The notes beneath the pieces are model-generated. The model worked only from the letters and a program-made list of their open reading frames with translations, did no database searches and had not been told where the DNA came from. The position numbers and the translations under genes are program-made. Below, one piece after another: positions 1 to 64,000 of a stretch of DNA of 64,000 nucleotides. The stretch is from Oscillospiraceae bacterium (GTDB lineage: Bacteria; Bacillota; Clostridia; Oscillospirales; CAG-272): NCBI GenBank assembly GCA_015064855.1, contig SVRK01000002.1, forward strand, positions 117,256 to 181,255, in the 5' to 3' direction. Numbering within the stretch: the first letter of the stretch is position 1; every line of letters starts with the position of its first letter.

Positions 1-1869
1 CTCGTCCTTTTCCTCTTCGGTCATTTCCTCGTTATCAATGATATCCTTGATTTCGTCCTCAACCTTATCCATTTCTTCCTTGATTTCTTCTTTAGTGTCC
101 TCAGTTATTTCGGACTTGTCAATATCCTCTTCGATTTTGTCAAAGGTATCATCAATGTCTTCCTTGGTGATTTCCTTGTTTTCTTCATCGTTAGGAGTCA
201 TGATTTCGTCTTGGATGAAATCTTCAAGCTCATCTTCAATTTTATCTATTGTATCTTGTAATTCCTTGATCTCATAGATAGCATCTATTATTTCTTTAGT
301 GGAAGCATTGAATTTAGTTTGTATTCTAGCATCTTTCGTATCTATACCAATATTAACATCGTCAAGAACAACCTTTAATTCTGTAAGATTGGTTGTAAAG
401 TTAGCTAGTGCCTTTTCAAGCGCACATGGTAAAGCATCAGGCTTATTAACTTCAGCCTTTGCCTCTTCAATAGCACCGTTTATTGCAGAAATCAAAGCAT
501 CTGCAGTAACTCTTTCTGTAAGAAGGCTATTAGCTAAATCCTTCATTTCGTCTTCAATAGCTGCTTTGCCGTCTTCTATTTTATCATTATCATTGTCCTT
601 TGCGCCACGGTAAAGAATTTCCATTGCTGCACCAAGGTTCTTTGTAATTTCATTGTCCTTTAATGCGTCAATAATAGCCTTAACTTGCTCTTTTTCCTCT
701 TGTACCATGTTTTCGAGGTCCTCAACAGTATCCTTGATTTCCTCTTTCTTTTGCTCTTCCTTTTCCTCGTCGGTCAAGGTTTCGTCCTTTTCGATTTGGT
801 CGAGCTTATTTTCAAGGTCCTTAATTTCTTCCTTGATTTCTTCCTTCTTATCTTCTTCAATTGTAGAATCATCAACTATGTCTTCAATCTTATCGAAGGT
901 TTCCTTGCGCTTTTCTTCCTCTGTCTTATTTGCATCGAAGATTTTGTCAAGCTCCTTTTGACCATTTTCAAGCTCTTCAATAACCTTGTCAACAGTGTCC
1001 TTAAACGCCTTGTCGCCATTTTCAGCCTTGTCTTCAAGATCCTTAATTGCTTGATCAATCTTATCCTTAATTGCATCTTGCTTTTCTTTATCAGTTAAGG
1101 TGTTATCCTTAATAATATCCTCAACCTCTTTATCAAGAGCATCAATTATTTCAAAGATAATGTCCTTGTCTTCTTCCGGAAGCGGAGACTCTTGCATAAC
1201 GTCATAAATGTTTTCAATTGTTTCTTCCCACTTGTCAAGAAGCTCCTTTTGTACAGCACTGCTTTCAGCTGAGCTTTGCATTGAACCATCACTAATGAAT
1301 GGAATGTGTAATGCACCTGCAACTGTTGAAAGCACCATTGTGAATGCCACAATGAGGGAAACAGTTGAAAGAACCTTCTTCTTTGGGATTCTTACAACTA
1401 GGTTTGCTGCATCGAATGCCTTCAAATGCTTTTGAGCATCCTCTCTTTGTAGAAATGCAACGTATGATGGGTCCTCTTGGTATTCCACCATTGTTACAAC
1501 ACGCTCTTCAAGTCCGAGAGAGTCAATAACACCGATAGCTCTTTTTACTCCCTTTCTATATGACTCAACAAATACTGCCAAAGCCATTATAGCGAATATA
1601 AGTAATCCAAGCGTCAATGAAATTGCAGCGATTACTCCTACCAAGAGCCATGCATTGGTAATTACATTAACCACATTAGGGTTTAAATCAAAGGTTAATG
1701 TCCAGTTGCTTTTCAAAACAGCTCTGAATATTACCGCTCCGATTCCAAACAAGATAGCATAAAGCACAGAAGCTATTGAGCCGAGCAACGCACCTGTTGT
1801 GAGAGCTCTAACAATAGACTCTAAAGCCAACTTTTTCTTGTATGGTTTTAATAGTTCATTAAGATTCAT
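1..1869 (-). CDS. Membrane-anchored, highly acidic coiled-coil protein (partial, runs off window start)
   Basis: Not in the ORF track because it is open-ended. ATG at 1869 follows RBS AGGAGG. It reads MNLNELLKPYKKKLALESIVRAL..., has several hydrophobic segments, then a long E/D/K-rich helical region open to position 1. Confidence 0.75.
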   Translation of the reverse strand, partial: MNLNELLKPYKKKLALESIVRALTTGALLGSIASVLYAILFGIGAVIFRAVLKSNWTLTFDLNPNVVNVITNAWLLVGVIAAISLTLGLLIFAIMALAVFVESYRKGVKRAIGVIDSLGLEERVVTMVEYQEDPSYVAFLQREDAQKHLKAFDAANLVVRIPKKKVLSTVSLIVAFTMVLSTVAGALHIPFISDGSMQSSAESSAVQKELLDKWEETIENIYDVMQESPLPEEDKDIIFEIIDALDKEVEDIIKDNTLTDKEKQDAIKDKIDQAIKDLEDKAENGDKAFKDTVDKVIEELENGQKELDKIFDANKTEEEKRKETFDKIEDIVDDSTIEEDKKEEIKEEIKDLENKLDQIEKDETLTDEEKEEQKKEEIKDTVEDLENMVQEEKEQVKAIIDALKDNEITKNLGAAMEILYRGAKDNDNDKIEDGKAAIEDEMKDLANSLLTERVTADALISAINGAIEEAKAEVNKPDALPCALEKALANFTTNLTELKVVLDDVNIGIDTKDARIQTKFNASTKEIIDAIYEIKELQDTIDKIEDELEDFIQDEIMTPNDEENKEITKEDIDDTFDKIEEDIDKSEITEDTKEEIKEEMDKVEDEIKDIIDNEEMTEEEKDE

Positions 1870-2509
1870 AAATTCCTCCTAGAATATATTTACTATTTTA
1901 TTATAACACGCACATTTATAATTTGCAATTGAAAATAAATTTTTGAGTCATTGACGCACATTTTTCGTCACTATGCACAATTTTTCGTTTTTTCAGTGCT
2001 CGAAAAAGACTCCAAAATTATCAATTTTACCCAAACTAAAGCGCATGTTATATCAAAGTTTGAGTAATTTTTCCCATCGAGCAGATCGGCTTTTTGTTTT
2101 TCAAAAGATTTTGCATTTCACGTTTTAACAGCCATAATAAAACGTGTCCACTCTTTCTGCCCGAGTGTGGGGAGGCCCGCAAAGCCCTTTCTTAGTCGGT
2201 TTCACTCCTTTTCTTTAACTTTGTATACGGATTTTGGACTCGAATACTTTAGTATCTACTAAAGGCTATTCTTTTTGCCTTGAGTAGTTTACCATATTAT
2301 TAGCACATTTTGGTAACTAAACGGAAAGTTTCAAAATAGGCTCATAACATTTTCAATACTCTTTCACCAAAATTTCACAATTGAATTTTTGAATTTCAAA
2401 TTTTCGTCTGTTTTTTAGAAAATTTTTCTTTTTTGTTCACATTTGGCCAAGATTTTTGGTATTAAATTCACAATGCGTGAAATCTTATACTTTAAGGGTA
2501 GGTGAAAAA

Positions 2510-3838
2510 ATGATTTTTTCTTGGGTGGTAGAAGAAGCCGAAAGAATTGAGGGTGAAATTATAGCTCACAGACGATTTTTGCACGAAAACGCCGAGTGTG
2601 GATTTGATCTTGAAAAGACCTATAATTATGTTTTCGGCGAGCTTGTACGAATCGGGTACGAGCCAAAAAGATGTGGCAAGGGGGGGATAATTGCCACTGT
2701 TGAAGGAGAAGAAAATGGGATTTTTGCATTCAATTCCTCCGACTTCTCTACTAATTTAGACGACTTTTCGCGTGAAAAGGTTACACATATTTGTAAAAAT
2801 ATTGAAAAGGATGAAATTAATGCAAAAAAATGTATTCTTCTTCGTGCCGATATGGACGCATTAAAAATGGATGAGAATACCGATTTGCCATATAAATCAA
2901 AAAACGGCTGTATGCATTCGTGCGGACATGATTTGCATACAGCTATGCTACTCGGTGCTGCTAAAATCCTATGGAACAATAAGGATAAATTTTCGGGTAC
3001 AGTAAAGCTTATGTTTCAGCCGGCGGAGGAAATTTTAGAGGGTGCGTTAAATATGATCGAAAACGAAGCTTTAGAGAGTCCTACCGTCACCTATGGTGCT
3101 ATGCTTCACGTTTTGACCGACACAGACCAAGAAACCGGGACTCTTTTTGTTCCTCAAGGCGGATATGCCTCTCCTGGTGCTGATTTTTTCAAGATAACGG
3201 TTAAAGGTCAAAGCGCACATGGTGCGATGCCCGAAAAAGCTGTTGACACGATATTGATTGGGGCACACACGATATTAGCGCTTGAAGAATTAATAACGAG
3301 GGAAGCTATTGGAAGCAAAGGAACTGCTTTGACAATAGGAAAAATCGAAGCGGGACAAAGTGCAAATGTAATAGCTGAAGCATTAACCCTCTCGGGGAGC
3401 GTACGCACCTACGATGAAGCTTTAAGAAAAAAATTAATAACCCGAATAAAAGAGATAGCAATGTATCAAGCAAAATGCTTTGGCGGAGATGCCGTGGTCG
3501 AATTTTCTGGGAACGCCCCGACATTAAAAATTGATGAAAATCTCTCAAAAAAGACTTACACGTGTCTAAAAAGCGCATGGGGTTCACTCAAAAGCTACAG
3601 CAAGCTTGAACTACTTCCAAGCGTTTTCTCTACTTCAAATGACGGTGTGAAAATATCAATGGCATCGGAGGATTTTTCACATATTTCTCACAAAATCCCT
3701 TCAGTTATGATTGGTATTTGTGCCGGGAAAACCAAAGAGGGTTACAGCTATCCTTTGCATCATCAATCTACTACATTTGATGAAAAAGCATTGATTTACG
3801 GCACTGTCGCATACACCGTTCTGGGCATCAATCTATAA
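2510..3838 (+). CDS. M20 family amidohydrolase (N-acyl-amino acid amidohydrolase / hippuricase-like)
   Basis: Motifs LRADMDAL, MHSCGHDLH, FQPAEE, G-H-G-P and SEDF, YPLHH. The ATG at 2510 behind AGGTG is preferred over the track start at 2456. Confidence 0.9.
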   Translation: MIFSWVVEEAERIEGEIIAHRRFLHENAECGFDLEKTYNYVFGELVRIGYEPKRCGKGGIIATVEGEENGIFAFNSSDFSTNLDDFSREKVTHICKNIEKDEINAKKCILLRADMDALKMDENTDLPYKSKNGCMHSCGHDLHTAMLLGAAKILWNNKDKFSGTVKLMFQPAEEILEGALNMIENEALESPTVTYGAMLHVLTDTDQETGTLFVPQGGYASPGADFFKITVKGQSAHGAMPEKAVDTILIGAHTILALEELITREAIGSKGTALTIGKIEAGQSANVIAEALTLSGSVRTYDEALRKKLITRIKEIAMYQAKCFGGDAVVEFSGNAPTLKIDENLSKKTYTCLKSAWGSLKSYSKLELLPSVFSTSNDGVKISMASEDFSHISHKIPSVMIGICAGKTKEGYSYPLHHQSTTFDEKALIYGTVAYTVLGINL

Positions 3839-3878
3839 ATAAAAATCGACGGTTGAAAAAAGAACCGTCGATTTTTAT
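3839..3878. terminator. Bidirectional intrinsic terminator
   Basis: Hairpin aaaaatcgacggtt-loop-aaccgtcgattttt between convergent genes. Confidence 0.85.
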
Positions 3879-5048
3879 TTATTTAAAATTGTAATCAAGC
3901 CCTACATAATTGAGCTCGTCTTGATAATTTTTTATATTTTTTGCAGAAAGCGCGTCTAAATTTCGCTTTTTTCTCAATATTTTTTTAGGATTGAATATAA
4001 CAGAAATCCATCTAAATACCCATGTCAACGGATAAAGAATAGAAACCCTTGAAAGAAACTTATACTCCTGCTTCATATCCTGAAATGATGGAAAAATGCT
4101 TCTTAATAGTGCTTTCCTTCTTACATTCTTGGTTTTTTTGGATATTTTAACACCCTCTGAAAGCACGTGTGCTTCATAAGTACCATACGCACCGCCGCTA
4201 AATATTTTGTGTGTCATATGCGCTGTAATTTCATCGCATTCCTTATCATAGAACCAAACGTCAATAAGGCTTTTTGTGTTTTTCCAAAATTCCAAAAGCT
4301 TTAGCTTTTTCAACTCACATTCTACATATTTCCAATTTATATCAGTATACTTTTTGAGATACATATAAAAGTCAGTAATATGCTTAATGCCTATTCCAGC
4401 ATCGCGATAGTGCTTTGCGTAATGAACGAATATATATATTAGCTCGTCCTCTTTTTGCATTCTGTATTTGCTTTCGCTTCCGTTTTCAAGGCACGCAAGC
4501 TTCCAGCCATCGCCAAAATAAGCGTAATAATCCTTATTGTAGGAAGGAATGAGTCGCTTGTGAAGTTCTATGTGAGTGTTTTTCTTCTCCCAAACGTATT
4601 CGTGGTCACTCTCAACTATTTCCTTATATCCGTTTTCAAGCATTATCTTTTTTTGACGCTCATATTGCTCGGATCTAACAAGAATATCCGCATCGCTCAT
4701 AAGACGCATTTCCATATGTGGGTAAAGGTCTCTTATAACCGCGCCCTTCAACGGCATGTGGTCGATTTTTTTCTCGTTAAATGCGCTCAAAATTCTGTCA
4801 AATTCTGCCTTTTGATTTTGGCAGATAAAGGAGTATGTTACAAAGGACTTAAGGAATTTTTTACCCGCCATAGTGTCAAATACACCGGGTATTTTTTCAA
4901 TTCCATAATACAAAAGTGGCGTTATTTGCATTTTTTGGGAGAAGTCGTAAACGACCTCTAAATCAAGTCCTTCACTAATGCTCGGTGCAGTCCCGTCCAG
5001 CGAGGACTTAACTAACGCAATTATATTTTTTTCAAAAGAATTTAGCAT
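3879..5048 (-). CDS. Nucleotidyltransferase family protein (NTP_transf_5-like)
   Basis: PLKGAVIRDLYP...RLMSDADILV and IELHKRL motifs; last gene of the polysaccharide operon. Confidence 0.75.
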   Translation of the reverse strand: MLNSFEKNIIALVKSSLDGTAPSISEGLDLEVVYDFSQKMQITPLLYYGIEKIPGVFDTMAGKKFLKSFVTYSFICQNQKAEFDRILSAFNEKKIDHMPLKGAVIRDLYPHMEMRLMSDADILVRSEQYERQKKIMLENGYKEIVESDHEYVWEKKNTHIELHKRLIPSYNKDYYAYFGDGWKLACLENGSESKYRMQKEDELIYIFVHYAKHYRDAGIGIKHITDFYMYLKKYTDINWKYVECELKKLKLLEFWKNTKSLIDVWFYDKECDEITAHMTHKIFSGGAYGTYEAHVLSEGVKISKKTKNVRRKALLRSIFPSFQDMKQEYKFLSRVSILYPLTWVFRWISVIFNPKKILRKKRNLDALSAKNIKNYQDELNYVGLDYNFK

Positions 5049-5072
5049 CTTAAATCCTCACTTTCTTTAAAA

Positions 5073-7973
5073 TTAAACGTAAAATTCAGAGTCCCAAACC
5101 TCGACCCCAGAGCCCTCAAACACACTGTCAAGTCGCTCCCTTAGGTCTTCTCTTGTTATGCCCTTTTTCATAATTACTTGTAAAAATCCGCCACCGCCGG
5201 CACCACAAATCATCTTTCCGTCAATTAAATCATCAATAGATATAAATATTTGGTCGATACAAGTGTTTGTACTACCGCTATCCAGCTTTTTCGAAAGTTC
5301 CCAGTGTTGATTTAAAAGCTCGGCAAAAGCAGTTACATTGCCCTTTTCTAATGTCGCCTTCATAACCATAGAAAGCCTTTGAATTTCTGACAAGGCACTT
5401 ACAGATTGCTTGTTTGAGGCAATATATTTACCAACGACATCGCGCAAGAGGTTTCTTGCCAAGCGCCTTTGTCCTGTATAGATAATAGCATATCTTTTAT
5501 TAAGCTCATCTACTGTCGAATCTGAAATATTCAGTTCCACACACTTAACGTCTTGCTTTATGCCCTTTTCCGAATAAACAAATTTAAATCCCTTGGTAAG
5601 ACCTCCAACTTGATCTTGCCAGCCGCCTCCGGTTGACATAATCTGCTCCATCCACATTACTCTTTCGTAAATTTCCTCGTTTTGAAGCTTCTCACCGAAA
5701 AACTCGGCAAGTCCCTTGATGCAAGCCGCCGAAAGAATCGAGCTGGTACCAAGTCCGGAGCCACGCGGAATATCTATTGCACGAGTGGAAAGATATACAC
5801 CTCCGCCAACTCTTGTTAAAATGCTTTCAAGGTTTACCTCGCCTTTATGTGGGATAAGACCTGATGCTATAAGCGCTGACTTGTGAAGTGCGAATGGATC
5901 ACCCGGGTCTTGACAGCGTTGAAGCGCCTCGGTTGAATAAAATTCAGCACTGGCATCACTATCCGCGCTTGCCAAAACCACCTTTTTTTCATCAAGCCTT
6001 CTTACAATTACCTCTATAGGGAATTCGCCGTTCAGCTTTATTGCGGCATTGAGCACGTTTCCACCGTTTTCAATACAGTAAGGCGGTGTGTCCGACCAAC
6101 CGCCACCGAAATTTACTCTGACAGGAAGTCGTGTTTCTACCTCACCTTGTAAGATTTTCAAGCTTTGATTATAAAGCTCCTTAGTTTGAGTCTTTAACAT
6201 TGCTTGACAGATTATATCAAAGCATTTTTTCAAATATATTTCATTAGTATCATCAGCTATAAGCTGTGACAAGCAATAATATATTCTGATTTTTCTTGAA
6301 AACTGTTCAAGGCACGTGTCATCGAGCGAGTTGGCAATCTTTAAAAGATAATCAACTATTCTCTTTGCCACGCCATCTTTAAATATAGATTTAAGTGAAG
6401 ATAAATCATTTCTATTATCTATCGCCTCAAGTATTGTTTCAACCTTTATTCTGTCATCAAGCTTCGCCTGCCACATTGGAATTGCGCTTGTGTCAGCAAG
6501 GTTAAAGCTTTCAGCTAAAGAGAGTGCATTTTCTGATTTTCGCCCACCCAGTGTCGATTTTAGAGCCTCTTCGATAGTTTTGCATGGCACAAAAAGCTTG
6601 CTTGTCCAAAGTGGCTCATCAAGTTTTTCGCCCATCCACATTGTCTCTTTTGGGTTGTCGTCAACGCCATACATTCTAACAACGAATGTACCATCCTTAA
6701 GCTTAAGTCCGTGTAAAACAGTGTTGTCAGGAATCGTCTCGCCGGACAAGGTAACACCACTAATTACGCAATTTCTGCCAATTGTTGTGTTTCTGTGAAT
6801 GTAGCTGTCCTCAATATACGAACCGCGTCCCACCGTTGCATTCTTAACGCTTATATATGAATTAGAGGAGGCAAACGCTATGTTTTTACTATTTGTATTT
6901 ACATTGCTAGACCAATCAAGATACGCATATTCCGGCATATCCTTTGTCATAAGCTTTAAAAGCTCCTTGGTTGTGCCAAAATGTATAAACGAAGCAGGTG
7001 AAAAACGAAGCAAGCGCATTTTGTACCCGCTAAGCTTGTTCCATATTTGCTCTCTACATTTTTTTAGTTCAGGTGAAAATTCACCCTCGGGTGTTTCGTT
7101 ATAAAAGTCTTCAAGAGTAGATGATGATGCTAGCGGATAAAGAAAATCTGCATAGAATGATAGACGTACATGGTCGTTTACATACTCATTGAATTTCTTT
7201 TCCGTATCGACTAGAGAATAGAGGTCATTAAGAAGGTTTGCTTCAAAAACAACCGCCCCTGTGTCGATATCAACGTTATTATTCTTATCAACTGCACCAT
7301 ATTCTTCTAGCTTTTCAACGCTTTGCTTATGCAAAAATCTCTCAACGTCTCCATTTGAATTACCTAGGAAAACGCCATGATTCTTACCTGTTTGAACATT
7401 CTCCTTGATTGAAAGCGCCATGGCCCCCTTGGAGTAGAAATCGAGCTGTAAGGGATTAAAAAGAAGCAGAACGTCTCCCGAGCAAACGAGCATACCACTG
7501 CTCATTCTCGCAGGAACACCTGTCATTCCTATAATAAATTCGTCAAAAAGAGTCGAGCGTCGTCCGTCAAGAAGCTCACGCGGAACAGGTGAAAAGAGCT
7601 TTCCGCAAGCTGAATATTGAGGAACTCTTTTTGAGTCTCCGCCAGAGTGGATACAAAGAATTTTTATTCCTGTAAAATCATTACTGCCACGATGATTTGC
7701 TATGTATTTGAGCACATTCAAGGTCGCACCGCCTGAGCCAACACGTTTTCCGTCAGGGTCGGGAATGACAGCATAGTGAGTTTTACTTGGAAGCCTACCA
7801 GTCTTTAATCGGCTAGCAATTTGCAGACGATAAAAATCTGCCTGTGCTTCATTAGAGGCGGTCAAGACAATATAATCCCATAACGGATATTTTTCTTTTT
7901 TCAGCGACTTTTCATATTCCTCGTAAGAATCGATATACGATTGTCTTAAGAATAGGTTTTTGTATCTACGCAT
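5073..7973 (-). CDS. fkp: Bifunctional L-fucokinase / fucose-1-phosphate guanylyltransferase
   Basis: N-terminal DPDGKRVGSGGAT and HSGGDSKRVP pyrophosphorylase motifs. C-terminal GHMP kinase motifs LPVRVNFGGGWSDTPP, PRGSGLGTSS, GGGWQDQ and GAGGGGF. Start at 7973 (RBS GGAG) avoids overlap with rmlB. Confidence 0.9.
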   Translation of the reverse strand: MRRYKNLFLRQSYIDSYEEYEKSLKKEKYPLWDYIVLTASNEAQADFYRLQIASRLKTGRLPSKTHYAVIPDPDGKRVGSGGATLNVLKYIANHRGSNDFTGIKILCIHSGGDSKRVPQYSACGKLFSPVPRELLDGRRSTLFDEFIIGMTGVPARMSSGMLVCSGDVLLLFNPLQLDFYSKGAMALSIKENVQTGKNHGVFLGNSNGDVERFLHKQSVEKLEEYGAVDKNNNVDIDTGAVVFEANLLNDLYSLVDTEKKFNEYVNDHVRLSFYADFLYPLASSSTLEDFYNETPEGEFSPELKKCREQIWNKLSGYKMRLLRFSPASFIHFGTTKELLKLMTKDMPEYAYLDWSSNVNTNSKNIAFASSNSYISVKNATVGRGSYIEDSYIHRNTTIGRNCVISGVTLSGETIPDNTVLHGLKLKDGTFVVRMYGVDDNPKETMWMGEKLDEPLWTSKLFVPCKTIEEALKSTLGGRKSENALSLAESFNLADTSAIPMWQAKLDDRIKVETILEAIDNRNDLSSLKSIFKDGVAKRIVDYLLKIANSLDDTCLEQFSRKIRIYYCLSQLIADDTNEIYLKKCFDIICQAMLKTQTKELYNQSLKILQGEVETRLPVRVNFGGGWSDTPPYCIENGGNVLNAAIKLNGEFPIEVIVRRLDEKKVVLASADSDASAEFYSTEALQRCQDPGDPFALHKSALIASGLIPHKGEVNLESILTRVGGGVYLSTRAIDIPRGSGLGTSSILSAACIKGLAEFFGEKLQNEEIYERVMWMEQIMSTGGGWQDQVGGLTKGFKFVYSEKGIKQDVKCVELNISDSTVDELNKRYAIIYTGQRRLARNLLRDVVGKYIASNKQSVSALSEIQRLSMVMKATLEKGNVTAFAELLNQHWELSKKLDSGSTNTCIDQIFISIDDLIDGKMICGAGGGGFLQVIMKKGITREDLRERLDSVFEGSGVEVWDSEFYV

Positions 7974-7999
7974 GGCTTTCTCCAAAAAATATAGTAATT

Positions 8000-9019
8000 T
8001 TATCTGTTTTTGTACATCTTTTCGTAGTAATTTTGGTATTCGCCAGAAATTATGGTTTCCCACCATTCTCTGTTTTCGAGATACCACTTAATTGTTATGT
8101 CTATTCCGTCTTTAAATTTGGTTTCAGGTAACCAACCAAGCTCGTTGTGGATTTTTGTCGGGTCGATTGCATATCGCATATCGTGTCCCTTTCTATCGGC
8201 AACATAAGTAATTAAATCCTCACTCTTTCCAAGCTTTTGGCAAATTAATCTAACTATATCTATATTGGTCATTTCGTTATGTCCGCCAACGTTATAAACC
8301 TCGCCAACTCTGCCCTTATGAATTATCAAATCAATCGCCTTGCAGTGGTCCTCAACGTAGAGCCAATCGCGCACATTTTCGCCTTTTCCGTACACAGGTA
8401 GGGGTTTTTCGTTCAAAGCGTTAGCAATCATAAGTGGAATTAGCTTCTCTGGGAAATGATATGGGCCGTAGTTATTTGAGCATCTTGAAATAGTTACAGG
8501 AAGCCCATAGGTTCTATAATAAGCCAGAACCAAAAGGTCAGCGCCCGCCTTTGAGGAGCTATATGGACTGCTTGTATGAATAGGAGTTTCCTCTGTGAAA
8601 AACAGGTCAGGTCTATCCAGTGGTAAATCTCCATAAACCTCGTCAGTTGACACCTGATGATAACGGTCGATACCATATTTACGACATGCATCCATCAAAA
8701 CCTGAGCGCCTAAAATATTTGTCTTTAGAAACACCTCGGGATTGTCTATTGAACGGTCAACGTGACTTTCCGCCGCAAAGTTGACAACAATATTTGGCTT
8801 TTCATCCTCAAATATCTTGTAGATAGCCTCGCGGTCGCAAATGTTAGTTTTATAGAACTTAAAATTTGGGTTTTTGAGTGCCTTTTCAAGCGTTGAAAGA
8901 TTGCCCGCATATGTCAAGCAGTCTACACAAACAATTTTATAATCACTATATTTACCAAGCATATGGTAAACGAAGTTGGAGCCGATAAAGCCCGCACCGC
9001 CTGTTACAATAATTGTCAT
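8000..9019 (-). CDS. rmlB: dTDP-glucose 4,6-dehydratase
   Basis: VTGGAGFIGSNF, FAAESHVDRS, STDEVYG, PYSSSK motifs. Confidence 0.97.
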   Translation of the reverse strand: MTIIVTGGAGFIGSNFVYHMLGKYSDYKIVCVDCLTYAGNLSTLEKALKNPNFKFYKTNICDREAIYKIFEDEKPNIVVNFAAESHVDRSIDNPEVFLKTNILGAQVLMDACRKYGIDRYHQVSTDEVYGDLPLDRPDLFFTEETPIHTSSPYSSSKAGADLLVLAYYRTYGLPVTISRCSNNYGPYHFPEKLIPLMIANALNEKPLPVYGKGENVRDWLYVEDHCKAIDLIIHKGRVGEVYNVGGHNEMTNIDIVRLICQKLGKSEDLITYVADRKGHDMRYAIDPTKIHNELGWLPETKFKDGIDITIKWYLENREWWETIISGEYQNYYEKMYKNR

Positions 9020-9020
9020 A

Positions 9021-9893
9021 TTAATTTCCTTCCTTTGCTAAAGAAATAAGGTATTGCCCATATTCGGTCATTTTCAATTTTTCGCCAAGCGCAAGAAGCT
9101 GCTCAGTGGAAATAAAGCCACGTCTCCAAGCAATTTCTTCTATACAAGAAACATAGAAGCCTTGACAGTCCTGAACTGTTTTTACAAATTCGGACGCCTT
9201 GAGCATACCCTCTGGTGTGCCGGTGTCAAGCCATGCCATGCCTCTGCCAAGAAGCGCAACCTTTAACTCGCCCATTTCTCTATACGCGTTATTTACTGCT
9301 GTTATTTCGATTTCTCCGCGAGCAGATGGCTTAACGTTTTTAGCAATCTCTACTACTCTATTATCGTAGAAGTAAAGACCAGGAACTGCATAATTCGACT
9401 TTGGATTTTGCGGTTTTTCCTCTATTGAAATAACGTTCTTGTTTTCATCAAATTCAACTACGCCAAAAGCGCGTGGGTCCTTTACAGGATAACCAAAAAT
9501 AGTCGCCCCTGTGTCGTTTTTCATAGCTTCTTTTAGTATTTTTGTTAGGTTCGGACCGTAGAAAACATTGTCGCCAAGGATTAGGCAAACGCTATCGTTT
9601 CCAATATGCTCTTCACCTAAAATAAATGCATCGGCAAGTCCGCGTGGGCTTTCCTGTACCTTATAGGAAATTTTAATTCCGATTTCCTCGCCTGTGCCGA
9701 GCAGCTTTTCATAAACAGGAGTATCCTCGGGCGTTGAAATTATAAGAATGTCGTTTATTCCTGCAAGTAATAAAATTGATAACGGATAATAAACAAGTGG
9801 CTTATCGTAAATTGGCAAAAGCTGCTTCGATACCGCCTTTGTCATTGGGTATAGTCTTGTACCCTTTCCGCCCGCTAAAATAATACCCTTCAT
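9021..9893 (-). CDS. rmlA: Glucose-1-phosphate thymidylyltransferase
   Basis: [33 protein letters not shown] motifs. Confidence 0.97.
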
Positions 9894-9902
9894 ATGTACT
9901 CC

Positions 9903-11012
9903 TTAATTTAAAATAATATCACAAATTCTATCAACGTCTTCTACTGTCAAGTCTGCATACATCGGCAATGTCAAAACGCATTCCGCCGCATGCTTTGCAA
10001 CAGGTGTGTTTTCTACTGTATAGCCATAATCCTTTGCGTAGCACTCAAGCTCGTTTGTCAATGGGTAGAAATACTTTCTTGCAAATACATTGTTTTCAGC
10101 AAGCTTTGCTTGAACCTCGTTTCTATCCATTTTATATCCGTCAAAGAATACCGGGAAATATGAATAGTTTTGTCTTACACCCTCTTGTGGGGCAATCAAT
10201 TTGATTCCCTCAACGCCAGAGAGTCTTTCAACGTAACGGTCTGCCGCTAGCTTTCTCTTTGCAATTTCATCATCAATATGACGAAGGTTGCAAATACCCA
10301 TAGCCGCTTCATATTCATTCATTCTTGCGTTTGTACTAACGTAAGCAACTGATTCGTGGCTTGTAAAGCCAAAGTTTGTTAATTGGTCAACCTTTTTAAA
10401 TATTTCTTCCTCCTTAAAGGTTGTAATACCACCCTCGATAGTGTGGAACACCTTTGTTGCGTGACAGCTAAACATAGCCGCGTCACCGAAGGTGCCAACG
10501 CCAACGCCGCCAATAGTTACACCAAAGGCGTGTGCTGCATCGTAAATAACCTTTAAGTTATGCTTTTTAGCAATTTCTTCAATTTTCTTAACGTCGCATA
10601 CGTAGCCATAAACGTGTGTTGCTACAATAGCGCATGTCTTATCAGTGATAAGCTCTTCAATTTTGGAAGCATCAATTGTGTAATCTACATCGTTAATATC
10701 GCAGAAAACAGGAATTAGGCCATTTCTTGCTATTGAGTGGGTGGTTGAGCAGTGTGTATATGGGGTTGTAATAACCTCGCTACCCTTTTTAAAGCCAAAC
10801 GCATCTATTGCAACCTCAAGTGCAACGTGTCCGTTTGCAAAAAGCGCAACCTTGTCAGCACCCAAATATTTTTGAAGCATCTCTTCAAATTCTCTATGCT
10901 TCATACCTCTGTTTGAAAGCCATCTTGAATCCCAAAGGCTCTTTATTTCCTCACAATATTCCTCATATGAGGGCATTGATGACCTTGTAACATTTATTTT
11001 CTTCATTTCCAT
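9903..11012 (-). CDS. DegT/DnrJ/EryC1/StrS aminotransferase, VioA-like (dTDP-4-amino-4,6-dideoxy-sugar synthesis)
   Basis: IYDAAHAFGV and FSCHATKVFHTIEGG (PLP lysine). N-terminal INVTRSSMP...WLSNRG resembles VioA. Lies between rmlC and rmlA. Confidence 0.85.
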   Translation of the reverse strand: MEMKKINVTRSSMPSYEEYCEEIKSLWDSRWLSNRGMKHREFEEMLQKYLGADKVALFANGHVALEVAIDAFGFKKGSEVITTPYTHCSTTHSIARNGLIPVFCDINDVDYTIDASKIEELITDKTCAIVATHVYGYVCDVKKIEEIAKKHNLKVIYDAAHAFGVTIGGVGVGTFGDAAMFSCHATKVFHTIEGGITTFKEEEIFKKVDQLTNFGFTSHESVAYVSTNARMNEYEAAMGICNLRHIDDEIAKRKLAADRYVERLSGVEGIKLIAPQEGVRQNYSYFPVFFDGYKMDRNEVQAKLAENNVFARKYFYPLTNELECYAKDYGYTVENTPVAKHAAECVLTLPMYADLTVEDVDRICDIILN

Positions 11013-11027
11013 AATTAAAACTTCCTA

Positions 11028-11594
11028 TTATTTATTAATATTATTGTCGTAAACAAAATTGCAATCTGAATCTATAAGGCTTGGTGCGTTTTTGTCCTTT
11101 TCGGAAAGAACAAGCTCACTAAATCCCCACTCTATATTAAGAGTTTTGTCGCATGGATTTATTGAACGGTCGCAGGTTGGTTCATATAGATTATCAACCA
11201 AATATTCAATCTCGGAATTATCAACTAGATTGATTACCGCATGTGCAAAGCCCTTTGGAATAAAGAGCTGTTTTTTGTTTTCCTCGGACAATTCAACACA
11301 TACGTATTTTAGATACGTAGGAGATTTTTTTCTTAAATCAATTGCGTAATCATTAACTACACCCTTGGTGCATCTTACAAGCTTGGCTTGTGCGTAAGGC
11401 TCGTTTTGGAAATGGATTCCTCTTATCGTGCCTTTTTTTACTGAAAATGCACAGTTTTCTTGAACGGGATTAAACTCTATTCCGTTCTTTTTTAGTTCTC
11501 TTACGCTGAAAACCTCATTGAAGGAACCACGCTCGTCCTTAAAAACCCTAGGTTCAATAATCTTTACTTCTTTTATGCTTGTTTCGTTTATCAT
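11028..11594 (-). CDS. rmlC: dTDP-4-dehydrorhamnose 3,5-epimerase
   Basis: DERGSF, IRGIHFQ, QAKLVRC, IPKGFAH motifs. Confidence 0.93.
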   Translation of the reverse strand: MINETSIKEVKIIEPRVFKDERGSFNEVFSVRELKKNGIEFNPVQENCAFSVKKGTIRGIHFQNEPYAQAKLVRCTKGVVNDYAIDLRKKSPTYLKYVCVELSEENKKQLFIPKGFAHAVINLVDNSEIEYLVDNLYEPTCDRSINPCDKTLNIEWGFSELVLSEKDKNAPSLIDSDCNFVYDNNINK

Positions 11595-11606
11595 AGTTTT
11601 CCTCGA

Positions 11607-11999
11607 TTATTTTTCTTGGTCTTCTTTTGATTCTTCGTTTGCCACGGCATCGTCGGCTATGGCTTGATTTTCTTCAGCCTTTTTTGCGTCATCCATAGCC
11701 ATCAATTCTTCCTTTTTTTCCTTTGCAAGCTTATCTTTTTTTGCTTTTTTGGGGAACTTAAAGGTAATTTTGCCACCTATATACAAAGCAACAATACCAA
11801 TAATAACTGCTAAGGATGCTAACACTGCAACCCAAGGATAGTATTGCTTGTATAGAAATACGGAAATATTAGCGCCTGTCTCTCCGCCGATGATAATGGC
11901 TAATATAAACGGGATTACAGGTAAAAATCCTGCAAAAAGCGAAACAAGTATTGAAATGCCGTAGATTTTATTCATAACATTGTATATTTTTTCTCTCAT
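11607..11999 (-). CDS. Small two-TM membrane protein with charged tail
   Basis: Two hydrophobic helices and a K/E-rich C-terminus; directly downstream of the TRAP-like permease. Confidence 0.65.
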   Translation of the reverse strand: MREKIYNVMNKIYGISILVSLFAGFLPVIPFILAIIIGGETGANISVFLYKQYYPWVAVLASLAVIIGIVALYIGGKITFKFPKKAKKDKLAKEKKEELMAMDDAKKAEENQAIADDAVANEESKEDQEK

Positions 12000-12011
12000 A
12001 TGGCACCTCCA

Positions 12012-13403
12012 TTAAACTAAGCCGAACAGTAAAAACTGTCCACAAAGTATCATAATAGCCGACAATAGATAGTGCAAGCCTATCCAGACTGCGCAGTTTA
12101 AAAGCGTTGGCTTAGATTCGGACTGAGCAATACCCATAGCTGTATATACGCAAGCGCAATATGGAGGTGTTACTCCGTGCATAGCGCCACAAATGCAAGG
12201 CAGCATAGCAGCGGCAAGTAATGGACTGCCTCCTGCCAGTGCTATAATTGTAATGATTGTTCCGCCAAACATTGTAACCTGTGTTGAGCCGGGCAAAAGC
12301 ATACCAAGAATGGCTGTAAACAGAGGTAAAATGAGTGCAAGCACCCAAAGCGGCATATTCATTTCAGTGAAAAGAGTTGCAAGCTTGGCGTTAATTTCTG
12401 TATCCGCAAGTGCGTTACTCACAAAATAAGCAGCCATAACAAGCATAGATGTAGGAACCACGCCCTTCATTCCCTTGCAAGTGGCTTCAAGCATAAACTT
12501 AGGGGTCATTTTCTTTATAGTATCCTTGCCGGAAAGCAAAATACCAAAAATAACTATAGCAGCCGGAATTATTAAAATAATAGAATCATTAAATGATTTT
12601 GCTCCATTGACAATTACCTTGCCAGCTTCATCAACTACATTAAGTCTCGACTCAAAGAATGTATCAAATATGCTTGTCATTAAGAATGGTGCAAATACAA
12701 TAATTGGCAAAAAGATTGCTCTCCAACCTTTTTTCAAGGTTTGTTTGAAGCTTGGAATATCTTCCTTCTTCATTGGTTCAACCTTATAGAAGCGACACAT
12801 GCAATAAAGTGTGATTATTCTTTGAATAATAAACCAAGCAGCGATAACCCAAAGAACGATCCAAAATTGAGACATTGTATATTTGTCCGGATACATTGCA
12901 CTAAGATGCCCAAAGGCAACAGCAATCATTCCAGCCGGTGGAATCATATTACCCATTGTACTTGCGTGCGCCTCAACATTTGCCGCTAAATGTGGTGGAA
13001 ATTTTGACCTTTTCATTGCGGGTATAGTGAACACACCTGTTGTCGCAACGTTACCGGGGCCGCTTCCTGAAAGAGAGCCCATATATGTACTACCTATGAT
13101 AGCAACATAACCAGCACCGCCTCTTAATCTACCAAAGATAGATAAAATAAGTGCAACACAGTCATCAATTACCGAGGTTTTAGACAGCAGTGATGCCGAA
13201 ACAACAAACACGATAATAACATACATTTCAGGCTTGGTTATAGCATTCCAAATATAAGTGCCTATGCTTGACCATTTACCTGTTACAGCCACAAGCGCAA
13301 TAAATGCGACAAGCATGCCTTCATGTAGTGGTCTTTTTAATGCAGTAAAGAAGAATATTACTACTGCAAAGACCAAAACTAAATATAAAAATTCGATTGG
13401 CAT
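12012..13403 (-). CDS. TRAP transporter large permease (DctM-like, ion transporter superfamily)
   Basis: About 12 TM segments; GSLSGSGPGNVA, IPAMKR, GNMIPP and GVTPPY match DctM-type motifs. Confidence 0.75.
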   Translation of the reverse strand: MPIEFLYLVLVFAVVIFFFTALKRPLHEGMLVAFIALVAVTGKWSSIGTYIWNAITKPEMYVIIVFVVSASLLSKTSVIDDCVALILSIFGRLRGGAGYVAIIGSTYMGSLSGSGPGNVATTGVFTIPAMKRSKFPPHLAANVEAHASTMGNMIPPAGMIAVAFGHLSAMYPDKYTMSQFWIVLWVIAAWFIIQRIITLYCMCRFYKVEPMKKEDIPSFKQTLKKGWRAIFLPIIVFAPFLMTSIFDTFFESRLNVVDEAGKVIVNGAKSFNDSIILIIPAAIVIFGILLSGKDTIKKMTPKFMLEATCKGMKGVVPTSMLVMAAYFVSNALADTEINAKLATLFTEMNMPLWVLALILPLFTAILGMLLPGSTQVTMFGGTIITIIALAGGSPLLAAAMLPCICGAMHGVTPPYCACVYTAMGIAQSESKPTLLNCAVWIGLHYLLSAIMILCGQFLLFGLV

Positions 13404-13418
13404 ATTTTCCTTTTTCCT

Positions 13419-14723
13419 TTATTTTTGCTTTCTTTTTAGATATATTGACGGGTCGAATTTGGAAACCAACATATCATTTCCTTCTTGGTCATATATCTTT
13501 AGTGTCTTATAAATAAATTCTGTTGTATCCCTTGCATCCTCATCGCTTTGGCAAACAAGGTCAATCTCGGCAAAACGTTGGTTTACGTTATGGGTTTCAA
13601 CTATTGTATCTCCAACCGAAAATCTAGTAAACATCGCGACAACATATGGGTGGTTTCTGATTTCCTCAACACCCTCAATTTTTGAGATTGTTCCTGCGCG
13701 AAGTGTTGGTAAAACCTGCGCTATTGTCTTTCCATTTACGTAAATATCGTTTTCGGAAATATCCTGAAGTGTGTTTTTAATTTCTCCAGTCAATGCAAAT
13801 TCTACAAGTGGAAACATTGGATTTTTGCCTGTGGCTATAGTGAACATTCTTTCATATTCTCCACCTGGCAAGCGAAGACCCGGATCGTAGAAACGAACAG
13901 TATCTCCGTCAACAAAGCCTTGCATAAAAACAGGCGCATTTACAATGCCTATATCTCTATAAAGCTTTTCAACTCTTTTATGAACGTTTTCCATATATAT
14001 TTTTGTAAAGATAGATGGAGATGCTGAGCCAACCGCCAATTTATCAAGCTTGTCCTCGTATTTACCAAGGATTCTATCAACTGTACGGATTGGATATGCG
14101 TTTCCGTTTATCATAAGAATTGTCATTGAAAAGTCATTTGCTTGACCCATATATTTTTCTATAACGACAGCACCATTTGAGCTTTCCTTTTTTGCAAACT
14201 CAATTGCACCCTTTGTTTCCTCGTATGAATAGCAAATAGACTGCCCTCGTGAGCCACGGCTCTCGCCCGGCTTTACAAGAATAGGAAATTCTACATTTTT
14301 ATTGCAAATTTCTTCTGTTTCAAAATCGCTTTCTCTATATTCAGGGATTGTGTCAACTCCACTTTTTTTACAATGAGATTTGAATAAATTTTTATCTGTT
14401 AATATATCGAATTGCTCCTTTGTGCCAAAGCAAGGAAGCTTTAATGCTTCGCAAAGCCTTTGATACGGTTTTTGGCACGCATCAAGTGACGTTGAGATAA
14501 CTCCATCTATTTTCTCTTCCATGCACATTTTAGCCATTCCCTCAATATCGGTAATGTTGTACATAAAATATTTATCTGCTATTTGCTTTGCAGGTGCGTT
14601 TTCAAGAGGTAAATAGTCAGTTACGTACGTAATTACACCTAGTTCCTTTGCGGCTTCAACAAGCTTACAATGTTGAAATGCACCACCCATAACCAACAGC
14701 TTTTTGCCTTCTAAATTATACAT
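13419..14723 (-). CDS. ATP-grasp domain protein
   Basis: DKNLFK, FPILVKPGESRGSRG, VVIEKYM and DPGLRLPGG motifs. Confidence 0.8.
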   Translation of the reverse strand: MYNLEGKKLLVMGGAFQHCKLVEAAKELGVITYVTDYLPLENAPAKQIADKYFMYNITDIEGMAKMCMEEKIDGVISTSLDACQKPYQRLCEALKLPCFGTKEQFDILTDKNLFKSHCKKSGVDTIPEYRESDFETEEICNKNVEFPILVKPGESRGSRGQSICYSYEETKGAIEFAKKESSNGAVVIEKYMGQANDFSMTILMINGNAYPIRTVDRILGKYEDKLDKLAVGSASPSIFTKIYMENVHKRVEKLYRDIGIVNAPVFMQGFVDGDTVRFYDPGLRLPGGEYERMFTIATGKNPMFPLVEFALTGEIKNTLQDISENDIYVNGKTIAQVLPTLRAGTISKIEGVEEIRNHPYVVAMFTRFSVGDTIVETHNVNQRFAEIDLVCQSDEDARDTTEFIYKTLKIYDQEGNDMLVSKFDPSIYLKRKQK

Positions 14724-14737
14724 TGGTTCTCCTCTAA

Positions 14738-15742
14738 TTATATTTTTGTTATTGTTAGCTCTTTATATCCAATAGAGCCGATTTCCGCTTTTAATGATTC
14801 ATCAGGTACAAATTCACCCTTGCACCAGCTTGTTATAGCCTTTGGAAGATTGCATCCAGCCATATGACTAAACGGATATCCACCGCCAAAGCGCGCGTTC
14901 ATTTCGAGTATATACGGCTTACCGTCAACTAAAAATACGTCAACGTCCATATTCGCTATATGATTTGTAAGCTCGCCTAAGCGCTTTGTTTCATTGTATA
15001 TACTTGGCTCATCAACAAGCTCGGCAATATCGGTTTCGCCCGCACGCATAGCTAATTTTCTTTTAACTATTGCGTTTTTAAAATTACCGTCTAAATCGTT
15101 TATAATATCAACACCGTATTCCTGTCCTTTAAGACATTCCTGATATATGATTTTATCATCAACAGAGGATGACTCGTATCTTAGATAGCTTTTATTTATT
15201 GTTCTTGTGTTTCTTCTGAAATAGTAAAGAAGTGCCATTTCATCCTCGGCAACGGATAGCGCGATTGAGCCACATCCAAAGCGAGGCTTAACAATGATAG
15301 GATAGCTTATTTCTCCCCTGTCAAGAGCATTTATCGTATCCTCAAGAGTTAAATAGGTTTTAGGCACGTTGAATCCGTTTTCCTTTAAAAACTCATAGCT
15401 TTTCCATTTGTCATTGCAAATTTCTATAAGCTCGGGCTCGGAAACTATCACCCTTGTTCCTATTTTTTCAAATTCCTTCTTGCTTCTTGCTAAAATCAAA
15501 AGGTCTATATCAAAAAGCGATATTAAAATATCTATTTTATTTTCCTTGCAATAGGCCAAGAGAAATGGTATGTAATTTTCGTCATAAATAAGTGGTGAAA
15601 TAATGCTTTGGTCAGCATAATGAAAGGCAACGGTTTTATCATCCGAGTTGCAAACGTGCACCTTTCCACTTTCAATAAGCGCTTCCTTAAAATATTTCAC
15701 CATATAGGCACGCCTGCCTACCGAGGTAAGTAAAACGTTCAT
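14738..15742 (-). CDS. ATP-grasp domain protein (carbamoyl-phosphate-synthase-like, polysaccharide-locus type)
   Basis: MNVLLTSVGRR, CNDKW, YPIIVKPRFGCGS and LEMNARFGGG motifs. Confidence 0.85.
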   Translation of the reverse strand: MNVLLTSVGRRAYMVKYFKEALIESGKVHVCNSDDKTVAFHYADQSIISPLIYDENYIPFLLAYCKENKIDILISLFDIDLLILARSKKEFEKIGTRVIVSEPELIEICNDKWKSYEFLKENGFNVPKTYLTLEDTINALDRGEISYPIIVKPRFGCGSIALSVAEDEMALLYYFRRNTRTINKSYLRYESSSVDDKIIYQECLKGQEYGVDIINDLDGNFKNAIVKRKLAMRAGETDIAELVDEPSIYNETKRLGELTNHIANMDVDVFLVDGKPYILEMNARFGGGYPFSHMAGCNLPKAITSWCKGEFVPDESLKAEIGSIGYKELTITKI

Positions 15743-15751
15743 TTTTGTCCT

Positions 15752-16216
15752 CTATTTGTCAAAATAATAAATTAAATGTAAATCTTCTTTTCTTGGCTCG
15801 TTTTCTATTTTATATTGGACGAAGCCGATTTTTTTATATAGATTAACTGCGGGGATATTCGAAGGCGCCGCATATAAATGCACAGCTTTAATTTTTTTAG
15901 ATTTACAAATCTCAAAAAAGTCCTCTATTATTCCCTTTGCATATCCCTTTCCCCGTGCACATTCAAGTGTTGCAAGAATCGTTATATATGCTATATTATC
16001 AACTATATTTTCTGTGTATCCCGCCACCATAGCGACAATTTCCTCATTCTCGTGCTTTACAACAACGGTGGCTTTTTCAAAGAGCTTTTTAGAAAAGCAT
16101 TTTAAGTCCTGCTTCTTTGAAAGCGGAATGGGAAATTTATCATCAACCTTTTGTAAAAAGCGATATATTTCCCCTTCGGTTATCATTTTATCATTATTGA
16201 TTTTCATTTGTTGCAT
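15752..16216 (-). CDS. GNAT family N-acetyltransferase
   Basis: RGKGYAK acetyl-CoA motif and N..AVNLYKKIGF. Start may be 16207. Confidence 0.85.
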   Translation of the reverse strand: MQQMKINNDKMITEGEIYRFLQKVDDKFPIPLSKKQDLKCFSKKLFEKATVVVKHENEEIVAMVAGYTENIVDNIAYITILATLECARGKGYAKGIIEDFFEICKSKKIKAVHLYAAPSNIPAVNLYKKIGFVQYKIENEPRKEDLHLIYYFDK

Positions 16217-17697
16217 TTTCTTTTTTTCTTGAAAAATTTACCAAATTTGCCGCCAAGCTTATTTGAGAGGGTTCTTTTCATTATTCCCCAAACTATTATG
16301 TATGGCTTTGGCTTGAAGATAATACAAAGCACAACGTAAGTAACAACTCCTGTTGCAATTTGTATTATAAGAGTTAAAATTGGCGCTATCGGAATCATAC
16401 TGATAGCATATACTATTCCACCCATTACGGCAGATATTATGAGTGATGGCAAAACGTCACGCACCATATCAAAAAGTGAATATCCAACATATTTCTTTAC
16501 GTAATGCGAGGTTATAAACAAATTGATTGACGATGCAGCTATTGAGCCGAGCATTATTGCGTAAATTCCCATAGGAATGCACACAAATATCATAAGAAGG
16601 GTTATTCCCTTTCCTATTAGCGACAGCTTTAATGTCACATTGCTTTTGCCAAGTGCATTTAAAGCGTGTGTACGATGTGCCAAAGGCCAGAACATACAAA
16701 TAATGCAGGAAAGCTGCATAAAAGGAACGCTTGGCAACCATTTTTCAGTGAGTAAAACAAGTGTTAGTGGCTCTGCTATCGCCATCATGCCAAACATAGC
16801 CGGCAAAACAATAAACATACTTGCCGAGATTGATTTACTAACCGCTGCCTTTAACGCCTTCACATCGTTTTGCAGCTTTGAAAACGTTGGGTATAAAACC
16901 TCTGTCATACTACCATCAAGCGAGGTCATTGCCACCTGAGGAGTTTGCTGACCTCTTTGGTAATATCCAAGCTCGGCAGTATTAAATGCCTTACCTATGA
17001 TAAGTGAATGAATATTATTAAAAACCGTATTTAAAAGATTTGTGGCTAACACCTTTGAGCTGAATGAAAAGAGCTTCTTAACACGCTCAAACGAAAAGGT
17101 TAGTTTAGGCCACCAATCAACAGTCGCCATTAAGACAAGCGCGCCCACTAAGGTGCCAAACACCTTTGAATAAACCATAGCCCAAGCACCTGCACCTAAA
17201 AATGCAAAGGTAATACCAACTATACCTTGCACGGAAACGTTTGATATATTTCTTATAAAGCTCTTTTTAAAATCAAGCTGCCTTGAAAGTATTGCGTTTG
17301 GCACTGCCGCAAATGCTCCAAACAAGACGTTTAGAGAAAGCACTCTCATTATATCGGTTAGCGAAGGCTCGTTATAAAAGCTTGCTATTATAGGCGCAAT
17401 TAAAAACAGTATCGCATAAAGTACACACGACATTGCGATATTAGCGAAAAATACAGACGAATAATCCTTCTCATCTGCGCTTTTCTTTTGAATAAGTGCG
17501 GTTGTTAATCCCTGTAAAATGAACACGTCGGATATTGTAATAAAGATAGTCAAAAGTCCGACAAGTCCATATTCCTCTGGCAAAAGAAGTCTTGCAAGAA
17601 CGATTTGTATGACAAGCTGCATGCCTTGTCCGCATATCTTTTCAAGGAATTTCCAAATCATTCCTCCAAGCGCCCTTTTTTGCAAATTTTGATCCAT
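16204..17697 (-). CDS. wzx: Wzx polysaccharide flippase (WzxC-like)
   Basis: LARLLLPEEYG, ALIQKK, multi-TM MOP-family pattern. Confidence 0.9.
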   Translation of the reverse strand: MDQNLQKRALGGMIWKFLEKICGQGMQLVIQIVLARLLLPEEYGLVGLLTIFITISDVFILQGLTTALIQKKSADEKDYSSVFFANIAMSCVLYAILFLIAPIIASFYNEPSLTDIMRVLSLNVLFGAFAAVPNAILSRQLDFKKSFIRNISNVSVQGIVGITFAFLGAGAWAMVYSKVFGTLVGALVLMATVDWWPKLTFSFERVKKLFSFSSKVLATNLLNTVFNNIHSLIIGKAFNTAELGYYQRGQQTPQVAMTSLDGSMTEVLYPTFSKLQNDVKALKAAVSKSISASMFIVLPAMFGMMAIAEPLTLVLLTEKWLPSVPFMQLSCIICMFWPLAHRTHALNALGKSNVTLKLSLIGKGITLLMIFVCIPMGIYAIMLGSIAASSINLFITSHYVKKYVGYSLFDMVRDVLPSLIISAVMGGIVYAISMIPIAPILTLIIQIATGVVTYVVLCIIFKPKPYIIVWGIMKRTLSNKLGGKFGKFFKKKRKCNK

Positions 17698-18731
17698 TAT
17701 TTTTCTATCTTTCTTTTCTTAAATTTCTTCTTAATTACTTTGAACAAATCTCCATAACGTAAAAGAATAAAAAATCTTTCTATTCTTCTTACAAATTTTG
17801 TCCAAGGCGCGTTATAAGCCATTATCCTATTGCGCTTTTTCTCATATTTTTCATCATTGAAAACATATTTTGCGTGATTTAGAGGGAACTCTATCTCGTA
17901 TGTCTTCATATTGAAAACACGGCGAAATCCTCGCGGAAATTTCTTTAACTCATCCATATGCGCGGAGTCCTTACCTGCGCCTATGTTAGATATCATATTG
18001 TATTTAGGAATAATTTGTAAACGATTTTGTGCATACATATTAAACTCGTACCAAAATTCTCCGCCTGCTACGTGTCCCTCGTAATATTCTTGTTTTGAAT
18101 ATGCATCAATTCTATTCCAAGCCATTTTGTTTTTCTTCGTATGCTTTTTGAGGTTTTTCATGACATACTCGTCTTGTCCGTACGAAAAATCCCCACGCTC
18201 CATAACGACGCGACGCCAAGTAGCAACGCCCCAAATAGAGCCTTGACGAGAGAAGAAATAATCAGCATTTACGTCTTCGTACACGCCCAAGTGGTTCATA
18301 CCACAAACACACTCTATTCTTTGGTCGTCCTTATATTTTTCAAGAAGCTCTGCACAGTATCTAAAAAACGAAACTGAAGGAATAATATCATCCTCTAAAA
18401 GAATGCATCTATCTACCTTTTCCCAGAGGAAAGCGGCAACCTTTTTACTCATTGCATAAAGTCCTTGGTTTGTTTCCTCATAGAGCTTATATACCGTACA
18501 GTCCCAGTCGATTTCATTATCGAACATTGCTCTGCCTTTGTTTATAGCATCCCATTCCTTTTCGCTTCTGCCACCGTCTGATTGGATAAACAAAATGCTG
18601 GGACGTGCTTTTTTGAGAACCTCAAATTGCTCTCTTAAGCACTCATATCTTATCCAAATATTAACCTTTACGGGAACGTCAACTAAGAACGGCTTTAATT
18701 CTAACATTTCAATTCTCCTTGACCTTGTCAT
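17697..18731 (-). CDS. Glycosyltransferase-like nucleotide-diphospho-sugar transferase (HlpA-like)
   Basis: QSDGGR, NQGL, ILLEDD, WGVATW and ISNIG match this GT-A-like family. Confidence 0.7.
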   Translation of the reverse strand: MTRSRRIEMLELKPFLVDVPVKVNIWIRYECLREQFEVLKKARPSILFIQSDGGRSEKEWDAINKGRAMFDNEIDWDCTVYKLYEETNQGLYAMSKKVAAFLWEKVDRCILLEDDIIPSVSFFRYCAELLEKYKDDQRIECVCGMNHLGVYEDVNADYFFSRQGSIWGVATWRRVVMERGDFSYGQDEYVMKNLKKHTKKNKMAWNRIDAYSKQEYYEGHVAGGEFWYEFNMYAQNRLQIIPKYNMISNIGAGKDSAHMDELKKFPRGFRRVFNMKTYEIEFPLNHAKYVFNDEKYEKKRNRIMAYNAPWTKFVRRIERFFILLRYGDLFKVIKKKFKKRKIEK

Positions 18732-18736
18732 TCTTG

Positions 18737-19678
18737 TTAAATCATTTTTTTATTTTTTAATTTATACAAGAATTTGTATATAAAATATCTTCTTCCTTTG
18801 ACTACCGAAAACCATTTTTTGTCAAACTCAATAACAGGAACAAAATATTCTTTATTTTTTATAACGTATTTTATTAATTCTCTTTCGATTTTTGTATATC
18901 CCTTTGCACGACCACTGCACATTTTATAAAGCAATGCCAAATTAGCCTTTATCTGCAAATTTATCATTTTATCATTATATTGGGGATAATACTGATTGAT
19001 AATTTCGATTTTTCTTTTTGCGAAATATAATATATCGAAATATTTTTCGGAAAACGCGCTCCTTGATGCACTGTTGGGGGTTGGATACACCTTATATGCG
19101 TCCTCGTTTAAATGCAAAACCCGTGGCTTTTTTAGAGCACACAAAAAATTGAAAAAGCTATCCTCGTGAATTGCTTTGCCCTCGGTAAAACGGATATCTT
19201 CTATAAAGCTCCTTTTATAAAGCTTTCTTATTGAATAGCCAATCGGGTGGTCATTTATGCAGTTAATCAAATAACTCTCTCCCGACATTTGATATATACG
19301 AGAGTTGGTCTTTAAAAGCTTGGCAGGATTAACAATATCCGCATCAGCTTCAATTAAACACTCTACCATGTTTTCAACGCTATATGGTAATAGCTCGTCG
19401 TCAGCATCCAAAAACACAATATACTCGCCACTTGAATTGTCTATTCCTATGTTTCGCGCTCTGCTGACTCCGCCATTATCCGTAGATATTACCTTAATAT
19501 TGGTATGCTTTTGTGAATATTCTTCAATTATTTCGCCGGTTTTATCAGTAGAACCATCGTTGATTATAATTATTTCAATGTCATCATATGTTTGCCTTAA
19601 TGCCGATTCTATAGCTCTTTCTATATAAGACTGCGCGTTGTATGCAGGAATTATAATGCTTGTTTTACCGTTTTTCAT
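18737..19678 (-). CDS. Glycosyltransferase family 2
   Basis: SIIIPAYN, INDGSTD, GVSRARN, FLDADD. Confidence 0.93.
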   Translation of the reverse strand: MKNGKTSIIIPAYNAQSYIERAIESALRQTYDDIEIIIINDGSTDKTGEIIEEYSQKHTNIKVISTDNGGVSRARNIGIDNSSGEYIVFLDADDELLPYSVENMVECLIEADADIVNPAKLLKTNSRIYQMSGESYLINCINDHPIGYSIRKLYKRSFIEDIRFTEGKAIHEDSFFNFLCALKKPRVLHLNEDAYKVYPTPNSASRSAFSEKYFDILYFAKRKIEIINQYYPQYNDKMINLQIKANLALLYKMCSGRAKGYTKIERELIKYVIKNKEYFVPVIEFDKKWFSVVKGRRYFIYKFLYKLKNKKMI

Positions 19679-19692
19679 TTTTCCCTCTGCAT

Positions 19693-20847
19693 TTATTTAA
19701 GATCATAAGCGCATGGACCTGATTTAAACTGTGTGCTTCTTTTGTTTTTCTTTAGTTCTTCAGATAATGCTAACAACCTGCCTGCCGCAACCTTTGCATT
19801 CCATTCATTCAGCATCGTTTGATATGCATTTTTACCAAGCCTTTTCGCTTCCGATTTGTTATCGAGTAGCTTTTTCGTTTTGATATAAAGCTCATCTATA
19901 CTGTCATTCTGATATATATATCCATTTTCTTTGTCTGTAAGAAGATATGGTACCGCACCTATATTCTCGTTTGCGACAACCACGCATCCACTGTTCATTG
20001 CCTCATTTATAACTGCGCCCCAGCCCTCTTGTCTGTCTGAAGTGGCAAGAAAAATTTGGCTCTTTTCCATATATTCCCTTACTTTTTCGGGGCTCATAGC
20101 ACCTAGAACAAAAACGCAGTCATCAAGGCTTTCAAGGAACACCTGTCTTACAAGCTCGACGTATAAATTGCCCGTGCCTATCACATTCATCTTAAATTTG
20201 TAGCCCTCCGCCTTCAGGCGCTTTGCAACCTCTATCGCATATTCGGGATGCTTCCAATCAATCATTCTGCCAGCCCAAAGTAGCGAATTTTCTTCCTTTT
20301 CGGAAATAAGATTATCTATATCGTCATATTCCTTCAGCTCCGGAAAGTATCCCCATTTATACGATTTGCTTTTGAACGAACCAACACGCTTGTAGTCCTC
20401 GGCTACATAACCGCCCTCGCATAAAAGATAAAAATTTTTATGTATGGCATTTGCAAAATAATTTCTTATTTTCAAGCCTAGCATCTCGGATTTTTTGGGC
20501 TCTATTTTAAAAAGCCTTTCAGTACATCTAAACGTCAGCTTTTTCTTTTTAAGTCTTTCTTTAATCAATTCTCTTCCAATAGAGCCATATAAAACAATAT
20601 CAGCATCCAAGGCATATTTTTTTGCCTTTTCAAAGCTTTCCTTCGATTCATATGCTCTTAATACAAAATCGTATGAGCTGTTTGCGTCGCGATAACCAAG
20701 CTTTAGTCTGCCCTTGGGTGTAGGAGTAGTTGCTATGAACAAATAGCTGCCACCCGTCAAGCTCATCATCTCTTGGCTAAAGGGGATTTGATGGTGATTT
20801 AAATAATTCGATATAAATACTACATTGTATTTTTTATTCTGACTCAT
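19693..20847 (-). CDS. Glycosyltransferase family 4
   Basis: WAGRMIDWK and EGWGAVINEAM (E-x7-E). Confidence 0.9.
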   Translation of the reverse strand: MSQNKKYNVVFISNYLNHHQIPFSQEMMSLTGGSYLFIATTPTPKGRLKLGYRDANSSYDFVLRAYESKESFEKAKKYALDADIVLYGSIGRELIKERLKKKKLTFRCTERLFKIEPKKSEMLGLKIRNYFANAIHKNFYLLCEGGYVAEDYKRVGSFKSKSYKWGYFPELKEYDDIDNLISEKEENSLLWAGRMIDWKHPEYAIEVAKRLKAEGYKFKMNVIGTGNLYVELVRQVFLESLDDCVFVLGAMSPEKVREYMEKSQIFLATSDRQEGWGAVINEAMNSGCVVVANENIGAVPYLLTDKENGYIYQNDSIDELYIKTKKLLDNKSEAKRLGKNAYQTMLNEWNAKVAAGRLLALSEELKKNKRSTQFKSGPCAYDLK

Positions 20848-20868
20848 CTAATCACCCCTCAATAAAAA

Positions 20869-22068
20869 TTATTTTATGATGCTATCAAAAAGCTCAACAT
20901 ATTCCTTAAACTTATCGTTTCTGTTAAATTTTTGTGCGCGTGCAACACACGCCTCACAAGAATAAGGCTTGTCCTCACATATGCGGATTATCTCGCGTTC
21001 AAAGGAGTCAATATCATCAACATCAACAACCGTTCCGCATGTTTCATCTAAAATTTCAGGTGAGCCACCTGTTTTAAATGTAACTATTGGCGTACCACAA
21101 GCGAGTGCCTCCATATTTACAGTTGGGAAGTTGTCCTCTCTTGTAGGATTAGCAAACACATCGCTTGCTGAATAAATCTCTGCAAGCTCCCTTTGGCTTG
21201 AGGTACGGTGAATTGATATAATATTGCTCGGTAGCTCCTTGTCAATATTATCATCAGTTCCAACAAGCACTATCTGATAGTTGTCAGGCAACCTTTTTGC
21301 AAGCTCGCAAAACACATCAAGTCCCTTGCGCTTGCCCCAATCAAAGGCAACTCCCAAAACAATTTTCTTTTCAGCTATGCCGTATTTTTCTCTAAAATTG
21401 CTTTCCGTTAGCTTGAAAATTTCAAGGTCTATGCCGTTATTTATAACCTTAACTGAATATTCCTTCATAAACGACTCGGGAATAAGCGACGCAAGCCATT
21501 TTGATGGAGTTACTATTGTCATATTTTCAATCCCGGTAAACCATTCCTTTTTGAGCTTGTACATTTTTTCGGTTTTGTCAACGTACGCCATAGGATAAAG
21601 CTTATATTGGGGACACTCATAGCATCCGTTTTTCCATTTATCGCACTTTGCAATATCAAAATAAGGGCATTGTCCGGTAAAAGCCCAGCAGTCGTGAAAC
21701 GTCCAAACAATCTTTATATCGGTCTTTTTTAAATATTCAAACAATAGTGGCAAATTAACGTACCACGAGTGAAGAATGTGTAAATTTATAATATCAGGCT
21801 TGAATTTTTCTATTTCTTTAATTATTCTTTTAGTTTCATGCTTAGAGTAGCAACCGTTATTGCCTGTTATTTTCGACATATTTATATGTAAAAACTTGCC
21901 GAGGAATTTGCCAACACGAGTGTCACTATTATCACTCTTTTTATAGTTTTTAGTCCAAGAAAAATATTTTAACGTAGCGTGTCCTTCGTTTTTTGCAACC
22001 TTGGATATACCCTTTACGATATTACCCGTGCTACCGTAAGGCACAGCGTTTAAAAAGAAGATCTTCAT
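20869..22068 (-). CDS. Glycosyltransferase family 4 (WcaC-like)
   Basis: GSTG, NLHILH, WTFHDCW, EDNFPTVNMEALACGTP. Confidence 0.9.
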   Translation of the reverse strand: MKIFFLNAVPYGSTGNIVKGISKVAKNEGHATLKYFSWTKNYKKSDNSDTRVGKFLGKFLHINMSKITGNNGCYSKHETKRIIKEIEKFKPDIINLHILHSWYVNLPLLFEYLKKTDIKIVWTFHDCWAFTGQCPYFDIAKCDKWKNGCYECPQYKLYPMAYVDKTEKMYKLKKEWFTGIENMTIVTPSKWLASLIPESFMKEYSVKVINNGIDLEIFKLTESNFREKYGIAEKKIVLGVAFDWGKRKGLDVFCELAKRLPDNYQIVLVGTDDNIDKELPSNIISIHRTSSQRELAEIYSASDVFANPTREDNFPTVNMEALACGTPIVTFKTGGSPEILDETCGTVVDVDDIDSFEREIIRICEDKPYSCEACVARAQKFNRNDKFKEYVELFDSIIK

Positions 22069-23132
22069 TATTCAATGAACCCCACAAAATTCATTTTATA
22101 AGTTCTGAATTTAACCCAAATTTCATCTCGCACAAAGAAATTATAATATTTTATTCCGTACGTTCCAAGAATGAACGCTGGGAAAACATATACGTTTAGC
22201 ATATAAAGGAACCTGTTTGTTTCGTTTTCTCTATTCCACTGTATTATACTTGGAATAGCAATCAAGCCGAAAATAATGAAATAAATATCAAATCTAGTAA
22301 ACAAATTTGTCTTATACGCTAAAACAGAAATGGCTGTAGATATCAAATAGAGTTTACCATAAGCAGCGGCCTTGCCGTCAAGCCTTCTTATGTTCAGAAG
22401 CACATATATTAAATACACAACCGCAACAGCGGTAGCCGCCAATCCGTTTCCTTGTGCATCCTCAAAATATCTATCGTATCTTGTGTCACTCAAAAACTCC
22501 TCGAACAATCCAACCATCCAATCATATGAAAGCGGATTTAAAACAAGAAACGCAAGAACAACTATAAAAACAATCAAAAACGCTCTGCTCACCTTTTTAG
22601 GCTTTGCTAAAAAGTAAACTGGAAGCAATACGATTGCACTAGTGTGGAAAAGTGATGCAAAAAAAACAAGTAGAATGAAAGGTATTAATTTTCTTTTCAC
22701 AGCAAAGCTAACCGCCCATATGAATAACGCTAGTGCTATGCTTTGTCTAATTGAAGAAAGATTAATTAAAAATATATATGGATTGAGCAAAAATAATAGC
22801 AATGCCAAACCATGATATTCTTCTCCGACATTTTTCTTTATTAATTTATAAACAGCAAAAAGAAAAATGAAGCTTGTTATGGCAATAAACCATTGGAAAG
22901 TGGGAGATATCTTATTCAATAAAATAAAGAGTGGGTTATCATCGTAAAAGCTATTGGTACCCGTCGATTTTATTATTTCGTATATGTTTTTATACGAATC
23001 ATAGTCGTTTCCAAATCCATCTCTCAACGCAGAGAAGATGAATAAGAGCATAAAAGAAAATAGCAAAAGCGATTTTTTATTATGTCTCAAAAAAGCTATA
23101 AACGACGATGTTAACAATGTAAAATGAACCAT
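22068..23132 (-). CDS. wzy: EpsG-family Wzy polysaccharide polymerase
   Basis: LRDGFGND, IRQSIA, FHTSA motifs; multi-TM. Confidence 0.85.
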   Translation of the reverse strand: MVHFTLLTSSFIAFLRHNKKSLLLFSFMLLFIFSALRDGFGNDYDSYKNIYEIIKSTGTNSFYDDNPLFILLNKISPTFQWFIAITSFIFLFAVYKLIKKNVGEEYHGLALLLFLLNPYIFLINLSSIRQSIALALFIWAVSFAVKRKLIPFILLVFFASLFHTSAIVLLPVYFLAKPKKVSRAFLIVFIVVLAFLVLNPLSYDWMVGLFEEFLSDTRYDRYFEDAQGNGLAATAVAVVYLIYVLLNIRRLDGKAAAYGKLYLISTAISVLAYKTNLFTRFDIYFIIFGLIAIPSIIQWNRENETNRFLYMLNVYVFPAFILGTYGIKYYNFFVRDEIWVKFRTYKMNFVGFIE

Positions 23133-23159
23133 TTTTTCTCCTTTTATAGTTTAGCAAAT

Positions 23160-24356
23160 CTATCTATTTATAAAACCTATAATTTTTTTAGCTTGCTCGT
23201 TGCAGTTTTTCTTTTTCAAAATGAAATCTTTAGCCTTGGCACCGTATACAATCCTTTCTTCCATTGACAACTCTCCAACCTCGAGAATTTTCGATTTCAA
23301 ATAGTCCTTTTCTAGTGTGTCAAGCGGAATTAAATAATCGAAATACTCATCGGGAATGCCCTTTATTTTTGTTGATAAAACGGGGTTGCCCGAAACCATA
23401 TATTCAAATATCTTTGATGGGAAGCAATAAGCCGATGCCTCCTCGGAAGGGTCGCGAGTAGAAATAAGCATTGTTGCTTCTCTTTGCTTGTTTAATAAAT
23501 CAAGGCGAGTTGGCAAATATCCAAAATATTTTATCCTATTGTCATCCTTCGCCCTTTCCTCTATAAGTGGAACGGCGTTGCCATTGCCAGTTAGCCAAAG
23601 CTCATAATTATCCGGCAGCTCGGCAAAAGCATCAAGCAGCTCTTTAATGCCATATCTCAAATCAAGCACGCCCGAATACATAACCGAAACAATGTCATTT
23701 TTGGGTTCTATATTTTCATCCGCCATTAAAGATGCATCATATGAGCCCTCCATAACAGTCCACGTGCCGTCCTCTAAGCTAAGAAACTCTGCCATATGCT
23801 TGGAGTATAAAATATACTTGTCCACCTTTTTCATATGACGCTTAATTGAAAGCCAGTCTATCTTTTTAAGAACCTTTTTAATGGTGGACATATTCATATC
23901 CATATACTGTGGAAGGTCAGGAACTATCAAAACTATTTTTGCGTTTTTATTAATTTTCTTAACCGCGCTTGCCGCAGCCATGAAATACGCTGTCATTTGA
24001 TAAACAAAAACTGTAACGTCCTCGTCTTTGTTTTCACGCGCCCATTTTTTTGCCTCTTTAACAAGTGATTTCTTTTTTGACAGAAGATTTATGTATTTTT
24101 TGTTTTTGTAGCCTACGCTGATTCCTGTTTTGCCACTTTTATAAGTCCAAGCGTTAGGCACTATTATTTTGTCGGGATACTCGGGATAAGCCGGCAGTCT
24201 GCTTGAATTGATTGTATCACAAAATATACCATTTGCTTCAAGTCCAGAAAGAAGCGCGTCGTTTGAAATTTCAGCCGAAAGAAGCTTTCCACCTTTTTTT
24301 GCAATTTCTTCCCTTGCTTCCTTTGAATTGCCTACTCCTATCCACAAATAATTCAT
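23160..24356 (-). CDS. Glycosyltransferase family 4
   Basis: YSGVL..RYG and FPSKIFEYMVSGNPV. Confidence 0.85.
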   Translation of the reverse strand: MNYLWIGVGNSKEAREEIAKKGGKLLSAEISNDALLSGLEANGIFCDTINSSRLPAYPEYPDKIIVPNAWTYKSGKTGISVGYKNKKYINLLSKKKSLVKEAKKWARENKDEDVTVFVYQMTAYFMAAASAVKKINKNAKIVLIVPDLPQYMDMNMSTIKKVLKKIDWLSIKRHMKKVDKYILYSKHMAEFLSLEDGTWTVMEGSYDASLMADENIEPKNDIVSVMYSGVLDLRYGIKELLDAFAELPDNYELWLTGNGNAVPLIEERAKDDNRIKYFGYLPTRLDLLNKQREATMLISTRDPSEEASAYCFPSKIFEYMVSGNPVLSTKIKGIPDEYFDYLIPLDTLEKDYLKSKILEVGELSMEERIVYGAKAKDFILKKKNCNEQAKKIIGFINR

Positions 24357-24365
24357 AAAACCCTC

Positions 24366-25100
24366 TTAACCTAAAATATATTTTGCGCTCTCCATAAATA
24401 CACGATGGAACCAATAGAAGCGTGACATACCATACTTTCTATAGATTCTATAACCTATTTTAATACGCATGCGCGTTTCCTTTATACTCTTTTTTGTGCT
24501 CATACCGCCAAATGAAAAGTTTGAAATCATTTCATCTATAGTTAGCACCTTCTTTTTTGCCCTATAAACAGCTGTTATGTAATCAAAATCATCATACATG
24601 CTTTCCAAGGGATATGGAAATTCCAACAATATTTCTCTTTTTGAAAACATAGCAGGATGGCACCAGCCAGAGGTTGTCCACAGCTTACCAATCTTCGCTT
24701 TTTTAACCCTGTTTCCGCTCTTTTTAATTATATTGATATTGCCCCATGCAACGTCATAGTTTTCCTTTTCATAAAACGCTACCATTTTTTCAACTGCGTC
24801 AAGCTCATACCAGTCATCTGCATTTATTTGACCAACAAGTTCTCCACTTGCTAAATTAGCGCCCTTATTAAGTGCATCATACATGCCCTTGTCTGGCTCG
24901 GAAATTATACGAAGAGTGCGCCCTTCTTTATTCGCAAATACCTCCTCATATGATTTTGCAACTTCAACTGTTTTATCAGTTGATGCGCCATCGATTATCA
25001 AATATTCAATATTTGAATAGGTTTGATTTAAGACAGACTCTATTGTTCTTGAAATAGTTTTTTCACTATTGTAGGCAACTGTTATAATTGAAACAAGCAT
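24366..25100 (-). CDS. Glycosyltransferase family 2 (WcaE/WfgS-like)
   Basis: SIITVAYN, IDGASTD, EPDKGMYDALNKG, INADD. Confidence 0.9.
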   Translation of the reverse strand: MLVSIITVAYNSEKTISRTIESVLNQTYSNIEYLIIDGASTDKTVEVAKSYEEVFANKEGRTLRIISEPDKGMYDALNKGANLASGELVGQINADDWYELDAVEKMVAFYEKENYDVAWGNINIIKKSGNRVKKAKIGKLWTTSGWCHPAMFSKREILLEFPYPLESMYDDFDYITAVYRAKKKVLTIDEMISNFSFGGMSTKKSIKETRMRIKIGYRIYRKYGMSRFYWFHRVFMESAKYILG

Positions 25101-25144
25101 AGTTTTCCCTCAAAATAAGTAATATAAAATTTATATACATTATT

Positions 25145-25173
25145 ATTATATATTATAAAGCAAAATTTGTCAA
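25145..25173 (-). promoter_or_regulatory. Sigma-A promoter of the polysaccharide operon
   Basis: Reverse complement reads TTGACA-17 nt-TATAAT (perfect consensus). Confidence 0.8.
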
Positions 25174-25190
25174 GCAAAAAGTTATAAAGC

Positions 25191-25216
25191 AAAAAACCGC
25201 CGAAATCGGCGGTTTT
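25191..25216. terminator. Intrinsic terminator
   Basis: aaaaaaccgccg-aaat-cggcggtttt hairpin after the cyclophilin-like gene. Confidence 0.8.
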
Positions 25217-25226
25217 AATTGTTTAA

Positions 25227-27557
25227 TTATTTTGCTATTTTATCTGCCACAACTGAACCAATAATCTTTGGATATGTTTGGTAAACTGTAATTGTTGTGG
25301 TCTTTTCCTGAGTAGATGTGCTGTCGGCAAATTCGAAATTGGTTTCAAATTCACAAACGTCGCCCTTGTTTAATCTAATATGGCTATAATCTGTAACCTC
25401 TGTAACCTTATCGCCACTCTTTATACGAAGCTTGATGTTTTCCTTCATATCAGTTGCAATCTTGATTTCATACATACCACTTGCATCTACGTTAAATACG
25501 TATGTCATTGGACCCTTTGCTGAATCGTTTTTGGTAATAGTGATAGTATTTCCGTCAGTTTGCTCGGTTGTGCTTGAAGAAACTATATTTTGGTTAGAGC
25601 TTGCATTTAGTTCAGGGTCGTCGATTGTAAGAGTATATTTGGTGTCCTTCGCCAATTTCTTGTCAACATCCTTGCCACCACTTGTTTCCTTGTAGTCAAT
25701 GCCTAGTTCGATTGTGTATTCCTTATCTGCTTCAAGATGTGCATATGGTTTTACAACGTTTTTGCCATCCTCAACGTACTCGTTCACAATCTTTCCGTTT
25801 TCGTCCTTAACAGTGAAGACAAGCGTGTCCTTTTTGCTGTTTACGCTGAGTGAGAATGTGTGCTTTCCTGTATATTCAGCAGTAAATGAGTAAATCGCTT
25901 TCTTCGCATCAATATCTGATTGCAAAAGCTTAATTGTGTTGTCGCCCGCAACAAGCTTTGGCTCAACTATTGTAAGCTTATATTCCTTATCCTTTGTAAG
26001 GCCCTCGGTTTTCATTGAAAGCTTATAGGTCTTGCCAGCCTCGAGATTTGCATAATTCTTTCCAAGCTCTGTGCCATCAAGATTTAAGAACGTTACCTCT
26101 TTAATATCAGTGCTTGAAACTGAATATTTGCCAGAAACGCCTGCAACGAAGGTATATACTACTTTCTTAGCTGTGATTTGAGCTTCTGTAAACTTAATCT
26201 TTTCTTCTACGCCAATTTCAAAATATTGTTCTTTTACTTCAATCTTAGGAACAACTGATGTTGCAGTGCCGGTGATTGAAGCTTCCTTAGCAGAAACCTC
26301 AAATGTGTATACCACGTCGGCAACAAGGTCAAGGGTAAGTGTTTCGTCCTTGTCGTCCTTATCAGCAACTGCCACGCCGTCCTTGCCAACTACCTTTACA
26401 CCCTTAATGTTTGTTAATGTAAAGATATATTCACCAGTAACGGGAGTTGTATAGGTGTAATAGAACACCTTTGAATTTGTTATATCGTCTTTTGTAATTT
26501 TGTCAAGTGTATTGCTGCCGGAAGTCAAAACGCGGTCGTTGATAGAAATCTTAACGTCTCCAGCCTTTGAGCTAGCCTTAATGTTTATCTTGAGCTTGTA
26601 TTCCTTGTCCGCCTCAAAATATCTTTGAACTGCCTTATCGCCTGTGCCAAGCGCTTGTGATTCGCCATCGTTTATGATAATGCTTACAAGCTCTTCTTCT
26701 GTTGTATCAAAGAAGTAGTAGCCTTCATATTTAGGTGTAAAGGTGCGCTCAACGTAACCAAGCTCAATGTCCGCCTCAGTAAGAGCAATCTTGTTTGAGC
26801 CAGATGAAAGCGCGTTTGGATCTGTTTCCTCTTCCTTTTCTTCATCAGACTTTCCTTGATAATCGGAAACCATCTTCTCGATTTTTTCCATATCCGCAGG
26901 AACAACTCTACCGAATGCTGCGTTGTTTCCGTTGAAGCCGGTTTTCTCGTTTGCATATGTGCTATTATCGGTGATAATCATAAAATCTGTGGAGGATGAA
27001 TTGTATCCGTGTCCATTACGATTCATTGTAATGACACCATAGGTATGGGAAATCTTGTTTTCAAAGTTGTTGTCGTAATATTCACCCTTTATGCCCGGCT
27101 CAACATCAGCGGAGTGACCGTGCTCATCAGTTTCCTTTTCTGTTACGAAGGAAACGTATTTTGTGCTTGTGCTTGTGCTGATGGTCAAATATTTATCGGT
27201 AAAGTAGCCCTCTTCAACTCTTTTCTTAAAGTTTGCAACCGTTTCGGGTGCTTCCTCACCGTAAAGCTCAATTATAACCTTACCGTAATCAGCAAAATCA
27301 AGTTGAACAATATCTGTAACCTTAAAGTCGCCCTTTGATGGATCTATAAACTCTCTTGGAGTCGTTTTTGAGCATGCCTTAAAGATATGCACAAATCCAG
27401 TAACAAAGAGAATTGCTGCTAAAACTGCCACAACAATGTAAACAACGTTTAATGTTGTCTTTTTCACCTTTCTGCTTCTTTTGATTTTGTTTTTTTCAAC
27501 TTTAGCCACAGCTGTCTTGTCTGTGACATAGTTGGCGTTTTTCTTATTGTTTGCCAT
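25227..27557 (-). CDS. Membrane-anchored cyclophilin-like protein with ~5 C-terminal beta-sandwich (PPC-like) repeats
   Basis: One N-terminal TM helix; IELYGEEAPETVANF, HTYGVITM and AAFGRV cyclophilin motifs; then ~100-aa repeats (L..G.N.I...Y.F....G.Y). Confidence 0.75.
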   Translation of the reverse strand: MANNKKNANYVTDKTAVAKVEKNKIKRSRKVKKTTLNVVYIVVAVLAAILFVTGFVHIFKACSKTTPREFIDPSKGDFKVTDIVQLDFADYGKVIIELYGEEAPETVANFKKRVEEGYFTDKYLTISTSTSTKYVSFVTEKETDEHGHSADVEPGIKGEYYDNNFENKISHTYGVITMNRNGHGYNSSSTDFMIITDNSTYANEKTGFNGNNAAFGRVVPADMEKIEKMVSDYQGKSDEEKEEETDPNALSSGSNKIALTEADIELGYVERTFTPKYEGYYFFDTTEEELVSIIINDGESQALGTGDKAVQRYFEADKEYKLKINIKASSKAGDVKISINDRVLTSGSNTLDKITKDDITNSKVFYYTYTTPVTGEYIFTLTNIKGVKVVGKDGVAVADKDDKDETLTLDLVADVVYTFEVSAKEASITGTATSVVPKIEVKEQYFEIGVEEKIKFTEAQITAKKVVYTFVAGVSGKYSVSSTDIKEVTFLNLDGTELGKNYANLEAGKTYKLSMKTEGLTKDKEYKLTIVEPKLVAGDNTIKLLQSDIDAKKAIYSFTAEYTGKHTFSLSVNSKKDTLVFTVKDENGKIVNEYVEDGKNVVKPYAHLEADKEYTIELGIDYKETSGGKDVDKKLAKDTKYTLTIDDPELNASSNQNIVSSSTTEQTDGNTITITKNDSAKGPMTYVFNVDASGMYEIKIATDMKENIKLRIKSGDKVTEVTDYSHIRLNKGDVCEFETNFEFADSTSTQEKTTTITVYQTYPKIIGSVVADKIAK

Positions 27558-27652
27558 AGAAAATTCCTTTCTGAATTTTATTTCTTGACTATTGTAACAT
27601 ACTTTTTAAATAAAATCAATGGATTTTTGATTATTTCTTTTTGAAAATTGTG

Positions 27653-27681
27653 TTGACTTTGGGAATTTTTTGTGATATAAT
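27653..27681 (+). promoter_or_regulatory. Sigma-A promoter of scfAB
   Basis: TTGACT-17 nt-TATAAT. Confidence 0.7.
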
Positions 27682-27715
27682 CGTTTCATAAACAGTTTTT
27701 CGGAGGTTAATTATT

Positions 27716-27865
27716 ATGGAACACATCAAAACTCTTAAAACAGGTAATCTTTGCGAGAGCGCAAAAAATGGCGGTTGTGGCGAATGCCAAACTTCTTGCC
27801 AATCTGCTTGTAAGACAAGCTGCGGTATCGCTAACCAAGCATGCGAAAACAACGAAAGAAAATAA
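27716..27865 (+). CDS. scfA: SCIFF six-cysteine ranthipeptide precursor
   Basis: Missed by the track (49 aa): MEHIKTLKTGNLCESAKNGGCGECQTSCQSACKTSCGIANQACENNERK, after RBS GGAGG. Confidence 0.97.
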   Translation: MEHIKTLKTGNLCESAKNGGCGECQTSCQSACKTSCGIANQACENNERK

Positions 27866-27943
27866 TTTGAGCATAGCTAAATTAGGACTGCCAAGAAAAT
27901 ATTTGGCAGTCCAATTTTTATTGCTAATTTTAAAAGAGGAAAT

Positions 27944-29320
27944 ATGGTACATCAATTCAAATTTAATGAATTAAATATTGTTTTAGATATATGCTCTGGC
28001 TCTGTGCACATAGTTGACGACATCGCCTATGACATTATCGAAAAATATGAAAAACAGACACGTGACGAGGTTTTTTCTGAAATTTCAAAGAAATACGCAG
28101 ACAAAAACGTGTCACTTAATGAAATAAAAGCCTGCTATGAGCAAATTGAAGAATTAAAGTCTAGCGGCACTCTCTTTACTCCCGACACATTTGAGCCTAT
28201 GGCGGACAAATTAAAAGAAAAAACAAGTGGACAAATCAAGGCTCTTTGCCTTCACGTTGCACACACCTGCAACTTAAACTGTTCTTACTGCTTTGCATCT
28301 CAAGGCAAATATCATGGCGAACGTGCGGTTATGTCTTTAGAGGTTGGAAAGCGCGCGCTTGATTTCTTAATTGAAAATTCCGGTAAAAGGCACAATCTTG
28401 AGGTTGACTTTTTCGGTGGTGAGCCTCTTATGAATTTCCAAATGATTAAAGACCTTGTAGCCTATGCAAGAGAACAAGAAAAAATACATAATAAAAACTT
28501 CCGCTTTACCCTGACAACAAATGGCGTTTTAATTGACGATGACGTTATTGATTTTGCCAATCGCGAAATGTCAAACGTCGTTTTAAGCCTCGATGGACGC
28601 AAAGAAGTACACGACAAATATCGCGTTGACTATGCAGGCAACGGAAGCTGGGAAAAAATCGTTCCAAAATTCCAAAGGCTTGTTGAAGCCCGTGGTGGCA
28701 AAAATTATTATATGCGCGGAACGTTTACCCATTCCAATCCCGACTTTTTAAACGATATAAAGGTTATGCTGAATCTAGGCTTCAAGGAGCTTTCTATGGA
28801 GCCCGTTGTTTGTGCAAAAGGTGACGCAGAGGAATTAACCGAGGAAGATTTCCCAGTCGTTTGCAAGCAATACGAGGACCTTGCAAATCTTATGATGAAA
28901 AAGGATAAGGAGGGCGACCCATTCACCTTCTATCACTATATGATTGACCTAAAGGGCGGACCCTGTATCTACAAACGCATATCCGGATGCGGTTCAGGAA
29001 CTGAATATATGGCAGTAACCCCTTGGGGCGATTTATACCCGTGCCACCAATTTGTTGGCGAGGAAAAATACAAGCTCGGTGACATTTACAATGGCGTTAC
29101 CAACAAGGAAGCCCAAAACGAATTTGCATCCTGCAACGTTTATGCTCGCCCTGATTGTAAAAATTGCTGGGCTAAGCTTTATTGCTCCGGCGGATGTGCC
29201 GCAAACGCATATCATGCAACCGGTTCAGTTAAAGGCATTTACGAATATGGATGTCGCCTATTTAGAAAAAGAATGGAATGCGCTATTGCCTTAGCGGTCA
29301 ACCGCGCACTTAACGAATAA
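27944..29320 (+). CDS. scfB: Thioether-forming radical SAM/SPASM SCIFF maturase
   Basis: CNLNCSYC, DFFGGEP, SPASM cysteines (CGSG...YPCHQF...CKNC...CSGGC); adjacent to scfA. Confidence 0.95.
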   Translation: MVHQFKFNELNIVLDICSGSVHIVDDIAYDIIEKYEKQTRDEVFSEISKKYADKNVSLNEIKACYEQIEELKSSGTLFTPDTFEPMADKLKEKTSGQIKALCLHVAHTCNLNCSYCFASQGKYHGERAVMSLEVGKRALDFLIENSGKRHNLEVDFFGGEPLMNFQMIKDLVAYAREQEKIHNKNFRFTLTTNGVLIDDDVIDFANREMSNVVLSLDGRKEVHDKYRVDYAGNGSWEKIVPKFQRLVEARGGKNYYMRGTFTHSNPDFLNDIKVMLNLGFKELSMEPVVCAKGDAEELTEEDFPVVCKQYEDLANLMMKKDKEGDPFTFYHYMIDLKGGPCIYKRISGCGSGTEYMAVTPWGDLYPCHQFVGEEKYKLGDIYNGVTNKEAQNEFASCNVYARPDCKNCWAKLYCSGGCAANAYHATGSVKGIYEYGCRLFRKRMECAIALAVNRALNE

Positions 29321-30660
29321 TGAAAACTCCTATTTGCGATTTTTTAAAGAAATATAATAATGATGGTTTTTCTCGCTTGCATATGCCGGGACATAAAGGC
29401 GTTTCATTTGTTGGATGCGAAGAATATGATTTAACCGAAATTTCAGGCGCAGACTCTCTTTATCATGCAAACGGAATTATAAAGGAGAGTGAAGAAAACG
29501 CAGCTTGTCTTTTTGGCACAAGTAAAACACTTTATTCAACCGAGGGTTCTTCTCTTTCTATTCGTGCTATTTGCTACCTTGCGAAGTCATATGCAACGTC
29601 AAACGGACTTGACAGCAATTACATTTTAGCAACAAGAAACGCTCACTCATCGTTTATTTCCGCTTCGGTCCTTTTAGATTTCTACATTGAATGGATGCAT
29701 AGCGAGGGCAACTACATTTGTAGTGAAATAAATGCGGAAATTTTAGAAAAACGCCTATCCTGTGTGGATAAAATGCCATTTGCGGTATATATTACAAGTC
29801 CTGACTATCTTGGAAATACTCTTGATATTTCCGGCATTTCAGCAGTTTGCAAAAAATATAATGTTCCGCTTTTAGTTGACAATGCCCATGGTGCGTATCT
29901 TAAATTTTTAGAAAAAAGCAAGCATCCTATTGATCTTGGAGCAACATTGTGTGTAGATTCCGCACACAAAACGCTTCCAGTTTTAACAGGCGGTGGGTAT
30001 TTGCACATAAGCAAGGACGCTCCTGCATTTTTTAAGGAGAATGCAAAAATTGCTTTGTCACTTTTTGGCTCAACCAGTCCATCATATTTGATTCTTAAAT
30101 CTTTAGACAATGCAAACAGATATATATCCAATGGATATAGAGAAAATTTATCCAAGACTATAAACAAAATCAGTAACCTTAAGTCCGCATTAATCGACAA
30201 TGGGTATAAAATTATCGGAGATGAAGGGTTAAAGCTAACCATCATGCCGAAGCCGTATGGCTATTATGGAAAAGAACTTTACGACATACTTTACTCTGAT
30301 GGCATAGTATGTGAATTTTGCGATCCTGATTTCTTGGTTATGATGTTCACTCCCGAAAGCACTGATTCCGACATTGAGCGTCTTAAATCCATTCTTCTCA
30401 ATTTACCAAAGAAAAACGCTATTTTAGACACTCCCCCGATCTTTTCTCTACCCAAAACGATATTTTCTACGAAAAACGCATATTTTATGCCGAGAGAAAA
30501 GGTTTCTGTTTCAGATGCCCCTGGTCGCGTTTTGGCTGTAACCAGCATCACCTGTCCTCCCGCTGTCAGCATAGCGGTTTGCGGTGAAGAAATCAGTGAA
30601 GATGTTATAAATGCTTGCAAATATTACGGCATAGACAGCTTTTACGTAATTAAAAATTAA
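29320..30660 (+). CDS. Orn/Lys/Arg decarboxylase family PLP enzyme
   Basis: RLHMPGHKG, TSPDYLG, VDNAHGA, DSAHKTLP, STSPSY. Confidence 0.88.
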   Translation: MKTPICDFLKKYNNDGFSRLHMPGHKGVSFVGCEEYDLTEISGADSLYHANGIIKESEENAACLFGTSKTLYSTEGSSLSIRAICYLAKSYATSNGLDSNYILATRNAHSSFISASVLLDFYIEWMHSEGNYICSEINAEILEKRLSCVDKMPFAVYITSPDYLGNTLDISGISAVCKKYNVPLLVDNAHGAYLKFLEKSKHPIDLGATLCVDSAHKTLPVLTGGGYLHISKDAPAFFKENAKIALSLFGSTSPSYLILKSLDNANRYISNGYRENLSKTINKISNLKSALIDNGYKIIGDEGLKLTIMPKPYGYYGKELYDILYSDGIVCEFCDPDFLVMMFTPESTDSDIERLKSILLNLPKKNAILDTPPIFSLPKTIFSTKNAYFMPREKVSVSDAPGRVLAVTSITCPPAVSIAVCGEEISEDVINACKYYGIDSFYVIKN

Positions 30661-30893
30661 ATTCACATAAAAAACCGAGAAGCTAAAAGGGTGATGTTCT
30701 TAGCGGAGAATTTGAAAATACCGCTAAGTGCGAGCATCGCATTTGACTAGTCAAATACTTTATGGGCTAAGCCCAAACCCATTATACGTGAACCCCCAAA
30801 GCTCATACTTCGCTTCGGGGAACCCCTACACAAGCAGAAAGAGATAACAAATCAGCTTATAGCCGAAATGTTATCTCTTTTTCTGTCGGTTTA

Positions 30894-31064
30894 ATGAAAT
30901 CGTTGCACGGCAACGATGAAATCTTCACTTCGTTCAGATGAAATCCAAGGACAAGCCTTGGATGAAATCAAATCCGTCTATAAACAATCCTGCGAAGCAG
31001 GATTTCATCGCGAAAGCGATTTCATCCACCAAAGGTGGATTTCACCCGTCGAAGACGGATTTGA
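30894..31064. repeat. Multi-hairpin REP-like palindromic array (ATGAAAT / ATTTCA units)
   Basis: Four ATGAAAT units separated by short hairpins, then three hairpin+ATTTCA units. tcaaatccgtc pairs with gacggatttga. Confidence 0.7.
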
Positions 31065-31112
31065 CTGCGTGTTCTCCGTTAAGGATAACACGCTAACGCC
31101 TCTCGGTATTTT

Positions 31113-32801
31113 TTATTTCTTTTTGAGCTTATCAATTTCTTGCTGCAGTTGTCCCATTTTTATAAAGAAGAATATTGAAGCCGGCCAGAAAAATAGCAAT
31201 AAAACTATTGCCAATATTAGATTTGTCATCTTTTCCTTTTCAAGCTCCTCTATTTTTGCCTTGTTTCCGAACTTCTTTGATGCAGGGTCAATATTGATTT
31301 CTTCAACACCAACAATAAAGCCGCTACCAGCAAACAAATCCTTCATACGAAGTGCTTCCTTTAAAGAAACGCGGTCAAGTATTGGAGTTTTTCCAAGAAG
31401 TGCACTCCAAGCTTGGTCCCAATTTTTTTCTGTTACATCCATTATAAAATCACGGCATTTATACTTTTGATTGGAGAATGAAACCATATTGAGCTTATAT
31501 TCTCTATACTTCAGTGGTCCCTTAAGATTGTTTTCCACCTCTGCCAAATCCATTTGCAGAACGCATCCAACCTTTTCAAAGGTTTGAACTATATAGTTAG
31601 CTTCACTTCTGTATAAGCCTTTTATAATCAGAGGTTTTTTACCTTCTACAAAAAGGCTTGCCTGATTCCATTCAAATCCAAGCCTCTCCTTTAAGAGATT
31701 GATGGTCTTGTTTTTGTTTGGACCGAACGAGCAAAATCTTACGTCATACAACGTATTATGCTCAAAAAGCGGTTCGGGGTCAGGCATCGGCTCCTTCTCC
31801 TCTACAATAGGGGTAGGGGTCACAATCTCCTCTACTCTTTGTGCTTGAATATATGTATCGGTATTATTCATCTGGCTTTGAAGAGAAGCCCCCGCCTTAA
31901 CCTTTTCATATCCAACTATTTTCTCAATTCCTCTAACGAGGTCAGGCATAAACCCAAGCTTTGACATGTCAAGCGCTTGAAGATGAGAAAACTCCTCCGG
32001 CAAATCATAAGGGTCCATATCCTTGTATGCAGGGATAAGTGTTTTTCTTTCGCCATTTTTCATCATGGTAAGGAATCTTGACCACTCGTTTTTCACCCAA
32101 ACGGCGTTGAAATATTCCGCTCTGGTGCCAAGAACGACCATAACCTTTGAGCTATTTAAAGCCGAAAAGATGTAAGGCTCGTATGCCGTGCCAAGCTTGT
32201 CTTCCAAGGTGATTCTTGCAAAGAAAACCTTGAAGCCCTCACGAGTTAGCTCGTGATAAAGCTCATTTGCATAAACCGAATCGTGCGTTCTTCTGCCATT
32301 TGAATCCGTTTCCTTATAACAAATAAATACGTCGAATGGCTCCTCGCGTCTTGATATATCTAGAATTCTTTTTTGAATATCATTTATTGTTTTTGCTTCA
32401 TCTTGATAGATTACTCTTTGAGAAATATCCGCGTATTTAAGAGCAGACTTATAATTGTCGTCATCAAAAACAGATGTCATTTGAGTACGGTTGATTGTTG
32501 GAACCCTTTTTCTCGTTTTTGGGTCTTCAACATACTCTATTCCATACTTACAAAGGACGATTGACCAATAGCTTTCAGCATCCTCGGGATTTTCGTTGAG
32601 AATTTGCTCATATATCGCCATCGCCTTATCGAACTCGTCATTTCTACGATAGTGGTTTGCTCTCTCGTACAAGCGTTCTATTTTATCATCGCTAATTTTG
32701 GGAAGCGTTTGTGAGCTTCCACAATAATCACAGGTCATAGTTGTAACGCCATCACTCGGCTCAAGTGACGCGCCACACATTTTACATTTAAAAACTGCCA
32801 T
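31113..32801 (-). CDS. Zn-ribbon-TPR-TIR protein with two ribosomal L7/L12-CTD-like domains and a C-terminal TM helix
   Basis: CKMC/CDYC ribbon; TPR-like helices; TIR FDVFICYKE...WVKNEW; YDVRFCSFGPNK..I..L...LG aligns with the L7/L12 CTD. Confidence 0.85.
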   Translation of the reverse strand: MAVFKCKMCGASLEPSDGVTTMTCDYCGSSQTLPKISDDKIERLYERANHYRRNDEFDKAMAIYEQILNENPEDAESYWSIVLCKYGIEYVEDPKTRKRVPTINRTQMTSVFDDDNYKSALKYADISQRVIYQDEAKTINDIQKRILDISRREEPFDVFICYKETDSNGRRTHDSVYANELYHELTREGFKVFFARITLEDKLGTAYEPYIFSALNSSKVMVVLGTRAEYFNAVWVKNEWSRFLTMMKNGERKTLIPAYKDMDPYDLPEEFSHLQALDMSKLGFMPDLVRGIEKIVGYEKVKAGASLQSQMNNTDTYIQAQRVEEIVTPTPIVEEKEPMPDPEPLFEHNTLYDVRFCSFGPNKNKTINLLKERLGFEWNQASLFVEGKKPLIIKGLYRSEANYIVQTFEKVGCVLQMDLAEVENNLKGPLKYREYKLNMVSFSNQKYKCRDFIMDVTEKNWDQAWSALLGKTPILDRVSLKEALRMKDLFAGSGFIVGVEEINIDPASKKFGNKAKIEELEKEKMTNLILAIVLLLFFWPASIFFFIKMGQLQQEIDKLKKK

Positions 32802-32818
32802 AAAATCTCCCTAGCTTA

Positions 32819-33538
32819 TCACTTCAAGATTTTACACTTTGTATTTCTTTCGGTAATATAATTAATTACCCCTTTAGCGTTTTCCTCTGCAAGAGCGAAA
32901 TTGCCATCATTAACTGCCGTTGCAAACTCGTTAAATGCAACTGTAATTTTATCTTCAACAACAGAAAGTGCATCATCCGACATAGGGTCACTGTATCTTA
33001 CAGCCTCATATACCTTTTTAGTAAGTGGTGCCATTTCTTCGTTTGATGCAGTATTTTTCATAAGAATTTCAGCATCAGCTGTTAGCATCTTAATGAACAT
33101 CGTTTTTACTTTTACTTTTTTGTCAACTGCCTCGATTGCCTCTATTGCCACCGCCGATTTCAAAACAACAAGTGCATTTACTACTAAAATCACAGCGCAA
33201 ATAATAATGCCGAGCCAATCAGGAATTTGAATAACGGCAAGACAAAGAGTAGCCACTATAAACATCAAAGCTATCGCGCCAATGGTGATTGGAATTAAAG
33301 AAATTCTATAAAACAATCTTCTTGGAGCGTCCGATTTTAAAACATAATATGAGCATGCAAGCTGACCTATAAACATAACTGTAATAAGTGAGTATGCTAC
33401 CCAAAACAATGGATTAAATTTAGTTCCACCATTTATTTCGTTTGGAGTAACGAAGGTGATTAAATTGAACAAGCCTAATACTAAAGCCCAGCCAATTTTA
33501 TAAATAATAAAATTCTTCTTATTCTTCATTATAGTCAC
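32819..33538 (-). CDS. Four-TM membrane protein with soluble C-terminal helical domain
   Basis: Four hydrophobic helices then LTADAE...EAVRYSDPMS; lies between the SPFH and TIR genes with 7-17 nt gaps. Confidence 0.75.
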   Translation of the reverse strand: MTIMKNKKNFIIYKIGWALVLGLFNLITFVTPNEINGGTKFNPLFWVAYSLITVMFIGQLACSYYVLKSDAPRRLFYRISLIPITIGAIALMFIVATLCLAVIQIPDWLGIIICAVILVVNALVVLKSAVAIEAIEAVDKKVKVKTMFIKMLTADAEILMKNTASNEEMAPLTKKVYEAVRYSDPMSDDALSVVEDKITVAFNEFATAVNDGNFALAEENAKGVINYITERNTKCKILK

Positions 33539-33545
33539 CTCTCAA

Positions 33546-34952
33546 TCAAACTCTTTCGCCACATTCAGAACAGAATTTTGCTCCGTTTGGAATCTCCGCA
33601 CTGCATTTTGCACACTTGCGTATCAAGGGTGCGCCGCATTCTTGACAGAATTTACCCTTTGATGTTTTCGCGCCACAGCTTGGACAAATTATTTCATTTT
33701 CACGTAGATTTACTATTTTCTCACCGCATTCAGGGCAGAATTTTGCTGTTGCGGGAACATTTGTTCCGCAACCGGAGCACTGCACTGTATCTAAAGGCTT
33801 ATCAGCGTTAAAGCCCTTAACCATATCTCCCATTTGATTACTGATTTGACCAGCAGCAGCCAATCCAACGCCCAAGCCAACGATGTCGCCTGTAACTCCT
33901 CCGCCACCGTTAGCAACCATAGTTCCAAGTCCCTCGGCATATGCCTTTTGAACGTCCGCTTGTAAAACATCCTTTTGATTGTAGCCTTGCGCTCTCATAA
34001 CCTCAGCTTGAGTTAAGCCCTGTGCTCTTGCTACCTCAACGTTAGCAAAGCCCTCCGCTTTAGCTGCCTCTGCCTTTGCTTGAGCAGCAATAAGCTCTCT
34101 TTCTGCTTGACGTTTTGCAATTTCGGTTTCAGTTGCTTGTTCTTCAAGCGTTATCTTTCTTTGTGCTGCAGTAACAGCTGCCTCGGACTCTGCTTTTGCA
34201 GTTCTAATAAGAGTTTCTGCCTCGACATATTTGGTTTGCAGATTGATTGTATGTAATTCACGTATACGGTCAAAAGCCTTACTGTCGGGTAGGCTAATTG
34301 TTGTAACGTAAAATTGAGGAATTGTAAGACCATATTCCTCAAAGCCGGGAATTAGCTTTTTGCGAAGTCCCTCGGAAAGCTCAGGAAGTCTCTCGTCGAT
34401 TTCAAGCAGGTCAATGCCCTCCGACTTTATAGCACTTGCCAAATGCGCTTTAACCTCGGTAGAAATCAAAGGACGGAACGAGCTTTGAATTGATTGTGTG
34501 AAGCCACTCTTGTCATTCCAAGCGATGCCCTTCATTGTGCCTACCAATTTCACAAGCAGCTTACGTGAGTCGGCTACTGCCAAGTTAAGCTCACCAGATG
34601 CGCCGATTTCAACCGGAACACCATAGGTTGGCTCAATAAAGCGAACGCGTTCAGGAGTTCCCCATTTGAATCCCATTTGAACAGTCTTATTGATAAAATA
34701 AACCTCACAATGGAACGGTGTTTTTCCACCCGTTACAACGTTCAATGCCTTTCCAATCAAAGGAATATTCTGTGTTTCAAGAGTATGTCTTCCTGGGCCA
34801 AAAAGGTCAAGTGCTTGACCATTCAAAAAAAAGATTGCCTCTTGTGATTCATGAACGATAAGCTGTGACATCGTATTGAAATCTTCTTTAGGATGCTTCC
34901 AAATAAACGTGCTATTATCGCCCTCATATTTAATAATATCTGCTATTGCCAA
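33546..34952 (-). CDS. SPFH/Band-7 domain protein with C-terminal double zinc ribbons
   Basis: TTG start; SQLIVHESQEAIF..G...LFGPGRHTL, FHCEVYFIN and KWGT; coiled coil; CSGC/CPEC/CPSC/CQEC/CAKC/CSEC ribbons. Confidence 0.88.
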   Translation of the reverse strand: MAIADIIKYEGDNSTFIWKHPKEDFNTMSQLIVHESQEAIFFLNGQALDLFGPGRHTLETQNIPLIGKALNVVTGGKTPFHCEVYFINKTVQMGFKWGTPERVRFIEPTYGVPVEIGASGELNLAVADSRKLLVKLVGTMKGIAWNDKSGFTQSIQSSFRPLISTEVKAHLASAIKSEGIDLLEIDERLPELSEGLRKKLIPGFEEYGLTIPQFYVTTISLPDSKAFDRIRELHTINLQTKYVEAETLIRTAKAESEAAVTAAQRKITLEEQATETEIAKRQAERELIAAQAKAEAAKAEGFANVEVARAQGLTQAEVMRAQGYNQKDVLQADVQKAYAEGLGTMVANGGGGVTGDIVGLGVGLAAAGQISNQMGDMVKGFNADKPLDTVQCSGCGTNVPATAKFCPECGEKIVNLRENEIICPSCGAKTSKGKFCQECGAPLIRKCAKCSAEIPNGAKFCSECGERV

Positions 34953-34988
34953 AACAACCCCTTCTTTCTAATTAAAGTGTACATAATA

Positions 34989-35017
34989 ATTTTATCATAT
35001 TGTAATGCTTTTGTCAA
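34989..35017 (-). promoter_or_regulatory. Sigma-A promoter of the SPFH-TM-TIR operon
   Basis: Reverse complement TTGACA-17 nt-TAAAAT. Confidence 0.7.
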
Positions 35018-35025
35018 CAAAGAAA

Positions 35026-35050
35026 AAGCAACACGAAATCGTGTTGCTTT
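35026..35050. terminator. ddh terminator
   Basis: aaagcaacacg-aaat-cgtgttgcttt. Confidence 0.75.
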
Positions 35051-35054
35051 AGGC

Positions 35055-36038
35055 TTATAACAATTTTTCGCGAAGCTCTGCGCCTGTTTTTTGTGAGAGA
35101 TACGCAGGTGCTATATCAAAAACAGTCTTGCATCCAACTGCTCCCTCTTTGTTGAGTCTATATGCCGCACGAGCATAAGCAACAATGACAGATGCTGTAA
35201 ATTCAGGGTTTGAATCAAGTGTTATTTTATATTCGATAATATGCTTGTTTTCAAGGCTTTCACCGGTTCTACCACTACGTATAACAGTTCCACCGTGAGG
35301 AATTCCTGCGTGATTTTTCAAAAATTCTTCCTCCGAAATGAAGTTTACTGTTGTATCGTAATCAGCAAAGTAGTTTGGCATAGTTTTGATTTCATTTTCA
35401 ATTTTATCAAGGTCAGCATCTTCCTCCGCTACAACAAAACACTCTCTTGTGTGCTTTTCTCTTGTTGTTAGAGTTGGATTTTCTCCGTTTCTTACGGATG
35501 CAAGCGCCTTTTCAACAGGAACTGTATATTGCTTTGCGTTTTTTACGCCCTCTATTCTACGAATGGCATCGGAGTGACCTTGGCTAACGCCCTTTCCCCA
35601 AAATGTATAGTCGTTTCCGTCAACCAAAATGCAGTTTGCCATCAAGCGGTTAAGTGAAAACATACCGGGGTCCCAACCAACGGAAATTAAACCAATCTTG
35701 CCGCTTTCGTTACATGCCTTGTCCACGTTTGCAAAATGCTCGGGAATTTTTGCGTGAGTATCAAAGCTATCAACCACGTTAAAGTATTTTGCAAGATAAG
35801 GAGTTTGCACAGGCAAATCAGTTGCACTACCACCGCAAAGTATCATAACATCAATGTCATCAACCATTTTTATAGCGTCCTCTACCCTATAAACTGCGAC
35901 ACTGGGGTCGACTAATTTAACTTTTTCAGGGTCACGGCGTGTGAAAACCGCGACAAGCTTCATATCCTCATTTTGTCTTATTGCAAGCTCAACGCCTCTG
36001 CCTAAATTACCGTATCCGTATATTCCTATTCTTATCAC
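35055..36038 (-). CDS. ddh: meso-diaminopimelate dehydrogenase
   Basis: IGIYGYGNLGRG, CGGSATDL, DSFDTHA, GWDPG, GVSQGHSDA, SNPEFT; GTG start at 36038. Confidence 0.95.
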   Translation of the reverse strand: MIRIGIYGYGNLGRGVELAIRQNEDMKLVAVFTRRDPEKVKLVDPSVAVYRVEDAIKMVDDIDVMILCGGSATDLPVQTPYLAKYFNVVDSFDTHAKIPEHFANVDKACNESGKIGLISVGWDPGMFSLNRLMANCILVDGNDYTFWGKGVSQGHSDAIRRIEGVKNAKQYTVPVEKALASVRNGENPTLTTREKHTRECFVVAEEDADLDKIENEIKTMPNYFADYDTTVNFISEEEFLKNHAGIPHGGTVIRSGRTGESLENKHIIEYKITLDSNPEFTASVIVAYARAAYRLNKEGAVGCKTVFDIAPAYLSQKTGAELREKLL

Positions 36039-36130
36039 AAAATCACCTCTTCGGGAACGCAAATTGCCCTTTTTCTAATAAATATACTTTATTTTAGCAT
36101 ATAGATTTCTCATTTTCAATATTTTTTAAC

Positions 36131-36165
36131 AAAAAAAGCCAAGCACTTTCGCGCTTGGCTTTGTT
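36131..36165. terminator. Intrinsic terminator
   Basis: aaagccaagc-actttcgc-gcttggcttt hairpin. Confidence 0.7.
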
Positions 36166-36167
36166 TT

Positions 36168-37778
36168 TTATTCGGTCTTTAATCCATTGTAGGTTTTTCC
36201 GGTTGCAGTTGCAGCTGATAAACCATCACTCAAATAATAAATATCGTTATTATCGCGAACATATCCGCAGCAAACAATACTTGTGTCAAGATTGTTATCT
36301 CCCAATCCCGCAACCTTTATTTTGACAGATGCAAATTTTTCTTTGCTTGTGTTTGCATATACAGTTCCGGCTGCTGTCTTTATTTGTTCATCTTCAACCG
36401 TCAAAGGCGTTCCCACAAAAACTGATACAACCACACCATATTCAAGCTTAGTTGATGCTAACTCGTTATATTTTTCCAGTGCTTCAAAATTCACAGTATA
36501 GCTATAAACTATACCGCAATCTCCCTCCATAGCTACTGAATATCCCATATCGGTAAAGATTGGGGCGATAACTACCGGCTCTCCGTTTGCCGTTTTACAG
36601 TTTACACAATTTTCGTATACTGTGATGTTTGCAAAATAGTTAAGCTGGTCGTTTTCCCCATCTTTTAATGCTCTTGCAAAATCGTGTGTTGGGTTATCAA
36701 GTATTTCAACTGCACCGCATCCGCGAGCGCAACCAAATTGACAGCCATTGAGCACTTGCTCCTCATGTGTGTTGTCATAAAATGCACGGCATTTGTTGTA
36801 TCCACAAACTATTCTCCAACCACTTGTTGGTATATACTCATTATCTGTTTTTGAAGAATCCCACTCAACAAGCTCTGCGCCTGAACAAATAACTCTGTTG
36901 TACGTTGATTTTTCAATAAGTGCTTCCATTTGAGCGCGAGTACCAGTGAAGAAAATAACTCCGGTTGGCAAGCAAGCTGCGCTATCCCACCACGAGAAGG
37001 TTTCCATAGTAATGGAATCAACCTTGCTTAAAAACTGCTCAGGCATATAGAATTTAACGGATTGCTTAACCCAAGACATATTGTTTGTGCCGAGGTCAAT
37101 AAGAGATGCGCCAAAACGAAATTCCTTGAGCGATTCACCAAGCGTACCGTCAAGTGCTCTGTCCTCTACAGTTGTCATTTGATTTGAAAAAACAACCTTT
37201 TCAACACCTGCCGCTCCTGTAAAGGAGTCTTTTGGTAGAACAGCTGAAAAGCCATCCATAAATACAAGCTCTTTTAATGTTGATTTGTTTATAATAAGTG
37301 TTCCTATCGTAGTTACCTTTGGTGGGATATTAAGCTTTTCTAATTTTTTGTTAGCATAAAAGCAACCATATTCAAGCGTGTTAAGCTCGGAACTAGGTGA
37401 AAATTTAATTTCCACAAGATTATTCGTTTGTGACAAATCACCGCAGTTTGTAGCAATAGTAATGTTGTCAGGAACCTCTATTCTGATTATACTGTGCTTG
37501 TTATAAGCTGTGCCGAGTGCATCGTTGATAGGCTTGAAATTGTAGGAAAATTTTGTGTTATTTGACACAACATATTGAGCAGGATAAGTGTGATATTCAC
37601 CATTTGCATCAACAATCACAACCCTAGATGTTGTATCGGTGTTCATATTCGTTAAATCAATATTTGATATTGCTTCAACCTCACCAAATTCGTTAGATGT
37701 AGTGGCAGATACACCTATTGCAAAAGCAACACACAAAATCGTCACCAAAGTCATAAAAATTATAAATTTTCTTTTCAT
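36168..37778 (-). CDS. Secreted leucine-rich-repeat (BspA/LRR_5-like) surface protein
   Basis: Signal peptide MKRKFIIFM...AIGVSA; L..L.IPPKVTTIG repeats; Cys-containing C-terminal region. Start at 37778 behind AGGAG. Confidence 0.75.
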   Translation of the reverse strand: MKRKFIIFMTLVTILCVAFAIGVSATTSNEFGEVEAISNIDLTNMNTDTTSRVVIVDANGEYHTYPAQYVVSNNTKFSYNFKPINDALGTAYNKHSIIRIEVPDNITIATNCGDLSQTNNLVEIKFSPSSELNTLEYGCFYANKKLEKLNIPPKVTTIGTLIINKSTLKELVFMDGFSAVLPKDSFTGAAGVEKVVFSNQMTTVEDRALDGTLGESLKEFRFGASLIDLGTNNMSWVKQSVKFYMPEQFLSKVDSITMETFSWWDSAACLPTGVIFFTGTRAQMEALIEKSTYNRVICSGAELVEWDSSKTDNEYIPTSGWRIVCGYNKCRAFYDNTHEEQVLNGCQFGCARGCGAVEILDNPTHDFARALKDGENDQLNYFANITVYENCVNCKTANGEPVVIAPIFTDMGYSVAMEGDCGIVYSYTVNFEALEKYNELASTKLEYGVVVSVFVGTPLTVEDEQIKTAAGTVYANTSKEKFASVKIKVAGLGDNNLDTSIVCCGYVRDNNDIYYLSDGLSAATATGKTYNGLKTE

Positions 37779-37900
37779 TTTTAAATTCTCCTTTTGAACT
37801 ATTTGACTTTTCCTCAATTTTATGTTATAATCAAATGAAGCACAAATCAATCCATTATTTAACAAAATTTTAGCATTATTTAACATTTTACGGGGACAAT

Positions 37901-38770
37901 ATGGAAAATCGTTATCTTTCAACACTAACCAATGATAGCTACTTTAATTGGTGGGACATAAACCACAACAGCCGAGAATGTAGTTCTATGCCTCTGCTAG
38001 TCAATGTTGCCGCACGAGTAAACGCTGCTGAAAGCAGCACAAACTACAACAAACAAGGACGCCTTGATTATTATCTAATTTACATAATTTCCGGCTCTTT
38101 AACTGTAAAAACCAGACACGGGGGCGCCGATGCCTTTGAAAATGACCTTTTTATAATACCGCCAAAATCCTCATATGAAATAAAAACCAAGGATCTACCG
38201 TTAAGGTATTTATGTGTACATTTTACAGGCTCTGACGTGATAAAAATCTTAAACGAATATGAAATATCTCTTTTTCCCAAAATCAATAAATTAAGCTATA
38301 AAAATCATATGCTACTCCGTTTTAATACACTTTTTGACGGATTTGCAAAAAACGACTCCCTACGTGACAAGGAGCTTGCGCTTTTGCTTGAAAGACTTTT
38401 CATTGAAGCCTCTCGTGGAATCAAGAATGCAACCTCGGAAAAAGTATTACTCGCTAAATCAATAAGATTTATAAACGAAAATTATCCAACAAAAATAAGC
38501 ATTCCATATCTTGCAAAGCTTGAAAATATGTGTGTAACCTCATACAATATTTTATTCAAGGAGCAGGTTGGAATGGCGCCAACTAAATACATAATCAAGC
38601 TTCGCATTGAACACGCACGAGAGCTTTTGGAAAGCACCAATCTGCCAATTGAAGAAATAGGCTTATCGTGTGGATATCCCGATATAAATTTCTTTTCCAG
38701 AGTTTTCAAAAAATACGTTGGGGTTTCTCCGTCTAATTACAGAAAGCAGATTATCCCACTTAAAAATTAA
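37901..38770 (+). CDS. AraC family transcriptional regulator
   Basis: Cupin N-terminus; C-terminal F..VG..P..Y...R...A..LL and GYPDINFFSRVFKKYVGVSPSNYR. Confidence 0.93.
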   Translation: MENRYLSTLTNDSYFNWWDINHNSRECSSMPLLVNVAARVNAAESSTNYNKQGRLDYYLIYIISGSLTVKTRHGGADAFENDLFIIPPKSSYEIKTKDLPLRYLCVHFTGSDVIKILNEYEISLFPKINKLSYKNHMLLRFNTLFDGFAKNDSLRDKELALLLERLFIEASRGIKNATSEKVLLAKSIRFINENYPTKISIPYLAKLENMCVTSYNILFKEQVGMAPTKYIIKLRIEHARELLESTNLPIEEIGLSCGYPDINFFSRVFKKYVGVSPSNYRKQIIPLKN

Positions 38771-38784
38771 CAATTTTTATAGTC

Positions 38785-38810
38785 AAAAAGCGGACATTAA
38801 TCCGCTTTTT
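38785..38810. terminator. Intrinsic terminator
   Basis: aaaaagcgga-cattaa-tccgcttttt. Confidence 0.7.
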
Positions 38811-39022
38811 ATTTATCCTCTTCCCTTCTATTGTTTTTAGCATTTCTGAAATAATTATTTTTTTACGTTCTTTCACATATTTTTCAGAATTTTTATACAA
38901 GACTAATATTGACAAATGCACTAGTAAAATGATATACTGTACTCAAGAGCACCTTTAATATGATACTCATATTAAGGCTGCTTATATTTCTCTCGCTTGG
39001 CGAGACTTAGGAGGTAAAAACT

Positions 39023-41251
39023 ATGGCAAATGCATGGAATGGCTTTGTTAGCGGCGTTTGGGAAAAAGAAATCAACGTGCGCGACTTTATTCAACAAAAC
39101 TACACACCATATTTAGGCGACGCTAGCTTTTTGTGTGGGCCAACCGATGACACCATCGCCCTTTGGAATGAAATCAAAGAGCTGAAACGTAAGGAAATCG
39201 AGCAGGGTGGAGTTCTCGATATGGACACAAAGGTTGTTTCCACTATCACCTCACACGAGGCTGGATACATCAACAAGGACAAGGAAAAAATTGTTGGCTT
39301 ACAAACTGAAAAGCCACTTAAACGCCCTTTACACACCTATGGCGGAATTAGAATGAGCGTTAAGGCTTGTCGAGATCACGGATATGAAATAGACCCCGAG
39401 GTTGTTGAAACATTTACTGAACACAGAAAAACACACAACGCAGGTGTTTTCGACGCTTACACACCTGAAATGAGAAGATGTCGCTCTAACCATATAATTA
39501 CAGGCTTGCCTGATGCTTATGGCAGAGGCAGAATTATCGGTGACTATCGTCGTGTTGCTCTTTATGGCGTGGACAAGCTTATCGAATCAAAGCTAGAGCA
39601 AAAGGAATCAACAATTACCGTTATGTATTCCGAGGTTATAAGAGAGCGCGAGGAGCTTTCCGAGCAGATTCGTGCACTTGAAATGCTCAAGGAATTAGCT
39701 GCCAAATACGGCTGTGATATTTCAAAGCCGGCAAGCACATTAAAGGAAGCAACACAGGCTCTTTACTTTGGTTATCTTGCCGCTGTTAAAGAGCAAAACG
39801 GTGCTGCAATGAGCTTGGGTAGAACATCTACCTTCCTTGATATTTACGCAGAAAGAGATATTAAAAACGGAGTTATCACCGAAAAAGAGGCACAGGAAAT
39901 TGTTGACCACTTTATTATGAAGCTTCGTATGATTTGCTTTGCAAGAACACCAAAGTACAACTCTATTTTTGCAGGCGACCCAACTTGGGTAACTGAATCT
40001 CTTGGCGGTATGGGCACTGATGGTCGTCCGCTCGTTACAAAAATGAGCTTTAGATACTTAAATACTCTTAACAATTTAGGCGCAGCTCCTGAACCAAACT
40101 TAACTGTTCTCTGGTCTAGTCAGCTCCCTCAAAACTTTAAAAAATACTGCTCTGAAATGTCTATTATTCACCATGCGCTTCAATATGAAAATGATGATTT
40201 AATGCGCCCACTTCACGGTGACGACTACGGTATTGCTTGTTGCGTTTCTTCAATGAAGATAGGCAAGGAAATGCAATTCTTTGGCGCAAGAGCAAATCTT
40301 GCGAAATGTCTTCTCTACGCTATAAACGGCGGTGTTGACGAAATTTCAGGTGATCAGGTTGGTCCAAAATACAGCCCTGTTGACGGCGATTACCTTGATT
40401 ACGATGATGTTATGACCAAATACAAGGCTATGATGAACTGGCTTGCCGGCGTTTACGTAAATGCCCTCAACATCATTCACTATATGCACGATAAATATTC
40501 ATATGAAAGACTTCAAATGGCGCTTCACGATAAGAATGTACGCCGTTGGTTTGCTACGGGCATTGCGGGATTTTCCGTTGTTGCTGACTCACTTTCCGCC
40601 ATTAAATATGCAAAGGTAAAGGTGGTTAGAGATGAGCGTGGTATCGTTACCGACTATATAGTTGAGGGTGACTTCCCCAAATACGGCAACGATGACGATA
40701 GAGTTGACGATATTGCAAAAGAGGTTTTGCACGAGTTTATCAAATATCTCCGCCAAAACCACACGTATCGTGACGGCATTATAACAACGTCTATTTTGAC
40801 AATCACCTCCAACGTTTCCTACGGCAAAAACACAGGTGCAACACCTGACGGACGTAAAGCGGGAGAGGCGTTTGCCCCAGGTGCTAACCCAATGCACTCA
40901 AGAGATGCAAACGGTGCGGTGGCTTCACTTGCATCTGTTGCTAAAATTCCATTTATGGATTCGCAGGATGGTATTTCCAACACCTTTACAATCGTTCCAT
41001 CCGCCCTTGGCAAAACAGAAAAGGAAAGAATTAACAACCTAATTGCTCTTCTTGACGGATATACAGGAAAGGGTGGATTCCACCTAAACGTTAACGTGTT
41101 TGACAGAGAGCTTCTTCTTGATGCACAAAAGCATCCGGAGCTTTATCCACAGCTTACAATTCGCGTTTCCGGCTATGCCGTTAACTTTATAAAGCTTACA
41201 AAGGAACAGCAGGATGAGGTTATTTCAAGAACCTTCCATTCTCGCATTTAA
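39023..41251 (+). CDS. pflB: Formate C-acetyltransferase (pyruvate formate-lyase)
   Basis: [23 protein letters not shown] (Cys-Cys), glycyl-radical RVSGYAV. Confidence 0.97.
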
Positions 41252-41253
41252 TT

Positions 41254-41979
41254 ATGACAGGATACGTACACTCGTTTGAATCGTTCGGTACGGTTGACGG
41301 GCCCGGCGTTAGATTTGTCGTTTTCTTACAGGGATGTCCTATGCGTTGTATTTACTGCCACAACCCGGATTCGTGGAGTGGCGGTGGTACACCTTATGAA
41401 GCGAAGGAGGTTCTTGAAAAAATGACAAGAAATCTTTCGTTTTACAAAACAGGCGGTCTTACCGTTAGCGGTGGTGAACCACTTTTACAAATTGATTTTT
41501 TAATTGAGCTTTTTACCTTAGCAAAGAAAAAAGGCATACATACCTGTCTTGACACATCAGGGGCTACCTTTGATTCATCAAACAAAACGCTTTTGCACAA
41601 ATTTGATGCCCTTTTGAAGGTTTGTGACCTTGTGATGCTCGATATCAAGCACATAAATGAAAAGGAGCATATTAAATTAACCGGTCATTCAGGTAAAAAC
41701 GCATTGGATTTTGCTTATTATTTAAATATGAAGAATATTCCTATGCGCGTTCGCCACGTTATCGTGCCGGACTATACATACAAAACCGAATATTTGCGTT
41801 CTCTTGGAATTTTCTTAAAGAGCTTTTCAAATATTGAAAAAATCGAGGTTCTTCCCTTTCACAAATTAGGTGAAGCTAAATATGATAATCTTGACATTGA
41901 GTACCATCTAAAAGAAACCCCGGCACTTGATGACGAGGATGCAAAAAACGCTTATGAAATAATTAAAAGCGCTATGTAA
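41254..41979 (+). CDS. pflA: Pyruvate formate-lyase activating enzyme
   Basis: GTVDGPGVR, GCPMRCIYCHNP, SGGEP. Confidence 0.96.
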   Translation: MTGYVHSFESFGTVDGPGVRFVVFLQGCPMRCIYCHNPDSWSGGGTPYEAKEVLEKMTRNLSFYKTGGLTVSGGEPLLQIDFLIELFTLAKKKGIHTCLDTSGATFDSSNKTLLHKFDALLKVCDLVMLDIKHINEKEHIKLTGHSGKNALDFAYYLNMKNIPMRVRHVIVPDYTYKTEYLRSLGIFLKSFSNIEKIEVLPFHKLGEAKYDNLDIEYHLKETPALDDEDAKNAYEIIKSAM

Positions 41980-42093
41980 TTTTAGCGCTTTTAGTCATTA
42001 AAAAATTTTTCAAAAAATTTTTAAATTATATTGCACGTAAAAAACTTTTATGCTATAATTTTTTTATTCTTTTTATTTTGGAGGAATTTTCCT

Positions 42094-43092
42094 ATGTCAA
42101 ACGTACGTCCAAATTCAATGGCTCGTATCACAACCAAAGAGCTTGCCCTCAAGTTTATTGACGAGCAGGTTCAAGAAATCAGAAATCAAGTAGGCGACGG
42201 CAAGGTGCTTCTTGCTCTTTCCGGTGGAGTTGACTCCAGCGTTGTTGCCGCACTTTTAATAAAGGCTATCGGCAAGCAGCTCGTTTGTGTTCACGTTAAC
42301 CACGGCTTAATGCGTAAGGGAGAAAGCGAAAACGTTATTGAAGTATTTAGAAACGGTCTTGACGCTAACCTTGTTTACGTTGATGCAACTGACAGATTCC
42401 TTAACAAGCTTGCAGGTGTTGACGCTCCAGAAGACAAGAGAAAGATTATAGGCGGAGAATTTATCCGTGTATTTGAAGAAGAAGCAAGAAAGCTTGACGA
42501 TATTAAGTTCCTAGCTCAAGGTACTATTTACCCTGATATTCTTGAAAGCATTAAGCAAGCCGAGGGCAAAAAAGCAGTTAAATCCCACCACAATGTTGGC
42601 GGTCTTCCCGATGACCTTCAATTCGAGCTTGTTGAGCCAATCAAGCTTCTCTTTAAGGACGAGGTAAGAGTTGTTGGTGAGGCACTCGGTCTTCCACACG
42701 CTATGGTTTATCGTCAACCATTCCCAGGTCCAGGTCTTGGCGTTCGTTGTCTTGGCGCTATCACAAGAGATAGACTTAACGCACTTCGCGAGGCTGATGC
42801 TATTCTTCGCGAGGAATTCGACCTTAATGGTCTTTGTGAGAAGGTATGGCAATACTTTGTTGTTGTGCCTGATATGAAGAGCGTTGGCGTAAAGGACGAA
42901 AGCCGTTATGAGGGTTGGCCTGCTATCATTCGTGCTGTTAATACAACAGACGCTATGAGCGCAACAATTGAAGAAATTCCATACGCAATTCTTCACAAAA
43001 TCACAGCTCGTATCACAAACGAGGTTGAGGGCATCAACCGTGTTCTCTATGATTTAACACCAAAGCCAACAGGCACTATTGAGTGGGAGTGA
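42094..43092 (+). CDS. guaA: GMP synthase, ATP-pyrophosphatase/dimerisation part only (subunit-B-like)
   Basis: ALSGGVDSSV, QGTIYPD, KSHHNVGGLP, RQPFPGPGL, KPTGTIEWE. No N-terminal glutaminase domain (332 aa). Confidence 0.9.
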   Translation: MSNVRPNSMARITTKELALKFIDEQVQEIRNQVGDGKVLLALSGGVDSSVVAALLIKAIGKQLVCVHVNHGLMRKGESENVIEVFRNGLDANLVYVDATDRFLNKLAGVDAPEDKRKIIGGEFIRVFEEEARKLDDIKFLAQGTIYPDILESIKQAEGKKAVKSHHNVGGLPDDLQFELVEPIKLLFKDEVRVVGEALGLPHAMVYRQPFPGPGLGVRCLGAITRDRLNALREADAILREEFDLNGLCEKVWQYFVVVPDMKSVGVKDESRYEGWPAIIRAVNTTDAMSATIEEIPYAILHKITARITNEVEGINRVLYDLTPKPTGTIEWE

Positions 43093-43093
43093 T

Positions 43094-43098
43094 GCATT
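43094..43098. repeat. Left target-site duplication GCATT
   Basis: Matches 57736-57740. Confidence 0.85.
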
Positions 43099-43311
43099 TG
43101 TTTTTGGGCATAACCCATTAACCACAAAAGGCAAAATTGAATAATCAAATCAGACCTTGAAGGAGTTTTCCTTTGAGGTCTTTTTTTACTCAAAAAGTGC
43201 CGTAAAACCTTGATTTTCGGGCGAAAGTGTGAATAAAATAATTGTTTTATCTTCATTTAATGACGATAAAAAACTTTGCCCCGATAACGATAGAAAGGTT
43301 TGTCAAAAACA
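43099..43311 (+). repeat. 213-bp terminal unit, copy 1 (TGT...ACA)
   Basis: Identical base for base to 57523-57735 in the same orientation; has its own 8-bp terminal inverted repeat TGTTTTTG/CAAAAACA. Confidence 0.95.
43152..43187 (+). terminator. Terminator inside the terminal unit (can serve guaA)
   Basis: agacct-tgaagga-gttt-tcctttg-aggtct followed by a U7 tract. Confidence 0.75.
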
Positions 43312-43329
43312 TAGTATATTTCAAAAGTA

Positions 43330-43440
43330 TGTTTTTGGGATGATATTTCGCCCCCAAAATGCTTGAATTCCATTTGCTTTTTGGGAAAATCCATCTCCCA
43401 TTTTCGTTTTTGGGAAAATTACAAATGTTTTTGGGAAACT
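43330..43440 (+). repeat. Repeated TTTTTGGGA motifs, probable TnsB-binding sites upstream of tnsA
   Basis: Copies at 43330, 43378, 43406 and 43426 that resemble the terminal TGTTTTTGGG. Confidence 0.6.
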
Positions 43441-43488
43441 TTTGGGGATTATTTTAATCACATAAAAAACAAAAAGGAAGGTGCAAAA

Positions 43489-43833
43489 ATGAGAAACAAA
43501 AACTACAAAGGACGATGCGAAAAACGAAGTTTAAGCAAATGTCAAGGAGTATGCAGAACGTTTGATGCTATTCAATACGCCTATGCCGACATTCTTCAAA
43601 ACAGCGAGAATATCAAAGAATTTCGGTGTAATATCCCTCTCGATGCTCTGACTATCGGAGAGTATATGACGGATTTTGTTTGCGTAAAATCGGACGGTGA
43701 TATGATGGTTAGAGAGTGCGTATATCGCAAATTGCTTATGAAGCCTTTAACTATAAAATTGTTAGATGCTTCAAGGGAGTATTGGCAAAGACACGGTATA
43801 ACGGACTGGGGGATTGTTGTGGATGAAAAATAA
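43489..43833 (+). CDS. Short TnsA-like endonuclease-fold protein (114 aa)
   Basis: MTDFVCVKSDG..MVRECV resembles the TnsA TTDF...Q-x-K core; first gene of the operon, overlaps tnsB; RBS AAGGAAGG. Confidence 0.7.
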   Translation: MRNKNYKGRCEKRSLSKCQGVCRTFDAIQYAYADILQNSENIKEFRCNIPLDALTIGEYMTDFVCVKSDGDMMVRECVYRKLLMKPLTIKLLDASREYWQRHGITDWGIVVDEK

Positions 43834-45652
43834 ACTATTCAAATATGGTGATGGTATTATTAGAATTCTAAAAGCCACAGACAATAGTTTTTTTATTGTT
43901 GATTGTATCAAAAAAACCATGCCAAGATGGATTGATAAAGCGGATATATTCAATTATACAGAATGTACTGAGGCGGATTTGTTATCTATCACAAATACGG
44001 TTCTTTGTGATATAGAATCTCTAGATGTCATAAGCAAACGAAAAATGCACGAGCGATATACTTTGATTGCCGGAGTGTTGCCATTTGTAGATAACGAAAA
44101 GAAGCGCAGCGAAGCAATTTCGATTATTGCGGATGATAAGAAAATCAGTAAACAAACCATACGGAATTATTTATATCTTTATTTGGTTTATCAAGATATT
44201 GCCGCTCTTGCTCCCAAATCACAAACGACTGAAAAAGAGTTATCGCAAGATGAAAAGAATATGCGCTGGGCATTAAATAAATTCTTTTATACTACCGATA
44301 AAAACAGTCTACATACAGCCTATACAATGATGCTAAAAGCAAAGTATTGTGACGGTTGCGGTTCTCTCTTTTCTGAATATCCCTCGTTCTATCAATTCCG
44401 TTATTTTTACCGTAAACACAGAAAAATGCAGAATTATTATATTTCAAGAGACGGATTGAAAAATTACCAGCGCAACAATAGACCGTTGCTGGGTGACGGT
44501 GTACAAGCCTTTGCATCCTCGGTTGGCGTTGGTATGCTTGATTCAACCATATGTGATATATATTTAATCAACGATGGCGGAAATCTCGTTGGCAGACCTA
44601 TTTTAACGGCGTGTGTGGATGCTTATAGTGGTTTGTGTTGCGGTTATTCGCTCTCGTGGGAAGGCGGCGTATATAGCCTTAAAAGCCTTATGAGCAACGT
44701 TATTACAAACAAGGTCGATTGGTGCAAGCAATTTGGAATTATCATCAATCAAGCAGATTGGAATTGTTCTTCACTTCCTGCAACTCTTGTGACCGATATG
44801 GGCAAAGAATACGCCTCTATGACCTTTGAACAAATAGCGGATTTAGGCGTTACCATCGTAAACTTGCCACCATACAGACCGGAATTAAAGGGCGTTGTGG
44901 AAAAGTTCTTTGATATAGTACAAAGCCTATATAAACCGCATTTGAGGGGTAAGGGTGTTATAGAATCCGATTATCAAGAGAGAGGCGCACACGATTATAG
45001 GAAAGATGCTTGCTTGACTATGGCGAGTTTTGAAAAAATTCTGTTGCATTGCATTATATATTACAATGCAAAAAGAGTTATTGAAAACTTTCCGTACACT
45101 GCGGAAATGCTATCAAAAAACATAGAACCATATTCTGCTCGTATATGGAATTATGCCATAAATCAGCCTGGGGCGAATCTTATTACAACAGATATTAAAA
45201 CACTAATGCTAACACTATTACCAAGAACAAACGGCACATTCAGCCGTAAAGGGTTAGCGGTCAACAAATTGAGGTATTCCAATCCCGATTATACGGAAAG
45301 TTATTTGAACGGTGGCACGGTTACAGTGGCGTATAATCCCGATGACGTTTCACAAGTATGGTTAATAGATGATGGCGTGTATATCGTGTTTGAATTGATA
45401 GAAAGCCGCTTTATAGGCTGTAATTTGGCACAAGTAAGCGATATGCAAGTAAATCAAAGAGCCATTATTAAAAACGCTTCTACGGCTAATTTACAGGCTC
45501 AAATCGACCTTGCAGAACACATAGAAGCCGTTGCACATTCGGTATTCTCTGAAGGTGATACTTCAATCAAGCAAATTCGGAAAACCAGACAAAGAGAACA
45601 AACCAAAACACACATTGATTTTATGAGAGGTACAGATAATGATTGCTATTAA
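43823..45652 (+). CDS. tnsB: TnsB-like DDE transposase (Mu-transposase C-terminal family)
   Basis: LDST, VDAYSG, TDMG.EY, PYRPELKGVVEKFF catalytic motifs; Mu_C-like YNPDD tail. Confidence 0.9.
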   Translation: MKNKLFKYGDGIIRILKATDNSFFIVDCIKKTMPRWIDKADIFNYTECTEADLLSITNTVLCDIESLDVISKRKMHERYTLIAGVLPFVDNEKKRSEAISIIADDKKISKQTIRNYLYLYLVYQDIAALAPKSQTTEKELSQDEKNMRWALNKFFYTTDKNSLHTAYTMMLKAKYCDGCGSLFSEYPSFYQFRYFYRKHRKMQNYYISRDGLKNYQRNNRPLLGDGVQAFASSVGVGMLDSTICDIYLINDGGNLVGRPILTACVDAYSGLCCGYSLSWEGGVYSLKSLMSNVITNKVDWCKQFGIIINQADWNCSSLPATLVTDMGKEYASMTFEQIADLGVTIVNLPPYRPELKGVVEKFFDIVQSLYKPHLRGKGVIESDYQERGAHDYRKDACLTMASFEKILLHCIIYYNAKRVIENFPYTAEMLSKNIEPYSARIWNYAINQPGANLITTDIKTLMLTLLPRTNGTFSRKGLAVNKLRYSNPDYTESYLNGGTVTVAYNPDDVSQVWLIDDGVYIVFELIESRFIGCNLAQVSDMQVNQRAIIKNASTANLQAQIDLAEHIEAVAHSVFSEGDTSIKQIRKTRQREQTKTHIDFMRGTDNDCY

Positions 45653-46874
45653 AAATATAATACAATGCTTGCCGCCTATGAGAAGCGGAAACGACCTTGT
45701 TTCAGCGTTGGAATGTTTACCCGATTATGATGAAAGCATAAGCAACGAAAATGAGGCGGTGCGGCTAATTGCTTTATCAGACCTCTACAAAATCTATATT
45801 CCCTCTCCTATGTCAAAAGAGATATACAGCAAGTTGTATTTGGCTTTGCTCCGCTCCCTACAAAAGAAAGGCACTATAACGGCGGTAAGACAGCAAAACG
45901 AAAATTACAAAGCAATACGGCAACATGAATATAGCGGCATTATAGGCGGCTCGGACAGTTTTACAATAATAGGCGCATCTGGCATTGGAAAGAGTTCTGC
46001 TATCAGTCGTGCTATTGATTTGATTTCGGCAAACGGTATTATTACGGTGGATGAACCATATACAAAAATCATTCCGTGTATTGTTGTTCAATGTCCGTTT
46101 GATTCCTCGGTAAAGGGATTATTGTTAGAAATACTACGAAAAGTTGATGATACCATAGGCAGCAATTATTATAATAACGCTATGAGGGTACGAGCAACAA
46201 CGGATATGTTAATCGGCAGTGTCAGCCAAGTAGCATTAAATCATATCGGGTTGCTGGTTGTTGATGAAATTCAAAACGTTGTAAATAATAAGCACGGCAC
46301 AAGCCTTGTCGGAATGCTTACACAGTTAATTAACAATAGCGGTATTTCAATATGCATGGTTGGCACACCCGAAAGCAGTATGTTTTTTGAGCAAGCCATG
46401 CAACTTGCCCGGCGTTCTCTGGGGTTACAATATGGGGCGATTGACTATGATTTGTATTTTTATAATTTCTGCAAATCGGTATTGTCATATAGGTATGTAA
46501 AAGAAAAAATAATAGTGTCGGATGCTATGATACAATGGCTTTATGAGCATAGCGGCGGTATTGTTTCCGTTGTTATATCTTTGATACACGATGCCCAAGA
46601 GATAGCCATATTGAGCGGCAAGGAGACAGTTAATATAGAAACGCTCAATGAAGCCTATCAAAAACGGTTAGCGTTATTACACGGATATATCAGACCTAAC
46701 GCACAGAAAACCGCTCCAAAAAGAAAAAATCCCTCTCCCATAATTATACAAGAAATGGAGACGGAAAGCGTAAATAATTTGATTTATAATATCGCTTTGA
46801 AAGCCAAAAATCAGCAGTTGGATATTGTGGATTTGTTGAGAGAAAAAATAGAAGTATTAGAGGTAAGCATATGA
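45639..46874 (+). CDS. tnsC: TnsC/TniB-like AAA+ ATPase
   Basis: Walker A GASGIGKS, Walker B LLVVDEIQN, VGTPE, ARR arginine finger. Confidence 0.9.
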   Translation: MIAIKNIIQCLPPMRSGNDLVSALECLPDYDESISNENEAVRLIALSDLYKIYIPSPMSKEIYSKLYLALLRSLQKKGTITAVRQQNENYKAIRQHEYSGIIGGSDSFTIIGASGIGKSSAISRAIDLISANGIITVDEPYTKIIPCIVVQCPFDSSVKGLLLEILRKVDDTIGSNYYNNAMRVRATTDMLIGSVSQVALNHIGLLVVDEIQNVVNNKHGTSLVGMLTQLINNSGISICMVGTPESSMFFEQAMQLARRSLGLQYGAIDYDLYFYNFCKSVLSYRYVKEKIIVSDAMIQWLYEHSGGIVSVVISLIHDAQEIAILSGKETVNIETLNEAYQKRLALLHGYIRPNAQKTAPKRKNPSPIIIQEMETESVNNLIYNIALKAKNQQLDIVDLLREKIEVLEVSI

Positions 46875-48352
46875 TTTTGTATTTTCCAAAAGCATATCCC
46901 GATGAATTGCTTTATAGTCAGTTAGCCAGGTATTATATCAAGAGCGGTTACACAGCATATAGATTTGCGGCGGAGGCTTTATATAAAAACAAAACCATAA
47001 AGCCAAATATAGAATTTATAAACGCTTTTACGGAGGAAGCATTGCAAGCCATAACAAATGGTACTACCTTTGAGGAAGTAATATTAACACACACGATGTT
47101 TCCATATTACGCACGTTTCTTGAATTGCGAGTGGCGGAATCAAGCATTAAAAGCGGTTTCAGAGATGCGGAATGATTATTATAATCTGCTTTGTTTCCCA
47201 AAGAATAAAAACGCTGTAATACGTTATTTGCGTTATTGCCCAGTGTGTGCGAAGGCTGACCGTCAACAATATGGGGAGGCTTACTGGCATAGACAACATC
47301 AAATGATAAACGTGGATATATGCCCTCTGCATTATTGCCGATTGATAAATAGCGAAATACCTATAAATAGCCAAGCCTCGCCCTCTCTGATAACGGCAGA
47401 AGAAAGCATAAGAGACGATGCGGAAATAGTTATATCTGATAATGAGATTGAATGTAAATTAGCACAGTATATAGCGGTTGTTTTTTCATCTCCGGTGGAT
47501 ATGATTTCAACCGCTCGTATAGGTGATTATTTACATTCCAAGATGGCAAATACAAAATATTTATCTTTGAGAGGTCAGCAACGGAACATAACCGCTCTTT
47601 TTACGGATTATAGCGCATATTATAAAAATCTCTTGAATAATACGCTATTCGAGCAGTGGCAATTACAAAAGATATTCACCAATGACCGATTCGGCACATA
47701 CGAAATATGCTTGCTGGCTATGTTCTTAAATATTTTTCCCGATGAATTGATACATATGGAATTACCACGCAAACGGCAGCAAGATATATTTGATACTGAA
47801 ATCAAGCGATTACATAAGCAAGGGTTAAATTATGCGGAAATTGCGAGGTGTTTGAATGCTTCTTATGATGTGGTTAAATCTATCGGAGAGGGGCGATATG
47901 GCAAATATCATTATCTCTCCGAGAATCCACAAAAGGGCGGCGCAAAGAAAAAGGACTGGGAAAGCATAGATGCGGAAAGATTATCAACGGTTATTAACTG
48001 TATAAAAGAATTGCAAAATTCAGACAAACGACCTATTAAAATATCTGTCGGTCTGATAGAACGATTATTAGGCTATCCAAAGAAAAGCCTTTATAATTGT
48101 CCTAAATGTATGGCGGCAATTCAAAAGAATTATGAGAGTCAAGAGGAATATTGGGCGAGGGAGATTATATGGGCGGCTAATCAAATAACATCCCAAAATA
48201 TCCCTCTCACCTTTACCAACATTCAAAAAATAACTAATATCCGAAAGAGAAATTTAATTGTTTGTTTTCCGTATATAAAACAATATTCTTTGTCAACACC
48301 GTTAGAAAATGCTTTGTATTCATGGGAAAGAAATATGCTCCAAGCCAAATAA
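46871..48352 (+). CDS. tnsD: TniQ/TnsD target-selection protein
   Basis: FPKAYPDELLYS..ARY, RYCPVC...D...GEAYWHRQHQ....CPLH zinc finger; long C-terminal DNA-binding region. Confidence 0.9.
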   Translation: MILYFPKAYPDELLYSQLARYYIKSGYTAYRFAAEALYKNKTIKPNIEFINAFTEEALQAITNGTTFEEVILTHTMFPYYARFLNCEWRNQALKAVSEMRNDYYNLLCFPKNKNAVIRYLRYCPVCAKADRQQYGEAYWHRQHQMINVDICPLHYCRLINSEIPINSQASPSLITAEESIRDDAEIVISDNEIECKLAQYIAVVFSSPVDMISTARIGDYLHSKMANTKYLSLRGQQRNITALFTDYSAYYKNLLNNTLFEQWQLQKIFTNDRFGTYEICLLAMFLNIFPDELIHMELPRKRQQDIFDTEIKRLHKQGLNYAEIARCLNASYDVVKSIGEGRYGKYHYLSENPQKGGAKKKDWESIDAERLSTVINCIKELQNSDKRPIKISVGLIERLLGYPKKSLYNCPKCMAAIQKNYESQEEYWAREIIWAANQITSQNIPLTFTNIQKITNIRKRNLIVCFPYIKQYSLSTPLENALYSWERNMLQAK

Positions 48353-48372
48353 AGCAAGGAGCATAAAAATGA

Positions 48373-48876
48373 TTATTGTACCGGGTCTGCGGAGAGATTA
48401 AATTGTATTACGCCGCTATATTGTCCGGCTGCTGCATCCTGACTTAAAAGGGCGGTAAATGTATAATCTCTTATATTGAGTTCGTCAAGAAGTTCGTGAG
48501 TTGCCGTAATAATGGGTTTATCACCCTGCGTATATCTTTCACCGTTGGATTTGTAAATTTCCAAGTCGGCAGTTACGCCCTCTTTTGTTTGATGAGTCAT
48601 TAAAATAGTGCCATCCATAGTTAAATTTCCAATTCTAACATTTATCTCGTAATTGGTGTCTAAATCATATGAAATGATACTGATTTTACACGTATTTCCT
48701 GAACCAATATCGAAGTTGCAAGATTCGGGAATTGAATATTCAAACGAGGAATAAGAATACGCCGTAGCGGTCATTTCTCCATAACCGAAATAGGGTTCAT
48801 TTGCGGCAAATGCAGTAATAGACATTGTACAGCATATCATAGCCAATGCCAAAATAATTGTAATAATCTTTTTCAT
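48373..48876 (-). CDS. Secreted beta-sandwich protein (WxL/pilin-like C-terminus)
   Basis: Signal peptide MKKIITIILALAM...TAFA; ends AGQYSGVIQFNLS. Confidence 0.55.
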   Translation of the reverse strand: MKKIITIILALAMICCTMSITAFAANEPYFGYGEMTATAYSYSSFEYSIPESCNFDIGSGNTCKISIISYDLDTNYEINVRIGNLTMDGTILMTHQTKEGVTADLEIYKSNGERYTQGDKPIITATHELLDELNIRDYTFTALLSQDAAAGQYSGVIQFNLSADPVQ

Positions 48877-48895
48877 TTGTTTTGTCCTTTCGTGT

Positions 48896-49393
48896 TTATT
48901 TTGAATTGATTTCAATGTTTTGTGTGCTTCCGTTTAATTGCGTTTTGGTATCAAGCGAAAAGCATTCATATACCAAACGGCAATTTTTATAAATTCCTTT
49001 TTGTAATTCCTGCGTAATTTCAATATCGGTTATATGCTCTCCCGGTCTTATGTAATCGCTTTGAAAAATTCTTGTATCGTTGGAGAGATATATTGATATA
49101 ACAAAATAACAGTTGTTACTTTCGGGATTGTATAAATCAACCGTTTGAGATGTTGTTCCGTGCTGGAGGTAAATCCCTGTATAGCCTGGGATAGTAATTC
49201 GCCGTTCTTCCCCAGCCGGAATGAAATCCAGCGGCTTATCTCCGATTTCAGTCTGCGGAATATCGTTATTGTTGTTTGGGGTGCTATCTCCGTTCTGATT
49301 ATTTATAATAACCAGTGTAAATATTGCAGCGACTATTACAACGACAATAATCGAGATAATTATAATATGTTTTTTCGCTAACTTGAATCCCAC
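48896..49393 (-). CDS. Single-TM anchored extracytoplasmic protein
   Basis: N-terminal hydrophobic helix; LYNPESNNCYF...QS..I.PG core; GTG start near 49393. Confidence 0.6.
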   Translation of the reverse strand: MGFKLAKKHIIIISIIVVVIVAAIFTLVIINNQNGDSTPNNNNDIPQTEIGDKPLDFIPAGEERRITIPGYTGIYLQHGTTSQTVDLYNPESNNCYFVISIYLSNDTRIFQSDYIRPGEHITDIEITQELQKGIYKNCRLVYECFSLDTKTQLNGSTQNIEINSK

Positions 49394-49477
49394 AAATAGC
49401 AAGCCTCCTTCCACTTCTATGCTTGCTATCATTATAAATCAATAATAATTATTTCTGAAAGACAAAACGGGTGTGCA

Positions 49478-49756
49478 TCAGTTCTTTTTCCACCTTGATA
49501 TAGTGCGGTTATCGCCCGAAAAGCATTCACACTCACCATTAACAACGCTTTGTATAGTGGCTTTGAAATAGTGCTTTTGTGGCTCTATGCAATCCGGAAT
49601 TTCCAAGTGTAATTGATTACAGGAGCGGCAATATAAACGCCGTAGGATGAATATATAAACCGCTCCATTAGAATCCTTAACCGCTCTTTTACGGCTGTCT
49701 CTGACCGTTAATTTGCCGTTACACGAGGGGCAAAGTGTGTTTTCTCTGCTCAACAC
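49478..49756 (-). CDS. Zinc-ribbon protein (DUF6431-like)
   Basis: CPSC....RDSRKR...RRLYC..C..LH.EIPD pattern. Confidence 0.65.
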   Translation of the reverse strand: MLSRENTLCPSCNGKLTVRDSRKRAVKDSNGAVYIFILRRLYCRSCNQLHLEIPDCIEPQKHYFKATIQSVVNGECECFSGDNRTISRWKKN

Positions 49757-49862
49757 GTGGTAATTTTTTTTTGAAATAGATTTGATATTTTCTAATTATT
49801 ATCACAGTGAAAGTCTCCTATAAACAAAATGAACCCCTGCTATCTACACAATAAGCAAGAGT

Positions 49863-57927: not shown

Positions 57928-58635
57928 ATGAAACTATATTTAAAGGGCCTTAAGGCTGGAATTCCTATTGGGCTTGGGTATCTTTCGGTATCGTTTACCT
58001 TTGGAATTATGGCTATTTCTCTGGGCTTTTCTTGGTGGCAGGCGGTTATTATTTCTGCTTTTACCTTGACCTCGGCGGGTCAGCTTGCTGCGATTCAGGT
58101 TATGGTTAACCCAGGGCAATATTTTACAATGCTGATTTCTCAGATTACTATAAATATGCGCTATTCCTTTATGTCGGTGTCGCTTTCTCAAAAGGTGTCA
58201 AAGCGTTTTTCTGGTATTAAAAGATGGCTACTCGGCTTTTTTATGACTGACGAGATTTTTGCTGTGGCATCAACTGAGGATAAGGTTGAACCCGTGTTTT
58301 TCCTAGGGCTTTCCACCTTGCCTTGGATTGGTTGGACTCTTGGCACACTGCTTGGCGCACTTATTGGTAACATTTTACCACCTATTATTATGGCATCACT
58401 ATGTATTGCAATTTATGGTATGTTTTTAGCGATAATTATTCCACCTGCTAAAAAATCCAAGCCTATTCTTATCGTTATTATAGTGGCTGCGCTTTTACAC
58501 TGTGCGTTTTATTATTTGCCACTTTTGCGCGAAATTCCCTCTGGCATTTCAATAAGCGTATGTGCGATTTTAGCCGCTGTTTCAGGCGCAATTTTCTTCC
58601 CTATCAAAGATAAGGAGGATGCCGACAATGCCTAA
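57928..58635 (+). CDS. azlC: AzlC-family branched-chain amino acid exporter
   Basis: PIGLGY..VSFTFG, SAGQ, INMRY, MTDE.FA. Confidence 0.9.
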   Translation: MKLYLKGLKAGIPIGLGYLSVSFTFGIMAISLGFSWWQAVIISAFTLTSAGQLAAIQVMVNPGQYFTMLISQITINMRYSFMSVSLSQKVSKRFSGIKRWLLGFFMTDEIFAVASTEDKVEPVFFLGLSTLPWIGWTLGTLLGALIGNILPPIIMASLCIAIYGMFLAIIIPPAKKSKPILIVIIVAALLHCAFYYLPLLREIPSGISISVCAILAAVSGAIFFPIKDKEDADNA

Positions 58636-58939
58636 TTTTTGGATTTATTTGCTTATTCTTTCCGGCTCTACATATTTAATCAGAGCTATACCGTTTGCGT
58701 GTGTTAAAAAGACTATTGAAAACCGCTTTATAAGGTCATTTTTGTACTACATTCCTTATGCAGTTTTATCAGCAATGACCTTCCCCGCTGTTATTTATTC
58801 AACGGGAAATATAGCATCGGGCTTTGTTGGACTTTTGGTTGGCGGTGCGCTTGCGTTTATGAACAAGAGCCTTACAGTTGTTGCAATCGCCGCCTCACTC
58901 GGCGCACTTGTTACTGAACTAATTATTATGATAATTTAA
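58628..58939 (+). CDS. azlD: AzlD-family membrane protein
   Basis: TYLIRAIPF, FLYYIPYAVLSAM; overlaps azlC. Confidence 0.88.
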   Translation: MPNFWIYLLILSGSTYLIRAIPFACVKKTIENRFIRSFLYYIPYAVLSAMTFPAVIYSTGNIASGFVGLLVGGALAFMNKSLTVVAIAASLGALVTELIIMII

Positions 58940-58969
58940 AAAAGAGGCTTTTGCCTCTTTTTTAATATA

Positions 58970-59150
58970 AAATCCCTCCGTCACGTCAAAGACGCGCCAC
59001 CTCCCTTTACAAAGGAGGCGTTAATAAGCTACTTTATGCTTTGTGTTTTTGACAAATACTATAAAAACAAAATAGTGTTTAGTAAAGCCTTGCGCCACCC
59101 AGCCTCCTTTGTAAAGGGAGGTGGGTTGCGATAGCAACTCGGAGGGATTT
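58970..59150. repeat. REPIN/MITE-like inverted-repeat element
   Basis: Arms aaatccctccg-[hairpin]-ccacctccctttacaaaggaggc (58970-59029) and its reverse complement (59102-59150). Confidence 0.75.
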
Positions 59151-59173
59151 GTTTATGTTATTGATTTATATTA

Positions 59174-59201
59174 GAAAAAGCCTTGCACTTGCAAGGCTTT
59201 T
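59174..59201. terminator. Terminator hairpin, copy A of a 28-bp direct repeat
   Basis: gaaaaagccttgcacttgcaaggctttt; identical at 63164-63191. Confidence 0.8.
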
Positions 59202-59209
59202 CTTTTATA

Positions 59210-59716
59210 TTAATTGGAAATCAAGGGAAGTAGCACTTCTTTAGCTTGCCAAATATCAAGGCTATATGCCGTTTCTTTGAATTTGCTCCAGTCGGTTGCG
59301 TTGGTAAGGTGCGCTTTTTTTATAAAGGCTGCGCCCTTTTGGGTTAACAATTCAACACCATTTCCTTTTGTTCGCACAGCGCAAAATCCTATATCGCATC
59401 CTGTTTTTTCAAACCAAGCTACAGCCTCACTAACCTCTTTTTCGGAATCTCCCGCCGAGGCAACAGTAATTATCTTGCCGTTTATTTTCACGGAATAGTT
59501 GATATTTTCAACGTAGCTGTTTTCTTCAAATTTGCTTTCTTTAAATATTTGAGCTTTTATTTTGTCAAGCGCCTGCTTTTTGTCACAAATTCCAACACTC
59601 TTTTCCCTAACCTCTTCAATTTTATCAAAATACTTTTCTAAAATTTCCAAGAAAAGAAGCTTTAAGGTAATAGATTTTCCCGTGTTTGAAACACCTTGTA
59701 ATGCATAAATTTCCAT
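59210..59716 (-). CDS. Small P-loop NTPase-like protein
   Basis: LQGVSNTGKSITL Walker A; SAGD motif. Confidence 0.6.
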   Translation of the reverse strand: MEIYALQGVSNTGKSITLKLLFLEILEKYFDKIEEVREKSVGICDKKQALDKIKAQIFKESKFEENSYVENINYSVKINGKIITVASAGDSEKEVSEAVAWFEKTGCDIGFCAVRTKGNGVELLTQKGAAFIKKAHLTNATDWSKFKETAYSLDIWQAKEVLLPLISN

Positions 59717-59718
59717 AA

Positions 59719-62700
59719 TTATGCTCTCTTCCAATTATAACTACAATACTCAGACGTTAAATAATTTGCTGCACGGTACGTAAGTGCAAGTTCAAATGAA
59801 TGAATATTTATTTTTGTTGTGCCTGAATACACATTCCAATCGCTTTCATTCTCAAACGTTACACTTGTAAGCGAAGAGCAACCAAAAAACGCAGAGCTTC
59901 CTATAGAAGCAACACTATCGCCAATTGTTACACTTGTAAGCGAAGTGCAATTATAGAACGCAGAGCTTCCTATAGAAGCAACACTATCGCCAATTGTTAC
60001 ACTTGTAAGCGAAGTGCAATTATAGAACGCATAATCTTTTATTTTAGTTACTGTATTGGGTATTACAAGCTCGGTTACTAAATCTTCATTTATATATAGG
60101 TTTTTTGTATAATATAATGGATTTGAAGAGATATTGACAAATGATATATTACACCAGCTTGCTATATCACTTATATGCACTTCTTTGAGCGAAGAGCAAC
60201 CATTGAACGCATATTCACCTATAGAAGTAACTCTATCGGGTATTGTTATCTTCTCGAGCGAAGAGCAACCAGAGAACGCATATCTTCCTATAGAAGCAAC
60301 ACTATCGGGTATTGTTATACTTATAAGCGATGTGCAATTATAGAACGCATAGCTTCCTATAGAAGCAACACTATCGGGTATTGTTATACCTGTTAGTGAA
60401 GAGCAATTATAAAATGTATAATTAGGAATAGTTGTTATTCCTCCAGAGAGAATCAAGTCTCCTTGCGGTCTTTCTCCATTAAGATACAAATTCTTTGCAT
60501 AATATAATGGATTTGAATAAGAATCCTCAAACAATATATTACACCATTGATCAATACTACCAAGATAGTTAACGCTTGTAAGCGAAGAGCAACCATCAAA
60601 CGCTTCTTTTCCTATAGATGTTACGCTGTATCCAATTGTTACACTTGTAAGTGAGGTGCAACCAGAAAACGCATTATGGCCTATAAACGTTACCCCGTTG
60701 CCAATAGTTACACTTTTAAGAGAAGTGCAACCATCAAACGCTTCTTTTCCTATAGATGTTACACTATCTGGTATTACTATACTTCTAAGAGAGGTACAAC
60801 CAGAAAACGCTTTATAACTTCCTATAGACGTTACACTATCTGGTATTACTATACTTCTAAGAGAGGTACAACCATCAAATGCACACCCATTGATTTGGGT
60901 AACCGGAAGACTCTTGTACCTTGATGGAATAACAATTTCTGTTATAGATGTTGACGCAGAGCTTACGCTATATGATTGATTGTCGGGATTCAAAGTAAAT
61001 TCAATTCGTGAATCTTTATATACTCCACATGAGGTACAAAGCCATTCCTCGTCATAATCGTGTGCGGTTATTGGCATTGTCCCATTTTCTGAGTATTTAC
61101 ATACAGTGCAAGAACGGGTTTTCGTGCCACTGCTTGTGCAGGTAGGAGCAATTATAGTTTTCCACTCACCAAAGGTATGCTCTGTTTTTCCAACAATCTC
61201 GCTTGTATGTCCACAGGTTGAAGCGTGCCAATGATAAGCTCCGTCGCTCGTCCATTCATCAGAAAATGTATGAGGCAATTTTGCAACTTCGCGTGTTTCA
61301 AGCGTTTTGTTGCAAGCAGTGCAGAGCCTTGACTCTGTTCCTACACTACCACAGGTTGGCGCTAATGTAAGATTCCAATCGCCTATATTATGAGTATATG
61401 AAATATTAGTGAAGTTTTTAAGCTTATCTCCACCATTCCACCTGCAATCAAGAATATTGAGCTTCAAGGATTCAGGTACTAAATACGCTTTAAAGGTTGC
61501 TTTACTTGCGTGATTCCAAGTATAGCCCTTATATCCTAGCATAATATACTCAGATACATCTCCATATGAGCCTTGATAAAGCGCAGGGATTTCTCCGTTT
61601 ACATAAACCCATCTGTTTACATAAACCCATTTTGTGCCTGCGGCAGGAGTTTCAAACGTCGTTCCATTTACTGTGTGACCCTCACCATCTGTAAAAATCA
61701 TATCATTATAGTCATTACAAACGAAGCTGATAGTATCAAAAAGCTTACCAATGGCAATGTCCAGCTTATAAGCTGTAAGGCTTTCAAGAGCTGTCATATC
61801 CTTTAATGACTTTTCCTCGCTACATACTACGTCTTTACCAAAAGTAAGGTGCTTTACATTTGAGCATCCGCTAAAGGTTCCCGTCTTAATTACACCACCA
61901 TTTATAATAAGTGTTTCAAGACTGGATGTATAAGAAAGAATACCGTCTCCAAACGACACTACATTATTAGGAAACTCAATATTGGTTAAAGACGTGCAAT
62001 ATGAAAAGGCGTTTTCCCCTATTATCATACAGCTTGGAATTTCTATGCTTTTAAGCGAAGCACAGTATGAGAACGCTCCCTTGTTTATCTCCTTTATTGT
62101 ATCAGGTAAAACTATATTTTCAATATCATAATTTTTATAAAAGCCATTGTTACCCGCCTCGCTACCTATAGCGATAACATTTTTTCCATTATATGTTGAG
62201 GGCACTACCACGCTTGTGTCTGTGCCTGTATACCCAATTACTGCATAACCATTTCCATATTTTTCAAAAACAAAATCTGTTGTTGGCTCGGGCTCGGGCT
62301 CTGTTTCTGTCTCGGTCTCTGTTTCGGTCTCTGTTTCGGTCTCTGTTTCAGTTTCGGTCTCTGTTTCGGACTCAACCTCGGTTTCTGTGTCGGTTTCTGT
62401 TTCACTTTCGGTATCAGACTCAACCTCAGCTTCTGTGTTTGTGTCAGTGCCTGTATCGGTATCGGACTCTGTGTCTGTTGTTGTATCGGTTTCGGTATCC
62501 GATTCAGTATCTATCATTGTGTCGCTGCTTGTGTCACTCTCGGTATCATTTTCGCTTTCCCAAACTGCAACAAATATAGTGTCTCCCTTTAAAAAATATG
62601 GGAATGATATCTCTTTGCCGTCAACACTCCAATAAAGGAAGGTTGCGCCATCCTTGGTTGGTGTGGGCAAGCCATCGACAGGCTCTTCAATTTCCCAATC

Positions 62701-62874
62701 AAATTCGCTAGCTGCCAAAAACATATTTCCGCCGTTTAATTTTAGAGTAACGTATACGGTTTCTGGTTTTCCAGTATCTGTATTTGTATTGTCTTTTACG
62801 TTTGCCACGCAGGATGCAAGCACGATAATAGATATTAACACTAACAATATTGAAATGATTATTTTTCTTTTCAT
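59719..62874 (-). CDS. BspA-type leucine-rich-repeat lipoprotein with T/E-rich linker and Cys-rich repeats
   Basis: Lipobox VLASC; B-repeat-like domain; (ET)n stretch; many IPDSV.SIG..AF..C.SL 23-aa repeats; W....PTC...G..C modules. Confidence 0.9.
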   Translation of the reverse strand: MKRKIIISILLVLISIIVLASCVANVKDNTNTDTGKPETVYVTLKLNGGNMFLAASEFDWEIEEPVDGLPTPTKDGATFLYWSVDGKEISFPYFLKGDTIFVAVWESENDTESDTSSDTMIDTESDTETDTTTDTESDTDTGTDTNTEAEVESDTESETETDTETEVESETETETETETETETETETETETEPEPEPTTDFVFEKYGNGYAVIGYTGTDTSVVVPSTYNGKNVIAIGSEAGNNGFYKNYDIENIVLPDTIKEINKGAFSYCASLKSIEIPSCMIIGENAFSYCTSLTNIEFPNNVVSFGDGILSYTSSLETLIINGGVIKTGTFSGCSNVKHLTFGKDVVCSEEKSLKDMTALESLTAYKLDIAIGKLFDTISFVCNDYNDMIFTDGEGHTVNGTTFETPAAGTKWVYVNRWVYVNGEIPALYQGSYGDVSEYIMLGYKGYTWNHASKATFKAYLVPESLKLNILDCRWNGGDKLKNFTNISYTHNIGDWNLTLAPTCGSVGTESRLCTACNKTLETREVAKLPHTFSDEWTSDGAYHWHASTCGHTSEIVGKTEHTFGEWKTIIAPTCTSSGTKTRSCTVCKYSENGTMPITAHDYDEEWLCTSCGVYKDSRIEFTLNPDNQSYSVSSASTSITEIVIPSRYKSLPVTQINGCAFDGCTSLRSIVIPDSVTSIGSYKAFSGCTSLRSIVIPDSVTSIGKEAFDGCTSLKSVTIGNGVTFIGHNAFSGCTSLTSVTIGYSVTSIGKEAFDGCSSLTSVNYLGSIDQWCNILFEDSYSNPLYYAKNLYLNGERPQGDLILSGGITTIPNYTFYNCSSLTGITIPDSVASIGSYAFYNCTSLISITIPDSVASIGRYAFSGCSSLEKITIPDRVTSIGEYAFNGCSSLKEVHISDIASWCNISFVNISSNPLYYTKNLYINEDLVTELVIPNTVTKIKDYAFYNCTSLTSVTIGDSVASIGSSAFYNCTSLTSVTIGDSVASIGSSAFFGCSSLTSVTFENESDWNVYSGTTKINIHSFELALTYRAANYLTSEYCSYNWKRA
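62288..62410. repeat. Low-complexity 6/12-bp tandem repeat encoding (ET)n/(EP)n
   Basis: (gtttcggtctct)n-like array. Confidence 0.8.
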
Positions 62875-62958
62875 ATTCTCTCCTATATACCAAATTGGGA
62901 TATTTCACATTATACCATAATGGTATAATATTGTCAAGAATAAATATTGGAGTGAAAT

Positions 62959-63165
62959 ATGAGACTCAAATTGTTACGAAAGCAACGTGGCATTTCTCAG
63001 TTGAAGCTTGCTATGGATTTAAATATGAACCAAAATAGTATAAGCCGTTATGAAAACGAGGAAAGACAAGCTGATTATCAAACACTTATTTTATTTGCCG
63101 ACTACTTTGATGTTTCTATTGACTATTTGCTCGGTCGTACTGACAATCCTAAAATAAACAAATGA
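62959..63165 (+). CDS. XRE-family HTH regulator
   Basis: SQ..LA..L...Q..ISRYE...R......L...ADYF.VSIDYLLGRTD. Confidence 0.92.
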   Translation: MRLKLLRKQRGISQLKLAMDLNMNQNSISRYENEERQADYQTLILFADYFDVSIDYLLGRTDNPKINK

Positions 63166-63191
63166 AAAAGCCTTGCACTTGCAAGGCTTTT
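63164..63191. terminator. Bidirectional terminator, copy B of the 28-bp direct repeat
   Basis: Same hairpin as 59174-59201; between the XRE gene and icd. Confidence 0.8.
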
Positions 63192-63194
63192 TTG

Positions 63195-64000
63195 TTATGC
63201 TAATTTCTTTTCAAGACGGCTTCTGATTTCTTTGATAAATGTAATTGTATTAACAGCGGTTGCGTTAAATCCGGGCTCTACCAAGCCGACTAAGTCCTTT
63301 GTCATAATACCGTCGTTTAGTGTGTCTATGCAAGCTTCCTCAAGCTTGTTTGCAAAGTCAACGAGGTCGGAAAGACCATCGAGCTCGCCTCTTTTACGAA
63401 GTGCGCCACTCCACGCATAGATTGTTGCCATTGGGTTAGTTGAGGTATCCTCGCCCTTTAAGTAGCGATAGTAGTGTCTTGTAACTGTGCCGTGTGCCGC
63501 CTCGTATTCAAATTTTCCGTCTGGGGAAACGAGCACGGATGTCATCATAGCGAGTGAGCCGAATGCAGTTGAAACCATATCGGACATAACGTCGCCATCG
63601 TAGTTCTTACAAGCCCAAATATAGCCACCCTCGGAGCGAATAACTCTTGCTACTGCATCATCGATAAGCGTATAGAAGTAGGTAATTCCAAGCTCCTCGA
63701 ACTTAGCCTTATAGCACTCGTCATAAATCTCTTGGAAAATGAGCTTAAAGGTTTGGTCGTATTGCTTTGAGATTGTGTCCTTGGTTGAGAACCAAAGGTC
63801 TTGCTTTGTGTTTATTGCGTAGTTAAAGCATGAATGAGCAAAGGAACGAATTGATGAGTCCTTGTTGTATTGTCCTTGCAAAACGCCTGGGCACTCAAAA
63901 TCATAGATAGTCTGACGGAACTTTTCGTTACCCTGTTTATCGGTAAACACAAGCTCTGCCTTGCCCTCCTCGGTTGGTCTATATTCTGTCGCCTTATATA
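63195..64000 (-). CDS. icd: NADP-dependent isocitrate dehydrogenase (partial, 5' end outside window)
   Basis: [45 protein letters not shown]; the frame stays open to the window end. Confidence 0.96.

Follow-up and report, generated by a model that had tools for sequence, protein, structure and literature searches.

Organization of the locus

The 64,000-nt stretch of Oscillospiraceae bacterium DNA that we analyzed (GCA_015064855.1, contig SVRK01000002.1; referred to as the window, in which all coordinates are given) contains three closely spaced genes encoding an SPFH protein, a protein with four transmembrane (TM) helices (4-TM protein), and a TIR domain protein. An ORF check returned all three reading frames on the minus strand with unchanged coordinates. 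The features of the locus, in the direction of transcription, are as follows.

35025..35050, minus strand: terminator of the upstream diaminopimelate dehydrogenase gene (11-pair stem with 5 GC pairs, then a T run)
34989..35017, minus strand: promoter of the operon, TTGACA-17 nt-TG-n-TAAAAT (11/12 consensus matches plus the extended -10 TG)
33546..34952, minus strand: gene 1, soluble SPFH protein of the YdjI/SamI type, 468 aa (TTG start after a GAAGGGG ribosome-binding site)
32819..33538, minus strand: gene 2, 4-TM protein, 239 aa, or 236 aa from the ATG at 33529 (hydropathy and homologues)
31113..32801, minus strand: gene 3, tail-anchored zinc-ribbon/TPR/TIR protein, 562 aa (ORF, Pfam domains, and relatives)
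30997..31067, minus strand: Gut-1 RNA motif (RF01706, 57.2 bits against a gathering score of 50)

The upstream gene encodes diaminopimelate dehydrogenase (Pfam DAPDH_C, E 3.8e-78), and its terminator is the 5' boundary of the three-gene unit, with the promoter directly after it. This promoter was the top promoter-like site within 30600-36300. The intergenic gaps are 7 nt between the SPFH and 4-TM genes and 17 nt between the 4-TM and TIR genes; the former becomes 16 nt if the 4-TM protein starts at the ATG at 33529, which is the start used by database homologues. An earlier reading of the sequence alone had proposed that the three genes are tightly spaced behind their own promoter, and the near-consensus site and the short gaps bear this out. 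The genes flanking the operon in the window are metabolic. The Gut-1 RNA motif follows the TIR stop codon after 46 nt, also on the minus strand; it is missing at the nine related loci examined and is probably incidental to the operon.

Domain architecture of the three proteins

The domains and motifs located within the three proteins are listed below.

33552..33791, minus strand: three C-terminal zinc ribbons of the SPFH protein, residues 388-467 (DZR E 8.6e-16, Zn_Ribbon_1 E 1.1e-13)
31914..32801, minus strand: conserved N-terminal module of the TIR protein, residues 1-296 (zinc ribbon, TPR-like helices, beta-hairpin, long helix, and TIR)
31914..32336, minus strand: TIR domain, residues 156-296 (TIR_2, PF13676, E 2.8e-13)
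32085..32099, minus strand: WxxxE motif WVKNE, W235-E239, at the position of the catalytic Glu in NAD-cleaving TIRs
31539..31754, minus strand: first L7/L12-CTD-like domain, residues 350-421, diverged (Ribosomal_L12 E 3.9e-4)
31299..31508, minus strand: possible second L12-CTD-like repeat, residues 432-501, more diverged (full-length alignment to the first repeat)
31161..31223, minus strand: C-terminal hydrophobic anchor of the TIR protein, residues 527-547, NLILAIVLLLFFWPASIFFFI (hydropathy 2.72)

The SPFH protein matches Band_7_1 (PF13421) over residues 23-224 (E 1.8e-37, 129.5 bits versus a cut-off of 24). Its translation contains a Gly/Ala-rich low-complexity linker (residues 340-385) ahead of the zinc ribbons, which are readable as three CxxC...CxxC units, and a hydropathy scan found no hydrophobic segment in the protein. 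It is encoded by the only Band_7_1 gene in the host genome; among the control genomes, the Band_7_1 model also matches in B. subtilis, and this match is presumably YdjI. With its Band_7_1 domain, linker, and C-terminal zinc fingers and without an anchor of its own, the protein is, by sequence, of the YdjI/SamI type. In B. subtilis, YdjI/SamI is soluble and needs membrane partners for its recruitment (PMC8581546). The sequence-only reading had described an SPFH protein with double zinc ribbons and had referred to the membrane cages of SPFH proteins. The SPFH assignment stands, whereas the ribbons number three rather than two, and a cage is at most conjectural for a soluble-type protein lacking any membrane segment.

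The 4-TM protein has hydrophobic helices at approximately residues 10-28, 44-62, 80-100, and 108-126, of which three are strong and one is weaker, in line with the four TM helices attributed to it earlier. Its predicted cytoplasmic tail is helical and conserved. Both the RYSDPMS motif and ERNxKCKxLK at the C terminus are invariant. No Pfam, NCBIfam, or PADLOC match assigned it to a family, and none of its 739 homologues contained a Pfam domain.

Pfam places a zinc ribbon at the N terminus of the TIR protein, followed by one TPR and the TIR_2 domain (residues 158-281, 50.8 bits versus a cut-off of 28). AlphaFold2 modeled residues 1-296 as a single fold (pLDDT 90.7, pTM 0.83), and the zinc-ribbon/TPR/TIR module is predicted to fold as one unit; it is about 75% identical across thousands of proteins. 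The structure closest to the TIR model is the active, substrate-analogue-bound filament of the NADase AbTir (7uxu_A, TM 0.80, rmsd 2.8), and the ten best PDB structural matches (E <=0.001) are all TIR domain structures. The model also superposes well on the nonenzymatic adaptor TIRs of MyD88 and MAL, and the SPARTA TIR was matched as well. By sequence, the top PDB match is the TLR15/TLR2 TIR (7ylf, E 2.4e-4), and in this alignment E239 pairs with the conserved Glu of WCxYE in the TLR TIR. Moreover, W235, V236, N238, E239, and W240 are invariant in an alignment of 36 relatives that are 39-81% identical. The conserved Glu is necessary yet insufficient for TIR NADase activity, and bacterial TIRs with a Glu at the catalytic position are usually enzymes rather than adaptors. 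The TIR protein, which is of the immune type, probably cleaves NAD.

The L12-CTD-like domains had gone unremarked in the sequence-only reading. The first of them scores 21.1 bits, below the Pfam PF00542 cut-off of 25.9; its model contains beta-alpha-alpha-beta-alpha-beta elements at pLDDT 66-80, and it shares 21% identity with the CTD of the genome's own bL12. Residues 432-501 may represent a second repeat, with 15% identity to the bL12 CTD and a poor structure model in this region. Because the copies in relatives pass the cut-off (102.6 bits in protein P0024), the L12-like domains of the window's protein appear to be degenerate descendants. The C-terminal anchor is followed by 15 residues and no more, and its FWP-containing sequence is kept in the close relatives P0003, P0004, and P0046. 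The domains and the helix at residues 527-547 thus agree with the earlier description of a Zn-ribbon-TPR-TIR protein with a C-terminal TM helix, and the invariance of E239 upholds the claim that the TIR retains the Glu of WxxxE.

Conservation and variation of the gene set in relatives

In 57 of 79 related loci, homologues of the SPFH and 4-TM genes directly adjoin the TIR gene and share its strand. Among the 33 loci with at least 3 kb on both sides, 29 have an SPFH or 4-TM gene next to it. The three-gene arrangement is far beyond chance, as it recurs across dozens of genera. Among 151 genomes of the order, 13 carry the TIR module together with the 4-TM gene, whereas the TIR module occurs without the 4-TM gene in 4 and the 4-TM gene without the TIR module in 3 (odds ratio 142, p 6e-13). 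The gene-neighborhood survey suggested earlier recovered the adjacency, and together with the co-occurrence it substantiates the view of the three genes as one conserved unit. The trio is a real and widely shared gene set of gut Clostridia, unpublished as far as our literature search showed.

The TIR module is carried by 17 of the 151 genomes (about 11%) and by 16 of 97 genera, and copies from different families are about 75% identical; the trio is an accessory, horizontally moving module of gut Clostridia. Median identity among 45 triads is 82% for TIR protein residues 1-296, 55% for the SPFH protein, and 43% for the 4-TM protein. Genomes carrying 3-7 TIR paralogues still have a single 4-TM gene, and in relatives the TIR head is constant while the C-terminal tails are swapped freely. 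One constant head with many alternative tails suggests a single platform serving several sensors.

About 20 related loci contain an additional gene between the 4-TM and TIR genes, and the inserted genes encode HEPN pEK499_p136, DUF2971/PDC-S31, DUF4365, or ThsB-like TIR/PDC-S66 proteins. In 10 related loci, a tyrosine recombinase gene lies upstream, and in 8 of these 10, inverted repeats surround a segment of 116-250 bp. At one such locus (L052), the segment contains a strong promoter, and in public metagenomes, contigs of two runs show it in inverted orientation and those of two further runs in collinear orientation. The operon of these relatives thus appears to be gated by a recombinase-driven invertible promoter, that is, to be phase-variable. 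A TIR-less version of the trio also exists and is followed by a gene for a HerA-like ATPase. The inserts, the phase-variable promoters, the HerA-ATPase variant, and the patchy distribution are circumstantial evidence for a role in conflict. Of 148 flank genes in related loci, roughly 8-10 are defence-like, the flanks being mostly housekeeping, and these flanks together with the slow evolution of the TIR module argue against such a role. Defence effectors do not usually evolve so slowly, and the pace of this module fits housekeeping or scaffolding equally.

Relation to known systems and proposed function

PADLOC found no known defence system at the locus. For the TIR protein, it returned only weak matches to PDC-S66 (E 1.6e-6) and ThsB (E 4.4e-3, 14 bits), and for the SPFH and 4-TM proteins, it returned none, so that the earlier statement that the operon is not a named defence system held in this search. 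No published description of the trio was found in the literature search. Thoeris was rejected, the ThsB model above being the best and ThcB4 reaching 28 bits versus a cut-off of 220. Pfam and PADLOC also revealed no ThsA-type effector (a SLOG sensor combined with SIR2, Macro, or TM) beside the TIR gene. Comparing the trio with Thoeris, AbTir, and SPARTA TIR-APAZ, all share a TIR fold with a catalytic-type Glu in WxxxE, and ThsB-like TIR genes occur within the operon in relatives. However, the trio has no SIR2/Macro/SLOG effector, SAVED, STING, or Argonaute partner or cyclase, and its TIR is fused to a zinc-ribbon/TPR head, membrane-anchored, and paired with an SPFH protein. Rst_2TM_1TM_TIR, a candidate defence system that is not known to have an SPFH component, likewise encodes small membrane proteins together with a TIR protein, whereas the only PADLOC models matched by the trio are PDC-S66 and ThsB, both weakly.

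A closer parallel is provided by PspA-SamGHI (formerly YdjGHI) of B. subtilis, in which the SPFH protein depends on two membrane proteins for its membrane recruitment (PMC8581546, PMC13713150, PMC11237479). As compared by Pfam families and descriptions, both sets contain a Band_7_1 SPFH protein that ends in zinc ribbon(s) and lacks a membrane segment, a partner that starts with a zinc ribbon and carries a TM helix at its C terminus, and one further integral membrane protein. However, the gene order is reversed in the trio, the further membrane protein has four TM helices and lacks the TPM domain of SamH, and TPR, TIR, and L12-like domains replace the second ribbon and NTF2-like domain of SamG. 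The SPFH cages (HflK/C-FtsH, QmcA, and flotillins) likewise have an SPFH domain followed by a coiled-coil region, and the SPFH protein weakly matches the QmcA coiled coil in sequence (8z5g, E 3e-3). In contrast to these cages, the trio's SPFH protein lacks its own TM helix or hairpin as well as an NfeD or protease partner, and it belongs to Band_7_1 instead of Band_7. Like Toll-like receptors with MyD88/MAL, many relatives of the TIR protein are predicted to have an outside domain, one TM helix, and an inside TIR, whereas the TIR is N-terminal in the trio, giving a reversed orientation, and the window's protein has no ectodomain.

These comparisons bear on what the trio might do. The main rival to the reading that we prefer, and a less likely one, is that the trio is a SamGHI-like scaffold for envelope stress or membrane maintenance that involves no killing, in which two membrane proteins would recruit the SPFH protein to stressed membrane and the TIR, rather than being a suicide NADase, would be a self-assembling adaptor of the MyD88/MAL kind or give a mild metabolic signal. 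The SPFH protein has the same Pfam family and build as YdjI/SamI (PMC8581546), the partner logic parallels that of SamGHI, the TIR module is conserved at about the level of a housekeeping protein amid mostly housekeeping flanks, and the TIR model also matches adaptor TIR filaments. Moreover, TIR-less trios exist, and the platform can therefore do without the TIR. On the other hand, the TPM domain of SamH and the NTF2-like domain of SamG are absent, WxxxE is invariant, the distribution is patchy at 11% of the order's genomes, and relatives carry defence-type inserts and phase-variable promoters. PspA_IM30 had no match in the operon or elsewhere in the 96%-complete host genome, nor did Snf7 in that genome, and the known SamGHI output is missing because neither a PspA nor a Snf7-type gene is present.

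A Toll-like-receptor-style surface receptor, whose outside domain would bind a phage, cell, or host ligand and switch on the inside TIR, is suggested by most family members, in which the TIR head, TPR, coiled coil, and single TM helix are followed by a variable C-terminal domain with a predicted location outside the cell (DUF6273, RCC1 propeller, BspA-type LRR, and RHS repeats among them). For the window's locus, this reading is improbable and indeed inapplicable, because the protein ends 15 residues past its single hydrophobic helix without an ectodomain and its variable part, the two L12-CTD-like domains, is on the same side of the membrane as the TIR. It is more improbable still that the three genes are unrelated neighbors under a shared promoter, with the TIR gene as a stand-alone element. 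TIR paralogues lack an SPFH/4-TM neighbor in 4 of the 33 well-flanked loci, and dispersed copies occur in one genome (G133), but the genes stay adjacent and in the same order in many genera, they co-occur very strongly across genomes (p 6e-13), and genomes with lone TIR paralogues still carry one SPFH/4-TM pair, which together come close to refuting this explanation.

We consider a membrane-based device for defence or danger response the most likely function of the trio. Its more specific reading as an SPFH-docked TIR NADase system is tentative, with a chance that we place a little short of even. By analogy to SamGHI, the 4-TM protein would act jointly with the TIR protein's zinc-ribbon head to dock an SPFH oligomer under the membrane, and this platform would keep the TIR domains together and inactive. 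A trigger, which the tail-less member in the window would have to sense within the cell or at the inner face of the membrane, perhaps via the two L12-CTD-like domains, would then cause head-to-tail TIR assembly as in the AbTir filament. The assembled TIRs would cleave NAD+ and thereby lead to cell arrest or death or to a nucleotide signal, resulting in an abortive-infection-like defence or danger response. The adjacency and co-occurrence of the genes, the invariant WxxxE and the AbTir-like model, the accessory character, the defence-type inserts and HerA variant, the phase variation in relatives, and the SamGHI parallel count for this reading. Counting against it are the slow evolution of the TIR module, the mostly housekeeping flanks, the lack of a matching PADLOC system, the absence of a separate effector or nucleotide-sensor domain from the operon, and the match of the TIR model to the adaptors MyD88 and MAL. 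Of the membrane-scaffolded TIR signaling or anti-phage system envisaged in the sequence-only reading, the conserved unit, the WxxxE motif, and the lack of a named counterpart are upheld, whereas the SPFH cage, clustering upon envelope or phage stress, and a defence function are conjectural.

A broader and more speculative possibility, which we regard as less likely than not, is that the trio belongs to a new class of membrane-platform immune system of gut Clostridia, in which one SPFH/4-TM platform would serve a repertoire of TIR proteins with near-invariant heads and with sensor tails that are cytoplasmic and L12-like here and extracellular (LRR, RCC1, DUF6273, or RHS) elsewhere. Triggered heads would polymerize on the platform and burn NAD+, and the system would be bet-hedged by invertible promoters and would take up effector cassettes such as HEPN, DUF2971, and DUF4365. 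If this is true, the trio would represent an undescribed class of immune system in gut Clostridia.

Layout and conservation of the three-gene unit

The SPFH, 4-TM, and TIR genes (encoding proteins 1, 2, and 3, respectively) lie in this order on one strand, and their near-consensus promoter sits directly behind the terminator of the upstream gene.

Features of the trio and its 3' side in the window
35050-35025, minus strand: hairpin terminator of the upstream diaminopimelate dehydrogenase gene
35017-34989, minus strand: near-consensus promoter, TTGACA, 17 nt, TG-n-TAAAAT
33546-34952, minus strand: gene 1, SPFH protein, 468 aa, open reading frame
32819-33538, minus strand: gene 2, 4-TM protein, 239 aa, open reading frame
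31113-32801, minus strand: gene 3, TIR protein, 562 aa, open reading frame
30997-31067, minus strand: Gut-1 RNA motif (RF01706), 57.2 bits (gathering score 50), on the strand of the TIR gene and 46 nt past its stop codon
30892-30973, plus strand: second Gut-1 copy, weaker (36.4 bits), inverted and adjoining the first

The single promoter, the open reading frames, and intergenic gaps of 7 nt and then 17 nt were all seen in the window, and the three-gene unit proposed by the sequence-only reading thus stands with minor corrections. Database homologues of the 4-TM protein are 232-236 aa long, which suggests a start at ATG 33529 and a first gap of 16 nt. GAAGGGG serves as ribosome-binding site ahead of the SPFH gene, which begins with TTG. 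The GC content of the trio is ~0.40, with the same base composition as its surroundings. The promoter is fixed, the window has no recombinase, and each of the three genes occurs once in the 2.02-Mb genome (96% complete) from which the window comes. Only one metatranscriptome contig, of 337 nt, fell on the TIR gene.

The Gut-1 RNA was ruled out as a component of the operon, as the motif is missing from nine related SPFH-TIR loci. In a gut metatranscriptome, word depth over the window's Gut-1 stretch reached ~437, made up of many short contigs from different organisms; Gut-1-like RNAs are therefore abundant in that metatranscriptome. Two large secreted or surface proteins are encoded nearby on the minus strand, a 585-aa protein with BspA-type LRR (36168-37925) and a 776-aa protein (25227-27557) whose N terminus looks cyclophilin-like by eye and is followed by repeats. 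Neither is conserved beside the trio in relatives.

We collected 79 related loci from species-representative genomes of gut and rumen Oscillospiraceae, Acutalibacteraceae, Lachnospiraceae, Anaerovoracaceae, Christensenellales, and others. In 57 of these loci, the TIR gene has SPFH and 4-TM homologues directly beside it on the same strand, mostly in the order SPFH, 4-TM, TIR; of the 33 loci with 3 kb or more of flank at each end, 29 show this arrangement. This gene-neighborhood survey bears out the proposed linkage; the sole other conserved family near the trio is a tyrosine recombinase. An even sample of 151 genomes of the window's order contained 17 with the TIR head (residues 1-296 of protein 3), 16 with the 4-TM gene, and 13 with both (odds ratio 142, p = 6e-13). 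Moreover, the 4-TM gene remains single in genomes that carry multiple TIR paralogues, as many as seven, a pattern that fits one platform serving several TIR proteins. The trio is thus a real unit and a member of a large unpublished family.

Architecture of the three proteins

Protein 1 matches Band_7_1 (PF13421, E = 1.8e-37), lacks any hydrophobic segment, and carries three CxxC...CxxC zinc ribbons at its C terminus (DZR, E = 8.6e-16). The SPFH assignment made from sequence therefore held, and the "double" ribbon count became three. Protein 2 has the four hydrophobic helices expected of it, followed by a helical C-terminal domain of ~100 residues, and carries the invariant motifs RYSDPMS and ERNxKCKxLK; no family in Pfam, NCBIfam, or PADLOC matched it.

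Putative long N-terminal extensions of the SPFH gene, each in one open frame, were seen in three related loci: a Ser/Thr-kinase-like region (GSGGFGTVYK..HRDIKDDN) in L003 (4548-7238), a TetR-like helix-turn-helix in L040 (1838-3847), and an array of extra zinc ribbons in L081 (1152-3068). In the sampled genome G104 (locus L105, 5392-8167), a SHOCT-like peptide takes the place of the zinc ribbons at the end of the SPFH protein, the 4-TM protein carries a fused extra TM helix, TPR-like repeats, and an ectodomain that appears DUF6273-like by eye, and two TIR genes come after the 4-TM gene. Open frames of 574 aa and 552 aa over the 4-TM match (G104 and another sampled genome, G064) were considered as an SPFH/4-TM fusion. 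This was rejected on inspection of the G104 frame, which is the 4-TM protein fused to a TM helix and ectodomain.

Protein 3 consists of an N-terminal zinc ribbon, TPR, TIR_2 (E = 2.8e-13), two L7/L12-CTD-like domains, and a hydrophobic helix at residues 527-547 with only 15 residues beyond it, in keeping with the predicted zinc-ribbon/TPR/TIR protein with a C-terminal TM helix. The L7/L12-CTD-like domains (31299-31754, minus strand) are an addition to the earlier description. At 21.1 bits, the first falls short of the 25.9-bit cut-off, and the two share 21% and 15% identity with the CTD of the genome's own bL12, compared with 41-43% for the copies in relatives. The window domains have lost the GLGLKEAKxLVE signature retained by the relatives' copies and by the genome's bL12; therefore, docking of translation GTPases looks unlikely for the window copy.

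The TIR head is ~75% identical in more than 8000 database proteins with wholly different C termini (tails), and at E = 1e-30 or better it matches 4085 clusters of a 50%-identity library. The best 150 representatives of a search of 1.8 billion proteins were all ~75% identical in the head and added no diversity to the alignment; diversity was instead taken from paralogues found in whole genomes. An AlphaFold2 model of the head, built from a 36-sequence alignment spanning 39-81% identity, was a confident single unit (pLDDT 90.7, pTM 0.83) in which a zinc ribbon, TPR-like helices, a beta-hairpin, and a long helix lead into the TIR domain. The model of the whole protein (20-sequence alignment) was poor, with pLDDT 57 and 30-60 in the TIR region; it was kept out of the fold search, and the one part of it that was used is the secondary structure it gives for the first L12-like repeat.

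When the head was compared with the PDB by Foldseek, all ten matches at E = 0.001 or better were TIR-domain structures. The top match was the filament of the NADase AbTir with a substrate analogue (7uxu_A; TM 0.80 on the target, rmsd 2.8); Hydra TRR-2, flax L7, MyD88, MAL, and SPARTA TIRs came next. By sequence, the best PDB match was the TLR15/TLR2 TIR (7ylf, E = 2.4e-4). The WxxxE glutamate is kept as the sequence-only reading had stated, with W235 and E239 (WVKNE) invariant in the 36-sequence alignment, and the site looks catalytically competent. The modeled fold match does not distinguish an enzyme from an adaptor. Taken together, a soluble SPFH/zinc-ribbon protein, two membrane partners, and a rigid zinc-ribbon/TPR/TIR head with an intact WxxxE motif make up this conserved three-gene unit.

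Variation and spread among relatives

In ~20 loci, an extra gene in the same orientation is inserted between the 4-TM and TIR genes.

Examples of inserts between the 4-TM and TIR genes of related loci
L007, 5010-5489
L033, 7277-7945
L015, 6206-6715
L025, 7515-7967

Fourteen of 22 inserts seem assignable to families that are typically found in conflict systems. These comprise six of HEPN pEK499_p136 type (the Pfam cut-off is exceeded by two and missed by two, and the other two show the RxxxxH motif only), three DUF2971 (matching the PADLOC candidate PDC-S31 at down to 6e-27), two DUF4365, and three short ThsB-like TIRs, which match PDC-S66 at 4e-41 and ThsB at 1e-24. The slot also takes several unknowns.

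A tyrosine recombinase (Phage_integrase, E = 2e-30) is encoded 200-340 bp upstream of the SPFH gene and codirectionally with it in ten loci, and 1.6 kb upstream in an eleventh; 8 of these 11 loci carry an insert. In eight of the ten (L052, L004, L013, L015, L037, L046, L070, and L073), the gap between the recombinase and SPFH genes holds inverted repeats of 18-34 nt around 116-250 bp, with a common palindromic core, ACATAAT-N5-ATTATGT. The segment of L052 (5355-5666; Oscillospiraceae MAG CP091722.1) contains a strong promoter, TTTACA-17-TATAAT with TG, which faces away from the operon in the reference (OFF direction). Contigs of two public pig-gut runs contain the segment exactly inverted with the joints at the repeats, and two further public runs are collinear with the reference. 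Because the segment occurs in both orientations, the operon of relatives with such an invertible promoter is switched on and off by DNA inversion. For L013, the first locus tried, read support was too small.

A variant without TIR was found in the sampled genome G024 (locus L104, 1850-9708), where the SPFH and 4-TM genes are followed by genes for two zinc-ribbon/TPR/TM proteins lacking TIR, an 872-aa HerA-like ATPase (HerA_C, DUF87), and a 261-aa zinc-ribbon protein, all codirectional. What stays invariant is therefore a core of SPFH, 4-TM, and a zinc-ribbon/TPR membrane protein, with TIR as a very common add-on. The inserts, the inversion, and the TIR-less variant provide circumstantial evidence for a conflict role, drawn from relatives.

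Within the order, just 11% of genomes, from 16 of 97 genera, carry the trio, and TIR heads are ~75% identical between copies in different families. This pattern points toward an accessory element and is most easily explained by horizontal transfer. Searches of 50,697 phage records and 72,556 plasmid records gave no match to the trio, and among 2.9 million viral contigs just 2 matched. In G049, a genome of the same family without the trio that was searched for an empty site, the neighboring genes were not syntenic, and no insertion boundaries were therefore drawn. At 50 loci, the two flanking genes per side, 148 in all, were mostly metabolic. Approximately 8-10 were defense-like, a weak enrichment that includes two reverse transcriptases, two Fic, two AAA_21/AriA-like, and two Cas1-like genes and PDC-S04 matches; tyrosine recombinases were the only recurrent flanking family (14 of 148). 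Across 45 complete triads, median pairwise identity was 82% for the TIR head, 55% for SPFH, and 43% for 4-TM, which makes the presumed effector the slowest-evolving part. Proteins engaged in an arms race are usually not the slowest-evolving, and this conservation, like the mostly metabolic flanks, points toward a constrained cellular role.

Known systems and possible function

As the earlier reading had expected, no named defense system was recovered in full. PADLOC models matched neither the SPFH nor the 4-TM protein, and Thoeris was ruled out because ThsA is missing and ThsB models match at only E = 4e-3. Rst_2TM_1TM_TIR is a candidate system of membrane proteins and a TIR protein, and it is also excluded if PADLOC contains models for it. 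Full-text literature searches turned up no description that pairs TIR with SPFH or Band-7 in a defense context.

The window's SPFH protein is built like B. subtilis YdjI/SamI, in which Band_7_1 is joined through a low-complexity linker to a C-terminal zinc finger and a membrane anchor is lacking. SamI is brought to the membrane by SamG, which has cytoplasmic zinc ribbons and a TM helix, and by the TPM-domain membrane protein SamH, and in turn recruits PspA (PMC8581546, PMC13713150, PMC11237479). The trio shares the outline of this envelope-stress system, SamGHI (formerly YdjGHI), but has neither a TPM nor an NTF2-like domain, and the window's genome (96% complete) has no PspA or Snf7 gene. The trio would by analogy act as a SamGHI-like docking platform, but it does not belong to the SamGHI system. 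It is best classed as a combination of TIR conflict enzymes with YdjI-type SPFH scaffolds, both kinds being known already.

We tentatively favor, at slightly under an even chance, a platform in which the 4-TM protein and the zinc-ribbon/TPR head would dock an SPFH oligomer under the membrane. This platform would gather the TIR heads yet keep them restrained until a trigger frees their head-to-tail assembly, followed by NAD+ cleavage. For the tail-less window member, the trigger would have to be sensed in the cytoplasm or at the inner face of the membrane, possibly via the L12-like domains. It is less probable, but a serious contender, that the trio is a nonlethal SamGHI-like envelope-stress scaffold in which TIR acts as an adaptor, a role with which the MyD88 and MAL fold matches and the slow-evolving TIR head are consistent. 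That the window's TIR protein is a receptor seems improbable because it has no ectodomain, and chance adjacency of the three genes is hardly credible. The remaining probability belongs to an explanation not yet thought of.

The window's tail-less member is the simplest version and the most convenient for a first experiment: it comprises three genes behind a fixed promoter, lacks an ectodomain, and has just one catalytic residue. If the adaptor scaffold is correct, bacterial membrane homeostasis would be seen to use TIR as a structural adaptor, itself a novelty. If the NAD+-cleaving platform is correct, the family, with at least 4085 clusters at 50% identity matching the head, would be a very large and never-studied bacterial TIR system and the first SPFH (flotillin-like) scaffold organizing an immune-type enzyme, and would join the separate fields of SPFH/Psp-type membrane surveillance and TIR/NAD+ immunity.

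Follow-up and report, generated by a model that had tools for sequence, protein, structure and literature searches.

Two tandem copies of the ribosomal L7/L12 head domain in a predicted membrane-anchored TIR protein of an SPFH operon

Why would a TIR protein carry what appear to be pieces of the ribosomal stalk? In bacteria, TIR proteins play a central part in immunity against phages, and to our knowledge it is not known what most of them sense. The window, the whole stretch of 64,000 nucleotides that was analysed, encodes a 562-aa protein (31113-32801, minus strand) as the third gene of an SPFH / 4-TM / TIR operon. From its N terminus the protein consists of a zinc ribbon, TPR-like helices, a TIR domain, a disordered linker, two successive L12-CTD-like domains (copy 1 and copy 2) and a C-terminal transmembrane (TM) helix (Table 1). 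The initial annotation had placed two domains of the L12/ClpS fold at positions 31260-31760, which span residues about 348-514, and had quoted a peptide that corresponds to residues 352-417. It had read the domains either as bait for invader proteins that target translation or as N-degron-like sensors. The fold, the fusion to the TIR, the exchange of the C-terminal half among relatives and the cytoplasmic location were all borne out by our analysis, whereas decoy bait and ClpS-like sensing were not. Full-text literature searches on L12 with TIR, bL12 with anti-phage and SPFH with TIR returned no description of this architecture; the single related item was a sentence on L12/ClpS inserts in vWA proteins (PMC7159879).

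Table 1. Features of the three-gene operon and of the TIR protein, in window positions; residue numbers refer to the 562-aa protein
Feature	Positions	Strand	Basis
Promoter-like site of the three-gene operon, TTGACA-17-TG-TAAAAT	34989..35017	-	Consensus match only
SPFH (Band_7_1) protein with C-terminal double zinc ribbons	33546..34952	-	Band_7_1 E 1.8e-37, DZR E 8.6e-16
Multi-pass membrane protein (4-TM), 239 aa, operon partner	32819..33538	-	ORF list; no Pfam family
N-terminal zinc ribbon, CxxC-N14-CxxC, residues 6-28	32718..32786	-	Direct sequence reading; AF2 short beta hairpins
TPR-like helical region, residues about 39-152	32346..32687	-	Pfam TPR_14; AF2 helices
TIR domain, residues 156-281, putative catalytic Glu239 in WVKNEW	31959..32336	-	Pfam TIR_2 E 2.8e-13
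Disordered linker, residues 301-345	31767..31901	-	AF2 pLDDT <50 for 301-339
L7/L12-CTD-like copy 1, residues 351-418	31548..31751	-	PF00542, PDB profile matches, AF2/Foldseek
L7/L12-CTD-like copy 2, residues 434-500, more diverged	31302..31502	-	hhalign to copy 1, orthologue HMM, AF2
C-terminal helix with one TM segment (residues about 525-547, nt 31161-31229) and short basic tail QLQQEIDKLKKK	31116..31301	-	Hydropathy, AF2

The head of the protein is strongly conserved. Across 121 homologues, residues W235, V236, N238, E239 and W240 of the TIR domain show no variation, and of the four zinc ribbon cysteines C9, C24 and C27 are invariant and C6 nearly so. TPR_14 covers residues 44-77 (E 5e-5 with the region scanned alone), and the helices modelled by AF2 in this part extend over residues 39-86 and 115-152. 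The best Foldseek match of the full-length AF2 model is AbTir (7uxu, TM 0.73). The protein thus shares with the NAD+-cleaving TIRs, such as AbTir and Thoeris ThsB, both the TIR fold and the conserved catalytic glutamate, and it is probably an NAD-cleaving, immune-type TIR. It differs from these proteins in being membrane anchored and part of an SPFH operon, and its matches to the Thoeris families are weak and partial (ThcB4, 28 bits against a cut-off of 220; ThsB1, E 0.004). Nothing beyond such TIR matches was obtained when the operon was scanned with PADLOC and NCBIfam, which identified no known defence system. A Thoeris-type effector, ThsA or another described one, is absent: one operon partner is the SPFH protein, and in the other, the membrane protein, no known effector domain was recognised.

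The identity of the two domains was established from sequence profiles. Copy 1 aligns with the Pfam family Ribosomal_L12 (PF00542) over profile positions 1-65 of 67, scoring 21.1 bits within the whole protein and 25.6 bits (E 1.5e-5) as a segment alone, the latter just short of the gathering score of 25.9. The best PDB match of a copy 1 profile made from four orthologues was Thermotoga L7/L12 (1dd3, E 1.7e-4, full domain). When 17 TIR-linked L12-like domains, including both window copies, were pooled, the PDB matches were exclusively bL12 chains, with E values down to 2.2e-18. Copy 2 by itself has no Pfam match, and a profile built from it retrieved no L12 structure from the PDB; the matches it gave there (dynein light chain, E 0.004) were dismissed as spurious. 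The homology of copy 2 hence rests on copy 1 and the orthologues: hhalign aligns the two copies over 67 columns (94.8% probability, E 5e-8), and the second copies of orthologues P0004 and P0005 match an L12-like HMM with E values of 8e-10 and 2e-11.

The predicted structures point the same way. AF2 models both copies with a beta-alpha-alpha-beta-alpha-beta order, that is, a three-stranded sheet and three helices, with pLDDT 85-90 in the L12-like blocks of the full-length model and pLDDT 88.8 and pTM 0.81 for a two-domain fragment. This pTM suggests that the copies are held in a fixed arrangement and are not strung together like beads. In a Foldseek search of the PDB with the fragment model, bL12 CTDs rank first (2zjq_5, TM 0.79; 8yeq, 0.83; 1ctf, 0.85; rmsd 1.7-2.3 A). 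Profiles and models together confirm, as far as prediction goes, two tandem copies of the ribosomal L7/L12 head domain in a membrane-anchored TIR protein. With the CTD of bL12 (PF00542; 1ctf, 1dd3, 8yeq) they have in common the fold, detectable sequence homology and a length of about 68 residues. Unlike bL12, they occur in tandem inside a 562-aa membrane TIR protein that has neither the N-terminal dimerisation/uL10-binding domain nor the flexible hinge, and their six EF-G contact positions are changed.

Because ClpS and L12 share a fold, the pair could in principle read the N-terminal residues of peptides as a ClpS-like N-degron or peptide sensor. ClpS structures are indeed among the fold matches, with TM scores of 0.53-0.68 and probabilities of 0.9-0.98, but they rank below bL12, which fits the models better. 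Moreover, no match to the ClpS family (PF02617) appeared even at E <= 10, and neither the copy 1 profile nor the pooled profile ever retrieved a ClpS from the PDB. We regard ClpS-like sensing as extremely improbable.

The location of the pair is compatible with a cytoplasmic ligand. A hydropathy scan identifies a single TM segment (residues 529-547), within a long helix that AF2 predicts for residues 506-561. As the protein has no signal peptide and its only TM lies C-terminal to both copies, the L12-like domains are placed in the cytoplasm. They are preceded by the linker, which has merely 36% identity to its counterpart in a same-genus orthologue. The basic tail QLQQEIDKLKKK is similar to the ...EINxKI... 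tails of relatives.

Do these domains still present the surface with which the ribosomal stalk contacts translation factors? In bL12, EF-G is reported to be contacted by V66-V68, K70, L80 and E82 (E. coli numbering) on the helix 4/5 surface (PMC5887453). The six equivalent positions are N, K, T, N, W and Q in copy 1 and Y, K, C, D, W and Q in copy 2, so that none of the six is kept in either copy and K70 is replaced by Asn and Asp, respectively. The genome encodes its own rplL elsewhere (a 123-aa ORF, G000 C9), and the CTD of its product shares 21% identity with copy 1 and 15% with copy 2. What has replaced the old surface is itself conserved: among four distinct orthologues from one genus, a Trp occupies the L80-equivalent position of both copies, the invariant residues include W378, W461 and the block K446-D451, and the most conserved stretch of copy 2, NQKYKCRDFI, has ten invariant residues in a row in sequences that are 49-84% identical. 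This stretch maps to the loop and helix equivalent of bL12 helix 4. With the contact surface lost in both copies, the pair has the appearance of a module put to a new use in binding or scaffolding, and not that of a decoy for the ribosome.

The selection acting on the pair was estimated from pairs of orthologues in which dS is near saturation, about 1. With this reservation, dN/dS is 0.075 for the window protein versus P0003 and 0.119 for P0004 versus P0005, or 0.10-0.12 for copy 1 and 0.07-0.10 for copy 2. The N-terminal 300 residues give 0.028-0.033, and the pair evolves 3-4 times faster than the TIR head. Both copies are under ordinary purifying selection and are maintained, with no arms-race or diversifying signature.

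The relatives of the protein form a family whose N-terminal ~300 aa are about 75% identical over >8000 matches and whose C termini differ. The C-terminal half is exchanged, the alternatives being TPR plus coiled coil, DUF6273, RHS, LRR_5 and RCC1. The L12-like module is optional in this family, with a copy number of 0, 1 or 2 and a position that is internal or, in P0014, C-terminal. In a quick tree of the TIR head, the L12-bearing proteins require at least 3 gains or losses on well-supported branches, and a single origin of the module within the family was rejected on this ground. The operons at P0047 and P0065 lack the module, as does most of the family, and hence it seems dispensable for the core mechanism. 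The distribution is patchy: 7 of 25 same-genus genomes gave matches (one of them weak, ~28%-identity matches only), whereas 16 genomes that belong to other families in the order gave none. A scan of species-representative genomes recovered the two-copy module at one locus, in a Clostridia MAG from roe-deer rectum, which confines the diverged pair to a very small clade.

The window's clade lacks the usual TPR2/coiled-coil segment, and the L12 pair fills this gap. The pair could thus be a passive spacer or scaffold, a compact soluble filler that replaces the TPR/coiled-coil stalk and sets the distance between TIR and membrane without a ligand of its own. Variable copy number and position within one family, the loss of the canonical binding motif in the window copies and the recurrence of the same fold as a repeat unit in proteins of widely differing kinds, such as the predicted six-copy lipoprotein P0126, would all fit this role. 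However, a dN/dS of 0.08-0.12 and invariant blocks at the former binding face (NQKYKCRDFI and the Trp) exceed the needs of a spacer, and the frequent pairing of unrelated L12-like arrays with TIRs, described below, argues for a functional link. We consider a purely passive role possible but rather unlikely.

How far does the module extend beyond this family? A region-restricted homologue search with the L12-like domain of P0006 returned 13 proteins, all from the same TIR family, with a word index that is too narrow to go further, and the wider distribution was mapped by an exhaustive profile search instead, which gave 10,249 hits. Non-ribosomal tandem L12-CTD arrays number in the thousands. 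Of the 105 best-scoring proteins with such arrays, 14 have an N-terminal TIR, by far the commonest partner, any other domain being found in at most 3. These 14 TIRs are just 26-32% identical to that of the window, and the two domain types co-occur there independently. The L12-CTD-type module is mobile and widely reused outside the ribosome, and it stands unusually often beside bacterial TIRs. Short TIR-(L12-CTD)n proteins such as P0168, P0135 and P0214 resemble the window protein in having a TIR followed by 2-4 tandem L12-CTD-like domains; they differ in having no Zn-ribbon/TPR head, no TM anchor and no SPFH operon, and in keeping the canonical GLGLKEAK motif. One gene for a short protein of this kind adjoins a second TIR gene in an accessory region with a Bro-N gene. 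The recurrence of the TIR-plus-L12-array architecture lends some weight to a generic sensor or regulatory role, which is possible for the window pair as well.

The initial annotation had proposed an integrated decoy. A pair that imitates the bL12 CTD would capture phage proteins that attack the stalk or its GTPases, or the GTPases themselves, and the capture would cluster and activate the TIR. Relatives such as P0006, P0009 and P0025 retain the GLGLKEAKDLVES motif with hardly a letter changed, K70, L80 and E82 among the residues kept, and so do unrelated TIR-(L12)n proteins such as P0135. Domains repeated in tandem on flexible linkers are reminiscent of the stalk with its several L12 copies, and phages do encode L12-CTD proteins: a bL12-CTD protein of a crAss-like phage ranks first among the viral fold matches, and N4-like rIIB-like proteins contain the domain. 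In addition, the Foldseek matches include a solved complex (8phj) in which the defence effector Cami1 is bound to the 70S ribosome together with bL12. For the window pair itself, the replaced contact face, the distance from the genome's own bL12 and the dN/dS values (0.075-0.12) all stand against the bait proposed by the initial annotation, and tblastn of the module against 50,697 phage records gave no match. The motif is not a safe guide either. P0126 is a predicted lipoprotein with six L12-like copies that could not meet cytoplasmic factors, and the GLGLKEAK-type motif is retained in such secreted or lipoprotein arrays too; its conservation need not mean GTPase binding. For the window protein we therefore judge a decoy or stalk mimic to be very improbable. 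Some relatives, of the P0006 type, would count as similar to the host bL12.

A broader version of this idea is that the TIR-(L12-CTD)n proteins, together with those members of the family that carry L12, may be immune sensors of a class not yet described, linked to translation. Their L12 heads, arranged in tandem and joined by flexible linkers, would mimic the multi-copy stalk and capture either translational GTPases whose state is abnormal or phage proteins directed against the stalk; capture at several heads at once would cluster the TIRs and lead to NAD+ cleavage, and the window protein would be a descendant with both heads re-tuned to a new ligand. This scenario is speculative, and we give it a low probability.

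The genes that accompany the TIR gene are more constant than the module. In nine related loci, the gene immediately upstream of that for the TIR protein encodes a homologue of the multi-pass membrane protein, 232-241 aa long, and the position of the SPFH gene is unchanged in related loci. The promoter-like site matches 11 of 12 consensus positions with an extended -10 TG and is preceded by a terminator-like hairpin (35050-35025). A Gut-1 RNA downstream of the TIR gene was considered as a part of the operon and rejected, since ten related loci have no Gut-1 match. The operon is kept both with and without the L12 module, and its partners look alike whether the TIR protein carries L12-like domains or none, which leaves a docking role for one specific partner unsupported.

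At the level of the system, the closest parallel is SamGHI (YdjGHI) of Bacillus subtilis, in which a cytosolic SPFH protein of the Band_7_1 type, with zinc fingers at its C terminus, is encoded together with membrane proteins, one of them with a cytoplasmic zinc finger (PMC8581546, PMC13713150). The window operon likewise joins a Band_7_1 SPFH protein with C-terminal zinc ribbons, as in SamI/YdjI, to membrane partners, and its TIR protein has a cytoplasmic zinc ribbon and a membrane anchor, as SamG does (PMC13713150). The operon might accordingly serve envelope-stress signalling of the SamGHI type, with the L12-like pair as a lineage-specific adaptor. The genes that flank related loci have housekeeping functions and not defence functions, and PADLOC identified no known system. 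Against this, a Pfam scan of the 239-aa membrane protein found no TPM (SamH) domain, and pspA is not adjacent, the upstream neighbour in a syntenic locus being a DAPDH-type gene. A further difference from SamGHI is that the zinc-finger membrane partner here carries a TIR and L12-like domains. The intact catalytic Glu of the TIR, the patchy distribution within the genus and the swapped modules are also more typical of conflict systems. We think that a SamGHI-type function is unlikely.

Two further systems provide partial precedents. In the vWA-MoxR conflict systems of Bacteroidetes, an L12/ClpS-type accessory domain is inserted in a vWA protein and is read by the authors as a multimerising module (Kaur, Burroughs, Iyer, Aravind 2020, eLife, PMC7159879). 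The likeness to the window protein is the accessory use of such a domain, there in a protein of a predicted biological-conflict system; the host, however, is a vWA and not a TIR protein, in another phylum and another system, and a text search of that article showed no TIR fusion. Plant NLR-IDs resemble the window protein in that a TIR-bearing protein has an unconventional, host-derived domain and the accessory domains vary across the family. The window protein differs in lacking an NB-ARC/STAND module, and its borrowed domain no longer resembles bL12 in identity or contact surface.

We tentatively favour, at somewhat less than even chances, a reading in which the pair is an interaction or scaffold module of the cytoplasm that has acquired a new specificity and gates the assembly of the TIRs. 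The two domains are diverged, tandemly duplicated copies of the mobile L7/L12-CTD-type module. They are predicted to lie in the cytoplasm on a flexible linker, between the near-invariant zinc-ribbon/TPR/TIR head with its intact catalytic glutamate and the C-terminal membrane anchor. In this slot other members of the family have a stalk made of TPR and coiled coil or, on the far side of the membrane, outer domains that are exchangeable. Both copies may form one compact juxtamembrane unit in which the former factor-binding face has been rebuilt around an invariant Trp at the L80 position. We hypothesize that the ligand of this unit is a partner in the cytoplasm or an adjacent subunit, and that binding decides whether the TIR heads self-associate and turn on NAD+ cleavage in a membrane complex organised by the SPFH protein. 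The ribosomal stalk would not be imitated by the pair. That the TIR is an NADase, that the pair binds a ligand and controls TIR oligomerisation, and that the operon serves defence or stress signalling are presumptions.

In summary, the head domain of bL12 has a second life as a mobile module, and in the arrays with the best scores it is joined to TIR far more often than to any other domain. The membrane TIR proteins encoded in SPFH operons of Clostridia make up a very large family, apparently unpublished, that seems to have acquired the module several times. The window copy is the diverged end of this series, and its main use would be as a natural control for loss of the motif. Should translation factors or phage proteins prove to be bound by the canonical versions, TIR immunity would be linked directly to the translation machinery.

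We regard it as settled, with very little residual doubt, that the window TIR protein P0001 carries two copies of the L12 C-terminal domain (CTD). The peptide that the initial annotation had likened to L7/L12 is residues 352-417 of the translated ORF, and Pfam Ribosomal_L12 matches copy 1 at residues 352-416 with 65 of the 67 model positions aligned, scoring 21.1 bits in the full protein and 25.6 bits (E = 1.5e-5) as an isolated segment, marginally below the curated cut-off of 25.9. The best PDB sequence match of a copy 1 profile made from four orthologues is Thermotoga L7/L12 (1dd3; E = 1.7e-4). Copy 2 (residues 434-500) gave no direct match in the Pfam or PDB profile search; it aligns with copy 1 over all 67 columns in a profile-profile comparison (94.8% probability, E = 5e-8), and the second copies of two orthologues match the L12-like HMM at about 1e-10. 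A pooled profile of 17 TIR-linked L12-like domains, both window copies included, retrieves only bL12 chains from the PDB (best E = 2.2e-18). Further members of the TIR family have far more canonical domains; that of P0006 contains a stretch (VRETLGLGLKEAKDLVES) identical to E. coli bL12 across 13 residues. AlphaFold2 predicts beta-alpha-alpha-beta-alpha-beta in both copies (pLDDT of 85 to 90 in the full-length model), and Foldseek against the PDB ranks bL12 CTDs first (TM 0.79-0.85, rmsd 1.7-2.3 Å) and ClpS next (TM 0.53-0.68), in agreement with the L12/ClpS-like fold originally proposed. A 167-residue fragment was modeled with a pLDDT of 88.8 and a pTM of 0.81, and the latter value suggests that the two domains pack as a single unit. 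The TIR gene is present in a single copy in the genome, and the true rplL lies on a different contig.

Features of the TIR gene, its operon partners and the downstream RNA (nucleotides are window positions; residues are those of P0001)
Feature	Position	Strand	Remarks
TIR gene (P0001)	31113..32801	minus	ORF of 562 codons
Zinc ribbon	residues 6-28		CxxC...CxxC, N-terminal
TPR-like helices	residues 44-77		Pfam TPR_14
TIR domain	residues 158-281		Pfam TIR_2, E 2.8e-13
Linker			between TIR and L12-CTD-like pair
Hydrophobic helix	residues 529-547		single, C-terminal to the pair
Basic tail			15 residues, C-terminal end beyond the hydrophobic helix
Operon partner			239-aa multi-pass membrane protein, ahead of TIR gene
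Operon partner			468-aa SPFH protein, Band_7_1 (E 1.8e-37) and double zinc ribbons, ahead of TIR gene
Gut-1 RNA (Rfam RF01706)	30997-31067	(-)	57.2 bits, cut-off 50, E 9e-11
Second, inverted Gut-1 copy	30892-30973	(+)	36.4 bits, under cut-off

Does the pair then mimic the ribosomal stalk? The initial annotation had seen it as bait for invaders that target translation. In bL12, contact with EF-G has been reported for V66-V68, K70, L80 and E82 (PMC5887453). The genome's own bL12 reads L N V K L E at these positions, and canonical TIR-linked L12 domains always keep L80 and E82 and usually K70. Neither copy retains any of the six, the readings being N K T N W Q in copy 1 but Y K C D W Q in copy 2. 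The two copies are 21% and 15% identical, respectively, to the CTD of the bL12 encoded in the same genome. A decoy must resemble its model, and because the window pair does not resemble bL12, we consider a stalk mimic unlikely for this protein; for relatives with canonical motifs the idea remains attractive. Even when conserved, the GLGLKEAK-type motif may be structural, since it is retained as well in predicted lipoprotein arrays out of reach of GTPases. The other early proposal, a ClpS-like sensor of N-degron-like peptides, found no support in the sequence, and its structural match is weaker than that to bL12.

Nei-Gojobori dN/dS ratios are rough here, as dS is about 1. For P0001 and its same-genus orthologue P0003 they were 0.075 in the pair and 0.028 in the initial 300 codons; for two further orthologues (P0004 and P0005) the corresponding values were 0.119 and 0.033. 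From these low coding-sequence ratios, the pair is judged to be under maintaining selection and not decaying. Its evolution outpaces that of the TIR head three- to fourfold, and neither comparison revealed domain-wide diversifying selection on it. Among just four distinct orthologues, on which the conservation of the diverged pair rests, the most conserved stretches coincide with the factor-binding helices of bL12; NQKYKCRDFI in copy 2 forms ten invariant residues in a row, and the L80 position is Trp in both copies of all four. This diverged two-copy form is limited to a tiny clade, with one other species representative, a Clostridia MAG from roe-deer rectum.

A homologue search with the window protein matched at least 8,000 proteins, in which the head of zinc ribbon, TPR and TIR (first ~300 residues) is about 75% identical and the remainder differs. 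The TIR motif W235-V-x-N-E239-W is invariant in 121 aligned members. The C-terminal module is swapped among relatives: behind the TIR come varied combinations of L12-like domains (none, one or two), another TPR module, a charged coiled coil and one to four TM helices, and single-pass members bear outer domains (DUF6273, RHS repeats, LRR_5 or RCC1, for example). Of the 121 top matches, 18 have L12-like domains, on the cytoplasmic side in all; the one in P0014 follows an apparent 2-TM hairpin, which would bring the domain back into the cytoplasm. In a quick TIR-head tree the L12-bearing proteins are not a single clade, and well-supported branches force at least three gains or losses of the module. 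Within the window genus, the family turned up in 7 of 25 genomes (one with weak matches of ~28% identity only) and in none of 16 sampled genomes from other families of the order. Six members (P0001, P0006, P0010, P0011, P0017 and P0025) have a similar short C-terminal helix (...L.EIN.KI...) straight after the last TM, common to proteins differing in TM-helix number; the window version is QLQQEIDKLKKK (31116-31160). On a metagenome contig (L027, 2327-7647), tandem Zn-ribbon/TPR/TIR/DUF6273 paralogues of 835 and 798 aa, with a 65-aa ORF between them, show local duplication within this receptor-like family.

The operon has intergenic gaps of 17 and 7 nt and, by sequence match, a strong promoter-like site upstream. 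The three-gene block is found at the loci of L12-bearing members (P0006, P0054, P0014 and P0003-5) and equally at those of members without L12-like domains (P0047 and P0065), in varying chromosomal surroundings. At one same-genus locus (L018, 8282-10972; G012 contig C34) the SPFH partner is 896 aa long, roughly double the ~470 that is usual, and adjoins the gene for a 713-aa TIR protein with an L12-like domain at its extreme C-terminus, past the TM region. The intergenic stretch 30892-31067, immediately downstream of where the TIR gene ends (stop at 31113), holds a short-hairpin array with the words GATGAAATC / GATTTCATC between hairpins. Gut-1 is ruled out as part of the operon, because none of ten related TIR-operon loci matched it.

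The L12-like module is also widespread outside this family. When 1.84 billion representative proteins were searched exhaustively with a profile, 10,249 matched at E <= 0.001. The top 150 of these are non-ribosomal proteins, 135-1333 aa long, that contain as many as eight L12-like stretches in tandem. PF00542 was found in all of the best 105, in which TIR_2 is the commonest partner (14 proteins), followed by LRR_4 (3), by LRR_5, LRV, zinc ribbon and SPOR (2 each) and by one-off partners including a KAP NTPase and EF-Tu domains 2 and 3. The 14 TIR-L12 proteins (306-686 aa, one of 1051) have the TIR at or near the N-terminus, followed by two to four L12-like domains, and their TIRs are merely 26-32% identical to that of the window. 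A metagenome contig (L033, 5189-7209) encodes a 264-aa TIR protein directly followed by a 402-aa TIR-(L12-like)x3 protein, one of these 14, near transglutaminase-kinase, SLFN/AlbA_2-HTH, Bro-N and DUF3990/DUF3791 genes, in what resembles an accessory or defence-type gene neighbourhood. Thousands of non-ribosomal proteins (P0126-P0274 among them) are made of 2-8 tandem L7/L12-CTD-like domains, with LRV/HEAT among the partners. Many arrays start with a signal peptide or lipobox (e.g., P0126, six copies with Ser-rich linkers) and are probably extracytoplasmic, which argues that the L12 fold is also used outside the cytoplasm. The best viral fold match is a 308-aa crAss-like phage bL12-CTD protein (BFVD A0A7M1RYT6). 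Genes annotated as rIIB-like or RIIB lysis inhibitor in N4-like Pectobacterium and Kosakonia phages contain an L12-CTD-like segment with 36-39% identity to a TIR-linked domain (phage records with matches: KY514265.1, KY549659.1/NC_048654.1, MH059638.1/NC_048704.1 and MZ348421.1/NC_070861.1); several further "phage" matches are probably contaminating host rplL. In the searchable part of the literature on L12, TIR, SPFH and anti-phage systems combined, no account of the TIR/L12/SPFH architecture was found; the sole related remark found there is that of Kaur et al. (PMC7159879) on L12/ClpS-type domains inserted in vWA proteins of vWA-MoxR conflict systems, which those authors interpret as multimerising modules.

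The operon may act in phage defence or in envelope-stress signalling like that of the Bacillus SPFH complex SamGHI (PMC13713150); it matched no known defence system, and neither pspA nor a TPM domain was found. The main rival reading of the pair itself, a purely structural spacer, seems to us rather unlikely. As its most likely role we tentatively propose that of an interaction module located in the cytoplasm next to the membrane, its binding face rebuilt, which would gate the TIR and so help to determine the assembly of the TIR heads and NAD+ cleavage within an SPFH-organised complex.
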